Assembly (NCBI GenBank): GCA_051047955.1
Contig: JBPGPT010000004.1
Span: forward strand, 124,001 to 188,000
Source: Cystobasidiomycetes sp. EMM_F5
Taxonomy: Eukaryota
Length of the DNA stretch: 64,000 nt
Reading direction: 5' to 3'
Part shown: positions 1 to 64,000 of the stretch, one piece after another
Layout of the letters: each line of letters starts with the position of its first letter
Position numbering within the stretch: position 1 is the first letter of the stretch
Notes under the pieces: model-generated
What the model was told of the DNA's origin: nothing
Seen by the model: the letters and a program-made list of their open reading frames with translations, nothing else
Databases searched by the model: none
Position numbers and translations under genes: made by a program

Positions 1-484
1 GCGCAGTCTTTCGCCGCAAGATCGTTCGCCAAGCCCTGTTCGGATTCAAGCATTGAGTATGTTAGGGCGGGCAGGACGCCGCATTAGCGGATGCGCAACT
101 GCTTGCATGGACTGCATTATAGTCGAAGATTCAGCGGATCAAGAAGGTCAGGATCGGGAACCGCTCCTTGCCAGACGAAACCGCATTTTAGTCACTCGCG
201 GATATGTCGCACAGCAAAGGGGAATGGCATACGAGCAATCCAGAGCAGAGAGAAGAGAAGCTTCATAGCATGTTGTAGACACGGCATGTTCGTCAGAATG
301 TCTTTCGTTCGTCGTTGTGCTCTAGCGGTGCCTTCCGTCTGCATAAGCCAACGTCAGCCACCAGGCGGTAAAGGCGATGCCTTGCATACCACCCACAATC
401 CCCCAAAGCACGTCCTTTTGGATGCTACACGCTTGGCTCCTACTACCTCGACCAATTTCTTCAGTTCAACCCGACAACCTCACC

Positions 485-1339
485 ATGCCTCTTACCACGA
501 CTACCAACGCTCGCAAGGATTCCATGACAGGCGGTCAAGTCCTGAGTCAATTCAAAAACGCTCTGGAACGTCGACGATCCCTCGTATCCGACCCATCCGA
601 TCGTTCGGCAAATGTCCTGCCAGCGCTGCCAGCGCAACCGACACCGACAAAGCCAAGCCTGAAGATGCCAAACTTCTCTTCAGATGGCGCTTCTTTTCAG
701 ATATCCGGAAATGCCTCACCAGCTCAGGGGCGTAGCGGTTCTCCTGCCTCGGTAACCTCCATGAGTGCATCTCAGCAGAACTTGGCTTTTTCGCTGGCGG
801 GTTTGCCCTGGGTAGACCGTCCGCAGCATGTAGCTGGCCTGCGGACCGGTCAGAGCACACCACTGCGCTCAAAGACTTCAGATGCAAGTCTAAGCTCACA
901 GATCCGCGCGTCCAACTCAGGAAGTCCTGCCACAATGGCTCCTACAGCTGGCAAGACCCGCCGTAGACCTAACTCGATAAGCGCAGCCTCCCGGTCCTCG
1001 TCGCAAGGGCCAGTCAACACTGTTAGAAGTCGACCTTCGATCGGCAGCATTGCCGAATTAGAGGCGTCCATTGCAAGATTGCCGTCTAACCTCGGCACAC
1101 CCCTCGCCCTAACCCCAGGAGGATCGCGAAGTGGCACTCCTAGACAAGATATGTCACGACGTGGCAGCGGTGATCAGGGTGCGGAGGTGACGCAACGCGG
1201 CCGAGGCAGTGTCAGTGATCTGCGAGCTAGCAGCACAAGCAGACCATCATCCAAAAGCAGAGGGAACCCGGAAGAATCCGACATGACCTCCAGCGCGTAT
1301 TGGGGCATGATTCAGCGTGCTGCAGATGGCGGACGGTAG
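485..1339 (+). CDS. hypothetical Ser/Pro/Arg-rich, probably disordered protein
   Basis: Long single ORF (377..1339); best-context ATG (caccATG) at 485, MPLTTTTNARKDS; no recognisable domain. Confidence 0.6.
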   Translation: MPLTTTTNARKDSMTGGQVLSQFKNALERRRSLVSDPSDRSANVLPALPAQPTPTKPSLKMPNFSSDGASFQISGNASPAQGRSGSPASVTSMSASQQNLAFSLAGLPWVDRPQHVAGLRTGQSTPLRSKTSDASLSSQIRASNSGSPATMAPTAGKTRRRPNSISAASRSSSQGPVNTVRSRPSIGSIAELEASIARLPSNLGTPLALTPGGSRSGTPRQDMSRRGSGDQGAEVTQRGRGSVSDLRASSTSRPSSKSRGNPEESDMTSSAYWGMIQRAADGGR

Positions 1340-2849
1340 AAGAAGTAAGCCGAAAATCAGCCTATGCTTCGCCAAGAATGTCATTTCCACCCACCTTCCC
1401 CGTCGCTAATCCTGCCGTAAGATAGATCTATCTTGCACTGTATCTTGTAGCTATATTGTACCGTCTTACTTCTGTCCGCAAGGTTCGCATAGAATCTTGA
1501 TGAAATGTGCGTTGATACTGTGACATCTGTATGTCGCTACATGAGTGCATAAAGAGCTGGCCCAACCTTCTGCACTGTGAAGACATACTGATTTACTGAT
1601 TTGGGATCCAGCATATCGGAGAATGTCAACAGCTCAGCATCTAGCCGCTTCCTTTCGCCCTCAAGCGGCTCGAACAGATCTAACTCCTCGCAGCGTATTG
1701 AGTAGCTGCAGAGTGTCTCCGCTGAGAGTGCGTCTGCTGATTTATTTTTGTGTTAGATAGTGCGTCGAAATTATCCGTTTCATGACTGGGCCTAGACCTT
1801 TCATTGCAGTACAGCCTGGACAAAACGCAATGCCCACGTCGCTAGACGCCCTCCATTTCTTGCAGTGAAGATCGTCGTTCTGATATCTAACGCGAAGGGG
1901 AGAAGTACCCATAAAGTGGTGGCAATTTCGCACCGGCATTTGGCCTTTGTCTTAAAGGCAGTGTTATAAGACGCGGCGAGGTCCCCCGGTCAGACGTCGT
2001 CTGTTGAAGTCTTGTCATTTCTGGATTTGTGTGGGCTTATTGCCGCGTCCCCCTGTCTGGTCTAATCATTGCTCAGCTTGTTATTGCAATCGCATTAGTC
2101 GAGTAACAAGACAGCTCTCCCTAGATGCCACAATTTCATCCTCCACCTGCGCTGATAGTACCAAAGCACCGAAGCGGAGTGTTTAGGTCACGTAAGCCAG
2201 GCCCGCCTCGTCCTATCATGCCTCTTCATGACGGGCACGGAAGTTTCAGTCCACCTGGCTCTGCCAGTCCTCTTATCAGGGAACGCTTCCGATACAGATT
2301 TGCACGCAGCATTTTGGAGTGCTGCTGCGGATCTAGTAGGTCTTCAGTCGACTCCGCACAGGAAGCTACTCCTCCCAGCCGACCGTTGTCAAGCCGTGCA
2401 AACCTATCGCCTGAACAGCCTATCAGTGCGTCAGCCAGCTTCGCCAGCTTTCGTACAGAAAGTGCAAGAGCAAATGGGTCGCCAATTGCTAGCTCTATTC
2501 TGCGCGCTCCGTCACCGACAACTGGCTCTGGATCTCCCAGTATCCGCTCCGTTGCCAGATAGGCCCACTCGGACTGCGCGACTATCTTAGTCAAACGTGA
2601 GAGAGGATACGAGGAGATGTGACGAATGCGTAGTGCCGACAATACATCATGTTCTTGACTGCTCTTGTCGATTGCAGCTACGTTTGCCTTTGCCGAATCG
2701 ACCCATTAGAACGAGCTCCATGCACAAGACTGGGCGCACCTTCACCTCGCAGAGAATATATGCTCGCGACTACTTTGTCGCGCCGTCATCAGCTTGAATC
2801 AGTCTAGTCAGTGTTAACCCTGACGTCGATAAAATCCTGCAATCCAAAC

Positions 2850-4711
2850 ATGTCAAGTTCAGTGAATAGCACCAGGGCGAGCACACCCAACACGGCAGAC
2901 TCGAATGGCTCCAAGGACGACGAGCTCGAGCAGAGAGAGCTGCTGTCCAGCTCGGTGCGGTTGGATGGTCGTAGAGCGACTGACAGTGTAGCAGCGAGAT
3001 TGCCAGCCAAAGACTCCAACAACGGCAATGCATCCGTATACCTCTGGTTTCTGACTTCAATGATATCCATCTCGGGCTTGCTCTTTGGCCTCGATACTGG
3101 CATCATCAGTGAGTAACTTGGTCTCGTTGTCACTTCTGCGCCACTGATGCGGATTGATAGGTGGCATTCTGGTCAATATTGGGACTGGCTTAGGCCATAC
3201 TCTGACCAACGGCGACAAGGAGCTCATCGCTTCCATCACGACCGGCGGAGCTCTCATTGGTGGCATCGCAGCGGGCATAACGTCCGACAAGATTGGACGC
3301 AGAAGTCTGTTGATGCTGGCCGATGTCACATTCATTGCAGGTGCAGTCATCCAGGCTGTGGCACACAACATGGCAACAATGACTGCCGGTCGAGCGATCC
3401 TTGGCCTAGGAGTAGGCATGGCCTCATGCGTCTGCCCTTTGCTCATTTCCGAAATGGCTCCGACGCACCTGAGAGGTCGGCTTGTCACTGTGAACGTTGT
3501 CGCGAGTGCGTGATCTAGCTATCGCTCAAACATCGCCTAATCTTGACTTATTTCCGCCTTCTTAGTCACTTTCGGACAAGTAGTCGCGTACGCAATTGGC
3601 GCAGCTTTCGAAAAGTCATCGGGTGGTTGGAGATGGATGAGCGGTCTGTGTGCGATCCCTGCTGGCGTTCAGATCATCGCCCTTTACTTTCTGCCCGACT
3701 CGCCCAGACAACTGGTTCTGCGCAACAAGCTTGTCACGGCTAAAGCAGCGTTACACAAGATATACCCCAGTGAAGACACTACAGGTTTAGATTGCAAGAT
3801 ATCAGATCTACAACGTGAAAGTCATGACCAGGGTGTGATATTTGAGTCGCACCCACTGAAGCGAAGGATGCGAGATATCGTGCATATCGGATCGAATCGC
3901 CGGTCCTTGATCGTTGCTTGTGGCCTACAATTTCTGCAGCAACTGAGTGGCTTCAACACCCTCATGACCTTCTCGCCGACTTTGTTTGCATCCATGGGCT
4001 TTGATAATCCTACAGCTGTTGGCCTTATCGTCAGCGGCACAAATCTGCTCGGAACGCTCGTAGCGCTGAAATATATCGATATCATCGGGAGACGGCGCAT
4101 TCTGTGCTTCACGGTACCTGGAATGGTCATTGGCCTACTCATTGCGTCCGTAGCCTTCCACTTTTTGACGATCAATACGGGAGGAAAGCTGGATCCGACT
4201 GCAAATTACCCTGCAAGCTGGAGTGGTCTGGTGTTATTTGCAATGGTATTCTATGTTGCTTCGTATAGTACGTACTATTTCCTTATTGCACACCAGAGTT
4301 GCCTGACCTGCTTATGCGCAGGTACGGGTATTGGTAACGTTCCGTGGCAACAGGGCGAGCTCTTTACTATCGCTTATGTAGGTTATACGCTTATTCTTGT
4401 AGACCGAGCTAAATAGGAGTGTTCTACAGCGCGGGATTGGTACATCTTTGGCTACTGGTGCAAACTGGTCATCAAATCTGGTAATCTCCTCAACCTACTT
4501 GTCTCTCATCGATGCTATCACGCCGACCGGTGCCTTTGCCTTGTACGGTGGAATCTGCTTACTCGGCTTCCTTTTCGTCTATTTCTGTTATCCGGAAACG
4601 GCTGGTCTGGGGTTGGAGGAGGTGCAGACTATCTTCCAGCGGGGTTTTGGCATAAGGGCTTCAGCGGCCATGCGAGCCACGAGAAAAGAAACAGAAATGG
4701 CTAATGTTTAA
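2850..4711 (+). CDS. MFS sugar porter, myo-inositol transporter-like (multi-exon)
   Basis: ISGLLFGLDTGII, SDKIGRR, ISEMAPTHLRGRLV, PDSPR, LQQLSGFN, IDIIGRR, GIGNVPWQQGELF, YPETAG; GT-AG introns join ORFs 2811, 3154, 3637, 4448. Confidence 0.92.
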
Positions 4712-4857
4712 ACCGCTGTTTATCAGTCGGCCTTTCTTTGATCAGCCATATGATGTAAATAGATGCAGTAAATAAGTCGGTTGCACTATAGACACAACAA
4801 CTAATCATCTTGCGGACTGAAATCAATCCAACTGAACCCAACAACTACAAAACGAAT

Positions 4858-7800
4858 CTAGCTCGTCTTACGCTTCTTAGCGAACCTTCCGCCACTTGCT
4901 TCCGACGCTTCCTTACGCTTTTGCTCCTTGCCCATCTCGCGAAACTTCTCTTTCTTGCGATCCTTCTCGTGCTCCTGTCTCTTCGCATCGTCCTTGGCCA
5001 TTTTCTTGATCCTATTTTCACGACCTTCGGCCTTCTTCTCTTGCCGTTTCGCAACCTTGACTTTCTGGATAGCCTGAATCTGTTGTAACAAACCAATCGC
5101 TTTGCGTTCTTCCGGATCCAGTACTACCGCTCGTTTCTGCATATAGGTCTGCCGCTGCTGTGGCTTCTGCAGCTTCGGTTTGGACGCGTACGGCAGAGCA
5201 GCCTGCAGTTTGCGCGGTACCTTCAAAGTATTGAATTTTCGATCAGGCCGCTCAATCTTGTTGTAAAGGGAATTGACGTTCTTGGGCGTCTTGACCCCAT
5301 CTTGATGTCGAACTTCACCTGTAAGACGCATGCCTCGCCAAGATGATTTGTCTGCTAGTAAGAGACCGGATGCAGGGTTGTAGTACTTTCGAGGCTGAAT
5401 CTGGTACCATGCCCGGAGAAAGACAATATCGCTCATGAGAACTTTGTCCTCAAAGGCTGCCCTGAAATAGCCTTCGGGTTTTGGCAATGCCTTCTTTATC
5501 TGACCGCGTATACCGGAGACGGTGCGCAGATGCGCGCCCTCGAATTTCGCAACTTCCAACGAGCTGTTGAACATCTCTTTGATGTATGCAGTGTTCTTGA
5601 AAATTTTGTCTGTGAATGAGAATTAGTTTCGTGCCATCGTCTGGGTCTAAAATTTCCTTACGAGGTACACCGGTTAGCTTGAGCTTTTTGACGATCTGCG
5701 TGGAGCCATCGATGTCGTTCACTACACCAGTAGCAGACACCCGAAAAGTAGGTCTGTCATTGGTCATGTTGTTGAAGGCACAGAACCCGGTGTTTGGCGT
5801 AGAGATCGGTCCCCAGAAAGTGGCAAAGCAGTGCATGTGCTCAGGAGTGTACTTGAGCATCCTTTTTCTTACGCGACTGTCGTCGATGGAATAGATGGGC
5901 ACTGTTTGGAACCTCCTCCAGCCGATAGAGAAAACAAGAGGGTCGTTTGTCTTCAAGATCTTCGGATGCCAACGGTGCTTCTTCAACCGTACTTGAATAA
6001 AGCCAAAGTTCTCTTCGTGTGGCAGCAGACCGCCTACAACCAACGGAAACTTGGGGTTGAACTCTTGCAGCAGTTCGCATGGCACGCCGGAAAACTCCAG
6101 CCGAACGTAGCTTCCCGGCCTGTATCCTTCTACAAGAGCTCGAGTTTCAGCATCATCGTCTGCAAACTCTGCTTGTGTTGCCTCGAGGCGTTTGCGTAGA
6201 ATGTCCTTCTGCTCGGTGTAAAAGTCTGTTTTGTCATCCTCTTCCGAAGAACCGTCATATTCCGCGTCAAAGCGACGCTTTAAACGCTCCTTTTTAGCTG
6301 CCAGATCCTCGACTGGCGGAGATTGTGCTTTGGCCTTGCCGGCCTCAGCCTCGTCGCCCTCCTCATCTTGCGCCTCGAGATCTTCGAACCCCTGATCAGC
6401 ATCTTGCTGTGCTTCTTCATCGTTGTTGTTGCCAGATACGAATAAATGGCGGAATGATTCGATAATATCAGGATTCTGCCAATCAGGCTGAGCGACGGTC
6501 CCACGTTGTGGCTGTCGAAACCTGTCTTCATCGTCTGTCCCAGCTGATAATGCTGACCCGGATGCGAGCTGGAAGAGATCCTCGTCACGCTCTTCGTCGG
6601 CGAGAAGTGCATTGCTCGAATCGTTTCGGGCGAGGCTGCCGGTCTGCTGAGAATACACCTGGTCAGGTGTCAAGTCCGAAGAATATACCAAAGTCATAAG
6701 ATTCAGCCGGGAGCGAGATTGTGAGTCCGCGCAAGATTGCTGCGCTCGTGTATTCAGGTTTCGCTTCCACATCGGACCAGCTTCCTCGTCGGCATCTCCA
6801 TCCTCTTCCTCGCCCAGCAGATTATCAGCTTCATAATCTGGAATATCTCCGCCTCGATCGTTCTGTTCGTAGCCAACTCCAAGTCCATCCGTGTCAAGAT
6901 CGATGTCCGAGTCGCTTACATCATCGTATGCGACTGCACTTTCCTCGATATCGTCCTGGTCATCCAAAGCTGGCCCCAACTCTCTGTCGTCGTCGTCGTC
7001 GTTGTCACTTCCATCTTCACTATTGTCATCTGCATCACTTGCATCATCGTCATCATCCTCTCGAACCTCGTCCTCGCCGAATGCAAGTCTTCGCCGCCTT
7101 GCGCCGGTTGAGCTACCCTGCTGCGGCAGTGATAGAGGATTAGCATCGCCAGCAAACAAGCGTAATTGGGACCCCTTCATCCGGTCTCCCAATGTGTAAT
7201 CGACATCTTGAAGATCCATGACCATCTTTTCTCCTTCTCCCGCTAGCTCGTTGACACCGTCTTCGTCATCATCTGTCTTTCTCGTGAAGTTGCCGGCGGT
7301 ATTCACCCATACTCTGTCACCATCGAACGATACAGCTCCAGCACCTGCTCCCAGGAGACCGGCTGCACCTCCGCTGAAAGGTGCATGAACGAGACGGTTC
7401 TTGTCTGACAGTTTTCTTCGCTTCTCGCTTTCGATAGTCGGGAGCGGACACGGGTCTGCGAGCGCAGTAAGCTTTTCGACGGTAAAGGCATCCACGCCAC
7501 TGCCGGGGATATGTATACGAAGTGTGCTCGTCTGGGAGGGTATGCGCATCGGAATACCGCGCAGGTAGCCCCACATGGCAACTGTCCGATCGCATTTCGG
7601 ATTTGTACGAACCTCTTCTCGAGGCGTGAGATCCTCCAGCCGGTCTGCGAGAAGGTAGGAGTGTGAATTTCGGAATGTGAGAGGACGAAACTTGGCTACG
7701 CTGATGAAGCGTGATAGATTTAGTATTTCTCGGTCAGGATAACGACCGTTGATGACTCCGCTTAAATAGAACAATTTGGCGCCATCGTATACTTCGGTCC

Positions 7801-8575
7801 AGAATCGCCGTTTGAGACGCTTCTTCTGCTGCCGTAGGGTAGATTGAGACTTGATCAGGTCGAGATGTGTCAGGACGCCAATCAATTTTGGCAGACCATG
7901 CGAAGACATTGCAGAAAGCGCTTCAAACGTTTCCTAAGCAAGCAATGAAAGTTAGCAAGCGCAAATGCAAGAGCGGAGAGGATACTAACCATCTCCAAGC
8001 CAAAACTACCGTCAATCATTAGCAAGACCAGATCAGCAATCTTTGCCAAGTCTACCATTGCACCGAGGTCGTTGGGACACTCGATGACGGTAAGTCGGCG
8101 AGCTTTTCCGGTCACGACGGTGACGGGACCTTGAATGTCCGTCATGGTCGTCTTTGTATACCTCCGTATCAGACTGCGAACCAGAGTAGTCTTGCCGACC
8201 TGGTGGCGAAGATATTGTCAAATTTGTACACAACTACGCAGACTGGACTTGACTTACTCCTGGAGGCCCCATTACGGCCACGATGACTGGAGGAGGTCCA
8301 TCATCTTTGGACGAGGCAGGGCCAGACGCTCCGACAGTAGAACTTTTTGTCCCAGAAGGTCCTGCACCGAATCCGCCAAACGTCCTGTCGATAGCTGGTA
8401 CATGGAGCTTCTTCTGATCCTGCTCGACCTTTTGCCTCGCTAGCTTCTGCGCCTTTGCGCCAGACTTGTAGGCGAAAGCTTTCGGATTGTTACCCTTCTG
8501 GTGCTGCTGCTTTGCCTTTGCCTTGTCGGCTTTGGCGCCAGCTCTGTGCGGCTTGTTGGTCTGCTGCTCGCTCAT
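4858..8575 (-). CDS. BMS1: ribosome biogenesis GTPase Bms1 (multi-exon)
   Basis: PPPVIVAVMGPPGV/GKTT P-loop, DLAKIADLVLLMIDG, KKHRWHPKILKTNDPL, FEGAHLRTVSGIRGQIKK. Confidence 0.96.
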
Positions 8576-8721
8576 GGCTGCGACTCAGGTATGCATGGAT
8601 GTCATGGATTGCAGGCTTTTTGTGCAAGTAACTGTGTCGCAAAGTGGTCGTTTACGGACTTGTAAATTTGCAATTGAATTACTGCAGCTTGTCAATCGAC
8701 CATTAAATCTAAACAGCAAAT

Positions 8722-9177
8722 ATGGGCAGAGGCAAGACTACGCGTATGTGTGCTGGGTGCTATGGCCATACAGACGCTGACCAGGGTCAACAGGCCAGGC
8801 TAGGCGGGAGGAGCCAGCTCCAAGACCGATAGTCCTCCCAGCCAGTGCGGAGACTGAAGATACCCGTAAGTGGTCAGACTATCACCCTTTTACATACTCT
8901 GATCCTCGTACCTAGCCATTGCCGAAGTACGAACAGCGCCAGTTGCACAAACGAAGCAGAAGAAGTCGCAAGGTCCGTCGACCATCAAGTCAAAACGGCA
9001 GCGCGAGAAGGCCGTAAAGGCTGCAGGTGCGTCAGACTTCATACAGATACATATATATGACACATAGCTAATGGTATGCCGAAACATGCAGAGTTTGCAC
9101 AGCGTTTGGAAGCAAAGGCCGCTCAAAAGGAGCGCAGACAAGCCAAGAAGCTAGACGCAAAGAAGCTATGGGATTGA
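8722..9177 (+). CDS. small basic protein, Alb1/Ecm1-like pre-60S factor (4 exons, 96 aa)
   Basis: Exons 8722-8743, 8794-8865, 8916-9026, 9092-9177 joined by canonical introns give an open frame MGRGKTTRQARREE...SKRQREKAVKAAEFAQRLEAKAAQKERRQAKKLDAKKLWD*; C-terminus recalls the Alb1/Ecm1 helix. Confidence 0.72.
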
Positions 9178-9704
9178 AAAGAGTCTCCCACGCGCTGTAC
9201 AGAAGTCTCGACTGTCCTCGCAACAGGCGTACTACGCGGCGTACGCTCATAAGGACGCGATATCTACGTCATTCGCGCAAAGGGCAATGCAGCTGGGCAC
9301 TTCGCTGTGCGCAGCTTCATGAAATATACGAAGCTGGACGCTGGGAATATCTACAACTCAGATCACAGCTCGACACGCTACACGGACGATGGCCTGGCCG
9401 AGTCCAGGATTCAGTCCATTACGAAGTCCGTAGATCAGTCATTAGCTACGTGGGACTCAGTCACGAACAGAGTATCAGACTGTCTGTCGCACAGTCTAAT
9501 CATTACGACAGTGCAGTCATAACTTTCCTGTTGTTGCCACTTTACGTGTACAGTAATTTCGACTTTCGAAATTCTGAGCGAGTCTACAAATTTTCGTCCA
9601 TTACAACAAGAGCAGGCAAAGTCTGAAGCTGAGATTTCTGACGCCTGCAGCTCAAGGGCAACAGCGACAAGCCAGCGTACTGCCGCTCAGCCAGTCAGCT
9701 AGCC

Positions 9705-11475
9705 ATGTCTGCAAATGCGGCAGAGACTGCCGACCAGACGTGAGTTTGCGATACGTTTGGAGCATGGAGCTGGACTTTATTTCGATATCGTGGCATGCTG
9801 GACTACGTACTGACCCTTCGTTCAATCTGTCCCGCTCAATCCATACTCTTACGGCCTCGCTCACAGCATTCAAATATGGAAAATGAAACGGCTCGTAAAG
9901 AGCCTCGAAGCAGCCAGAGGCGCTGGAACGAGCATGATCTCGCTCATCATGCCGCCCCGGTCACAGATTGCCCTCATGTCGAGCATGTTGGCGACCGAGT
10001 ACGGTACAGCTTCAAACATCAAGTCTCGCGTAAATCGCCTGTCTGTGCTCTCGGCCATCACGTCCGTGCAGCATCGCCTCAAGCTATACAACAAGGTGCC
10101 CCCAAATGGACTCATCATCTACTGCGGGACCATCCTTACCGTAAGAGTCGACGTCCACATTCGGATTCGATCCATGCTGACCCATTCCTGCAGGATGAAG
10201 GCAAGGAGAAAAAGGTCAATTTCGACTTTGAGCCCTTCAAACCCATCAACACTCAACTGTACCTTTGCGACAACAAATTCCATACCGAAGCTCTGGCTGA
10301 ACTGCTAGAAAGCGATGCCAAATTTGGCTTCATCATCATGGACGGTAATGGAGCTCTCTTCGGTACTCTAGCTGGAAATACGCGCGAAGTCATCCACAAG
10401 GTGTGTTGTCAGCCTTACTGGTATGGGCTCTCATTAAGCTCATAAGTGTCCTGCAGTTTTCCGTCGATCTGCCAAAGAAGCACGGTCGTGGTGGTCAATC
10501 TGCTCTTCGTTTTGCACGTTTGCGAGAGGAGAAGCGGCACAACTATGTCCGCAAAGTTGCCGAGTTGGCAGTACAGCACTTTATTCCGAACGGAGAAAAA
10601 GTCAACGTGCAAGGTATCGTGTTGGCCGGGTCTGCTGATTTTAAGACAGACTTGCACGGATCAGACATGTTTGATCAGCGCTTGGTTGCCAAAGTCATCA
10701 AGGTTGTCGATGTGTCGTATGGTGGCCTGAACGGCTTCAATCAAGCTATCGAGCTTGCAGCCGAGTCACTCAGCAATGTCAAGTTCGTCCAGGAGAAGAA
10801 GTGAGTCGTAATCCGTACAGAAATGGGTGCCCTCTGACGCATCGTTCCAGACTCATCCAATCGTACTTTGACGAAATATCACATGATACTGGCAAGATCT
10901 GTTTCGGCGTCGATGATACTTTGCGCGGTCTGGAACTCGGTGCAGTCGAGACTCTAATTGTGTGGGAGAATTTGGATGTCTTCCGCCACACCCTTCGTGA
11001 TGCCAGTGGAAAAGAAGTTATTGTACACTCTCGGCCGCCATCCAACACTGCCATCAACTATGCATCAGCAGAAGCAAAGGCGGCAGCGGCAGCAGCGGGT
11101 GGCGTTAGCACAAATTTGGCGTCAATCCAAGAGTCCGACAGAGCCAAGTTCATGGACGCCAGTACGGGCGCCGAGATGGAGAAGGTATCGGAGCCCGTGC
11201 CTTTGCTAGAATGGCTCGCAGAGAACTATCAACAATTCGGAGCTCAGCTTGAATTTGTGACTGGTAAGCATGCATCGCTTTTCGAAAGTGTGGAATATCT
11301 AAAGTAGTAGGATTCGCCTCCATCAGACCGATCTCAAGAGGGCAACCAATTCGTTAAAGGTTTCGGCGGTATCGGCGGCATGCTGCGGTACAAGGTAGAC
11401 TTCGGCCTGATTGCAGACTCGCTCGAAGCGGGCGAAGACGACGAATTTTTCGACTCCGATGAGGATTACATCTAG
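9705..11475 (+). CDS. SUP45: eukaryotic peptide chain release factor 1 (multi-exon)
   Basis: [12 protein letters not shown] (NIKS), [18 protein letters not shown] (GGQ), terminal [11 protein letters not shown]; short first exon [11 protein letters not shown] from ATG 9705. Confidence 0.97.
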
Positions 11476-12314
11476 GATGCAGGCACTTGCAGCCGGCCGG
11501 AGCCTCAGGCAGTCACTGCTTCCAAAAGCCTCGTGGATGAGGTGGCTGCCGAGAGATGGAAATCCGTAAATTTACCCGAGGGCCGCAGGTTACAACATCC
11601 GCCATGCAGCCTGTCACCTTCAGCGTGCTCATTTCTGGCATCGCTCCTACTTTTACGTCGATTCCTGGTTCCCAATTCGATTCCCGCAGTTTTGCGCATA
11701 CCTCACGGAGCACTTTCCTTTTGTGCAAGCCCTACTTGACTAAGGTTGATAGTCGATCAAGACGATCTGGAGTAGTTGCATTTGTGTATCCGCTAGCAGT
11801 TATGACTGCTGAATATGGACTGATTAGTCAACCAAACTGACCGGTTGACGTTACATGCCCACTCGATACATGCTGAACTTCATGACAACTAGTGCATGCT
11901 CACATCCTAAAACTAACGTAAATACTTTACGCGAACTGATCAGCGTCCGAAAGTTGTGTCGGGAAAGCGAAGCGAAGGTGTGGATCACATTGGGGATGAT
12001 CCACCACTCTCCTAGCTTCATGAAGTCGTCGTGACTTTCTGGGTGTGACTTAAGTATCCAGGACGCACTAACAATCACGCGGCCGTACGAGAAGCATTGC
12101 TTCCATTGGAACGGAATGGGCGCCGAAAACCAGCATGGACAGCCTGTGCGGGCGCACGCTCGTATGCCATCTATCCCAAAGTCTCGTCAACTTATTCCTG
12201 CCCTTTGACGGTGTTTGGTCGTTTCGTCCTCGGCCTCAGCCCGTCCGAGCATAAGGGCTCGGACTTACCGCCGAAACGTACATGTATGTACGAGCATCTT
12301 CATGTGTATAACAA

Positions 12315-13998
12315 ATGGTCACTCGCCGTATTTTGTGCGCGCTGATATCAGTATGGATCGGCATCTGTCTTCTTCACTATACCTGGCCGGGACAGCAGCA
12401 AAAACTCAATGTCGCTATATTCGATTGCGCTTCATCGGGACATGAAGGCGAGCAGCAGTATGATCAGTGGAAGCAGACGAATCAGCTAACCACTGGATGA
12501 TGCAGAGGTCATGGCGCCCCTGCTATACACGCTCAGCGGCATGCCGGGCGTGACCGCTACGATATATCGAGACGGCATTCGACCTGGCTTCTTTGGCATG
12601 ATCAAACACTTTTACACCTCTCCGATGATGCCTTGGCAAGACCTGGTCAAGGCTGAAGTACTGGATGAGACCGACGTCATACTATTCCTGACCCCTGAGC
12701 GAGAAATGGAGAAGTTTCTGGCATTGACAAATGGATTGGTCGACTTCCCTCACATCAAAGTTGTCGCTGTCGCGCATCGTACGCTATGGTGGGAATTTAG
12801 ACAGGATGAGCTTACAGGCGATCTACAATCCTCGCAATGGCCGCGTCGGGCAGCGTTCCTCTCGGATCTCGTCCGGAATGGCGAGATGGACAGACTTTCA
12901 CTCATCACACTCAGCCCTCATGTCGAGACTTTCTTGCACCGTATGTTACCACGAGTTGCGGATTCGCCGTGGGATGTCCATACGTTCATTCCCGTGAGTC
13001 TAGCTGCCCCACTTTAGAGTAGCATCAGCCTCACTAAAGGATACCGTCTAGGTATTTCCCGGGGCCAACTCAAAAGAGAGGACCCATAATAAGCAGATGA
13101 AAACAGCCGTCATACAAGGCGAGTTTCGCAGTTTATTCGCATATTCTCGGCCTCTCATCCTGGTGATACAGGTAGCCTGAATCTGCAACGACGGGCATAC
13201 AATCGGGTATTTAGTACTCTGAGCAAAGAGCTGGGTCGTGAGTGCCGTCAAGTCTAACATACGCAACACTAAAAGTAGGCATGTAGACTCTCCGGGAGAA
13301 TGGGGATTCACCGAGAGTGACGAAGGCGTGTATGCAAAATCACCAAACGCAACCAACGCATTCGAGGTCAAACTACTGGGACGGCGCAAAGTCGGCAGAC
13401 CTGCGCCAGTTGTTCCGCTCGAACTTTCAGAAATTGTCACGTTGTACGAGGGCGTTGGATACGATGAGGTGAGGTCGCCTGCCTGTCAATTCGCCATAAA
13501 CAGTAGGAAGCACTGACTACTCAATGATGATTAAGTATTACGACGAGATTGCTTCGGCCGTAAGTTCATGACGATTTCGTTCACGCTTGATACGTTTACC
13601 CTAACAGACCATCTATGCTTCTCCAGGACATTCTGCTACCTACATTCGCCTGGACGCGACTATATCTGCAAATATCTGCTTCTAGCTCAATGCCAGCTGC
13701 AATTATGGCAAACACGCCAATCCTCATTAGTGACCGGGAATTGCTAGCGTACAGCTATCTGCGATATCCGGCTGTTATACAACGTCGGCGCGGAGAGGAC
13801 GAGATTGAAGCGATAGCCCGGATACGTGCTGAAGGGTCTTACAAGCAGACCACGAAAGCCGAATGGGATGCATATATCCTGGAACTGACGACCGCCAACG
13901 CCGTAGCGATGCAACGCATCCTCAATATGAAGTTTAGGGGAGATTTCTTTTCAACTCTATTAGCTGTTGTCAATCCCTTCCGCTTCGTGAACGCGTAA
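12315..13998 (+). CDS. type II membrane protein, putative GT-B glycosyltransferase-like (multi-exon)
   Basis: N-terminal hydrophobic anchor (RRILCALISVWIGICLL), GHEEVMAPLLYTL, ITLSPHV, IQG...RRAY, DILLPTF...SASSSMPAAIMANTPIL; two GC-AG introns; function inferred. Confidence 0.6.
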
Positions 13999-14136
13999 AA
14001 AGCGTGATATGGATATAGCAGGCCATCAACGTCAGTATCAGCAGATTTAGGCCGACGAAGCTGCTCGTCGCGGTAAGAATAGCTTGTAAAAGTTGCCAAC
14101 AACATATGTCATGCACACCACAACCTTCTTGAATGG

Positions 14137-14833
14137 CTAGTCGTCGTCTTCGTCATCGTCCACTACCATGGCTGATTTGCTCGTGCTACCACTCTTGCCT
14201 GAGGCCAGCGATGACAGTGCAGCTCTCTGAGAAGAGGCCGGATTTGCTGCTTTGCGACCGACGTCTGGCAGATCGTCACCCTCGTCGTCGTCGTCATCAT
14301 TGTTCACATCTCCAATATCCGCTAGGTCTTTTCTAGAACTACCAGATTTCGCGCGCGCGACTGTCGGCAAGTCGTCGTCATCATCATCGTCGTCGTCGTC
14401 TTGAGCAGCCCTCCGTGCTTGTTGGCGGGGTTGGCGGGTAGCAGGTGGGGCTTGGACGTTGACTGCATCACATGCATCAATCCACATGGAGTACAGGTCC
14501 ACAGGCTCATCCAGGGCTGATTGTTGTGGATGTCGATGTAATGATCAAATAAGATACGTTCATGTAGTGTTCCCTTGCGCTGCCAACCCACCAGTGATTG
14601 AAGCCTGAAACGATTGCAGACAGTCCTTGCAGTCCAGCCTGCCTACACGGCCAGGGCGGTCGAGCTTGCACATGACGGTCCCTACGTGCTGGCAGAAGAG
14701 GCACTTGAAGACCTTGTCGAGCGGTTTTGGCTTTACTCGGCCTGCTCCGGGTTTCTTTGCGGACTATAAACCCATTTAGATTCAATCCAGGTTTGGTTGT
14801 GACAGGTGTTGTAATCACCTTGCGTTTACCCAT
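14137..14833 (-). CDS. ELF1: transcription elongation factor Elf1 with acidic tail (3 exons)
   Basis: Spliced MGKRK|SAKKP...FKCLFCQH...CKDCLQSF...DEPVDLYSMWIDACDAVN zinc ribbon. Confidence 0.93.
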
Positions 14834-14941
14834 GATTGGCACCTAATGGTACGCGTCCAAGCGTTTAATCAGTTTTAATTGTAATGAAGCCAACTCGCAA
14901 GCCGCTCTTTACACCAAACTTCAATTCAAAACCTATGATTA

Positions 14942-16069
14942 ATGTCGAAGCGAGTGCGCGAATCCAACGACTCACAGACTGCAGGCGCTTCACAGGATAC
15001 GCAGAACGGTCGACAGCGAAAGCGAGCTCGCCGTGGTGATGTTGGGGCTCGAATAGCGTCACCGGCCGTCATCAAGACATGTGGAGCAGCTCAAGCTGAA
15101 GGAGCTGGTGCTGCAGCTGCTGATGCTTTAAAGTCCGCGTCACTGAAGCGCAAAGCAGCAAAGAGAGCAGCCAGAGAAGCCGCAGCGTTGCCAAAGCCCG
15201 TAAAGCGGCCTTTACTGCCCGGTCACGTAAAGCGTCTGGCAGTTCCAAAACCCGTATCCCTTGCACTCCGCAAATCCGGAAGCACTAAAGAAGATGTCAA
15301 TAGACGTGGGAGCAAGATATCGAAAGGCTGGGGTTCAGGCGGTTTCGATGCTATAGATACGGCTGCGAACGGCGAAGATCTGGGCATCTCAACAGCTACT
15401 ACCGACAAGGGCAAGGCGGCAGAGAGCAAGAGCAAGCCAGCACAAGGCAAGAAGAAGGCTGTAAACTCTGCTGAAGTGTGGGTGACGCGAAAGACATCCT
15501 ACTCTGCATACATGCGATCTGGCTTGGCTACTTTCATCAATAAAGGGTATGTCGGGTCTTTACTTGATACAGCCTGAAGCATAATCAATGAATGTACCCT
15601 CTATCTTCAGCCACCACACGCTCATTCTGCGCGCTATCGGGGCGGCCATTCCAGTCTGCCTGAGTCTCGGACTGGCTATTCGTGAAGCCTTACCTTGCGG
15701 ACCAGAGGGTGCTATACTCGAGGTCCGGACAGGCAGTATCGCAATAAACGACGAAGTCGTTCCCAATGACGATTCTGAAGGAGAGGTGAGCGTGTATGAT
15801 GCTATCTTCGTGCCTCACATCCGCTGAGCATTCTGTTTATGCTGCAGGACATGGATATTCAGTATCAAGTCCGAACAAAGAGCACAGTGGAATGCGTTTT
15901 GACTTTGAAGAAGGATGTGCGGCAACGGTTTCTCATAAAAGCCAGAGGCGTCAGTGTGAACAAGACTTTGGGCGCCAAAGAGATGGGAGTACGGCCAGGG
16001 AGGGGAGGAAGGGGCAAACCAATTCGGGGAGGACGAGGGCGTGGCAGTCATGGCCATGGTGCACGATAG
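14942..16069 (+). CDS. POP7: RNase P/MRP subunit Rpp20/Pop7-like (Alba fold) with long basic N-terminal extension
   Basis: VWVTRKTSYSAY..., LILRAIGAAIP, VRTGSIAINDEVVP, VRTKSTVECVL; introns join ORFs 14942, 15588, 15839; RGG-rich tail. Confidence 0.7.
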
Positions 16070-16396
16070 TAGTCAATTCAGCGAGCGAGGATCGTTACAA
16101 TCGCATCATATTTCATATCTGAGATTTGGCACAATCTTGACGCAGTCATCAACGCGGGCTTCAGTGCTTGCCATTGCATGCATTCAAAGATGTATCATAG
16201 TTGCTTGTAGCGTTTTGTCACTTCCCATGACTTCTCACAATAGGACACTGTCCCTTCTAATCATACACAGATGGTCCAGACAAGCGATGCTGTAGTGAAA
16301 ATCTAAATAGACGAAGCATGGGTACTGCTGATGCTACAGTGTATTTTTGATTGATGAGAACGCGCTGTCGGAAGGCTTCGCGCAACCGAAGTGCGT

Positions 16397-18038
16397 TCAG
16401 TGCACGCCATTCGTTGATCCGTTTACTATTCTCGGCTTCTTGGCAGGTGAAGAGTCTGGGCTTTCTGAATCTGCGTGTCTCGCAAGGAGCTTATCGAGCA
16501 CCTTGTGTTGTCCAACTTCTAGCTCTCCCGCGTGGATACCGGTATGGTAGATACGGAGGACGGCATCTACATCTTCCATTGATTGCGTCTTTACGTCTGC
16601 GAGCGTCTTGATCTTTGCCGTCACGTCCTTTACTTGCTCGTCCGTGAGTACCAGCTGTAGCTGTTCTACACGAGACTTTACCGCGTGCCATCCGGTAATC
16701 CTCGATCCAATGTGAATGTACCGAGACATTCCGAAATCTTCGGGCTTGATGGCCTCGTAGGTGGATGGGTTGGCAAGGATGGCCTTTGCGTGAATACCAG
16801 CCTTGTGTGTAAATGCGCAGAAACCGGTAATGTAATTGTTGAAGGGTACAGAGATTTGTACGGCGTCCGCAACAATATTCTCTACCTCTCGCAGTGCCTT
16901 GAGGTCGTACTTTGACTTTACGTATTCAGGGTCGGTAATGTACATGCGCGCAATGAGACCGCCAAGAGGTGTGATACCGTTTCGTTCGCCAATGCCGAGT
17001 ACAGATGTATCGATGTGCGTTGCACCTGCCTCCAACGCGCAGTACGCATTGGCAATGGAGCATCCAGAGTCTTCGTGGAAGTGGCATTCGATATCGCATG
17101 AGACTACACCGCGTAGAGTTCGCACGAGGTCGTACACTTGACGTGGATTTGCGCAGCCAACAGTATCGGCGATTCCGACACGATTCACTCCAATCTTGTC
17201 GACGGCTTGGTAGATGGACAGCAGGTCTACCAGATCAGACCGGAAGGAGTCTTCCGACGAGAATCGGATTTCGATATTCTTGGACTTTACGAATTCGATG
17301 ACTTCAATGGCGGTCTGTAGACACAAGCAGAGAGGGTTAGAGTGGATGGCGTGTAGATGGTTTGGGGGGAGTGCGTCACACCTTGAGAATGTACGTCATA
17401 TCCTTTCCGTGCGAGTGCTCGCGAAGGAAGGACGATGTCCCAATTACGACGTCCACACCGTCCACACCCGTCTCTACGGCAATGCGAGCATCGTCCATGT
17501 GGCATCTGATGTGAGTCAGGATCTTGGACTTGAGACCGAGCTTGCAGATGGCTTCACAGTCTGCTCTCGACTGCTCGGATGCGGCGGGCGAGGTGAGTTC
17601 AATGTACTCTACGCCAAAGTCGGAGAGGGCCTTTGCGATTCTGATCTTTGTTTCCGTGTCAAAAAAGGCGTTGGCGAACTGTGGACAGAGACTGCATCAG
17701 ACGTGGTACAAGGGCATGGATGGATGTGCACTGCCCACCTGCTCTCCCTCTCTCAGGGTAGATTCGATAATCTTGAAATTGCTAGTGTTGCTCAGAAAAG
17801 AGTCGTACCGGGGAGCGACCACCTTTCTGCCTTGACCTTGGACGGATCGTTCTGATATATGAACAAGTGTCAGTAGTGATTCCGCCGACGAGTCTGCTCG
17901 TGTCCATATCCACTCACGGGCATTGGCGGCGGGCTTTGACGCCTGCTCGTCAATCTTTACGTGCGTGCTACTGACATCCTGGCCGTTCTGGACGCCATTT
18001 GCGTGGATGGGTGCTACTACTTCTGGTGTCGGGCACAT
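16397..18038 (-). CDS. LYS20: homocitrate synthase (alpha-aminoadipate lysine pathway; multi-exon)
   Basis: [69 protein letters not shown]. Confidence 0.96.
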
Positions 18039-18147
18039 GTTTGGTAGTGAGTGTCTCTTGAAAGATATGACGCGCGAGAGAGTGCGAGATGGGAGGGCTG
18101 AGATTGGGCAGGATGGATGGGTGAGTGTTGGAGGATCAGAGTGACAG

Positions 18148-18153
18148 TGACTC
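18148..18153. promoter_or_regulatory. possible Gcn4/CpcA-type element TGACTC upstream of homocitrate synthase
   Basis: TGACTC ~110 bp upstream of the ATG of an amino-acid biosynthesis gene; a 6-mer also occurs by chance. Confidence 0.25.
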
Positions 18154-18806
18154 TGACAGATGTGTTTGAGGATTGCAAGTTGTCAGGAGTTATACTCGCC
18201 CACTCTGCCCAGTCACACTCATCGCGTCTGCTGTCTTTTTTTCGCCTGTTGTAGAACTGTACAGCTGGTCTAGTCTCACCAGGACGAGTGGGCGGATGTT
18301 CCGCTCTCTTCCTCCGACGAGCCGCAAGTCTCAACGGATGATCCGTCACTCCTCCGTCTTGTCTCATTTTTCACCCTGCTAATCACTGATGGACTGATCT
18401 CTCAGCTCAACTGATAAGATAAGGACACGCTGGTTGGCAATGGCAGCTCCAACACGCAGTAGCAGCAACAGAGGCAGGAGGCAGACGGTGTCGAAGGGAA
18501 GGAGAGCGCGAGACCGCAAGGAGATAGCAGTGCTCAACCGCAGCGATGTGCACGGGCTGCAGAGTGCACCCAAAGCAGCAAAGGTGAGCTGATATCGCCG
18601 TCTTGGTTGCCCTGGTCTATTCCTTATGTGCATGTCGCGTCACTATAGAAATCAGCGCCGGTCAAGCAAATTTCCAGAGCAGCGACAGACGACCTGACAC
18701 AGACGCTACAAAAGACGCTGTGAATACCATGTAACGCTCGCATGGCACATACATCAAGATACAACATCAAGAACAGTACCCAGCTCCATGCTACATTGCA
18801 ACACGC

Positions 18807-19992
18807 TCATCCATACAGCGTCGAAAATGGCATCGACGTTGTAGGCTGCAGCCAGTTCTTGTCGTCATACACTGCATCTCCCTCCTACGGACGATGCACA
18901 CCTCAGTCTCTGTTTACGGACCGCCCCAAAGCGCCCTCTGGTCAACTCACAATCATATGAAACGTATAGATGAAGCGACTCTTGTTGCTCGTATTTCGTT
19001 CGGAGCGATGGATGACAGCACCGTCAATGAGGACCAACGTCCCGGCATCGCACTCCTCCACTTTCCACTGATCGGCATATCGTGGACCATCCCACCGCCT
19101 CGTCTCGCTGTCAATCTCATCCTGCGAAATCATCGGTTCAAATGTGGTAGACCCGTCTTTGCGCACGAACCGCTTGGCGATGGGCCGATTGAGCTTGTGC
19201 GATCCAGGAAGAAACGACAGGCAACCATTGCTCTTTCGACAGTCCTCTAAGGCAAACCAGAATCCGAGTGCACTCGGAGGGTCCGTGTAGAGAAAGGTGG
19301 AATCGTCGTGGCTGGGGACTTTACCTCCTGCATATGGCATCAAGCATGAGCTTACGCGCGCTATTGACATCGCTGAGCTCACCTATTTGCGGCTGCTTGC
19401 AGATCACCATACTCTGCAATACTTTTGGATTGTTGTGGTAGTGCAGTTCTCTGGCGAGCGTCTTCAACCGTTGATTATCCAACGAAAATGCTCTAAACTC
19501 TTCATCGAGCTCATGAAGTGCATGCCCGACTTTGTTTATTGACTGCTCTTTCGGCCGTGTGAGGTTGCCATGCTCATCGAATGCATCCTGCTCAAAGAAG
19601 AAACGAATCTTGTCGCCCGATGTGAGAAAGTAGTCGTCCCCTATGTGATCCTTCTCGCCAGTTGCGAAACGCGTGAGTGGGTGTGATGATAGATCAAAGC
19701 CGGATATCAGGGACTGTGAACGTGATAAGAGGGATTTGGCTGTGGAAGAGGAGAAGAAGTTTGGAATAATGAGATAGCTGTTGAATGAAGGTGAACGAAG
19801 GGGAGTTGTGATTTGTGTGTCAATATCATCAGTACCCCTAACATGTCGCGAAAGAGCCTCGACTGACCCTTGGTCGTAGAACTGCTCTACTTGCTCTGGC
19901 GTAATGACACGCCCGACATCGCTATCGCCTGTGTCGTGCTTGCCATTCAGTACAGTACTGCTGCCATCCGGTGCACCGTTCGACAGCGTCAT
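18807..19992 (-). CDS. PhyH-family Fe(II)/2-oxoglutarate dioxygenase (PHYHD1-like; multi-exon)
   Basis: YFLTSGDKIRFFFE, INKVGHALH, QSMVICKQP, HDD (HxD), NGCLSFLPGSH, VIHRS...SRFIYTFH, last exon YDDKNWLQP...YG*. Confidence 0.92.
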
Positions 19993-20094
19993 CGTTGATT
20001 AGTTGATCAGATCACAAGCAAGTCACGAACGCGCGCTTGATGCTGCTTTCTTGGTGAGTACAACGCGCATCTTTATTGACAAGCCTGCCCAATT

Positions 20095-21986
20095 ATGCCC
20101 GACACTTCACTGCTGCCGGTATGCAATGAGCCCATCACTTGCTATGGCGCAGCTGATGCGCATTGTGCATTTACAACGCAATAAACACACACCGAACCCG
20201 ATGGCACAATCCACTGATGCGTGTACATACCAAATAGGCGTACACTGCCATTGGAATATCCGCACTGTTGCCAATCTACTATGGATCAAAAGCGTACGTA
20301 TTTGTTCCTTGATTTCATGGAAATAACAAGACTGATAATGCTTTAAACCATGGCTACATAGATCGCTCCAGGTATTAGCTGATCAGACTTGCACGAAACG
20401 AAATATTCGTAGACCGGCTTACCAATCAAAACGCTAGATGCCAAAACGCGCAAAGAAGGCAGTGAAAGCGTTGCAGCCTGACAAGGATATCGACGAGTAC
20501 GACAACGTGGACGAGATTGAACGTGTCACTTCAAGAGAGGCATATCTCTTTCCGATACTAGGAAGCTGTACTTTACTAGGTAGGTGAAATATAGCAGATA
20601 CTGGCTTTCGGTATTTACGGATTTTATGGACGCGTAAAATGCGTGTCTAAAATGTTATTAGGCCTCTTTCTGGCGTTTAAATATCTCGATAAGGTGATTG
20701 AAGAAGATATATACTGATATTCTCCGCTAAATTCGCTTGCACCGATATTTTATTTCTCAACAGAATCTGATAAATAAGATTCTTTCTGCATATTTTGCTC
20801 TGATTGGCACGTTTGGCTTGTCACAAGTACATACAACTATATCTCAGCCAGTAACGGTTGCAGAGCATACTAATTTTGTCGGTTGACGTTCGGAACAACC
20901 CCAGATGATCTCATGGATATCCCGACAAATATTCAGCAGGGAGCGATTCTCCTCCGCTGACGAATGGAAGCTTGAACTCACAAAAGGCACAGTCAAGTAC
21001 TTGACCTGCACTTTTTCAAACCTCGACCTTGCCGTTCTCCCTTTTTCAATGGCTTTGACGGGCTTTCAGACATATACCAACAACTGGATCGCATCAAACG
21101 TTCTCGGCCTCGCTCTTGCCTTCAATGGTATTTCCTTCCTCAAACTAGACTCATTTGCAACCGGTGCTATCGTTCTAGCTGGTCTCTTCTTTTACGACAT
21201 CTATTGGGTCTTTTACAGCAGCAAGACTTTTGGCCAATCCGTCATGGCAAGTCGACCCTTTACATATGAATGACAATATTGAAGCTGATGGGTAAGCTGC
21301 TACTAGGTTGCTGTAGCTACAAATTTCGAAGCACCGATAAAGATTGTCTTTCCAAAAGATTTCCTCAAACCCGCTTCCTCTGGCTTTACTATGCTGGGAC
21401 TGGGCGATATCGTCATCCCCGGCATCTTCATTGCGCTCGCACTCAGATTTGACTATAATCGCGCGGTTGATGGGGCGCTTGCAAAGCTCACCACAGGATC
21501 GAGTATCCCAACGCCGAGAGACCGTTTCCCAAAACCGTACTTCCGCGCGGTCCTCGTCAGCTATATTTTGGGTCTGACAACGTGCGTGCCGTTTGTATTT
21601 CAAAGATCATTGATTCTGCTGATATATCTAGACATGCGATGTTCAGGACAATCTACGTCATGCATACGTTCAAAGCAGCACAGCCGGCACTCTTGTATCT
21701 CTCGCCAGCCTGTCTCCTATCAGTGCTTACCGTTGCCCTCTTTCGAGGAGAAGTACGCGCATGTTGGAATTACGTCGATGGCGAAGACGAGCATGACGAG
21801 GTGAAGAAGTCGGAAAATGGAGAGATCGGATCAGACGACGAGAAGAACGGCCCGGACGCTGTGAAAGGAGAACCTGGCAACGAAGGCAACGCGCTCGGCG
21901 AATCTGAAAGTGCTGTGACGGCGGGATCGGAAGAAGCGCGAACAACAAGCAGGAGGCGAAATCCCCATACAGCGGATGCTCCGTAG
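20095..21986 (+). CDS. signal peptide peptidase (GxGD aspartyl intramembrane protease, A22B), copy 1, canonical
   Basis: MPDTSLLP|AYTAIGISALLPIYYGSKA|SLQ; FFYDIYWVF (YD 21193-21198), MLGLGDIVIPG (21397-21408), AQPALLYLSP. Confidence 0.93.
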
Positions 21987-22249
21987 CGGTCACATGCACA
22001 AAGCTCTGTCTCTCCGTGACTGATTGTCACTACAGACGTGAATGTCATACTGATTTACATAACGGTATCCGTTGTACTGATCATTCGATTATGGCAAAGC
22101 GTGCACTACGGCATGTTTGACAGTCAAGATTCAGCTGATCACTGAGGACAATTGCTGGAATGCCCTCACTTCACTCGCCCTGTGACCCCTTCCCGCTCTC
22201 GCTCATCTTGCCCAGCAGACATTCCAAGACCCCCGTCTTCTCGTGCACT

Positions 22250-23838
22250 ATGTACGGTACGATTCTGGTACGTTTTAGCATCGACAACGTATAGAAGGTT
22301 GCTAAAGCCGATGTCAATGCTCATCCAGTCTCTTGCTGCAATGGCTGCTACAGCTGTTTTACCTATATACTACGGTTCTCATGCGTGAATGCTAAAATTC
22401 AGATGGCCGCTCTGCTCGCTTGCGCTGACTTTGCAGAATCCCGTAACTTATTCCAATAAGTTCCCTGGAAGTATGTTCCCTTTGAGCCGTTGAGACAAAG
22501 CAGCGGCTAAGGGTTTGCCTTTTTCTGCTGTCAAGGTGCCGCAAAGCATATGCGAGATGCTACCCGCACCCCATTCTACTCCAACGGCCGTTCCACAGAC
22601 GAAACGCCGAACGCCACGCATCACCTCAACGCAAGCAATGCTGTTTCCGGTGTTTCTGAGTTGCAGCTTGCTAGGTTGGTGCTCCGTTGCGGAGCTTTTG
22701 AATCGCTGCTGAAAGAATCTTGCAGTTGTGTACTACATCTCTGGCCGTCAGGACGCCGACAATGAGGACGGCAGGACGCAGGAGGTACCGCTACATTAAT
22801 GCTTGCAGGTCTTTGAGTATGTATCGGTTGATGGTCTGTAATCCGGCATCAGCAGACTTGGACAGTGTTCATATTGGCGATCGTCTTAAAGATCTATTAC
22901 GCGACACTTGGATTCTTTGCTTTGGCAAATGTACAAACTGTACTCACGGTCCAATTTTATCAGACTGAGTATCCTCTTATTTTTAGGCTGTGGCATACAT
23001 CAAATGGAAGTCAACAAAACAAAACCCGACCTATGCAACTGGTCCAGACAACCCTTTCTCGTGCATTCCTTGTGCGCTCGTTCTCGTTCTACTCTACCTT
23101 TTTACGCAAAATTGGGCCATAGGCAATGTGATGGCCATTTCGGTGTGCTTCTTTCTGCTGTCTACCGCTAGATTGGACTGTTTGGCTACCGGAATCAAGC
23201 TTCTGATCGGGGTTGCGATATACGATCTTTACTGGGTCTTTTGGAGCAGTGCGTTCTTTGGCGACAACGTCATGGTGGGTTGACATTCAGTGAACTGGAC
23301 TTATTTGAATCTGATCGGCCTTCCTGGCCATCCTGTATCTTTAGGATTCAACAATGACCCTGACATCTGTCCAGCTCAATTTAGTCTACCCGCGCGATCT
23401 ATTTCACCCGCTTCAACCCGATACAATTCTGTTGGGCCTTGGCGACATCGCTCTTCCTGGCATGTTCCTCTCCTTCTTACTTCGTTATGATTACTACCAG
23501 GCGTGTCAACGGGCAATAGCAAACTTCGAGACCAAGATCCCGAATCCTAGAGATAGCTTCTTAAAGCTATACTTTCACGCTGGAATCCTTGCATACCTCT
23601 TGGGCTTAGCAGTGTGAGAGAACGCCTGGCAGAACGGATGTACGCTCCAATCTGACCATGTCCATGGCATTGCCCTTAAATTTTCAGCGCCAGTCTCGTA
23701 GTGTATGCTTCTGGTGAAGGCCAGCCAGCGCTGGTGTATTTGGGCCCAGCCTGCGCATTGTCTGCGCTAATCACTGCATTAGCGCGAGGCGAGCTACGTG
23801 CGTTATGGACCTATATAGACGGAGCGGAGGAGTTTTGA
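22250..23838 (+). CDS. signal peptide peptidase paralog, copy 2, diverged but catalytic motifs intact
   Basis: MYGTIL|SLAAMAATAVLPIYYGSHA|SLE; AIYDLYWVF (YD 23221-23226), LLGLGDIALPG (23435-23446), GQPALVYLGP...GELRALWTYIDGAEEF*. Confidence 0.85.
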
Positions 23839-24245
23839 CAATAATACAACAAGCGCGTGATGCCTTCACCAGCCAGATGGTGCAGAATTCTGCCATAGCG
23901 GCAAGGTTGCTTGGTGCTCCACTCGCTGACTGGCTGCGACATGTCGTAAAGATGCTACTTACAGTGTCATGCGAAGCGAGACACGCGTTTTCGATCAACG
24001 GCTCGACAGCAGTGGGCATGTCAGACTGTAAATCACATGTAGGATACTGTCATGCCGTCCATCGCCACTAATTACTGCTGTACAGCCAGCGCTGACTGAG
24101 CAGGGCTACGCATCCGTACAGTCCTACTTCCTCTCTTCTATCTTTCTTCGACTCGTCTCCGGCATCTTCACCTTGGCCTTCCAAACAGCCGGGCTCATTT
24201 GCATGCACATCAGTTTACACAGTCAGCAAGACACACTTCGTCAAG

Positions 24246-26142
24246 ATGGCCTACTTTACGCCAGACAACCCATCTATAGTTATCGATAAAGCTTTCGACG
24301 TCATCGGCACCATTTCGCAGAATAAATTGGCTGTCAGTGAGGTTCAGCATATGACTCGCTCAGTTCTGACGTCAATGCCGCTTACCTTAGCAACATGCCT
24401 TTCTGTCGAGCGTGTCCCTAGTTCCCATCTACTATGGCGCATATGCGTGAGTGCTTGTAAGCCAGATAGAATTGCTGCACCGCCTAGCTGAGCAGCGTCT
24501 TTCTCAGATCTTTACAGGTATGTCGCGCTATCTATACCGCCAGAAGCAGACGCACGCTTCTGAACACCTGTGTATGTGATACTACGGTGCAGCCGAAAGT
24601 ATTATCGCCCAATTCGAGCAAAGCTGGCAAGCCCAGAGGCGCAAAGGTTGCGTTGGCTAGTATAGTACAGCGAGACTTACGGAGCGTACTTCACATCATC
24701 ATCTCTTCCAGTGAGGGCATCCCAGGTCCCTAGCTATATGGGCACTTCTGACTGATAGGCGGTCACAGGAATCGCATATATGATCTATCGTTTTATAGCC
24801 CGATCCGAAAAAGTGGGCGTCCTCTACACCAATACACTACTCGAGCTTACAGAGATGTCTTAGTTAAAGTTCGCAGTATTGCCATTGGTAGTCGCAGGAA
24901 ATGCGAGAGCGGTGGCACGGGTTCGTCAAACGCGCCCGCGGCAGCCCTGATAAGATTACCATGCTGACTTCCCTTCCTCCAGACCATTAGCTACCTGGTG
25001 GAGAAAGTGATGGCTCTGCTTCCACTTGACCTCATTTCACAATGGCAGAAGAAGCTATGTCTAGACGAGATTGGTGAGTAAACAACTTGACACAAAATTG
25101 ACGAGAGTCATCACCAACGTTCTACGATGGTTTACAGCAGATTACCTGCCGACACAGCTCATGAAGCAAGTAAAAATCAACAAGTTGGCGGGTTACGGAA
25201 TGGCAATGTACCTAGCCTGGTCGGGCAGGTTGTCCAGGCGATCCGGCGCGATGTTCAGCATCTGTTTAGGAATGGCTCGCATCTTCACTCGTACAGCTTA
25301 CCCCGTAGTCAGGCGCAATCATACCATCGGACATCTGGTGGAAGCTGGTCAAGACGTTTACCTCGCTAACAGCTCGATTCCTGCATTCGATACTGTCCAA
25401 ACTTTGCAGACTACAGGTGCCGACAGCCAAACGTCAGAAGTGGTTGTAGACACTGTATTGGACGAGATGCGCGGAAATTCCGCTGCTGAGGTGCGCCATG
25501 CGTGTCGCCTGTCTGTTTAATGGACTTACAAATCGATTACAGGGCTCGGTCGGAAACGAGCATCACTCAGCAATAGACGATGAGCTAGAGCAGCTGAACG
25601 CATCAGACGAGGTCTGTCCCGTGGATGGGACTGAAGCCAACGTCACACTTGATCCCATAGGTGACGCGATTGCAGAGTTAAGGGCAGACGCAAGGCGAAT
25701 CTTCGATCTCTGGGTCGACCGCGTAACACGGTCTGCTAGTTGCATGACGAGCGCAGGTGTTCGAGATGCGGTCGTGCCTGGCGCCTTTATCGCCCATGCG
25801 CTCAAGTATGACTACGTCAACGCAGTGAAATCGGCTGCTAAGTCAGATGTAGCAATGTTTCCTGCAATCGAAGACTCCTTTGATACCCCATTCTTCTATG
25901 CTGCTTTCGCAGGCTATGCAGCTGGGCTTGCAGGGTGAGCATAGCTTCCGATGTCTCCAGGACAAGGCTGACAAATCAACAGTTCTTTTGCTGTGCACAG
26001 AACTACGAAGAGACTGCTACCCGCTCTGGCCCTTGTTCCCGCGGCATCACTCGCTACTACGCTTGCTTATGCCGGCTTTCAAGGACAATTAGAGCAATTC
26101 CTGAAGTTTAATGATGCAGAACCCATCGCAATCGAGATCTGA
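24246..26142 (+). CDS. SPP-like paralog, copy 3, predicted catalytically inactive
   Basis: VPIYYGAYA|SLQ with same intron layout as copies 1-2; AGVRDAVVPGAFIAHALKYDY aligns to LGLGDIVIPGIFIALALRFDY; FDTPFFYAAFAGYAAGL; LLPALAL; no YD; internal exon boundaries 24590-25070 uncertain. Confidence 0.72.
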
Positions 26143-26260
26143 GCCGGACAGGAGTACTCAGGAATGCCTTGATGACGATAAGTAATGACAATAAGTAATG
26201 CAAAATTCCGAAATGGCCAGAATGTTTAGCTGTGAAGAGCCATTGACCCTACGAAGTGTT

Positions 26261-26314
26261 GCGTCCAGTGTGATATATACCTATGACGCGTCCAGTGTGA
26301 TATATACCTATGAC
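26261..26314. repeat. perfect 27-bp tandem duplication
   Basis: gcgtccagtgtgatatatacctatgac at 26261-26287 and 26288-26314. Confidence 0.95.
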
Positions 26315-26371
26315 GAGTCGTTCTCTTCGTCTTCGTCTTCGGTCCCGTCTTGACCTTCGCCTTCGCTTTCA

Positions 26372-27574
26372 TCAGACTAAGCTCACGTCAGTTGTAGTAT
26401 CATCATCTGTATCAGAATCGGGGAGCCATACCTCATCTTCCGTAGCTAAATGACCCTCAAACGCTTCATCTATTGCTTTCTGCCAATATTCGAACTCCTC
26501 GACTGATCCTATACTTTCTTCGTCCAGTCTATCCAGTCGCGGACTTTTAACAAGATTAGGCAGCCATAACGGATCTCTGTTTAGGAGCTTGACTATGGCT
26601 GAAGAGGTCGAAGGCAGATTCAAAGGTTGTATACAGATCTCAGTTAGGCTTGGAGGAAGTCGTTGCAACCACCTCGCAGAATGTGTCGTCAGCGGTCTAA
26701 AGTACAGGCGAGACAGTGCTGGTCCGGTACAAGCCAGTATCTGTTCGCATGCAGCAGATCCAATTTCGCTGATTAACATTCCGCTAAGTTTCGGCAGCTT
26801 CGTCGGAAGCCATTCATGAACCCAGGCCTCCTCTTCTTCAGGCTCGGCGTTCGATAGATGAGGATCAATTTGCAACCAATCCAGGGTGTGCGCGCATGGT
26901 TCAAGAAGACATCGGAGTAACCGGGTAGAAGGGAGATCGTACGAGGCGACAATCAATGAGGAGAGATTTGTGAATGGTGCTCGCCATTGACTCCAGGCCA
27001 GATCATTCTGTCTGTCTAAGTGTCTGCAGGTACGTGCCTGGAGGGACAGCCATTGCAATGCTGGCGCAGCGGAAAGAAGAGACTGCAGAAGGGACATTGG
27101 CATGTCGTGCAGATACAGTCCTTGCAGCTGATACATTACTGGAAGGGACCGCGGGATTTTGACTGTGGGCGTCGTGCCTATGCGGGCGTGTGCATCGTCG
27201 AGCCAGAGTTCTTCTAAATGCGGCGTAAATTCGAGCAAGCGAGAGTCCGATAGGTGCTCAAGATAGAGGTTTCGAATGTATGAGCCGAGATAAGGTGCGC
27301 CTCTCAGCCTACGAAGCAAAGGTTGTCCCAGTCCTGCATTGCGTTGCCATTCCGAGGATGTGTCGGAATCGGAATCGGCCTCTGTGCTGCGGAATGTGAT
27401 GTCCGTATACAGGTGACTCACGACCAGCGAATGCCACTTTTTGCACACTTCACTGCAAGCCAGGAGATCGCGCTTAATGTCCAGGTATCGTTGCTTTGTC
27501 TCCCAAATCCCTTCAGATTGCGAAAGATGTTCGAAGATTACAGAGAGGATTTCTGATGGGAGCTGTTGAGCCAT
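26372..27574 (-). CDS. F-box protein with LRR/RNI-like C-terminal region, copy A
   Basis: LPSEILSVIFEHL...LLACSEVCKKWHSLVVSHLY; leucine-periodic repeats; WLPNL motif shared with copy B; single exon. Confidence 0.85.
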   Translation of the reverse strand: MAQQLPSEILSVIFEHLSQSEGIWETKQRYLDIKRDLLACSEVCKKWHSLVVSHLYTDITFRSTEADSDSDTSSEWQRNAGLGQPLLRRLRGAPYLGSYIRNLYLEHLSDSRLLEFTPHLEELWLDDAHARIGTTPTVKIPRSLPVMYQLQGLYLHDMPMSLLQSLLSAAPALQWLSLQARTCRHLDRQNDLAWSQWRAPFTNLSSLIVASYDLPSTRLLRCLLEPCAHTLDWLQIDPHLSNAEPEEEEAWVHEWLPTKLPKLSGMLISEIGSAACEQILACTGPALSRLYFRPLTTHSARWLQRLPPSLTEICIQPLNLPSTSSAIVKLLNRDPLWLPNLVKSPRLDRLDEESIGSVEEFEYWQKAIDEAFEGHLATEDEVWLPDSDTDDDTTTDVSLV

Positions 27575-28013
27575 GGAGGGGCCGGGCCATTTGCTGGCAA
27601 CGAGACTTGTATCACCGTCTGTGCAGCGCCAGCGCGCGGCCACCCTCTGAGAGTAGCTCGTTACCAGTTTGCGATGTTTACAGCGGGAGCTCGTAAAGGG
27701 GGATGTAAATGCGTCAGGCAGGGCAGTTGTGCTTGAAAATCAGCTCGAGTTAGAGCGTCTGCCCGTATTGCATATTCAAGTTTGCATAGTACATTTGCGT
27801 TGTTTGCGGGTAATGGGTTGGGCAGCAAAGGGGGTCTGTGCGAGTCCAGTAACGACCCAGAGCAGCATGTTTGACTTCCGCAGCCCTACTTTGGTGCGAA
27901 CGCCAAATTAACGAAAGAACATGACATGCGCGCAACTGCCTTTTGAACAGGCCGGATGTAACATTTCTCCGCAAATTGCAATGGCTAAAATGAACATCGA
28001 TAGAGTAGTCATC

Positions 28014-29322
28014 CTAGATACCGAGTGCTCTCCTACGCATCCACGCCTGCCCTATCGCATCCTGCCATGTCGCCTGCCCTTCTACGGGCTCATCCTCATC
28101 CATATCTGACACGATATGGGGAATATAGGCCAAATTTGGTAGCCACGCCGGACGAGCATCAAGCAGGTCGACGAGATCGGACGCAGTCTCAGCAAAGTCT
28201 TGCGTAATTAATTGCACATTCCGTAAGGATTCTGGGAGCCGCTTGAGCCATTCCTTCGTCAAACGATCACGCGGAAATAGGGTCGCTCGTAATAGTCCAC
28301 TCGCTGCAAGCGCCATGATCCTTCCGCAGGAGGCTTGTGAGATGTTTCGCAGACGCACAGACTCTAACGAGGCGAATTTCCCTGGCAGCCATCCATCTAG
28401 CCACTTACTTTCCTCATCGTCGTTCGAAATGAGCATAGTTTCATCGATAATCTCAAGTCGCAGATATTCCAAAGAGTCAGAGCATCCATTGACCAGCGAG
28501 AGAAGAGCTTGCTCCGAGGGGACGCCCTCCATCTCGATGATCAGATTCTTGAGCCCTTCGCAAGGCAGTATCCAGTCACTCCAGCGGCCATCGTCGTACA
28601 AGCCTGATAGAAAGATTGTGCAGCTAGTCAGAACATACGACACTGATAAAAGGGCTCTGATAAATTTTGGCGGGACCTGCTCCAGGTGTAATGCCTTGAG
28701 AGCGGGCAGCGTGGGGGGCAACCAGTCGTGCAAGACGCTGCTCATAGGTACAGGATCGCGGTAGTTACCGAAGAATAGTCCTGTTAATCGTGATGTGTAT
28801 GTCAGAAGGCGAAGGCCTTCATAGTGGTCAAAGCTTAGATTTCTGACGAAGTCGCCGTTCTCGGGCGACATCTGTAGGCATCGCAGAAGAGACGATATTT
28901 GCCATGGTATCAGGTCATCTACAGGGTGAATATCGTGAGGGTCGCTGTCGTGCTGAATGCATGAAACACGTGAGCATGCTCTCCGATAACTACTCGATAG
29001 CGCGACGTACTTGATGTTCCTGAGGCATACTGACACTAGAAGAAACGTCCACATCATTCGAACTCCCGTCTGCTGGCAGGCGATCTTGCAACAGCTGAGC
29101 AAGCTCTTGGCGACTGATCGCTCGTATAGGATCGGGATTGATCGGCTCTCTAGCGATGATGTCGCGGTAGAGTTGCGATTTCGCTGCTGACTCCCAGGTT
29201 TTGCAGACATTCACGCATGCTAGCAGGTTCCTTTTAACGCTGATGTATTCGAGGTCGTCGTAATACGGCGTGAGATGCTCGAATATCAGGTAAAGGATGT
29301 CATGAGATAATGCGGACGCCAT
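28014..29322 (-). CDS. F-box protein with LRR/RNI-like C-terminal region, copy B (2 exons)
   Basis: LSHDILYLIFEHL...KRNLLACVNVCKTWESAAKSQLY; one phase-0 intron (gtacgt...ttcag) joins ORF 28990..29322 to ORF 28014..29210; WLKRLPESL, WLPNL. Confidence 0.85.
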
Positions 29323-30137
29323 CGATGGTTGCGCAGCGAAGTTCGCTGAGTCCTCAAGGTAGTGGATGGAGGGAGGAAATATCAGCGAGGATAAACAGAC
29401 TTTTCACTCAGCCTCGACGGTACTTCAGTATCAGCAACAAAGGTTGACGGTTATACACAACGACTCATCGATCTGATGTGGCAATGTCCATCTGTCAGAG
29501 TTGCACCGGAAAGTTCCAATGTGTCTACTCCCACAGGTGGGCAAGACTCTCAACCTGAACATTTCTTTCGCGAGCCATGCTGGCTCTGACTTCCCGAAGT
29601 TGACTGACCCCGATCAATCTGATCTGATCGACGATTTACAGTCATTACTGTACTAGTTGTGAGTGCTGGGTGGAGAAGCTGATTTTGACGTGGACGTGAC
29701 AGCATAACCAAGTCCCTCTTCGCCGAGCCTTGTATTGTGTTCACACCAGCGGGCAAGCCGCCAGAAGACCGCTCACAGCTTTGTACGGGGCATCGCAAGC
29801 GTTCCACAAAGGGCGCTCGGGCTGCAGAGATGCGCACGGAGCTCTCGAATGGGCTGTCTTGAACGCTTTTGCGCAATGACTGAGCTTACCGCGCAGAACC
29901 ACGCCGAATTGATGAAACAATTGTGTGGGTCCCCTCTTATTATCAGCGTTTTTGGCTGAAAATGCGATATCTGATGATTGAACGGATCAATACAGTGCAT
30001 CGATTTGTTGCGGTACTTCGTCATTTCGCATTTTGTGGGTGTGCTCTGCCGCGAACCGAAGAAGGCATGGTCCGCACGGCTTACGAGGACAACACAATAA
30101 CACGCGCAGACAAAAGTCCTGTGATCTCAGAATTTCC

Positions 30138-33100
30138 TCACGCCCGTTTAGCGGGTATTGCTGGCCGCTGTATCGAGAGACCGTTAGACGAGTTTGAATC
30201 AGCGTGTGCCCTCATTCAACTTACCTTGCGCTGAATGAACATTGATGCTGCCACGGGTTTCTTTGGTGCTACCATCACGGGGCCTCCTTGCGAGGTATTT
30301 GTGGGAGGTTTTCGATCGATGTCCATTGACGGAGCAGCCTCAGCAGGAACAGCAATTTGTGCTCGAGTGTTCCCTGTTGATGATTCAACGCCTGACATCG
30401 CATCTTCGTCGTGTATTTCTCCGTCTTCTGGCTCTTCTTTCTTTACAGGTTGAAGCAAGCTAGTAGTTCTTGGCCGTTTCTGTTGTAAGATTGCAGATGG
30501 CAGAGAGCTGTCTTCTGCGATACCTTCCTCCTTTTTCACAGAGTCACTGAGTTTACGCTTTGCGGCCAGCGGCACTCTCGCCTTTCCTCCATTCTTCGTG
30601 TTTGGCGAAGTCGCGGTGGTGGGAGGGTTGCCCAGCTTAGCTGACTCCGATGCTTTCACCAAGCCGACAGGTGCTGCCATTATGCGTTTGGAAACGTCAG
30701 CCTGCTTGGACTTAGACGCTTTTGCTCGAGGGTTTGCTGGCCCGGCAGTGTTCGGTGTGGCAATACTTTCGCCGGCGAAAGTATCAACGTCAACCTGTAA
30801 TATAACCAGATTAGCGCTCTACCCTCATCATGCTTGAGTGGAGTTCAAGTTGGCCAGTCACCTCGCGAAGCAAACCTCTCTCGGTAGCATCCTCAATGAG
30901 TTTGCCCCAGTATTCGTTGTGCTTTAATGCCCTCGAGTCGCCCAGAACAAAGAGAGATGATCGCGCTCTCGTCAATGCTACGTTCATGCGTCTTGTGTCC
31001 GACAGGAAACCGATGCCACTGCCTTCGGCTGTACCACCTCGTACGCAGGACAGGATGATGATATCCTTTTCCTGGCCTTGAAATCCGTCTACAGTGTTGA
31101 AATCGATGGCGGATGTAATTTGATCGCCAAAACGCCGGCGAAATTGACGCCGAAGCTCGCCAACCTGGCCTTTGTAGGGAGTGATGACGCCGACACGAAA
31201 GCTGAAGTCGATTGTGTCGAACATTCTAACAAGGCTGGCGTAGAGGGCCAGAGCTACGGCTGCCTCTTCCTTGTTGATGAGCGAATGGTGCTTGCCCTTT
31301 TCCTCTCGGCCTCCGCGAACATGCAGAAACCCATACGGTGGGAACAGACTGCCTTTGTCGTGCCATACCTGCTTTGTTATCGACGCCATATTCGGACCAT
31401 CTAGGAGATGCGACTCGTAGAAAGCCTTACTTGGAAAGGCGCTAATATCTGGATGCATTCGGTACTGTATACTCAGCAGGTGTGTGGCCTCAGGAGCTGA
31501 CTGATGTAAGCGGACAAACAAGCTCGTGTTGTATCCGGCATTTGTTGCTTCTCGCGACTTTACAGTCGGAGGCAGCTGATTGGGATCTGCCAGATACTAT
31601 TAGAAGTCGGTTCAATGTATGGCATTCGTGACTCACCTCCTACCATAATGCACCTAGCACAATTATATTTTAGTGGTATGAGCGAGCTAATCTCCACTGA
31701 TTGTGCGGCTTCATCTATTATAACAGTTTCGAAATCGTAAGGTGCCAGGTATTCGTGTCCAGAGCCCGACAAGGTTGCACAAATGACGTCTGCCTCGGAT
31801 AGAATTTTCGACCGCGCTTGCCGCTTTGCAGCTTCCTGTTGCCTGCTCGTTTGTGTCATGCGATCGCGTTCTCGGTCAAGCTTTTCAGCTAAATCATCGA
31901 TTTTTCGCGATAACGCCGAGATTTCTGTGGTTACTTGTGCGAGTAGCGCGGTATTATTGGCAATATTAGCTTTCTCTTGACGTTTTTCATCTCTCTCGGC
32001 CTTGAGACCGGCCATTTCTGTGCGGGCTGCGGCCATCTTTGCCGCGGAATCTCCACTGCCAGTGTGTCCATTCGCTTTCGCCAATTCACGTTCTACCATA
32101 TTGTCGAGGAAGATATCGGAGACGCTTACGTTGATAGCTGAATCGGCGCCGATACGGACAACGTTTGGGGAGATCTTCTTGCCTTCTGAATTGTATACGC
32201 CATCTTTCAATCGTTTCGCTACCTCGTCCACTGCAGCGTTACTTGGTGCACAAAGCAATATCTTCTCTGCCGGAGCCTGCTCGCCGCCGTTCATTCCAGC
32301 ACTGATAGCAGTCGCTCGCGGTCCGCGACTGGATAGGAATGCACCGACTAAGCCCAAGATAGTTTTAGTTTTACCGGTTCCAGGTGGCCTGGTGTAAGCA
32401 ATGAGTGGTGGCATGCGCGAGAGCAAGGCGAGGTAACGCACCCTTGAATAAGCGAAAAGCCACTAGCCGACAAAGCAGAGACAATGGCAGCAGCCTGTGG
32501 CCTATTTACGCGATAGGCTGCCATAGCTCTTTCCAAGAAGTGATCGTCATACTCCGGCCTCGTACGGTGCGGAGGAAGCAGTATTTCATCCATCAATTCG
32601 TAATATGCCAGAGACATCAGCGCTGCATACTCACGATGCGCTGTCCCCAATCTATGTTCACAGTCAGCTACAGAACAGCTGCGTCGGTAAAACACACTGA
32701 CGACACCAATTTGATGATGGTCCAATTTGAACCGTTCATCAATGTCCGACTTTTGCTGCCGTCATCGCCGCCGAGATGCACGCGCACCACGATATCTAAT
32801 TTTTGCTGCTTGCGATGCACTGAATGCACTTTACCAAGCAATTGCGTTGGGCCTCGTAGCAGCACCACATCGCTTTCTCCGTATGGACTCCGTTCGCCAA
32901 CGCGAGCGACACTGAAGAACAGCTCGGTGAAGTCATCAACGCTCGAGCGTCCAGCTAGGGCTCCGCTGACGGTCTCTGTCTCGCTTGTACCGTCTAGAAG
33001 CTCATCTCGAGCCGTGGCAAGGTCGTTCCAGATCTCGAGCAGAAGCAGCGGCAAGAAAATACCGATGTACTGGCTGATACCTTCAAAGTGCTGTGGGATC

Positions 33101-36100
33101 GACCTCGCGTATCGAAAGGAAGTAGTCGGTAAGGAGCCTTGTTGCGTCACATTCCACTGTAAGATGGTGCGGTGTAAATCCGTGAAATCGGGATTATAAC
33201 GCATCTTTGACTTCTGCTGGCTCTGTTGCTGTATGTCTGCAGCGGTCATTATTCGTTGACCTCGCCGACTTTGTTGCTGTGTCGCTCTCTGAACAGGCTC
33301 GAGGAGCTTTGTTTTTCGATCTCCGTCAGCTTTGCGCGGCATCGCAGAGGGCATGTTAGTCTTCATTCCTATAGCTTTCGCTAGTCCTGAAGCTTGGTTC
33401 GCTGTCCAATCCTCACCGTCATCGCTATCGGACTGCTGCCGACGTGCTAACATGTCTGCGTGCGAAAACATCGGCATTCTGGAGGGGACACTCTTGGGCT
33501 TGGAAACACCACGTCCAGGAGGTACACTTTTTGACATCCCGTTCCCGTTCGTCGACGAACTCCTGCCTTTGCCGTTGAGTTTGTCGCGACTATCCAAAGC
33601 TTTCGCTCTGGCGGCTTCGCCCTTGGTGGTCGCAGATCCTACCGCAGGGCGTGCATTAGTCTTTGAGGTTGAAACCACAACGACCGCGTCCGAGTCGTCG
33701 CTATCAATGTCGATCGGGTCGTTTTCCGCCTTGCTTTTGTTACCCGAAGTGAGTTTATTCAGCTTGGCCTGTTGGACAGATTTGTGGTCCAATATAATCA
33801 TGTTGGAAAACTCGGCCTTGAGTTCTGGATGCTTTGCCAAAGCGGCAATCAGATCGTTCATCTCCGAAACACGAAGCATTTGTTCTTTCCGTTGCTTGGG
33901 ATCCTGAAACTTCTTCGCAAGCCTTCGTATCCGGTCGACGACCTCTTTGTTGACTGAAATCTCGGAACGTGCAAAGCGCTGCAACATGCTGACCATGAGG
34001 GCGGTAGTCAATTCTAAAAGATCGCGATCTGTGATGCGTAACCATTGTGCGAGCTTGCTCAATGGATCACTGAGAGATTCAATCATTTGGCGACCTCGGC
34101 TGGTAAGCTTGGCCGGCGATCCTTCTTGAGACCCGGCAGTGCCTCCAGTCACCGCACTTTCGAATGTCCGTACATCGTCCAGCAGCTCGCGCACAAACGT
34201 AAGGGCGTCCCGCATCTGGTCCGACTCAGAATGTCAGCCGAAAAGGTCTGACGAGGCAATGACACGGGCTCACCCATTCAGTCATTTCGTTGTTTTCAAA
34301 AGCCACAGACCAATGCTCAACGCGCTCGAGGATGATGGAAATGTCAACGCACATCATGTCCCATAATTTGCCTATAAGTCTAGACACTTCGCCTTGCTCG
34401 AGCCATTTGTCATCACGAATCAGGGGTTCTGACTTGTCGCACAGGACCGAGATCACGTCTGTCAAACATCTGACCAAGCGCTTCGCATGCCCGCATGCCT
34501 CCGGCAGTCGTACTGCTGAATCTTTGAAGGCCCGCAGAGACAAGATGACGCCGTTGAGCGCACTTTCGGCATGATTTAGAAACAATGCTCGAAAGGATTC
34601 GAGTCTGGAAGTCGTGTCGTATGCAGCCCGCACAACAGACTGAGCTGCTGTACTCAACGCTTCATTTGGACAGAGAATCAGCTGAACGATGGATTCAATG
34701 AGTCTATCGTGATCGAGTACGCGTTTGATTAGATGGACATCCTCGTCCGCCAAAAGTCGAAGCATTGTTGCCACGGGCGAGAATAGTTTCTCTTGCATTT
34801 CGTTGGTAGCCTTGAGAGCGTTGCGTAGTGGCTTGTCCTTCTCCAGCCCGGTCCAGCTACTACCCGACATGCGTGTGAGATGACCAGCTATCGAAATAGC
34901 AGTCGCATAGGCACCAATGCCCTGCCCGCTTATACTGGTATGAAAAGCGTCGGCAGACTCTTTCACTAGCGCGTCTGAGACTTGCAAGTCTGGAATGTCT
35001 GCTGCGGGTTTCTTTGATCGCCACAACTCGGCAAGCTTATAGATCTGATTGCGCAAGGCTGTTGCATCGCGTCCTGCGACGAGCGCTATAAAGCGTCTAG
35101 CTGAACGAGTCGCATCTGCCCAAGCCAGATCTTGAGTATATTCTTGCTTGAATGCGAGTCTGACCAGAAAGGCGGCGTGTTTATCGAGGTCACGAATTGC
35201 TGCATTTATACCAGGCCAGTCGACCTTGTTCGGCGGAGATCTGGACGCAGCTTTGGCAGACTCTGACCATGGTCCAACAAATATGGGGGAAATATTACGC
35301 AAAAGCATGTCGATACAGCGCGCTCGTATACCCTTGTCGAAATGTGACTTCTGACCGAAGTCGTCTAGGAATTTAGCGGTAATGATGGTAAAACACGGAC
35401 CAAAGAATGTCGAAGTTTTGATTGATCGGACGAAAGGCAGTATCCAACCAAATAGTGCATCTTCTGCAGATGCCCTTTGGTCAGCAGGCAACTTATCTAG
35501 CTCGCTCAGACTTGAGGTGTAAGCATCGTTGTCAAGTATATCGTATAGACGGGCACCGATGTACCCCAGATCCGTGTCGTCTTCGATTAATATACTGTCT
35601 TCTTGAGCTCGGCCTTTCCCTTTGCGATCTAGGAGGTTATTCCAGGTGGCTAGCTCTAGGCGTTCTGTAACGTAGCGGAAAGAGCGCAAAACGTTCGTCC
35701 AGTGTGATCCGGTATCACCGAGATGACCGGAAATGAGTCTGACGATATCATGCTTGTCTCCACCGCCGCCCATATAATTGATAAGTACTGGCGTGGTGCA
35801 AAAGCCTAGTATAGCAACTAGACCGGGCCAGAAGGCTTCCGCCGCATCGGTAATGCTGACACCATCAACTCGAGAGACAGCCTGCTCCACTTGCCCGGTC
35901 GGCCGGCGCGCTTGTCGGTCACGCTTATTTAGAAGATCTAGCAGGCCCAGGACAGCTGCAGGGAGACGATCATCCTTGGCAGACCAGTCTGCCTCCGTCC
36001 ATCGCCTGAAGGCTGGAAGTAGGCGGAACGCCCACTGTCTTAGACGTTTGTTGTCGCATACCAGTAGCAGACAGAGACCTGGAGGCAGTGGTAGATCGGA

Positions 36101-36748
36101 CGACCATGCAGAAGCTAGGGTGGGCAGCGAGTCTATACGCTCGGCCAGCGCGTGCAGTACGGGCTCTGATGCGTAAAGTGCTGGGTCTATTAGGATGTTG
36201 TAGATTAGAGGCAAAGGTAGCAATTCGGATGGTTTGCTAGACTCGACTGCGGTGAGTATACGATCGTGCTCGCGGGTAGCGAGATTCTTGTACCAGTTCT
36301 GGACGTGATCTTCTGGAAATTTACGTCGCAAGTACCGGTCTCCGAGGTCGCGACGAGCAGACCTTGCGCTGCGTACGCAGGCACAACACGTGTTTTGCAA
36401 CAAGGAATTGAGCTGTATACGCCATTCTTTGACTTTGCCGGACGCTCTGAACCCTTCGAGCCTGCAGCAGAAGAGTGCTATTTCGTGTAGAGCCGTCTTC
36501 TTTTCGTGGTCACGCGTCGCTGACGATGTTTGCGGGCAGAACCAGTGCACGTCGTCCTGGGCGGTCAGATAGTCAACCGCGAGACGTCCAGCGTCACTGT
36601 TTACCTGCTCGTCGTTGGGATTGTCCCTCCAACGCTTGAGCAAGGCTAGGACGGTGTGATGGTCAGTTGTGGTGGACGTGGATGGACCAGCGGATGAGGA
36701 AACGCCTGGAGAGGCTGACGCAGAGTAGCCGCCCTCCATCGCGGTCAT
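30138..36748 (-). CDS. SEN1: Sen1/senataxin Upf1-like SF1 helicase (multi-exon)
   Basis: N-terminal HWFC...CxxC region; IQG|PPGTGKT, CAPSNAAVDE, IIDEAAQ, QYRMHPDIS, TVDGFQGQEKD, RRMNVALTRAR; last exon RPAIPAKRA*. Confidence 0.95.
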
Positions 36749-36919
36749 GGCAGCATAGCGGGTAGCATATTTTGTGCAATTGTCGCCAGAATAACCGGTG
36801 ACGATGTCTGTAAATTGGATATGTAATGGCTCTATCGCTCTTGCCAATACAGACATTGAACAGAGCATGAATGAGTAATTAACAACAAACCACTAGCCTT
36901 CAAGGGCCATACAAGCTAC

Positions 36920-37298
36920 ATGGCAAGGCTCTCTGGCTTGCAAAAGTCGGTACTCCGCCTCTACAAGCGGTCGCTCAAGCTCGTAAAGTCGAAACCGATA
37001 GTGCGCAGCTTTTCGAGATTGGACGAGATGATGCATCAAGCTGATCACGGCAATTTGCTAATAACACCAGGAAACGCGATCCCACTGGTTTCAATTTGTG
37101 TCGCATCAGTTTAGATCTGAAAGCCTCGGGGGAGGGCTCAAGAAGCGAGACACTGCGACCATCGAGTACATGATTAGACGGCACACAAAGATGCTCGAGC
37201 AGTACGAAAGCACTGGGGTGCGCAATGTGAGCCTGCCGCAGAGTGAGCGTAGGTGGGAAGAAGGCTGGATCGCCAAAGGCGGTAAAGAACGGCCATAA
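36920..37298 (+). CDS. SDH6: succinate dehydrogenase assembly factor 1 (LYR-motif protein; 2 exons)
   Basis: MARLSGLQKSVLRLYKRSL...KP|ETRSHWFQFVSHQFR...KKRDTATIEYMIRR. Confidence 0.88.
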
Positions 37299-37465
37299 GC
37301 AACAAAACGGTATACGTGAGATAGCGTGCCGTCAAGGGCAGAGCATGATCGATTTTGGTACTTTACTCCTCTAGATACCAGCCTATCGAGGAAAATCTAC
37401 TACCTTACAAGCATCTGCCAAATCATCAAGCATCGTGCCTTACCGCTGCCGCACGCGAGCTACGC

Positions 37466-40400
37466 CTAAACACAAGCATGGCTATCCTGCGCCATCCTAC
37501 AATCGCGCGAGCAGAATGTCATGTCGCACTTTTGGCATTTCGGAAAGTTGACACCCTGCTTGCCGCACACGGCACATCGAGACTTGACATTGACCCTGCT
37601 CGCAGCTTCGAGTGCTGCTAGGAGCGGGTCGATGCTCACTGCTTTGGCGTAGTGTCCGTCTTCGCCAGGCTGCGCTGAGTGCTCTTCGTCAGCAAGTGGC
37701 GTGGTGTGACCACTCGTATCGGGAGAACGTGCAGGCGTGTGCGTTGTAGGGTCTAGGAAGGTCCTGTTCTTGTTTCGCCGAGGCCTTCGCTCACGCTTCA
37801 AAGACTTTTTCCGAGTAGACGAAGGACTGGGTGGCGGATTTAAGGGTAGCGTGCTGCCTGAAGATGGCAATTGCAGCTGGGACGATGGGATAGACATGGA
37901 TAACGGCAAGCGTGCTCGGCCCGGCGAAGTCGTATTTCTATCGGGAGAAATGGCATAATCCGATCTTAATGGAGATGGGACGTGCACGGCTTTTGTCTGC
38001 GCTCGACGAGGTGGCGTGAACGTGTTGGCTCCAATCGGTTCAGGCGATTCTTCATGACTTTCCTCGTCCGACGCAGCCCTCCAAAAGTCGAGCTGTTCCT
38101 GTATTTCCGCATGAGCTTCGTCATGTCGCTGCACGATGGCTTTGAGGAGGTCGCGAACGTTGTTGCCGCCGTTGTTGACTGAGTCTGCCTGTTCACGATG
38201 CTCGTCACGATCTACAATACTGCCTTCGGAATGAGTATCATCATCGCTGTCGCCTTCTTCTATTGCATCTGCGTAATCGACACTTTTGCCTTTCGTAGAC
38301 TCTGGTATTAAACCGCTCGTCGGACCAAAGAAGTTGCGCAAGCTTGTATAGCTCTTCTGAAAGCCCAACGACACCAAACTTGCAGAACTGTTGGCTGCAC
38401 GTCTTAGCGGCTGGCCACTCAGTAGAGAATGCGCGAGCGAAGGAGATCGATGATTCAGTCTGGCACTAGAATAGTGTGGAAGTGATGTGACTGATGTGTC
38501 ATTACGACGTAGATACATATAACGATCATCGACAGGCGGAGCCAAAGAATATGCCGCAGGCTCATTGACCATTGTGAGTGGGGTCGAAACGGATCTGACG
38601 GACCAGTAGGCAGAACTTTTGCCTGAGCTCTTGGCAAGTTTTGGTAATCTGGGTACGTGAGCTTGTTTAGGCGGCGGTGATGCCAATTGAGAGGCCCGAT
38701 GAAGGACGACTGGCGCAGAGGCGTGTCTTTGCGGACTGTGTAAGCCATGCTGAGTATCAATGGACAGATACGTAGACGATGTCGGCCGTCGCAACTTCCA
38801 TGGCACCTTCATCGTGACATCTGGTCGTGCAGATGTGGTCGATTGGCCTGCATCGTCAGTGGATCGCGTCGCGGATGCTGCAGAAGAATTGCTGTGAGCG
38901 CGTGAACGTATCGTGGAGACAGGAGAATCCGGAATCGAAAATTTGGCGCTCCGGTGATTTCGGCGCCTCGTGCCAGCAGTCTGCACACCCGGATCAGTAT
39001 CTTGATGATCGGATGTGTGGTCACGATTAGCTGTTGAAGAAATAGATGAGGCATCTGGCCGTCCCTGAGCCTTCTCGCAGGCACTGTCAGCTGCGTGCGA
39101 GACATGCTTGTGTTCTCTATCGTGAGAAGATCTCGATCTTGGCCAGTGCGGCATAGCGGAGACGTGCGGAAAGTACCCATGTTTTCCGTTGTCCCCAGAT
39201 AACGGAGGACTCAGCAGCTCACTTGACCGAATGCGATTCCGCTTGACTGACTTCGCGGCGGTGTGAGCTTGCGTAGCTTCGCCAACCAACGGTGTTCGAA
39301 GGTCATAGGGCGAAGCGGGCGGAACGGACTGAGTCTCTAGCATGTCGAGCCTGATCTTGGCTTTGGCAATGATGTCTTCTGCTTCTCTCAAAGCAGAGTT
39401 GCTGCCACTTCCGCCACCCGCACCAGTCTTTGTCTTCGGGCTTTGTGCCCCACTCCCAAGAGCTCCATCTCTGCCAGTCTCTCCTAGTGCGCATATAGTC
39501 TCCCAATATGTCCGTGCTTCGTCGATGTGAGAGTGAGAAAAAGATACAAGGGCAGCAATGTAGTACAAGTAGATCAACACGGCGCGAGCTTGTCGGGCGG
39601 AACTGGCATTCAATGAAGACTTGGATAATTTGGGCGGAAGCTTGGAGAAGGATACGGATTTCTTCATTGCGGCTCGTTGTTGACCATTGGGCATGTTTGG
39701 CGATGGCGAAACAGCATGACTGGTCGGGCTGTAGGTGGGTGGCAACATCGTATGCGCTTCTGTATGAATACCAAGGAGATACTCAATCTTGAAGGCAAGC
39801 GGTTTAGCTATTGCTGCACCTGCATTCCAGATGTCTGAGTGTTTGTCTTCGGCCTTTGATGGTAGAGAAGACGTCAGGATTGGCGAGAGAAGGGGAGCAT
39901 GTCCGTTGGAATGACGGGTCGTGACGTCGTGGGTATCATGTAGACGCTGCTTGCCTTTGGCCATGTGATGTGAGAGTGTGCCAATGATGCCATTCAATGT
40001 TCTGCTATCCTTTCCTCCCGGAGCCTGAATCTTTCCATGCCGATACAAATCGCACAGGCTGCTGCTCAGGTCGAGGATCAGTTCAATGTTGAGCGATGTG
40101 ACGCCGTTGATTGATCCAAGACTGGTATCCATTGACGTGTTTCCCGAATCCGAGTCGAGTGCTTCGCATCGCTTATTCTCGAGCTCTAGACCCATGACCA
40201 AATACTTTGCTGCTTCGAGCGTATCTGCGGGCATACGTTGTCTCCCGTGAGTCTTGTCGTGGTTTGAGTCTTTGCACGATAGGCCTTTTGCGAGTAGACT
40301 GGTCAATGCGTGTAGGTGAGTGGCAGGCAAGCCTAACGACGGCAATGCGCTCACTTTGCTAGTGAAAGGCATGCTGCCGGACTACCGCATCTGACTGCTT

Positions 40401-40857
40401 GTTTGAGCTTGCGCACTGCTGTACGAAAGTCGTGGGAAATGAGTGCCATCTGCGGGATGTTTGCATATTCCATTAGCCAAATGTTTGCAAACGTGCTAGG
40501 GATCCGGCGACAAACCTGCGACTCCCACATGAGCGCATCCTCGTCGTACGCATGTTGCCCATCTCCATCTTCGCTACCGCTACCATCTTCACTGTGCTCG
40601 TCCTCGTTGTCCGACTGTGGATTGTCGTTATCGCTCTGCTCTCGGTCCAGGATAGATCCCAAGAAACCGCGACGGAAGAAGGACGAGGACGGAGCTGGAG
40701 TTGATTGGGCATCAATGACTGCAGCTTGGGACGTCGAAGCTACGCCGTAGCCATTGGCGGACTCTGTTGGAATGGCCTGGCTATTTCCATGAAACCAGCT
40801 GGTCCAGCGAGCTCCAGCTGCGACTGACGGGGAGACTACCTTTGGCGCTGAAGCCAT
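37466..40857 (-). CDS. large mostly disordered protein with C-terminal MYND-like zinc finger
   Basis: Ends CAVCGKQGVNFPKCQKCDMTFCSRDCRMAQDSHACV; short helical TPR/SEL1-like segments near the N-terminus; ORFs 40351..40857 and 37466..40372 joined by introns. Confidence 0.75.
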
Positions 40858-41061
40858 AGCTGGGGGCTGTGTATGCCAGCAGCAGTATCGTATATCATAT
40901 CCGCAACCAGGTGTGCGACATTGTTTAAAACTCAGAGTTTGCGTCGGTTGAAGCCAGCCTTAAGCGTCACGAAGGACTTGGCCTTTTCGAAACAGGACCA
41001 TCTGTCGCAATTACAAATTTGCTAATGAACGGCTTGAAAACATAATCAACGCATTAGAAAC

Positions 41062-42270
41062 ATGAACCGCAACCTGGAATCCCTGCTCCGGTGGAGTGAG
41101 CGAGCTTAGCTTCAAGGAACTTCATATATAGCTTGAGCTGACATGAAGTTACGATGTTGCGATGGTTTGGCTGACTAGGCGTGGAGAACTCGCAGCAGTC
41201 TGGGCAGTCTGGATCAACAGCTGTAGCGCCAGTGGAAAGTGATGGCAGCGCTGAAGTAGTGAATACTGCAGACTCGGCAGCCCCAGCCACGGCGTCATCG
41301 TCAAAGAACAAGTTGGATCCAGGCATTATCGACGCAATACTCGGCAAGAGCGATGCACAGCGGATGAAGGAGTGCGTGCAAGACTTGCAGAGCGAGTCCA
41401 TGGCGCTGGACGACAAGCTCGTTCGTTGGGATGAGCTGGAATTGGTGGGAGACGATATATACAACGTCCTGTATGCTCAACGCTCAATATAGACCCACAG
41501 CTCGTGGAAAGCCTTGATAACGCAAATGACCTCGAAAACATGAAGCTATGGCAGCCTATATTCAGCTTTTTATCAGATCCAAACGAGCAGATGCGATTAC
41601 AGGCTGCATGGGTTTTAGGGACGGCCATTCAGGTAGCTAATACATCGATTGTCACAGATTGCTGCTGATCGTCTATGTTTGCCATCAGAATAATCCCCGC
41701 TCGCAATCCGCCTTCTTTGCCCTCGACCCTCTGCCAACATTACTCGACGCTCTGCGCAACGAACAATCGTCTGAAGTGCGGAGTAAGCTAATGTATACTC
41801 TATCTGGTGTATTACGACACAACTCGCCAGCCGTAACCAACTTCTCCGGCCTCGGTGGATGGGGCGTACTACGTTCATGTCTAAGCGAAGATCCTTCGTT
41901 AACGATACGTAGAAAGACTGCCTTTCTGCTCAACTCGCTCTTTGTACACTCCACCACACTCGAAGAATCTCAGTCATCTATAGACCACGCGCAAAAGGAT
42001 GGCGTAGTGGATGCGCTCATTGATGGATTGGACAGAGATACAGCTACACCAGCAGGACTCGATGGCGAAGTAGAGGATATCGATCAAGACCTTGCAGAAA
42101 AGGCGTTGCAAGCACTCGTCTCCATTTCGCAATTGTCTGTACGCAATCCAGTCTTTACGGACAGTCAGCGGGAAAAGCTGCGAAAAGTAACGGCAGGTCT
42201 CGATAAAGATAAAGGAAGACCTGGAGATATCGCACAGTCTGAATGGACAGCCTTCGTGTCGTCGCTGTAA
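41062..42270 (+). CDS. FES1: Hsp70 nucleotide exchange factor Fes1 (multi-exon)
   Basis: MNRNLESLLRW, DAILGKSDAQRMKE, LVESLDNANDLENMKLWQP, AAWVLGTAIQ|NNPRSQ, VRSKLMYTLSGVLRHN. Confidence 0.92.
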
Positions 42271-42529
42271 TACAGCTAGCTGTTTGATAAAGCTGGTCAC
42301 ATAATCAGTCTGGCGGCCTCACTAGGATGCATTATGTGTGTGTCTGAAAAGGCTACAACGAATGGAGTAACGTATCGAACATTGCGCGGAACGCACCAGA
42401 TTTCGTTTAACGTAAGCGTACTCTTAATACCGGAGGATGTGGGGCAATGTAATTGTGTCCATGCGTAAAGTGCGTCATGCGAGCGTAATTATGAACATGA
42501 CAGTCGGAAAAGAGCAATCGGAGTCCCAG

Positions 42530-45151
42530 TCAAGAAAAAAGATCTGCCAGAGGTTTGCGCGAAGGTGATGGAGATGCTCTTCGTGGACTTCGAGGCGGGA
42601 TATGCGGCAGTGGCTCGCCCGTTAACCAGGGAGAATCTGGTTCATCGAAATCACCTCCACCTCCTCTCGAGGCTGAAGGCACTTGCAGTTGACTTCGTCG
42701 CACCCTTCTCGCTCTGTCCCTCTCTGACGAAGCGCCGATGACCGTCTGTACTTGTTGTAATTTGCGGAATTCTCCGAACTCTGTGTGTCGCGAGACGCAT
42801 GAGAAGGTGATCTACCGCTCGAACTACCGTCCGACCGCTCCTTCTTTCGTATCGAGAGGGGTGCCACACTACGTTTGCTGTTTGATCGGCTGGAAGTGGT
42901 ATTGCTTGCGCTGTCCGAGTGTGATGATCGCGATTTCGACCGGGACCGAGTTCGTGCGGTATGTATGCCATCACTGACAGAAGCTGCTGCTTCCATGATG
43001 GACATTGAAGATAGACCCGTCATTCTGCTGATTGGTCTAGCAGCACCTGTCAGCCTCTGTGGGTATTGCAGTCGGATATATCATTGCTGTACTTACTTGC
43101 TTAAGGAAGCCTTGTTCCAGCGCTTGGGTTCACCAGATTTTCGAGCTGCCGTCGCAGGAGCAGTCACGGTGGATTCGCTCTCACCACGACTACCTGGTGA
43201 TCCAACTGGCGCAAGGAAACTACGGCTTTCCTCATTGTCGTCGCCTTCGTCGTCGCTGAATAACATCATCGGTCCATACGATTGTTGGGATCCGCCAACT
43301 ACAGAGCTTGATGGTTGTGACCTATGTACGACAAAGTCCCATCAGCAAGGTGATTAAAGGAGGTCTGTTCTTATGGTGTACTCACGCTTGTCCAGTATAT
43401 GATCCCTCTCCACGCTCTTCGTCAGGCGGCTGCGTGGGGACATTGAACAAAGGGATCTGCAGACGCCTTCGTAGTCTTTCCGTCCTAGATTCGTTTGAAT
43501 GCGTCTCTTCATCGATAGATGCGTTGTCATCGCTGAGGCGGCTGGAAGCGGATACAAACGATTGATGCCGCGAACGCCGTCCAGGTCGACCACTCGAGAC
43601 CACTGCGCTAGGGCTATCTACATGCCCGACACCGGTCTCGTCACTGTCTGGTCCCAAGATGCTCGCCGCGCTCTGCGACGGCACTCGAGAAGGCGTCCGT
43701 TTCGGTGACGAGAAAAACTTTCCAAAACCTAATGAGCCGCTCGATTGACCAGACCCTGAACCAGAACCCGCTCTTTTGGTCGCAGACGGGGAAGAAAGGG
43801 TGCCATCGGTCGGCCCAAAATCCGACGGACGGCCGAGTCCAACCAATGGGTTGTTCAAGGGAATCGTACGGCGATCCGATGGTACCGAAGGCGGTGGACT
43901 GTAAAACAAGTTCTCCCCGGTTGGAACGGCAGACTGTGAGCTATTCCCTCCGCCGCTCCTGCTTCCGTTTCCACTGCCTCCGGCGCCTGGTCCTGGTCCC
44001 GAAGGTCCGCCAGGCCCACCGCTGCTTCCACCGCTGCCGTTGTCTCCATCTTCTGGCGGTTTGCGACCGTGTTGGAATCCGGCAAAATGACTTGCTCGTG
44101 TGCTAGTCGAACCTGATTGCGCAGTAGATTGATGGGTAGACGCGCTGACATGCCGATTGTCCGCAGTGACGGCAGCCAAAGCGGCTCCTGGTGTGTGTAT
44201 TCTGGAGGTACCACTTGGTCCTGCGATCGCAGAGACTGGCATACCTGCCTCGTCATCGCGGTAGCTCATCAAATTTTCCATTTCGCCAAACTGATCGTGG
44301 TGCGCCCCTGCTTGAGAGGTACTTGCCGTCCTGTGAGCAGGCACAAATTCTGTACCACCAGAGCGATATGGTGCCGAAGATGCTCCGCCTGCACCTGGAT
44401 CATCGGGACCGCTATTTGCAAGGCGTGCGCCTTTACGACGGCGCAAGAGACAAGCTGCAAGGAGCAGACCTATCAAACACAATAGGGCAAATGTGCCTAT
44501 AGTGATGGCTGCAATGAAGCCCGTCGACAAAGACGAGCCTCTCGCTGATATGCTGGGCAAGGCAGCCAGGCTTGTCGATGTCGATGAAAGAGTTGTAGTA
44601 CTGGAATCATCGATGTCTGAAGGTGTAGTTGTAGAACTGCTCGGACGTGATGTCGCAGAGCTACGTGAGGAAGATGCTGCTCCTGTGGAACTTGCAAGGC
44701 TATTACTCGTTCTGGATGGGCTGGCTGACGCGGCTGTGCTTGCCGTATTACGGGAGGGTGACCCAGAGCGAGAAGATGAAGTGTCAACTGCTGCGGACGC
44801 TCGAGAGCGACTGGAAGCAACCATTGTGGCCGAAGACCCATTCGAGGTGGAAGCGGCAATTACTGGAGGCATGCTGGATTGTATGTTCGACATACGAGGC
44901 CCGGACGTGACTGCAGAGATTGACGGTGCGATGGTCGCAGTGCCTCCGATCCTGGTTAAGCCAGTAGGTCCTCCTACGATGGATACATATGTGCCAATAT
45001 CAGGATTTGCACCCGCGTTGACCCAAGGCCACGTCAAGCCGGGTATGCTGGCCCCAGAATAGGTTTGCGGGAACGCAAGCGTGACTATAGTGTAGACGTT
45101 TGGCGCAAGCTGTATTGTGGTTCTTGACATCCATGATGGAAGAGCTGCCAT
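42530..45151 (-). CDS. single-pass membrane protein with Ser/Thr-rich ectodomain (Mid2/mucin-like architecture)
   Basis: Ser/Thr-rich tract, TM helix GFIAAITIGTFALLCLIGLLLAACLL followed by RRRK, long low-complexity tail; 3' exon model uncertain (alternative stop at 42622). Confidence 0.72.
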
Positions 45152-45786
45152 TGGAGTTTCGGCGTAGATGGGTGGCAGCCGGCAGCAAGTCAGCAAAGCA
45201 CAATGCGTCGATATTTTTTAACGCAACTTACGCTGAACAGGTTGACCATCCATGGACATGCGTGAAAGTCGGTAAAAGTTCGTAAAGCGTCGTCGTTAAG
45301 AGCCGTAGTCCGAACGTCGGATCCGTAAAGTCGTTCAGGCTGTGCTGCTTGTCTCAAATCCTCGTTTCCCCATTCCTCAGCAGTGACATAGATGCATATG
45401 TATCGCAGAGTGTCGTTGGGTATGTGAGACTCCGCTTGCGTATCATGCGGACTTTATGCTATCCGCCCGAAGCCAGAGCTCAGTCCACGGCCACCAGACG
45501 AGCAGGGTCGCAGCAGTCTAGCCAGCTATGACTTCGATTGTGCCGGCCTTGACGCAGTAACAGATTGAGGCTGCACCAAGCCAGTGCGACCAGCACAACA
45601 ATCACGACATCGTCCAGCAATCGCGTAGTCACGCGAGGGTGATCAGAGACATCGTGGATCGTTGTAACGGTTTTAATCAGAATTTGCAGCATTGCTTGAC
45701 AACCAACCGTGTCGCGACTGCGCATGGCGATGACCGTGCATGGGGCCGTCGAGTCGTAGAATGGCAGCATCGAGGCTTGCGGTCGC

Positions 45787-46803
45787 TCACACTGGCTCCG
45801 AAGCTTGTTCAGTCGCAGCCTCAAGCTCTGATGCGGAGAGTTGCCTCAGAACTTCCGCTTCCGTCGCCATTTGTAGGCCAAGCTCCTGCATGTAGAGGAC
45901 AGAAGGTATTAGCCGTTGCTGATCTGCAATAGCACATACAATTCCAAGCAGCCCGCACCTTTACCGCTCGCAGTCCCGTTGCCATGTCTGCTAGCAATTT
46001 CTCCTGCGGCATGCGAAAGCACTCGAGGTTGATACGGACGATGTAAGAGTGACCCTGCAGTAGCCACTCGTGCGGTCCGGCCGGTCCGGTCACGTATGCC
46101 TTCTTTCCGCTGTCGTAACGCAAGCCGTACTGCAATAGCAAGCGGACGGTGTGTCGCACACGCTGAGCAGCTACATGGCGTACGCTGGCGAGCCGATGGA
46201 CATCCTTCTTGCTCGTGAAAATCGTCAATGCCATTTCGTATGTCTTGCTTTTTTGGGGCAAGGACGCTGTGACTTCGGTTACGGTTTCGGGCGGTAGCAG
46301 GCCAGAGCGGATCATTCGCCGCTCCAATGTCCTGGGAGGCGTAAGATGTTCTGCACTTGGTGTCCTGGGCTGAGGAAATGACAGCGGCTTTTTCAAGTTT
46401 GCTGATTTCAAGCTGGAAGGTTTGTGGACCCGCAGCGAGAAATACTCGCAACTCCACGCGGGCAAGTCTGTCTGGAAGCGTCGAGGAGCCTTCACAAAGT
46501 ACGCTTGAGGCTGAGCTTGAATTTTGGGCAAGTCAGCGATAATGGTCGCACTTAGCGGCGCGTAAATGGGTTCGCTTCGAAACTGCAGAAACGGATGATA
46601 ATGAGTGAGACTTAAGTAAATGGCAGGCAGGGCTATGTCTCGCCAGCTACCTTGACGTGCCATGGCGTTTCTGGCAGGTTAGCCAGGTTTACAACGACGT
46701 CTTGAATATGAGCTTTCTCGACTCGGTTCGCCAAGTGACGCATCACATATCCAGCTTGCCGGCGGGCAGTAAGGGCTTTGCTGCGAATGGTTGAGTGGAA
46801 CAT
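45787..46803 (-). CDS. putative mitochondrial protein with RnpA (bacterial RNase P protein)-like segment (3 exons)
   Basis: Presequence-like MFHSTIRSKALTARRQAGYVMRHLANR; core LTIFTSKKDVHRLASVRHVAAQRVRHTVRLLL...WLLQGHSYIVRINLECFRMPQEKLLADM; introns near 46590-46650 and 45886-45958. Confidence 0.5.
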
Positions 46804-46954
46804 GATCTGGCATTATAGTCATGAAAAAAGCACGGTCGCACTGTGACAGTCTGGCTTTGAAGCCGGGTCAGAGGAAATGCTCGAAAATGTAGATCAAAAA
46901 TCACAGCCAACACAACTCAAGCGCTTATGTAATATGTATTCGATGATAATACGG

Positions 46955-48574
46955 CTACAGGTTGACATTCATTCCCTCCAGCTCGCGGAGCACCTCCATT
47001 GCTGAAGGTCTTGCTTTCGGCTCTGCCGAGAGCATTCGTTGAAGCAGTCTCCTGAGCTTATGCGAGACGATGGCACTCTTGCTGAGGTACATCTGAACAG
47101 GCGTATTGTCTTCAGGATATATCGCGCTTGCGGAAGCAGCGTGAAGCATGAACTTGTGACCGTCGTCCAACAGGTTTGATGGCACATTCAGCTCGCATAT
47201 GGTAAGCTCGTGGTCATTGCCCAACAGGCTCAAGTACTGGTCGGGCAACTGTATCTTCGAAAGCTCTATAGTACGTTGCGAGGCCGGAGCCAGACTTGAA
47301 GCACAGCATCCGGCAGCCGAAACACGTGGATATGAAGCCGAATCCTCTAGTTTGTCCAGTCGACGCCGCTCTGCCCACTCCCAAGCGTTTCCTTTACTGA
47401 GATGCGAATGCAGCTCAACCATCTGGCTGGTAGCGCTGGCTCGTGCCGCAAGTCGTGAAGATTTGGTAAGAGTACTAGGCCTGGAGGATTCGCCGGGTAC
47501 CAAGGTCGCGTACGGCTCTTCGCCCGTGATCATAAACAACAGAGTAAGGCCGGCCGCAAATAAGTCCACTCCGCACGAGAATGGCTGAGGCGGAAGTCGT
47601 ACAAGTTCGGGTGCAGAATATTGTGTAGTTCCGATGGCAATGCCATCCTTTGCGGCTGACGGAGGAAAGACGCTCGACGAAAAATCGCAGAGGCTCAAGT
47701 GAAAAGCACTGTCAATCTGGTTAAGTGGCGCTCAGTCAATCTAACCGGCGTTGAATTAGCAATGACTGACCAGACAATTTTGAGGTTTTACATCGCCATG
47801 GATAATGTAACGTGCATGAATTTGACTTAACGCACGCATGAGATCGATTGCCATGTGTAGAAACATGCGCTCGCCCATCACGCTCCGACCGTGTTGCTTG
47901 GCGAAATGGAACAGGTTGCCCAGACGATGATACGTCGAGAGTAGAACGAGCTGACGACTGGCTTGTCTCAACTGTGCAGAAGTCTGAGAATCGACATCGC
48001 GCTCCTTTTCGGCGGGCCTACTGCTGATTGTTGCAGATCTCTGTGGGATAGAGCTGGCTAGAGACAGTCGACGCATGCGACCCTCTGTGGGTGTTGAAGG
48101 CGTGGATATGGACATGGCCCTCTGACGACAACGTGCTGAGGATGCCGTTTCGGCGCTGGTACCATTCTCGCTGGACTCATCCTTCAATGCAATATACCGA
48201 AGTACGCCCTGGCAGCCGCGAAGCTTGGACAGTAAGAAGGCTTCGTGTATTCCAGCGATTTGCGATTCAGCGTCACCCGTAAACTGCTTTGCGGCGCACA
48301 ATTGCCAGATCTCATTCGGCTCTGTGCGGTAGATGGCCAGGAAGGCTGACGCATGGCGACCACTGCCGAGGATGTGATCTTTCAGGATGACCAGCTGCAG
48401 GCTGTGAGACAGAGGGACTCTCTCCTCCTCGTCCCCGTCGACAAGCTCGTCAGCTGGCTTTTCAGACACGAGCCTCGTCAAGGCCGGTCTGGCTTTCGGG
48501 GCGGGGGCAGGGAGGGTCCATGTGGTGTTGAAGATGTCATTCTTGCTGCTGCTGCTGCTGCTATCACTGACCAT
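46955..48574 (-). CDS. divergent protein kinase (non-RD)
   Basis: LGSGRHA, CAAKQF, HEAFLL, IIHGDVKPQNCL, LCDFSSS, GTTQYSAPEL, VDLFAAGL, RMLSAEPKARPSA; 5' end uncertain. Confidence 0.85.
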
Positions 48575-49227
48575 GTCATCTTGGGTGCGTCTTGGTCAAA
48601 GGCAGCGATGATGGCCAGTCGCAGAACACGTGCACCAACGATCGGCCAATCTACTATCTCCGACAGCAACGGCGCTAAGGAAGTTGCCTGCTTTTCTGCT
48701 TCTGCGATGCGAATCCCTCGTCTTTTGCGACCATCATGCTGAGATCCATCCACCATGCTCTGTGCGCGGGCCTAGATGGCAGATCATAACGGTCACGGCC
48801 GACTGCTTCAAGGCCTAGACTTGCCGGTACCTGCCATAAGCGTCCTAGACAATCGTAGAAGTTGGGATATTTATACGGTTGTTATTATTCGATAACAATA
48901 ACGAAAGCTCCTCGCTAATCCAAAAGGTGGTCGAGCTTACAAGACCCGTAACTAATGTGCTGGTTCAAAGCGCAGATGCTTACCTCATGACCGGCGCACC
49001 AACGGAGTACTGACATCCGCGCTGCTAAACTATGACCGCAACATCTTGACAGCTTCTCCAGGCTTGCGTCCAGCTCATGCTCCTTCCTGTCAGGTGACCC
49101 AAGCACTAAGCCAACTCACTGGCAGCTCTATTCTGCCGTTCATGCGACAAGAGAGCGTTGGCAAGACAAACAGGAGACTCCCCAGACAGGAGCATACGGA
49201 CACCCGTAGTTGGGATATACGTGAAGA

Positions 49228-51133
49228 ATGGCTACATCACACAGCACATGGGGCGAGTTGGTCAGTACTTTCCGAGCGAACAAGTGCAAGTTTGGCTATG
49301 CTGACGGTATATACTCTCGCCTACAGCCTGTCGCTATATGTGGGACAGTATCTTTCACAGCCATTACATGTCTCGTCGCCTACACTGGCTGCCTTGCTTT
49401 TCAAGGCTATCGCTTGAAATCAGAGGATGCCTTGGCGCGCACTCGGTTCTTGCGCACTCAATGTAGGTAGCGTTGCGGCATTGCACCGTATACCGCGGCG
49501 TTCTTCTGACAAGTCTTGTTTGTTGTTCACAGTCGGTCTCTTATACGCCAATCTCGTTCTCGCCGACTACATGCACTGCACTGCATTCGCAATAAATTAT
49601 TACTGGTTTGCGAAAGACCTATATCCGAATATACAAAATGGAGCAGCAGCCTGCCAGACCCAAGCTATCTTGATCCAGGCGTCAGACATTGCGTGCCTTG
49701 CTTGGGTCAGTACATATCCTCATGTTATATACCCTTCTGATACGTCTTGATAGTCATTCATCATCGCTGTGCATACGGCCGTCTACATAATCTGGCGCTA
49801 TGAACCTCCTATCAGAGTTATATATTGTGCCATCACATCTGCTTGGCTCCTCGTCCTGTTGGCGTGTATGGTGGGCCCTCTCTTTGTAGCTGTCCGCCGC
49901 AACAACGGAGTAGACGCCCCACCGTTCTACGACAATGCCGGTCTATGGTGCTGGATAGCGTCGGGCTACGAACCCTGGAGACTTTACGCCCACTATCTAT
50001 GGGTCGGTAGCCTCAGATCCTGCATAGTCAGGTCATCGCTGAATGTGCATGTGCCTTAATTCAGGTCTTCATTTCGGCGACTGCCAGCCTTTGCATTTAC
50101 TTATGCATCTTTTTGTTTATATGGTTGCGACTTTTCCAAAGGGGCCAACCCTCCATGAGTGCTGGGATATTCAAATTCAGGCAGGCCGTAAAGAGCCTTG
50201 CGATGCCACCAACACCTCCCATTGGTGGAGATTCTGAAAAACCTAAGCGACCGGCAGGCTCTTCCCGTGGAAGTCAGTCTCCAGACGAACATATGCGAGC
50301 AAGGGATCGACAGCTCGACAAAGTCGCGGCTATGATGCTACTCTTTCCCATCGGGTAAGCTTGTTCTGCATGTTCATTCGCAACTGCGATGCTTATATGT
50401 ATTGTCAACTTCAGTTACATTTGCTGCATTCTGCCTCTGGCTACCTTCCGTCTTGGGCGCATGACGGGTGCTCCTTGGGCCAGTAATTTAGTCGTACAAT
50501 CAATCTGCGGATCAATATTTGCCATGAACGGAACATGCAACGTCGTCCTATTTTTGCTGACCCGACATACTTTTCGTGGGCAGAAGAGACAGAAACTGTC
50601 TAGTGCTCAAACTGGTGCGTGCTGGCATCTCTTCTGAGTCCATTGTATCTCAAGGGCTGACACGAGGTCTACTGACAGAGCTGGACTCTTCTGTGCATCA
50701 TATTGAATTCGGTTACGAAGTGGAGCACGCGAGCAGTAATGGAGATCAGTACAAACGCGACCTGATACAAGCCGGTATTCTACGACCGATGCCAGCAGTA
50801 TCGGTGACTCCGCCGACACCAGCGAAACGAAGGAAATCTTCTGCACCCAGCTATCAGCGTGATCTCAGTCCTGCCTCGCACCGACCTGGATTGCCGAGAC
50901 GGGCGAGTCATGAAAGCTGGACGAGTCTGAGACGCAACAGCAGTGCCAAAGACTATACACCCGGCATGCGGCAGCCTTCAGCCCTTTCAGCTACGTTGAT
51001 GGTGGCGCGTCAAATGTCAGACGGGCTCAGCTTCAAGGACAGTGACGATGATCTGGATCACGACGAGGGCGTTCCACCTGACTCGCCGTTAGTACAGTTT
51101 CAATCTGAGCAGTTGCAATCCAGCAATGTGTAG
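49228..51133 (+). CDS. Git3/Gpr1-like 7TM G protein-coupled receptor (multi-exon)
   Basis: FLRTQFGLLYANLVLAD, ACQTQAILIQASD, IAVHT, PFYDNAGLWCWI, RLYAHYLW, KVAAMMLLFPIGYICCILPL, GTCNVVLFLLTR. Confidence 0.82.
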
Positions 51134-51330
51134 CTTATAGCGGGAGTGAATCGCACCGATTAGTATTGTAGCATAGCACCAACATCTTTAGTCGAAATGA
51201 GCATGTTTGTCGTTATGTAGCGTTGGAACAAACATTATGCGAATGACAATGAAGGCTTGTCAACGTAGGCTTAGTCGTGCTTTTTTTTTGTCATCTGTAC
51301 AAGATGCTGGACTCCAACACCTAAGCGCAA

Positions 51331-52930
51331 CTAGTAATTGTCATCGTCATCATTTCCTGCGGCACGTACGGATGCATCACTATATTCGTCGGCCGAATCC
51401 TGGTCTTCTCCCTCGGGATAGTCATTTCTGTAGAAATCCTCCTCGTTGCTATCTTCATCGTCAGTATTGATGTGATCTGAATCTTGATCATCTTCTCCGT
51501 CCCCGTCTGCTAGAATCTCGTCGTCTTCGAGGCCAGTTCTACAAAATGTAAGGTCAGTATACACCTTGCTGAGACGAAAGCGCTTCAATTGCTTACAGCT
51601 GTCCAATCTTGCGCAAGCCGTCGGCCGATGCGACGTCCAGGCCTGCGGAGTCCGAGGACAGTACGGATGTGCCGGCCACGCTTGTCGAAATATCGCGATA
51701 GTACACGTCATACACCCATTCGCTGTCATCGTCGGCAGCATCGCCGGCGGACAGATCTGGCGGGGTCTCAAAGCCAGGATGAGGCGGAGTATTGTCGGAG
51801 CCGGGCTCGCTGGATGCCGGCTCGAGGTTTTTACCGCTCTCCGCCTGCAAGGCCGCATTCGGATTGCCTCCAGGGGAAGACTTGACGACCGGTGCTATCG
51901 GCGTCTGCACTGCACTAGTCCGTCAGAAGCTGAATGCGCTCGGATAGGAAATGCATACATACGGGACAAGTATTCCCTCAACATCGGCATCAGATTACGC
52001 ATCGCTTCGTCCTCTTCCTCATTGTCGAGCGAGGTTGTGCCGCGTGAAGGATTTCGCAAGCTATAATGACCACTATGGGAGTTTTGCGATATGTCTCTTT
52101 GTCTCTGTTGCGCCAATCTCTGTTTTCTTTGCTGAGCGTACGCATTCAGTTTTGCGTGCATAGGGTCAGCCTGAGCGTTGTCTTCATCATTATCACTCTC
52201 GATGGTCGCTTCAATTATCCGCAAGTCACGGGCTTTGCTTGAAGCAGTATTGATCGCTGTGGATCTTACAACTGGCGGTGCTGTGGGTCGCCGGTGAGAG
52301 GAGTGGGCCTGGTCAGGCCGTGATGGGGAATAGCCGGTATTTATTCGACGCTCTTCTACGATTCTATATCGAGCCTTTTTGCGCTCTGCTTCGGCAGACT
52401 GGTGTGCTGGACTAGCAGCCTGAGCACTCGACAGGGCATTCAGATTGCTGCTCGACGCAAACCTGCTCTGGCGCGGGGAACTTGTCGTGCTCGTATCGCT
52501 CGAAGCCAGTCGGGGTGGAGGATGTGAGATGAGCGATGTGATTCGGTCTCGCAGTGATCGCTTTGACGCTTCCGTGTCAAAGGCGGTGGACGACACTGTC
52601 TCTGCGAATCGAAAGATGCCTAAACACCACCGCCAGCAGTGACATCAGATAGCGTTAGAATGTAAACTCCTCCAAACCGACCCTTGTTTGCAGGGACTGC
52701 GAGACTGAGCAGACCATGTTGCTGCTGGTCGCCGTCCAGAGCGTCACCAAGACTTGGCCTGCTCCGCTTGCTGGGCCTCGCTGGAGGCTCAATCACTGCA
52801 CGGATCCAAGGACCATGTCAACAGTCGGCAGCCCAGTCGCACAGCTAGCTGGCTGACCGAGCGCGTCGAGAGCTTCGTGGTCATCCCTGCGACGCCGCTT
52901 GATGCGCAGAATTGTCGGAGTGCTCGTCAT
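51331..52930 (-). CDS. IWR1: RNA polymerase II nuclear import factor Iwr1-like (multi-exon)
   Basis: MTSTPTILRIKRRRRDDHEALDAL, GIFRFAETV, EWVYDVYY, DDEDSNEEDFYRNDYPE. Confidence 0.87.
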
Positions 52931-53029
52931 GTTTAGTTCATATTCATGGAGCGAATGCAAGGTTTGCACTCTTGACTTCCAATATATATCACTTACAAAG
53001 TGGACTCGAGCACTCTCCAACACCAAACC

Positions 53030-54765
53030 ATGAGCTCGCATTCTGCCAAAGCTGTGTACGTGCCAGAGGACTGCGCCGTCGAGGAAACTCCGCTGAGCTC
53101 GTGTCGCGTACCGTATCGACAGCATTCTGACGGGCGGCCCGTCCAAGGGAACGCGGATGCGACCACTGTCCTTGGACATCCCGTGCGTGCACTCTGTGTG
53201 ATGCCGCGTTTCTTTCGCTGATATTGCGTTTACTTGCTGGATTTTGGACCCAGAAAGCCGCTGTTTCCCATAGCTGGCCGACCGATGATATGGCATCACA
53301 TCCAGGCCCTGTCAAAGGTAGATGGGCTGTCTGAAGTCCTCCTCATTGGCTTCTACGACGACGCCGTCATGGCACCGTTCATTCGTGATGCGTCGCGAGA
53401 CTTTCCGAATCTAGCTATCCGGTACGTTCGCAGCGTGCTTTCGGCAAAGACTGTACGTCTAGTGTCTGAATTCATACACGCCTCAGATACCTGCGCGAAT
53501 ACACCTCGCTCGGCACGGCGGGCGGACTGTACCACTTCAGAGACGCAATCCTCCGAGGCAACCCATCGCAAATCTTTGTCATTCACGCAGACATCTGCTT
53601 CTCCTATCCATTCCAAGAGATGCAGCAGTTCCACGAGTCTCATCGTGGTGTCGGAACCATCATGGGAATGAATGTCAGTGCAACAAAGTCCGGCCACGTG
53701 CCTAGACTGTGCGCGCAGACTGTTCACTGAGGCTCTGCCGCCTTGTTTGCAGGTCGAGAAAGAGGCTGCTACCAAGTATGGCTGCATCGTCACAAACACC
53801 AGCACCAACCAAGCCGTACACTATGTCGAAAAGCCAGACTCTTACATTAGCAACACCATCAACACTGGCGTGTACCTGTTCGACAAGTCGATCTTTGACG
53901 AGATCAAGCTGGCCATGGATGAGACGGTCCGTCGAGCTGCTGAAGATCCGCTCTTGTCGCTCGAAAAGGAAGATGACGAACAGCTCCGTCTCGAACAAGA
54001 TGTCATTGCTCCACTCGCCAGCGAGAAGAAGCTGTATGTCTACATGACGCAAGGTTTCTGGAGACAGATCAAGTCTGCTGGGTCAGTAATTGCGTTATCA
54101 GTACAGCGCGACGTGAGCAGCTCATGTGCTCCTCTTCATCGCTCGACGCAGATCCGCTGTTCCAGCCAACGCGCTCATGCTCGGCTCGTACAAGACGACC
54201 AACCCAATGCTGCTCCGTCAACGCTCACCTACCATCTCTGCAAAGTCGCGCTCTGCACACCAACGCAGCGGTCCGACCATTGTCGAGCCTTGTTTTATCG
54301 ATGAGACTGCAGAAATCGATGCCAACGCAAAGATTGGACCAAACGTGTCTATTGGTGCCAATGTGCGGGTCGGATATGGCTGCCGTGTCAAGGAAGCTAT
54401 GCTATTGGATGGCGCCGTCATGGAGGTGAGCGCCATGGTCTCAGTCTGTTGCCGGGCAAAAGATGACTGACTCTCGTTGCTTCAATAAATAGAAAAACTC
54501 GTGCGCACTGTATGCCATCATCTCTGAGGGCTGCAAGCTCGGCCCGTGGTCTCGCGTAGAAGGCACTTCGACCTCGACAGACGACAAGCTGTCTATTGCT
54601 ATTTTGGCAAAGGAAGTGACTGTCAAGTCGGAAGTGTCTGTGCGAAGGTAAGTCTCACGTATGACAGCGGCTCAAGACGTTGTTGCTGAGCGAATACTTT
54701 ACAGCTGCATTGTTCTGCCCAACAAGACTTTGACCCGCAGCTGCGCAAACGAGGTCTTGCTTTAG
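53030..54765 (+). CDS. GMPPA: mannose-1-phosphate guanylyltransferase, alpha (GMPPA-like) subunit (multi-exon)
   Basis: [73 protein letters not shown], hexapeptide AKIGPNVSIG, CIVLPNKTL. Confidence 0.92.
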
Positions 54766-55275
54766 ACGGCCTAGCGAGATCGTATGTAGAGCAGCGATGA
54801 ATTGCATTATTTGACAAGCAGTAGGATCCACAAATCTCGCAATCGATTGCGATTGTGATGAAAACGCATTGGCCGTCCAGGCAGCGACTCGAAGGCTTGA
54901 CGCGCAGCCAACGTCACTCCGCCTGCGAGATTGTTAATATACCTTGACGCTCACGCCGTTCTGGCCTTGTGTTGCTATTTTGCGCGTATTCCCTTTACAC
55001 GTCGCGTGTTTTTATGGACCTTGCATTCCATTGTTTTTTTGCGTGGCAAAACGTGAAAAGCTTGGACCCTGGCAGAAGAGGCAATTGCAAAATGACCGGG
55101 CTGGCCACTGCGACCGCTGGGCGGGTCTCTGCAAACAACTCATAATCAACAACGACGACGAGCTTCTCACTCTCCTTTACACCTTACCACACTCGCTTCC
55201 CTACCCCGACGCTCTTTGTTTTCTCGTCGTCGCGCCCAGTCTACGCGACTGGATCCTCAGTCAAAGATCCCCATC

Positions 55276-56995
55276 ATGCTGTCGCTGGCTGGCGTCAAAG
55301 TGACTGAAGTAGCTGCGTCTCGGCTCGCTGGAGGATGGCGGAGTAGGAGCAGGATCCTGGTCGTAGCGTGCAGTCTCATTGCCTTCTCGGTGTGGTCGTA
55401 TCGGCAAGAGCTGGATCAAGAACACCGCGAAGAGCTGCTTCGGGAGCTCGTACAGTTGCCAGACGGACTCAAGACTACCTTGACGCACGCGCAGTCTTCC
55501 TTGTGCGGATCTCTGTCTTTACTAGAAAGCGTTCAGGAACCGCTACCTAGATTATGGCCGCCTACGCTGCCGCAACCAGACCCCGAGCCAGAATCTCCCC
55601 TCTACCCTGGATTTGGTGCATTGTCCGACCCAAAGAATCCGACGCGCGATAGGTCAGAAGGATTACAATATGTCCAGAAATTGACGACTTTCGACTGAAC
55701 ATTGTATTACGCACAGACTACTAGTGGCGATATTTGCATGCGATGAACAAGAGACGGGCGCACAGATGCATGTAGGTGATGAATGCCGTGTAAGGAAGAC
55801 TGTCATCTTACGCATTACTTACCCGCAGATGAGGCAAGTGCTGCATCTCGGCAAGGCCCTTGGACGAACAGTCGTGGCGCCCAATTTTGGTGGACAGGGC
55901 ATCCCGACCCTGTCAAATTGCCAACCTTACGCCTACGACGACATTTTTCGACTCGAGGAAGCGAATGCTGCGGGACTCTGGTCAGTCGCGTACCCGACAT
56001 ACGAGAAATGGGTCGAAAAATCCACAAAAGGAGCGTGGTGGTCGCTTTCTGCCCAGGTCGTTGTCATGTCGTCGGATTATGCATGGGAACAAGTCAAGAA
56101 CTTACCTCAGAATGATCGCGAACTACTGGAACGCGGCTGCGTAAAGGTGCACCCATATGCTATCGACAGTCCGCGGCTTTACATGTCGACGGCGAATCAG
56201 CAGAAAATGTCCGACGTCGTCAAAGGTCTAGCCGGCACAGACGACATGGATGTCGTATTCATGTACTTCAACCACAAGTCCGTCTTTGTCGCCCCAGAGA
56301 TCTCGGATCCCCTCTTGCAAGAAAGGCCAGAGTGGGGACTGTGGGCAAGAAATCCCTTCCCATACTGGAACTACACCAGTTTTGTGCAAGACACTTACGA
56401 CACTGCTGTGGCCAAGCTTCCAGCCAATTTTATCGCCATGCAATGGCGAATGGAACGCGTTCCTCCACCGGTAAGTACTCGTCTGCATTTCGCTAGCTTC
56501 AGCTATTAAACGCTAACATGCTGAGTTCAGGCTCTGGACAAGTGCTCTGGTCTGTTCTTGGATGGACTGCTGGAAGGCGCGCGGTCTCGTGGCATTGATA
56601 CAGTCTATATTGCTGCCGATGCGCCTCTACGGCCGGATGAACCATTCAAGTCGGCGTCCTGGGACACTGTCTTCACCGTCGGAGTTCGCGCGGCCGTAGC
56701 AAAGCTGATTGACGGATTGGAGGCGGCCAACATCAAAGTCGTGACGTGGTCAGAGATCCGGCCTACGATAGGCGAGAACGAGGCTCAAGCCAAGCTTGCA
56801 CTGGATTCTCCTGGAATCTTTGATAGATTGGTCGTGGGGAAAGCGGCCTCTTGGGTGTTTGCGCCGAATACCAACTGCGGGATGAAGAGTGCATATCTGG
56901 GTTCTATTCAGACTATGAGGCAGGACCGGATAGGTGATCCAACAGAGACGGACTGGAATAAGCTCGGAATGTACGTTACGGCTCATAGCATGTGA
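55276..56995 (+). CDS. type II membrane O-fucosyltransferase-like (GT-B) protein
   Basis: TM ILVVACSLIAFSVW; HLGKALGRTVVAPNF, FIAMQWRME, VYIAAD, FDRLVVGKAASWV; start codon uncertain. Confidence 0.62.
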
Positions 56996-57499
56996 TTTGA
57001 GTAATTAGCGCTGACAATGCGACAGGACTTGGGTGGGAGCACCTCTAGCGGGCACATTCTGGTGGGGCATTATGCCAGAGTGGGAAAACTGGGACAAGGT
57101 CGGTTTAGCAGCTCCCGCCCCATGAGAGGCACTCCCCGTCCCAGCATCAACATTAGTATCAGTAGCGCTCGTCGCGACCGCATCAGTCCCAGCCCTAGAC
57201 TCCTTCACCACATGTAGCTTGTATGCCAGACGACATTCGCTCAACCTGCGAGCCTAGCCCGCCCAACATCAGTAATAGAAGGCAGAGCTGTGCTCGTTCA
57301 TCGTCTGTTGGTTGCGGAGATGTGCTCTTCAGATGCAACACTGTCACATCAGCTTTACCCAAGCAGACTTTCATGACCTTTGACCAATCTGCCATTACTG
57401 GGCCATCCTGAGCGGTCTCGAGCGGCGTCCTTCGCTCAAGGCGCTGCCGCTTCCATTGCCTTGCTCGGCCAATCCATCTGCTCGATATCTCGACAAAAT

Positions 57500-59038
57500 A
57501 TGGCATCAGCTGAAGTTGGGACTGAGGCGTCTGGCGATGCTGCACCCAGAGCGACAGCGAGCAGCAGTCTGGGAGCTGGCCAGGCGTACGGGACTGGCTA
57601 CAATGGCCAGGCGAGACCAGCCAAACGCAGTCGGCCTGTTGATGACGAGCAGGATCATGTTTTAGCAATAACCTCGAATGACAGCAATGGAACGTCAAGG
57701 CTATCAAGTAGCATTTCTAATGCGGGCCAGGTCTACGGCAAAGGCGGATATAATAAGTCGATACCTGCGACTCGAGTCGATACTGTACCGGCTTCGGACA
57801 GCTTGCCAGAAGCTGGACCCTCGAGACATTCAGAACCGCAAGGTGATCATGACAGAGCTCCGCCTTCCCGTACCCATCCTTCAACAACTCCACTCGCCCT
57901 TGCTCCATCCTTCTTCGGCACCGCTCCAGTCGACGAATTCACCAAAGAAATTGGTGACTGGGTGTGGGGCTGGTGCAACAACCGGACAAACGTTGAAGTA
58001 GGTTTGATCCCTATTCATTGCGAGAATCCTACTCACGCAGTCTATCAACAGATTGAAGCAAAGATTGGCTTCCTTCTTGATAACCGACCAAACCTCCCAC
58101 CTAGAACACGGGTCTCGTTTCCAGTTGCAAATGAAACTAGTAGGTTGACGCGTCCGCTCGCCGTGCTTCCTGCTGATGCCACTACCTAGTCTTGACCGAC
58201 TCTACCTTTGCAAGATTCGAAAGTAATATGCCGATAGTTAGTAATGAGCCGCTTGCAGTACGCCAGATTAGGGCAGAGTCTGAGCATCCCCCCCTTTGCC
58301 TTCTCTTTACAGGCTGTACACCATCACTTCAATCAGAAACTAAATGCACAAGTCGGTATATCACAACATGCCAACTATCCAGGCGGCAAGATCCGGTACC
58401 AGCATACAAAAGAGATTGACTCATTTTACTCCAATCAAGGCGACAGGAGTAAAAAAGTCCGTGTGACAAGAAACAAGGATAGCGGAGAGCTCAAAGCAGG
58501 GGGTTCCATTATCAAGAGCCGGGTCGCAGATATGAATATTTTCAGCCCTAAACGAAAATTCGATTATCGGATTAGCATAAGCATTGAAGAACCTGGCGAG
58601 TACTATCCGTTCACGTCAGCGCTTCAGTACTGAGTTGCAGCGTCGTTCAGTACCTTTGCCGACTGGCAAGGCTACGCATAGTAGGGAAAAGGACCGTGTA
58701 TCGTATCGCCATCAGTCTTGTACGGTCGATCTTACGCAAGTAAAGACTCCAGAAAAGGTGAGTCTGGCGTTATCATGTAAGGATGCCCGTCTGACACCTT
58801 CCAACCTGTAGAATGAGGTTCTGCACGAGTTGGAAGTCGAGTTTGCCGATATGCCCCTTTTGATGCGCGAAGGATACAAGGCGGTCAACGGGGTCAAGGA
58901 TCACCTATACTATGAATTGATACAGATTTTCATCAACAATATAAGAATGTAAGTGTCTTGAAGCGAAAGCAGCTGAATATTGACTAAATCACAGTCTCGC
59001 TGTACAGGCTCCTGCAGAAAGCTGCCGAGCCATTGTAG
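57500..59038 (+). CDS. CET1: mRNA 5'-triphosphatase Cet1 (CYTH/triphosphate tunnel; multi-exon)
   Basis: NVE|IEAKIG, FESNM, HTKEIDSFY, KVRVTR, IIKSRVADMNIFSP...FDYRISISIE, REKDRVSYRHQ...VDLTQV, HELEVEF. Confidence 0.93.
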
Positions 59039-59198
59039 CCAATACTTGTGCAGATATCGTGTGCTTCAGATTGTCTTGTCAATTTGTTGTACTGGTCGGT
59101 CCCGCAATGGAAATGATCGATGTTGACTGTGACGCCGAGTAGACAACCGTCTCCTCCGGTAAGCATTCGTAAAGTGCTCAAACCTTGCACCGCTGGTC

Positions 59199-60292
59199 AT
59201 GCCAAATGCTGCTGGCAATCTCGACCACTTTATAGCTGGAGTCCGGGCTACGTTTGCGGGGTTTGCCAGCAGTAATGCCGAACTCGACGACTTTCTGCAA
59301 AGTGCCCGCGACTTTTATATCGACTTCACCAGTGCAGCATCAGCAGAACCTCCACATCAGACTTCTCGACTGCCGTTCTGGCGGTATTTAATCGCTTATT
59401 CTACTGCTGGCCTGGATGCCGCTGCGTCGTCAAGCGGGCCGCCTGACGCTGCTGTTCAGGATCTCATGCAAGAGATAGGCAACTTCTGGCCATTTCTACC
59501 TGCAGTCGTCGGACGAGCGTACAAGCCAGGCATTCCTGCTCAGCCTGATACTGCCATCACACCAACATCCGTTGCAATGGCCCGACCTCGCTCCCGTTCG
59601 CTGTCAAATACGCTGTCGCAATTGTCTGGTATCGCTATCGAGCACAGCAGCGACCAAGGGACGCAGACTGACTTTGACGCACCGCCGTTTATACCGTAAG
59701 CATGCACTCCTCGACGATGTACCTGGTTTGCCTTTCGGCAGCGGGGTCCCCGCAGGACTTTCACAGTATATTGTAGTAGCTGACTGCTTTGATCACCTTC
59801 AGTGTGCATCCGCAAGTGCCGCCAGTTAGACACGCGTGGTCTTCCCAGCCCGGTACACCTCTGGCTGCACCTGCTAGGCCAATCTTTTCTCGGACATTCT
59901 CGAGAAACATAGACCGATCCAGATCTCATTCGATGGAGACAGCTAGCGATCATACAGATGCGCGCTCTCCGCCTCCGCTAGTCTTCTCAGAATCGCAAGC
60001 CTCATCCTCGACCATCGAATCAAATGGTGTGCCACTGCTTGAACGTAAGCCTTCCGAGCCAATACCGCAAACGTGCGCGGAGCCTGCTCTCTTGCTGGCA
60101 GACAGAGGAGACAACACGGCTAAGCTACTACCTACCAACGACGGCACATACGTACTACAAGTTTCTATTGGAGGGAGAAAGCTAGTAGTGAATCCCGACA
60201 AGCCGGCAGAAATCTCATATCATAATGCAACAGGACAAGTCGTTACTCGATCGTTACTGTACCCTCTGGCTGAGCCTCTAATCGTCTCATAA
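59199..60292 (+). CDS. hypothetical protein (probably 2 exons)
   Basis: ORFs 59199..59699 and 59789..60292 separated by gtaagc...gctgac...ttcag intron; no recognised domain. Confidence 0.55.
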
Positions 60293-60721
60293 ACATATTC
60301 CGCATCGGAGGAGTCGTCTTTTGGACTACCCTTAGCTTCGCTTGATCCTGTACACTGCAACCCAATTTCTAAAAGCATTGTCAAGCGGTGCATCCTCACA
60401 TCTTTTCCTGCAATGTGATTGCGCTCTTGGTCGTGTTTTCAACACTACATATTGACGTAATGCTCAGTCTAGGTACCTATAAATGTTATTTGTTATGTCA
60501 TTGTAGACGGTTTTTCGAAGTGGTGCTCGATGAGCAGACCGAAACTACACATGATGCAGATGAACGTCTACGATATGCGATAACATCATGAAGACAAGAC
60601 CTGGCGGGACACCAACCGTTCATGCAGTGTGCCAGCCATCTCAAGCCGGCCACTCCAACACGTTGCTAAAGCTCACACCTTTTGTATCGTCTGCCTTCAG
60701 CCTCAACTATCACCATGCAGC

Positions 60722-61672
60722 ATGGCCCGCGTCCAAGCCACATCACATCTTGCCATTGGAAAATATCTGCGGGTCCTGTCGAATCTGGTCACAATCAGCG
60801 TCGCCCTCGTCTCCACAACGACTGTGCATCTGTTGAGAAAGGCAGCCGAAGCGACCCATAAACGAGCGGTCGAACCCATTAACGGCATCATCAAGGACAC
60901 GACAGCTCCTTTCTTCGAGCCTCAAGTCGCTTATCCAGAGAGTACATGGGAAGGCTTGAAGCGCTCAGCCTCCCGTCGAGGCAGCTTGGGCGGCAATATA
61001 CGCGCGGCGGACAATGTCTTAGCCAGCCCACGGAAGACCGCTCGAGCACCTGTAGAGAGTCCGGACAGGCGCAGAAGCGTTGATATCTTATCCTTGTACC
61101 AGCAAGAAGGCTTGGCTAGACGACGCAGCTTGGTCGCGCGTCCACCTCCAGGTAGCGAGGAGTCCAACTCCAATGCTCGGAAAAGGAATCGTACAGCCAC
61201 GCAAGAAGAGGCTCTGGAGAACATGGGAGATCAGCTATCCCGATCTGGTAAGTCTGGCGACAGACACGTGGGGAATGGAACACAGTCACTTACTGTTCAA
61301 ACTTGGTCAGTGCCATCTGGAGGTGTACGTAAAGCAGCCCGCATGGTTGGCGTTTCGGAAATGTTAGCGAGTCCACCGCTTGGAAATCTGTCTGTACAAG
61401 CGCGAAGACACGGAGCCATTCAGTCGCTTGATGCGAAGAGTCAGCAGCCGTTCCGGATCAGAGTGATCTCAGACAATCATACGATCCATGATGGGCACCC
61501 TGTGGAAGAATCCGATGAGTTCATAATAAGTCCCTGCTCAATGTCAGTTCCATCGCCGACGTGGTCGACTGGGTCTTGTATGCAAGTTTCTCCGAGAACA
61601 CCCAATTTCAGCCCCCTTCGAACCAGCTTCACTCGCAAAGATGGCGAGGAAACTGTGCAGTCGGTTGTGTAG
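60722..61672 (+). CDS. hypothetical protein
   Basis: Single long ORF (60629..61672), first ATG 60722, N-terminal hydrophobic stretch then Ser/Arg-rich region. Confidence 0.5.
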   Translation: MARVQATSHLAIGKYLRVLSNLVTISVALVSTTTVHLLRKAAEATHKRAVEPINGIIKDTTAPFFEPQVAYPESTWEGLKRSASRRGSLGGNIRAADNVLASPRKTARAPVESPDRRRSVDILSLYQQEGLARRRSLVARPPPGSEESNSNARKRNRTATQEEALENMGDQLSRSGKSGDRHVGNGTQSLTVQTWSVPSGGVRKAARMVGVSEMLASPPLGNLSVQARRHGAIQSLDAKSQQPFRIRVISDNHTIHDGHPVEESDEFIISPCSMSVPSPTWSTGSCMQVSPRTPNFSPLRTSFTRKDGEETVQSVV

Positions 61673-61742
61673 GTATAGGTGCTTAGTCGGGTCCAATGGT
61701 TCGCGTACGACTGCTTGGTAGGATATACTTTATAATTTATCG

Positions 61743-64000
61743 TCATGAACAGAACTCGTCGATGATCTCCTTAATGTATGCTTCTGTCTTATGCAAGCTG
61801 GCAACATCTACCCATTCGTCCTTTGAATGTAGCCCTGCGCCGATAGGCCCCAGTACGATTGACGGGATGCCCGCTTCTGCCATCAGCGCGGCATCACACC
61901 AGAAGCTAAGGCTCGTAAATTCAGATTTGATGCCACCCGCACGAGCGGCGACTTTTTGCACCAGCTTGGCAAAAGCGCAGCCAAGATCAAGCTTGTATGG
62001 TGCTTGCGACATAACGATACGGGGGCTACCAGCCTTGAAGTGAGGCACAGAGGCTTTGAGCTTTGTCAGAATGTGAGCAATATCGCCAGCTATGCTCTCG
62101 GGAGATTGTGCGGGTATCGTTCTAAACTCGACAGTAACCGTGCAGATGGCAGGATACGAGGAAGTCTCGACGCCGCCTGATATTTTTCCACAATGCAACG
62201 AGGCTTGTCCCAGTCGATCATCGATGGGGAGACTTTCCGAATACTGACGGAGGGCGTCCAAGAAGTACGAGGCGTTCATAATGGCATCGACACCGTCCGC
62301 GGGCCGAGAGCCATGCGCAGCTACACCCAATATGTCTATCTCAATCCACACAAAGCCTTTGTGCCCTGCGCCAAGCTTTAGATCCGTGGGCTCCGTCACA
62401 ACACCAGCGTCGGCTGTCCAGCCAGCAGCGAGTACATCCGCGGTGCCAATAGACGCATCTTCCTCGTCGGCAGCGGCAACCACGATGACATCCCCGCGGA
62501 GGTGTGTCGAATTCGCTGCATATGCAAGGGCTGTCATAGCTGCAGCCAGCCCGGACTTCATGTCTTGCGATCCCCGGCCGACGATGACCTCCCGCTCGTT
62601 ACGCTGTTGCAGCTCACCAGAAAGGGGATTGCCTTCGTACGCGTCATGACTGACTGTATCTAGATGACCATTGAGCATGATTGACTTCCCGCCTCCGCTT
62701 CCTTTGACTCGACCGATAATGGAGGGTCGTCCTCTTGTACTTTCGACGCGGCTTTGCTCGATGCCGCGGTGCTCAAACCAAGCTGCGACGAAGTTGGCAA
62801 TCTGGACTTCGCCTACGCCTGATGCGGACAAGGTTGGGTTGCTAGAATCGATTTGTACGAGATTTTGGGTTAAAGTGACAACGTCATCTAATGTGACATC
62901 GTTAGGCGTAGTGTAAGGGCGCTGGCCCTCTGTGCAGAGGAGGACAACAACGCTGTCCTCGTTCAGCACGCCGTTGTCCGAAGACCCGGCAAGGCAACGC
63001 AGTCCTGCCAAAATGCCCGCTCCACAAGGTCCAGCCTGAATGCTGTGCTTATCTAGATCGCCTACAGCCACATGAGCTTCATAGTCCGACACAGTCAAAC
63101 TGGTATGGAGGTACTTCTTCAGTGATGGCCAGGCTGTAGTCGAAGGCGTTCCGCAATCCATGCCTGTCATGATGGTGTAAGAGGTCCGAATAGAAGTAAG
63201 CTCTCCTGCTTGAAGGCTCTTGTAGAGGCATGCCGCAGTGTCTGGCTCGACGGCAACAATCGTTCGAGCGGCATCAACGGTTTTGCCATACAATGTGACA
63301 GCGTGGGCGAGTGAGCCTACTCCCACCGGAGTAAGCATGACTGAGCACACAAGACCTTGAGTTGCCAGTTGCTCGTCGACCTCGCGCAGCATGGTCGTAT
63401 ACCCTTCCACAATGTATTTAGGAAGTTCTTCGTAGCCTTTGAATGCCGTATCTTGAATGAGCAGACCGTTTGTATTTTTCTGGCTCTCCGCATACGCTTT
63501 CGCAACGGCAGCGTCGTAATCATCGTTATCTTGGTTGACGGTAAATCCAGTAGCTTTCAGCTTGTCCTTGGTATATCCGTCGAGGGTACGGGGCACAAAG
63601 ATGTGCGCCGTTATCCCGAGACTTTGGGCCATGTATGCCACTGCACGACCATGGTTACCGTCTGTCGCAGCATACAATTCAATACGCTGGTCCTGCGACA
63701 ATCGCTTGAGGTCGTCGAGCTTCGTCGAAGTTGGGACTTGGAACCGCTGGCACAGTGCTTTGAACGTTGCCCATGATGCGCCCAGGATCTTGAACGACGG
63801 CAGTCCAGCTCGACAGCTCTCGTCTTTCACAAAGACCGCCTTGACGCCCAATCCCTCCGCGACGTCGGGCAATCCAACGAGCGGAGTCACACGATAACCA
63901 GGCAGACTGCTGTGAAAGGCCTTTAGAGCTTCAGCGTCCAGCTCAGGCCATGATGCCCTTGAATTGGTCGCCTCCAGCTGAGGGTTCTGCCATAGCGGTC
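61743..64000 (-). CDS. fusion: diaminopropionate ammonia-lyase-like PLP enzyme + M20 (ArgE/DapE-like) metallohydrolase; 5'-partial
   Basis: FHSSLPGYRVTPL, VKDES...LPSFKILGA (PLP Lys), TDGNHGRAVA, PVGVGSLA; then NGHLDTV, GRGSQDMKSG, ADEED, EPT, GLHSKDEWV; frame open to window end. Confidence 0.9.
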   Translation of the reverse strand, partial: PLWQNPQLEATNSRASWPELDAEALKAFHSSLPGYRVTPLVGLPDVAEGLGVKAVFVKDESCRAGLPSFKILGASWATFKALCQRFQVPTSTKLDDLKRLSQDQRIELYAATDGNHGRAVAYMAQSLGITAHIFVPRTLDGYTKDKLKATGFTVNQDNDDYDAAVAKAYAESQKNTNGLLIQDTAFKGYEELPKYIVEGYTTMLREVDEQLATQGLVCSVMLTPVGVGSLAHAVTLYGKTVDAARTIVAVEPDTAACLYKSLQAGELTSIRTSYTIMTGMDCGTPSTTAWPSLKKYLHTSLTVSDYEAHVAVGDLDKHSIQAGPCGAGILAGLRCLAGSSDNGVLNEDSVVVLLCTEGQRPYTTPNDVTLDDVVTLTQNLVQIDSSNPTLSASGVGEVQIANFVAAWFEHRGIEQSRVESTRGRPSIIGRVKGSGGGKSIMLNGHLDTVSHDAYEGNPLSGELQQRNEREVIVGRGSQDMKSGLAAAMTALAYAANSTHLRGDVIVVAAADEEDASIGTADVLAAGWTADAGVVTEPTDLKLGAGHKGFVWIEIDILGVAAHGSRPADGVDAIMNASYFLDALRQYSESLPIDDRLGQASLHCGKISGGVETSSYPAICTVTVEFRTIPAQSPESIAGDIAHILTKLKASVPHFKAGSPRIVMSQAPYKLDLGCAFAKLVQKVAARAGGIKSEFTSLSFWCDAALMAEAGIPSIVLGPIGAGLHSKDEWVDVASLHKTEAYIKEIIDEFCS

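Follow-up and report, generated by a model that had tools for sequence, protein, structure and literature searches.

Three adjacent genes of the signal peptide peptidase (SPP) family (Pfam PF04258, Peptidase_A22B), all on the + strand and all rich in introns, were identified at positions 20095-26142 of the window, a stretch of 64,000 nucleotides from the culturable and non-pathogenic leaf-surface yeast Cystobasidiomycetes sp. EMM_F5. They form a real SPP array, and a modestly novel one. I consider it fairly probable (roughly 60%) that the array arose by an old twofold tandem duplication, and that it comprises a housekeeping protease (copy 1), a diverged protease (copy 2) and a pseudo-protease (copy 3). 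A disabled but conserved SPP paralog beside two intact ones would provide a simple system in which to ask what role the non-catalytic part of the fold plays, and whether such a paralog regulates the active ones.

Layout and common origin of the three genes

Splice models of all three copies were built by hand. Copy 1 (20095..21986, + strand) consists of nine exons (20095-20118, 20238-20293, 20362-20371, 20438-20579, 20662-20693, 20764-20826, 20905-21240, 21307-21581 and 21632-21986) and encodes 430 amino acids. Copy 2 (22311..23838, + strand) consists of eight exons (22311-22384, 22461-22470, 22536-22674, 22726-22784, 22853-22930, 22987-23274, 23345-23613 and 23688-23838) and encodes 355 amino acids, and copy 3 (24246..26142, + strand) consists of nine exons (24246-24341, 24391-24446, 24508-24517, 24593-24710, 24769-24812, 24983-25073, 25138-25490, 25543-25934 and 25983-26142) encoding 439 amino acids. 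The exon translations match NCBI proteins of the same organism at 100%, and no fourth copy was found when the three products were searched against the whole 64-kb window with tblastn. An earlier note on this DNA had placed the three co-oriented genes about 260 and 410 bp apart; the orientation and the second gap (407 bp) agree with the models, while the first gap is 324 bp. A copy 2 start at the ATG at 22250, needed for a spacer of ∼260 bp, was rejected, as it would demand introns of 27-38 nt.

PIYYG, (R/K)(F/Y)DY and PAL are present in all three copies, which also have three intron positions in common, with identical phase: phase 2 after PIYYGxx, phase 0 after a 10-nt micro-exon, and phase 2 before the PAL helix. 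One further position is common to copies 1 and 3, and three to copies 1 and 2. The micro-exon encodes (A)SL(Q/E) in each copy, and is found on the + strand at 20362-20371 in copy 1, 22461-22470 in copy 2 and 24508-24517 in copy 3 (ASLQ, ASLE and ASLQ respectively, including the preceding split codon). The common motifs and early introns described in the earlier note are therefore found in every copy. At the nucleotide level, similarity between the copies is limited to one 55-nt segment (71%) at the YD stretch; in the absence of wider DNA-level similarity, the copies are to be regarded as old tandem duplicates. Judged by the common intron positions and the micro-exon, the triplet descends from a single intron-containing gene that was duplicated at the DNA level. 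This intron-rich SPP ancestor would have undergone two tandem duplications, long ago, in the cystobasidiomycete lineage, and its descendants would then have diverged separately; the old local expansion proposed previously is upheld by the common introns, the micro-exon and the short extent of the DNA similarity.

Identities between the hand-built products are 128/339 for copies 1 and 2, 93/350 for copies 1 and 3, and 75/327 for copies 2 and 3. In a tree of 12 rows and 301 columns, copy 3 and its relative P0009 (described below) form a group supported at 100/100, with a stem length of 2.6, the end branches of copies 1 and 2 measure 0.29 and 1.72, and copies 1 and 2 appear as sisters with only 51/83 support. 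A metagenome scan with the NCBI model of copy 1 (P0012) matched 368 stretches, 7 of which were confirmed, all canonical SPPs at 29-52% identity; with a further query (A2), 254 stretches were matched and none confirmed. All 7 loci are closer to copy 1 than to copy 2. Six are matched by copy 3, each being closer to copy 2 than to copy 3, and locus L007 gave no copy 3 match at E <= 1e-3. Together with the pairwise identities, this ranking confirms the graded divergence that had been suggested. Flanks were available for one of the seven loci, L006, and contain no second SPP copy.

Two copies with the full set of catalytic motifs

Copy 1 is canonical, as had been claimed. Against PF04258 (gathering score 23.3 bits) its exons score 79.9 and 67.3 bits, and the NCBI model P0012 reaches 252.7 bits. 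The YD motif with the first catalytic Asp (21193..21198), read from the sequence and aligned to human SPPL2a (PDB 9k92), is followed by GLGD (21397-21408) and PAL (21684-21692), all on the + strand. The alignment to SPPL2a covers helices 5-9 at E 2.3e-15, YD, GxGD and PAL all falling in register, and a crude Kyte-Doolittle scan identifies ∼9 hydrophobic segments. The features of SPP membership (PF04258, YD and GxGD, PAL, and about nine helices) are thus all present, and the in-frame coding potential is 0.182 bits/codon. Copy 1 would be a housekeeping ER intramembrane aspartyl protease of the YD/GxGD type, predicted to clear signal peptides as well as membrane proteins that are of type II or tail-anchored.

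Copy 2 is a fast-evolving paralog in which the motifs are intact, with YD at 23221..23226, GLGD at 23435-23446 and PAL at 23725-23733 (+ strand). This agrees with the earlier description of a diverged copy that keeps YD and GLGD and shares PAL with the other two. Its exons score 55.5, 43.2 and 36.5 bits against PF04258 (gathering score 23.3), and it aligns end to end (positions 5-292, 168.8 bits) with a canonical HMM made from 7 canonical SPP sequences. It too shows ∼9 hydrophobic segments in the crude Kyte-Doolittle scan, so that the family match, YD and GxGD, PAL and about nine helices are found here as well. The conserved VA..APIK stretch (between helices 6 and 7) and the long C-terminal tail are absent. 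The coding potential of copy 2, at 0.118 bits/codon, is lower than that of copy 1 and of copy 3 (0.181), and in 2 of its 6 exons of at least 60 nt (22536-22674 and 22853-22930) another frame scores higher than the coding one. Copy 2 keeps 22/34 invariant canonical columns versus 46/127 variable ones (Fisher p 0.0027), and from these retained invariant columns I conclude that it is under constraint. A word-index protein search with one copy 2 exon returned no homologues. With the full nine-helix layout, all catalytic motifs, and an evolution about six times faster than that of copy 1, copy 2 is most likely a still-active protease whose substrates or location may have changed.

Copy 1, and in layout also copy 2, corresponds to the fungal SPPs (Aspergillus SppA, S. 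cerevisiae Ypf1, Phaffia rhodozyma SppA), with PF04258, YD/GLGD/PAL and about nine helices, the likeness to Ypf1, SppA and Spp1 being one of name and of published description, not of sequence comparison. SppA is reported as an ER intramembrane aspartyl protease required for SrbA activation in Aspergillus (PMC13026331). A. niger is described as having one A22B member (PMC7804941), and A22B as single-copy in all Tremellales strains studied (PMC7147457), in agreement with the earlier statement that fungi generally possess one SPP; these descriptions speak of one gene, versus three in tandem here, one of which lacks the catalytic dyad. Duplication of SPP and SPPL genes is usual in animals and plants, and includes a tandem pair in rapeseed, as excerpted from PMC11012144. 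However, SPPL paralogs are active proteases at other locations, and copy 3 differs from these in having no catalytic dyad. My literature search found no fungal SPP array and no dead member of the GxGD family.

The third copy

The family match of copy 3 is confined to helices 7-9 (hhalign probability 98.3, 119 columns). The ORF at 25450-25938 scores 22.1 bits against PF04258, slightly below the gathering score of 23.3, and the match to the canonical HMM (58.3 bits) covers positions 190-294 only; two relatives, P0009 and P0002, score 30.1 and 35.5 bits against PF04258, at profile positions 199-285 only. The middle 250 residues of copy 3 cannot be aligned by the family HMM. The crude Kyte-Doolittle scan shows ∼7 weak hydrophobic segments, with the hydrophobicity of helices 4-7 lost. 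Between helices 3 and 7 the sole moderately hydrophobic segment is GMARIFT (25269..25289, + strand; GMARIFTK in the relative), which MAFFT aligns with canonical helix 4, but which by eye aligns with helix 6. PAL is found at 26020..26028 (+ strand), within LPALALVPAAS (APALALIPAAS in the relative). Copy 3 would retain PIYYG-ASLQ at the close of helix 1, as well as the KYDY cap, PAL and helices 7-9, and its middle would have shrunk to one weakly hydrophobic helix (GMARIFT) and an acidic loop of 131 residues (24 acidic versus 8 basic). AF2, run on the copy 3 part of the NCBI model with 15 alignment rows (mean pLDDT 55.3, pTM 0.38), failed to fold the first 234 residues and so gives this topology no structural support; 197/376 residues have a pLDDT <50, and the model is confident only around residues 270-370. 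With this weak model, a Foldseek search of the PDB retrieved no match at E <= 0.001, SPPL2a 9k92 being only at rank 39 (rmsd 3.3, 98 columns); I treat the search as uninformative.

In the HMM alignment the sequence GVRD (25756..25767, + strand) is set on GLGD; the Asp is retained, and the adjoining Gly is replaced by Arg (KMRD in the relative). Neither copy 3 nor P0009 has a YD in its middle region. In the excerpts of PMC2947513, presenilin, SPP and an archaeal homolog all depend on both Asp, which lie in neighbouring helices, and a Gly-to-Ala change beside the second Asp already slows catalysis. Since copy 3 is devoid of the first catalytic Asp and has an Arg beside the second, it is predicted not to act as a GxGD protease. 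The earlier note had stated that the catalytic signature is lost, which holds for YD and for the Gly beside the Asp, but not for the GxGD Asp itself. I also considered that copy 3 might still cleave, through the GVRD Asp and another acidic residue, or through a composite active site with copy 1 or 2; this would be in keeping with the retention of the GxGD Asp, PAL and helices 7-9 in both lineages, and with a loop rich in Asp and Glu. It appears very unlikely, as two Asp are needed, the Arg stands in both lineages where even Ala is detrimental, and the GMARIFT helix shows no acidic residue within the membrane that could serve as the partner. Copy 3 combines SPP homology with loss of catalytic residues, two of the properties that define a pseudo-protease, the third being purifying selection, and the motifs, the HMM matches and the column retention together fit the proposed series of protease, diverged protease and disabled copy.

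The two relatives provide an independent view of copy 3. A search of 1,835,955,588 representatives returned 6 matches at E <= 0.001, of which one, P0002 (47% identity), is of the copy 3 type; its cluster mate P0009 is a single open ORF of 283 amino acids. Across this pair, identity to copy 3 is 39-47%. Derived features are common to copy 3 and this other lineage, namely RD in place of GD, the GMARIFT helix and PALAL. Identity between copy 3 and P0009 is richer in the helices (23/36, 10/15 and 23/45) than in the loop (21/87). P0009 and P0002 differ at 13 of 166 residues, none of them in RDAVIPGAFISHALKYDY. The pair also backs the frame of the last three copy 3 exons and the acceptor at 25983. 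As proteins of the copy 3 type were found in only two 90% clusters among 5.8 billion, the family is very narrow; a profile built from them recovered, among 8000 candidates scored, only two proteins, both already known. A word-index search with the copy 3 ORF gave no match in the length range searched, because its 90% cluster representative is an ORF of 146 amino acids, outside that range. An ESM Atlas search with P0009 had a best score of 0.75, to a viral cluster, and is uninformative.

These data allow another explanation to be weighed, in which copy 3, possibly along with copy 2, is dead or decaying: a relic, untranscribed or without function, whose open frame came from the choice of splice sites. 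The sub-threshold Pfam score, the middle region that defies alignment, and the lost hydrophobicity of helices 4-7 are what such a relic might show, as are a weak first donor, one intron of 170 nt, and the two copy 2 exons that score better out of frame. However, copy 3 contains two exons (353 and 392 nt) that are free of stops in frames set by homology rather than by choice, and all 8 introns are GT-AG. Its in-frame coding potential (0.181 bits/codon, versus 0.114-0.258 in 9 training ORFs) equals that of copy 1, all 6 exons of at least 60 nt score best in frame, and the potential is negative in other frames, introns and spacers. The relative moreover is uninterrupted and has the same derived residues, with identity concentrated in the helices. 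I therefore regard a dead duplicate as unlikely. Copy 3 also keeps 12/19 invariant columns versus 21/64 variable ones (p 0.018).

By these sequence features copy 3 seems not to be a decayed pseudogene. Purifying selection is suggested by its conservation in one other lineage and by the placement of the identity. As it is kept in another lineage, copy 3 probably fulfils a separate function that does not involve cleavage, and I propose to class it as a pseudo-protease: a membrane protein that is conserved but has no catalytic activity. The label given to it in the earlier note gains from the conserved relative in one other lineage, an outside support that copy 2 does not have.

Parallels for such a protein are found among the rhomboids. 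Like iRhoms and Derlins, copy 3 is a conserved paralog of an intramembrane protease that has lost catalytic residues; these non-cutting relatives bind transmembrane clients or act in ER quality control, and are major regulators of membrane protein fate. Their fold and family are unrelated to copy 3, however, and the conservation of copy 3 is seen in a single further lineage rather than across kingdoms. Client binding or regulation by copy 3 is thus suggested by analogy only. Presenilins share clan and motifs with the SPP triplet, and also possess a long hydrophilic loop ahead of the GxGD helix. In presenilin, however, both Asp are kept and partner subunits are needed, and the copy 3 loop comes after the degenerate middle region; no presenilin homology of copy 3 was detected, as a profile made from copy 3 together with its relatives matched no PDB chain at E <= 1. 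Derlin-1 is described as working in complex with SPP (PMC7366577). The literature search found no pseudo-protease counterpart in the presenilin/SPP superfamily, the term "pseudoprotease" being used, in the excerpts of PMC7366577 and PMC11012144, for rhomboid relatives only. It is conceivable, though doubtful, that copy 3 and its relative represent the first pseudo-protease branch of this superfamily: a seven-helix protein with the helix 7-9/PAL half for substrate docking, a conserved Arg-Asp pair in the former active site and a long acidic loop, which might assist the active copies next to it, as a client-holding or gating partner, in the quality control of ER membrane proteins, comparable to iRhoms and Derlins in the rhomboid superfamily.

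Gene models in the public annotation

The public gene models at the triplet are wrong, one being truncated and the other chimeric. P0012 begins at 20438 and so truncates copy 1, whose exon 7/8 boundary is ambiguous (21240/21307 in my model, 21250/21317 at NCBI). EMMF5_001232 (P0007, 504 amino acids) runs from 23354 through copy 3, such that copy 2 is represented by the exon 23354-23614 only, fused to copy 3, of which exons 24593-24710 and 24769-24812 are skipped. Taken at face value, this model would make copies 2 and 3 a single gene, since it joins the copy 2 exon at 23354 to copy 3. It does so by omitting six 5' exons of copy 2, including the one with YD, as well as the PAL exon, where a stop (23836-23838) follows RGELRALWTYIDGAEEF and the C-terminus parallels that of copy 1; it also translates the spacer upstream of the ATG and PIYYG exon of copy 3 itself, and would place helices 7-8 twice in one protein. 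According to the genome paper, gene prediction was ab initio only, by funannotate. I find a single gene scarcely credible, and retain two separate copies. The first exon of copy 3 ends at 24341 in the hand-built model and at 24332 in that of NCBI, with GTTCAG or GTCAGT as the weak donor, respectively. Micro-exons of 10 nt, kept here across three old paralogs, are difficult for gene finders; the micro-exon product ...YASLQ... is nonetheless present in the NCBI model of copy 3.

A tandem array of signal peptide peptidase genes

The window is fungal, with a GC content of ~51% and short GT-AG introns. Three-frame translation of 20000–26300 shows, as an earlier note had described, three co-oriented genes on the + strand, each carrying PIYYG close to its start as well as PAL and the helix cap (R/K)(F/Y)DY; a tblastn search of the whole 64 kb with the three products found no fourth copy. 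Against Peptidase_A22B (Pfam PF04258, gathering score 23.3 bits), the profile proposed in that note, exons of copy 1 score 79.9 and 67.3 bits and exons of copy 2 score 55.5, 43.2 and 36.5 bits; the best ORF of copy 3 reaches only 22.1 bits. The triplet, solid as an observation, is flanked by two minus-strand genes, one divergent, for a PhyH-type dioxygenase (18942–19998), and one convergent, for an F-box protein (26372–27739), with SEN1 helicase, Tsr1, homocitrate synthase and an eRF1-like gene further away; no functional connection between the triplet and its neighbours was seen. The spacer that separates the 3' end of copy 3 from the F-box gene contains two repeats, a tandem one of 27 nt (26261–26319, 2.2 copies, 96% match) and one of 13 nt (26172–26200, 2.2 copies). 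Elsewhere in the window, three long minus-strand open frames matched nothing in Pfam at E ≤ 0.001 (37466–40381, 971 aa; 43382–45217, 611 aa; 28014–29210, 398 aa).

I built gene models by hand from the sequence, and then checked them; all are predicted. Copy 1 spans 20095–21986 (+, 9 exons, 430 aa), copy 2 22311–23838 (+, 8 exons, 355 aa) and copy 3 24246–26142 (+, 9 exons, 439 aa), and all introns are GT-AG without exception, of 48–170 nt. The common early intron positions that had been claimed are confirmed: in all three copies, a phase-2 intron 3' of PIYYGxx is followed by a 10-nt micro-exon (20362–20371, 22461–22470 and 24508–24517, encoding (A)SLQ, (A)SLE and (A)SLQ in copies 1, 2 and 3 respectively), and directly thereafter by a phase-0 intron. 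A phase-2 intron also immediately precedes the PAL helix in all three, while one extra position is common to copies 1 and 3, and three to copies 1 and 2. The pattern indicates that a single intron-bearing ancestor was duplicated at the DNA level. The exon 7/8 boundary of copy 1 has two equally good solutions, and the first donor site of copy 3 is poor. The predicted exons 4–5 of copy 3 are absent from the NCBI model, but since they sum to 162 nt, the gene is in frame with or without them. Its last acceptor, 25983, is supported by P0009 and P0002, two copy-3-type proteins from another lineage, since both possess six residues, SFI(L/F)N(R/K), at the gap in the NCBI model.

The NCBI gene models at 20438–21986 and 23354–26142 are wrong. 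Their products (KAL7009034.1 and KAL7009035.1, from Cystobasidiomycetes sp. EMM_F5) share sequence clusters with ORFs of the window, and the exons of both match it at 100%. EMMF5_001231 corresponds to copy 1 minus three 5' exons, including that encoding PIYYG. EMMF5_001232 is a chimera, joining the copy 2 exon 23354–23614 to copy 3 and omitting the PAL exon and stop of copy 2, whose other exons have no public annotation. The genome announcement reports gene prediction with funannotate, does not mention RNA data, and places the isolate without any sequenced sister taxon (PMC12697161). A Naganishia cerealis protein (KAJ9102053.1, annotated 412 aa) begins within the SPP, with helices 1–2 missing, and its C-terminal part beyond the PAL helix is hydrophobic and unrelated; this fungal SPP gene model, too, has probably been merged or truncated.

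Divergence and constraint

Pairwise identity is 128/339 between copies 1 and 2, 93/350 between copies 1 and 3 and 75/327 between copies 2 and 3, the values for copy 3 being qualified by an unreliable alignment of its middle region. An HMM of 7 canonical sequences gives copy 2 168.8 bits in an end-to-end alignment, and copy 3 58.3 bits in an alignment confined to the part between the GxGD position and the C-terminus, in agreement with hhalign (probability 98.3 across 119 columns). Copy 1 scores above copy 2 at all seven metagenome SPP loci, and copy 2 above copy 3 at all six with a copy 3 match, with none found at E ≤ 1e-3 for the seventh, L007. The proposed gradation, with copy 1 the least diverged and copy 3 the most, is thus upheld. 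In L007 (29% GC contig), the SPP-like frame at 2173–3024 contains 8 TAA, 3 TAG and zero TGA, and looks like a ciliate-type genetic code rather than a pseudogene.

The sole blastn match among the three loci is the YD stretch (71% over 55 nt, E 0.01), so there was no recent duplication or gene conversion; with the common introns, this agrees with the old local expansion suggested previously. In a tree computed from 12 rows and 301 of the 564 columns (P0002 and two further proteins, P0004 and P0006, excluded; stops in L007 and a second metagenome locus, L006, treated as gaps), copy 3 and P0009 group together (support 100/100), and their stem measures 2.6 changes per column. The end branches of copies 1 and 2 are 0.29 and 1.72, and their pairing as sisters has support of only 51/83.

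Coding potential, as codon-use log-odds referenced to 9 long ORFs of the window (themselves 0.114–0.258 bits/codon), is 0.182, 0.118 and 0.181 bits/codon in-frame for copies 1, 2 and 3, and negative for introns, spacers and every other frame. In exons of at least 60 nt, the true frame scores highest in 5/5, 4/6 and 6/6 cases, respectively. Copy 2 retains 22/34 residues where the 7 canonical sequences are invariant vs 46/127 elsewhere (p 0.0027), and copy 3 12/19 vs 21/64 (p 0.018). Support from other genomes exists for copy 3 only.

Relatives and architecture of copy 3

A HMMER search with the exon 25543–25932 against 1,835,955,588 representatives yielded 6 matches at E ≤ 0.001: the window's own ORF, P0002, which is copy-3-type (47% identity), a repeat protein, taken as noise, and three that are canonical SPPs or fragments. 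P0009, a cluster mate of P0002, is one open 283-aa ORF that covers the protein from the GMARIFT helix through to its C-terminal end; the two differ at 13 of 166 residues, mostly conservatively and never in the helix 7 motif. P0009 shares with copy 3 the stretches AV(I/V)PGAFI(S/A)HALKYDY and PALAL(I/V)PAAS, and identity to the window is 23/36 in helix 7, 10/15 in helix 8 and 23/45 in helix 9, vs 21/87 in the loop. Both lack YD, and have RD at the family's GD position (KMRD in P0009, GVRD in copy 3). The claimed loss of the catalytic signature in copy 3 is therefore correct for YD and for the glycine, but the motif Asp is still present. A profile search of a 5.8-billion set (8000 candidates scored) recovered just two clusters of copy-3-type proteins, both already known, implying a real but very narrow family.

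By a crude hydropathy scan, copies 1 and 2 have about nine segments each. Copy 3 shows helices 1–3, 8 and 9, together with weak segments at GMARIFT and at helix 7; its interval from GMARIFT to GVRD is 131 residues long, of which 24 are Asp/Glu and 8 Lys/Arg. Exchanging helices 4–6 for one helix would preserve the orientation of helices 7–9. The AF2 model of the copy 3 part of the NCBI model (mean pLDDT 55.3) is confident for helices 7–9 only, and neither Foldseek on this model nor a PDB profile search returned anything usable for copy 3.

Novelty and proposed roles

A single SPP gene is described in A. niger (PMC7804941) and in Tremellales (PMC7147457), and one homolog was characterised in Phaffia rhodozyma (PMC13026331), consistent with the earlier statement that fungi generally have one SPP. 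No fungal or Basidiomycota SPP array was found described in searches of the open-access literature, nor a GxGD-family pseudoprotease, that term being applied to rhomboid relatives only. Plants have SPP expansions including tandem pairs (PMC11012144). The interest of the triplet rests on its conserved, putatively dead copy, copy 3.

Copy 1 is a putative ordinary ER SPP. Copy 2, which has no C-terminal tail, is a putative active protease with an altered substrate-contact stretch, having T, M, Q and N in place of the V, A, P and K that are otherwise invariant in VA..APIK. Both Asp are needed in presenilin, SPP and an archaeal homolog, and Gly-to-Ala adjacent to the second Asp already slows catalysis (PMC2947513); copy 3, judged from its sequence, is ruled out as a GxGD protease. 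It has a conserved Arg-Asp pair, PAL helix and acidic loop, features that suggest a helix-binding scaffold retained for a new role. If iRhoms and Derlins are a guide, copy 3 would hold or gate membrane clients, possibly on behalf of the neighbouring copies.

Follow-up and report, generated by a model that had tools for sequence, protein, structure and literature searches.

Inactive relatives of the rhomboid proteases, the iRhoms and Derlins, are central regulators of membrane-protein trafficking and degradation, and in iRhoms a conserved bulky residue, proline, adjoins the former catalytic position. In the presenilin/SPP superfamily, catalysis of the GxGD type needs both aspartates. The iRhoms and Derlins are described as rhomboid-family intramembrane pseudoproteases (PMC3149277), and Derlin-1 has been named a rhomboid pseudoprotease working with SPP (PMC7366577). 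For SPP, the Y/FD, GxGD and QPALLY motifs are described as the catalytic centre and the TM6-TM7 loop as lumenal (PMC11012144), and the glycines of GxGD were reported to be highly critical (PMC6551803). Engineered inactive forms include the SPPL3 D271A allele and catalytically inactive SPP mutants (PMC7366577) as well as the presenilin GxGD glycine mutants cited in PMC6551803. Among fungal SPPs, Spp1 of Ustilago maydis (PMC6490947) and the SPP of Phaffia rhodozyma (PMC13026331) have been studied. Searches of an open-access full-text library turned up no account of an SPP/presenilin family member that naturally lacks activity.

The window analysed here, a stretch of 64,000 nucleotides from Cystobasidiomycetes sp. 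EMM_F5, holds three tandem SPP paralogues (Pfam PF04258), the third of which, copy 3, occupies positions 24246-26142 of the + strand. With canonical fungal SPP, represented by copy 1 and by P0001 of Cystobasidium minutum, copy 3 shares its ancestry, as seen from tandem position, intron sites and intron phases, the PIYYG motif in TM1, and a TM7-TM9 region with D-x-x-PG-x-F, [KR]-[YF]-DY and PAL. It differs from canonical fungal SPP in lacking the YD helix, in carrying GVRD for GLGD and LPALAL for QPALLY, and in its TM6-TM7 loop, which is acidic and comprises approximately 129 residues instead of about 40. Moreover, its helices are less hydrophobic, its N-terminus is extended by 30 residues, and two introns are additional.

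Gene structure and coding signal of copy 3

The three genes lie in the following order, with copy 3 resolved into its exons:

20244..21986, + strand: copy 1, a canonical SPP with YD, GLGD and QPAL, serving as reference paralogue
22311..23838, + strand: copy 2, a divergent SPP with YD, GLGD and QPAL kept (spliced alignment score 433)
24246..24332, + strand: copy 3 exon 1, with the ATG at 24246 and an N-terminal extension absent from copies 1 and 2
24391..24446, + strand: copy 3 exon 2, TM1 equivalent with PIYYGAYA
24508..24725, + strand: copy 3 exon 3, basic loop and first half of the TM2 equivalent
24769..24812, + strand: copy 3 exon 4, second half of the TM2 equivalent, terminating in ...RSEK
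24864..24920, + strand: copy 3 exon 5, TM3 equivalent LKFAVLPLVVAGNARAVAR
24983..25073, + strand: copy 3 exon 6, donor GTGAGT
25138..25490, + strand: copy 3 exon 7, a pair of weak hydrophobic segments followed by the beginning of the acidic loop
25543..25934, + strand: copy 3 exon 8, remaining acidic loop, TM7 with GVRD (25756-25767), loop 7 and TM8
25983..26142, + strand: copy 3 exon 9, TM9 with LPAL (26017-26028), C-terminal tail and stop codon

Spliced alignment of copy 1 to P0001, which its source names a hypothetical protein, reached a score of 1012, and a word-indexed protein search with a copy 1 exon returned P0001 and P0002 as the only matches. The N-terminal exons of the copy 2 model are uncertain. 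Copy 3, which was read from DNA alone with predicted splicing, comprises 485 open codons in nine exons, separated by eight GT-AG introns of 43-64 bases. The original prediction had described open exons with intact splice sites, and the present model bears this out and extends it to the complete set of nine exons and eight introns.

Exon 1 (in-frame codon score +8.5 bits) ends at the donor GTCAGT, which is followed by a 58-base intron with CTGAC 22 bases from the intron end. Exon 2 matched the conserved N-terminal SPP motif both in a tblastn-like spliced alignment and as domain 1 of a custom HMM. The codon score of exon 3 is weak (+3.6 bits over 72 codons); this exon ends in phase 1 within a Gly codon, like the corresponding exon of copy 1, and the phase-0 donor of exon 4, GTGGGC, lies at the site of the copy 1 intron that follows ...YLDK. 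The frame of exon 5 is open from the acceptor TGTCTTAG to the donor GTTCGT, and after the ensuing intron the proteins resume with TISYLVEK in copy 3, MISWISRQ in copy 1 and AVAYIKWK in copy 2. The 64-base intron after exon 6 is without counterpart in copies 1 and 2. Exon 7, with 117 codons and a codon score of +17.3 bits, is the sole open frame in its region, the other two being closed, and the exon 8/9 junction falls in phase 2 after GLAG, its copy 1 equivalent after GLTT.

Four of the six copy 1 introns recur in copy 3 at the same site and in the same phase, one is displaced by 4 bases, a variant also found in copy 2, and the sixth corresponds to a 66-base in-frame segment of copy 3. On the basis of tandem position and of intron sites and phases, copy 3 is of common descent with the canonical SPP genes, a family classified as MEROPS A22B. 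A custom SPP HMM built from 7 canonical sequences scored the spliced copy 3 protein at 67.7 bits over TM7-TM9 only, with an additional 4-bit match at TM1. Scored as an unspliced frame and not as the spliced protein, the exon-8 reading frame reached 22.1-22.4 bits against PF04258, whose cut-off is 23.3 bits; P0004, a relative from another organism described below, reached 35.5 bits and lies over this cut-off.

In-frame codon log-odds, trained on 25 long reading frames of the window (range -0.07 to 0.27 bits per codon), amounted to 0.172 bits per codon for copy 3 and 0.196 for copy 1; all nine copy 3 exons scored positively, the chosen frame beating both others in each. The codon usage of copy 3 is like that of the other long reading frames of the window, which speaks for a gene that is being maintained rather than one in decay. 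Near-identical copy 3 DNA also occurs elsewhere: a short DNA contig matching 25298-25518 had a single A>G exchange at 25452 (Thr to Ala) and no gaps, and a second contig, matching 26045-26195, was identical. The first of these contigs spans the 66-base segment and shows no indel in it.

Catalytic motifs and the region preceding TM7

The replacement of GLGD by GVRD and of QPAL by LPAL, both put forward in the original prediction, was confirmed at 25756-25767 and 26017-26028, respectively. In TM7 the Asp is retained and the preceding Gly is changed to Arg, in copy 3 (GVRD) as well as in P0004 (KMRD). The PAL motif of TM9 is kept, as LPALAL in copy 3 (from 26017) and as APALAL in P0004, with loss of the flanking Q and LY. 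The Y/F-D motif expected in TM6 is absent from copy 3. It had also been claimed that the YD helix is replaced by the Asp-free segment SRRSGAMFSICLGMARIF (25233-25286). The segment and its lack of Asp were found as described; its equivalence to the YD helix is positional. The TM4-TM6 interval of copy 3 contains only two hydrophobic segments, LAGYGMAMYLAWSG (25185-25226) and SRRSGAMFSICLGMARIF, both in exon 7, and neither of these candidates for the YD helix includes Asp or Glu. Over the stretch from ADYL to AGQD the coding frame contains no Asp and one Glu.

That the YD helix is replaced is a positional statement because the similarity of this region to TM4-TM6 of canonical SPP is not significant. 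Local alignment of exon 25138-25490 with TM4-TM6 of five canonical SPPs was at chance level in every frame, since, against 400 codon-permuted nulls, the coding frame gave P = 0.63 and the two remaining frames P = 0.085 and 0.38. MAFFT, hhalign and our own spliced aligner produced mutually different alignments of copy 3 to canonical SPP here, and the middle of the protein was unalignable by hmmsearch, hmmalign and hhalign. A candidate off-frame TM5-TM6 remnant, WLASS...SGAIIPSDIWWKLVKTF at approximately 25270-25365, which shows the motifs in order, was rejected with P = 0.085 in the codon permutation, P = 0.10 against other genomic pieces and two stops in its frame; this resemblance is probably due to chance. 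An intron removing the whole loop insert, for example with an acceptor before GTGACGCG (~25660), was rejected as well, as the phases do not fit. Seven hydrophobic peaks of at least 0.9 (19-residue window) were counted in copy 3, SPP having nine helices and a lumenal N-terminus, and each is weaker than in copies 1 and 2 (Kyte-Doolittle peak means: copy 3, 0.99-1.64; copy 1, 1.22-2.13; copy 2, 1.48-2.15).

Just downstream of these segments lies the piece that takes the place of the sixth intron:

25344..25409, + strand: 66-base in-frame segment AGQDVYLANSSIPAFDTVQTLQ, at the site of an intron in copies 1 and 2

This segment starts with GCTGGT, contains CTAAC 41 bases from its end, terminates in CTTTGCAG and has an in-frame codon score of 0.22 bits per codon. 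It directly follows ...HLVE; at this point copy 1 reads ...QSVM and then a GC-AG intron, and copy 2 ...DNVM and then an intron. Either the segment represents an exonised intron, or it continues to be spliced as a GC-AG intron. It encodes an Asp (Asp257) within AGQDVY (25350-25355), approximately 20 residues past the presumed YD segment. A Gln precedes this Asp, and the stretch around it, which directly follows the presumed TM6, is weakly hydrophobic. A compensating Asp had been named as one finding that would overturn the original prediction; the AGQDVY Asp, which MAFFT paired with the YD Asp in an alignment that does not rise above chance, could in principle be such a residue.

The acidic loop of roughly 130 residues was recovered as 129 residues from RRNHTIG to the residue preceding SAGVRD, with 24 Asp/Glu versus 8 Lys/Arg (net charge -16). 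All four N-glycosylation sequons listed in the original prediction are there, namely NHT (25317), NSS (25368), NAS (25597) and NVT (25639). Shuffling the loop 20,000 times gave an expectation of 0.94 (post hoc P = 0.004), and copies 1 and 2 have none.

A relative of copy 3 in another organism

A HMMER search with exon 8 against 1.84 billion representative proteins returned six matches at E <= 0.001. P0003 is the unspliced reading frame of the window itself (100% identity), whose start lies inside an intron; P0004 matched with 47% identity (E 3e-21); the others were the canonical SPPs P0006 and P0008 (fragments) and P0007 (full-length) and one unrelated repeat protein. P0004, the only orthologue-like sequence found, is a fragment of 166 residues that begins within the loop. 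Because it is without TM1-TM6, the YD loss is known from the genome of copy 3 alone. Conservation outside this genome is thereby documented in one organism, from TM7 to the C-terminus.

From TM7 to the C-terminus copy 3 is 53% identical to P0004, compared to only 29-35% identity with canonical SPPs. A tree of 8 rows joined copy 3 to P0004 in a clade (support 100/100) that has a long stem, both being 25-35% identical to the six canonical rows. Identity between the two is highest in TM7 (17/21), followed by TM8 (12/19) and by loop 8 with TM9 (15/28), and ranges from 9/25 to 10/34 in loops and tail. The derived states they have in common are the Arg before the Asp, a His in TM7, LKYDY, PALAL-PAAS and the same C-terminal end; P0004 runs uninterrupted across the exon 8/9 junction and ends at an equal distance past a shared EPI motif. 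As the Gly-to-Arg change is common to copy 3 and P0004, it is old and fixed and does not represent fresh decay.

Upstream of DPIG, 18 positions of the loop could be aligned with P0004, and only 5 of these agree; the two differ greatly in length and have no sequon in common. Of the original prediction, the open gene, the SPP family and the broken catalytic signature are supported, and the roles of regulator, substrate trap or sensor are putative, as is any glycosylation of the loop. The loop evolves fast and is more likely a tolerated or lineage-specific addition than part of the functional core.

Word-indexed searches gave no match for exon 8 among longer proteins and none for exon 7 among proteins of similar length, the latter also missing the window's own frame. 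The sole match of a P0004 scan of metagenomes, locus L001, was judged spurious, covering 22 C-terminal residues with no SPP-like sequence. Neither SPP nor presenilin was matched when PDB sequences were searched with P0004 and with exon 7. An ESM Atlas search gave no usable match (best score 0.80), and AlphaFold2 on P0004 (3-row alignment) an unusable model (mean pLDDT 43.5, pTM 0.26).

Proposed function of copy 3 and alternative explanations

Broken catalytic motifs, a TM4-TM6 region unrecognisable in all frames, hydrophobicity lowered in all helices and the possible off-frame TM5-TM6 remnant at ~25270-25365 (P = 0.085) would all be in line with copy 3 being a decaying or non-functional tandem duplicate whose frame is open by happenstance. 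However, the 485 open codons in nine exons with eight canonical introns and the codon usage like that of real genes make this improbable, and the lineage is older than the split from the organism of P0004, both frames being open to the same C-terminal end. Conservation is in addition strongly uneven, with 81% in TM7 versus about 30% in loops, and we estimate that neutral drift to 47-53% identity should give several stop codons per lineage. In a different reading, the C-terminal module of juxtamembrane helix and TM7-TM9 is the sole conserved functional unit, the N-terminal two thirds being a fast-drifting or mis-modelled leader. The SPP profile indeed matches only TM7-TM9 and the short PIYYGAYAS motif, P0004 as called starts inside the loop, and searches with exon 7 remained without match. 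Yet exon 7 is an open frame of 117 codons with a gene-like codon score and closed alternative frames, the intron sites of the N-terminal half match copy 1, and the start of P0004 is a reading-frame call and not evidence of a true N-terminus; P0003, the entry for the window itself, starts in an intron. We hold this explanation to be unlikely.

Copy 3 might also still be a protease with a non-canonical site, in which the AGQDVY Asp or an unrecognised residue pairs with the GVRD Asp and the Arg tunes substrate access or pKa. MAFFT sets TIGHLVEAG-QDVYLANSS on TGAIVLAGLFFYDIYWVFYSS, D over D, the surroundings of the TM7 Asp are the most conserved between copy 3 and P0004 (17/21), and PAL is retained. 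Set against this, the D-on-D alignment is at chance level and other aligners disagree with it, the AGQDVY segment has a mean Kyte-Doolittle value of ~0.45 (hand count) versus ~1.2 for canonical TM6, and the Asp sits in the 66-base piece at the paralogue intron site, which may be spliced out. In addition, the GxGD glycines are those reported to be highly critical (PMC6551803). We regard retained proteolysis by such a site as unlikely.

Judged from sequence, we lean towards copy 3 being a very divergent SPP family member that is functional and kept by selection, and whose intramembrane-protease activity has most probably been lost; a conserved non-proteolytic SPP-like protein is its most likely identity. 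The Arg replacing the obligatory small Gly before the TM7 Asp, together with the absent YD helix, would disable the two-aspartate site, and the conserved TM7-TM9 half (xRD-AV-PGAFI-HALKYDY, PAL) would still form the helix-docking scaffold of the family. Copy 3 would then act in the ER membrane without proteolysis, either by binding transmembrane helices or as a partner of the active SPP copies, and its enlarged acidic loop would lie on the lumenal side of the ER, provided that copy 3 retains the topology of SPP. Against this reading, the TM7 Asp is retained within the best-conserved stretch of copy 3, which could mean that it still takes part in chemistry, and the coding signal of exon 3 is weak.

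More tentatively, copy 3 and P0004 may represent the first natural pseudoprotease lineage of the presenilin/SPP (GxGD) superfamily, a conserved fungal clade marked by the TM7 Arg-Asp and loss of the YD helix, which in the ER membrane would serve as a non-cutting receptor of transmembrane helices or as a subunit that modulates active SPP. This possible, though not favoured, proposal would make the lineage the aspartyl-protease counterpart of iRhoms and Derlins. In concept the two would be alike, each comprising polytopic homologues of intramembrane proteases that are conserved although their active site is disabled, and the Arg ahead of the TM7 Asp would be the analogue of the iRhom proline. 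In contrast to these rhomboid relatives, copy 3 has an unrelated fold and belongs to the aspartyl and not the serine class, and its conservation is shown in two organisms for the C-terminal third only. Copy 3 is altered at the positions used in inactivating mutagenesis of SPP, SPPL and presenilin, and proteins engineered in this way still fold and can exert effects in their own right. Unlike those mutations, the changes in copy 3 are natural and fixed, and in addition TM4-TM6 has diverged throughout and the loop has received a large insertion.

If this reading is correct, a conserved inactive SPP would offer a genetic handle on non-proteolytic roles such as substrate docking, oligomerisation and links to ER-associated degradation, and would show which scaffold parts (TM7, PAL) are retained once catalysis is lost. 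In this genome, copy 3 lies beside the canonical copy 1 and beside copy 2, in which the catalytic motifs are kept.

The SPP tandem and the gene model of copy 3

The window, in which many GT-AG introns of 40-160 bases occur, carries three signal peptide peptidase (SPP) genes (Pfam PF04258), arranged head to tail and all on the + strand. A spliced protein-to-DNA aligner was built and guided by P0001, a Cystobasidium minutum protein and the best named match (56% identity to an exon of copy 1). On this single best match, the source is probably a basidiomycete yeast or one of its relatives.

20244-21986, + strand: copy 1, aligned to P0001 end to end (score 1012), with YD, GLGD and QPAL present
about 22311-23838, + strand: copy 2, divergent (score 433 against P0001), with YD, GLGD and QPAL all kept
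24246-26142, + strand: copy 3, 485 codons plus stop in nine exons (24246-24332, 24391-24446, 24508-24725, 24769-24812, 24864-24920, 24983-25073, 25138-25490, 25543-25934 and 25983-26142)
25344-25409, + strand: 66-base in-frame piece of copy 3, which starts GCTGGT, contains CTAAC and ends CTTTGCAG

With the spliced aligner, copy 3 aligned well to P0001 at TM1 and TM7-TM9 only (score 126). For its gene model three frames were read and each junction was checked, which bore out the original prediction of open exons with intact splice sites: all eight introns are GT-AG and 43-64 bases long, six of them containing a YTRAY branch-like motif. Coordinate comparison found four of the six copy 1 introns again in copy 3 at identical residue and phase (one in phase 1, within the Gly closing the first half of TM2; two in phase 0, following ...K and preceding [MTA][IV]S[WY]; one in phase 2, following GL[TA][TG]). 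Another is displaced by four bases in copy 3, a version shared by copy 2, and the place of the sixth is taken by the 66-base piece. Three introns of copy 3 (24333-24390, 25074-25137 and 25491-25542) have no counterpart. In a codon log-odds model derived from 25 long reading frames in other parts of the window (range -0.07 to 0.27 bits per codon), copies 3, 1 and 2 scored 0.172, 0.196 and 0.132 in frame, respectively. Each of the nine exons of copy 3 scored above zero in its assigned frame, with a weak value for exon 3, and the two other frames totalled -210 and -169 bits.

The copy 1 intron at the place of the 66-base piece is a 60-base GC-AG intron (21247-21306, donor GCAAGT) directly after ...GQSVM, where copy 2 has a GT-AG intron. 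Between copies 2 and 1, identity from TM7 to the C-terminus is no more than 49%, and the terminal branch of copy 2 in the tree is long, at 1.2 changes per column. The model of its N-terminal exons is uncertain, with weak splice sites and a micro-exon of 10 bases.

Catalytic motifs, acidic loop and the TM4-TM6 region

Three motifs form the catalytic centre of the SPP family, Y/FD (TM6), GxGD (TM7) and QPALLY (TM9), and the TM6-TM7 loop is lumenal (PMC11012144). The replacements claimed for copy 3 were located exactly: SRRSGAMFSICLGMARIF at 25233-25286, GVRD at 25756-25767 and LPAL at 26017-26028. The enlarged acidic loop was likewise found, comprising 129 residues from RRNHTIG through the residue preceding SAGVRD, of which 24 are acidic and 8 basic. 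Its four sequons compare with 0.94 expected by shuffling (P = 0.004, post hoc), and none occurs in copies 1 and 2. If SPP topology is kept, the loop would be lumenal, so the sequons could be used. A contig from another public run carries A>G at 25452, by our reading Thr to Ala in this loop.

The claim that SRRSGAMFSICLGMARIF replaces the YD helix held in part: it contains no Asp, but its equivalence to that helix varies with the aligner. Three methods aligned the TM4-TM6 region differently. Both hhalign and the spliced aligner, in line with the original prediction, set YD against residues in ...MARIFTRT... and TIGHLVE against TFGQSVM, whereas MAFFT set TIGHLVEAG-QDVY against TGAIVLAGLFFYDIY, so that the AGQDVY Asp falls on the catalytic Asp. 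From ADYL to AGQD the coding frame contains no Asp and one Glu, and only two hydrophobic segments, both weak, occur where three helices are expected. When exon 7 (25138-25490) was compared in each of its frames with TM4-TM6 segments from five canonical SPPs, no frame scored above chance (P = 0.63 in the coding frame, 0.085 and 0.38 in the others; 400 codon-permuted nulls). A second null set, some 800 scores obtained with further stretches of genomic sequence, was similar. At the sequence level, the TM4-TM6 region of copy 3 is diverged past recognition. An assembly indel is an unlikely cause of the YD-helix loss, since the short public-run contig with A>G at 25452 spans 25298-25518 ungapped, that substitution being the only one.

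The AGQDVY Asp, the only Asp nearby and set against the catalytic Asp by MAFFT alone, sits in the 66-base piece. This piece directly follows ...HLVE, at the position of the introns after ...QSVM in copy 1 and ...DNVM in copy 2. It looks like an exonised intron and could still be spliced; its codon score is gene-like (0.22 bits per codon).

At about 25270-25365, the frame of 25138 gives the off-frame translation WLASSLVQLTP*SGAIIPSDIWWKLVKTF, which resembles the canonical TM5-TM6 motifs WIAS, TGAIV, YDIYW and KTF in their order but has two stops and three deletions. The resemblance is not significant (P = 0.085-0.10) and could be chance or an old frameshift trace.

A relative of copy 3 and the readings of its function

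Exon 8 (25543-25934), which carries GVRD, was used as query in a HMMER search over a full set of 1.84 billion representative proteins and gave six matches at E <= 0.001. P0003 is an unspliced reading frame of the window itself, P0005 an unrelated repeat protein, and P0006, P0007 and P0008 are canonical SPPs, P0007 full-length and the other two fragments. The remaining match, P0004 (166 residues, 47% identity, E 3e-21), passes Pfam PF04258 with 35.5 bits. In the 412 residues of P0007, which is from another organism, a canonical SPP domain (PF04258, 198 bits) is combined with part of a PIG-V mannosyltransferase (PF04188, 42 bits); this could reflect a true fusion or the merging of two genes in the model.

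For the part from TM7 to the C-terminus, identity between copy 3 and P0004 is 53%, and that of either protein to the six canonical rows is 25-35%. A maximum-likelihood tree of eight rows unites the two in a clade on a long stem (100/100 support). Their shared derived characters are the TM7 His, LKYDY, APALAL-PAAS (P0004 form), the distance from EPI to the protein end, and KMRD in P0004 at the GVRD of copy 3. Identity is uneven: 17/21 in TM7, 12/19 in TM8 and 15/28 in loop 8 plus TM9, compared with 10/34 in the juxtamembrane part, 9/25 in loop 7, 7/20 in the tail and 5/18 in the loop upstream of DPIG, where lengths differ greatly. The acidic loop is the least conserved part of copy 3 and shares no sequons with P0004. 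As judged from this alignment, the unevenness fits purifying selection acting on a membrane core and, with Arg also present in P0004, the Gly-to-Arg change before the TM7 Asp is old. The proposed search for YD-less orthologues under selection yielded a relative with a conserved membrane core, whose sequence does not extend back to TM6. RNA runs, metagenome scan, PDB sequence searches and ESM Atlas gave nothing usable, and the predicted fold of P0004 (mean pLDDT 43.5) is too low for use.

One study calls the GxGD glycines highly critical for gamma-secretase (PMC6551803). A working di-aspartyl site in copy 3 is unlikely because of the conserved Arg at the Gly position and a YD helix without recognisable trace, and conservation of the TM7-TM9 half speaks for a protein that remains in use. 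Together these make a non-proteolytic SPP-like membrane protein the somewhat favoured reading. An active protease with a non-canonical site using Asp257 would fit the MAFFT alignment; hhalign, the spliced aligner and the chance-level score of exon 7 speak against it, and we consider it improbable. Decay of a duplicate, against which the conserved TM7-TM9 half speaks, seems slightly less probable still, and least probable is a protein in which the C-terminal module alone is functional and the N-terminal part drifts.

If inactive, copy 3 might bind helices or modulate SPP, by analogy with iRhoms, Derlins and inactive SPP mutants (PMC7366577). The open-access full-text literature searched yielded no description of a natural catalytically inactive SPP/presenilin family member.

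Sequences downstream of copy 3

Directly 3' of the copy 3 stop (26261-26319 and 26172-26200) lie a 27-base unit repeated 2.2 times in tandem, a 13-base unit repeated 2.2 times and then (TCTTCG)3. Convergent with copy 3 are two tandem paralogous reading frames (30% identity over 293 residues, E 2e-35):

26375-27739, - strand: reading frame with an F-box-like domain (PF12937, 33.5 bits)
28017-29210, - strand: reading frame with no Pfam match
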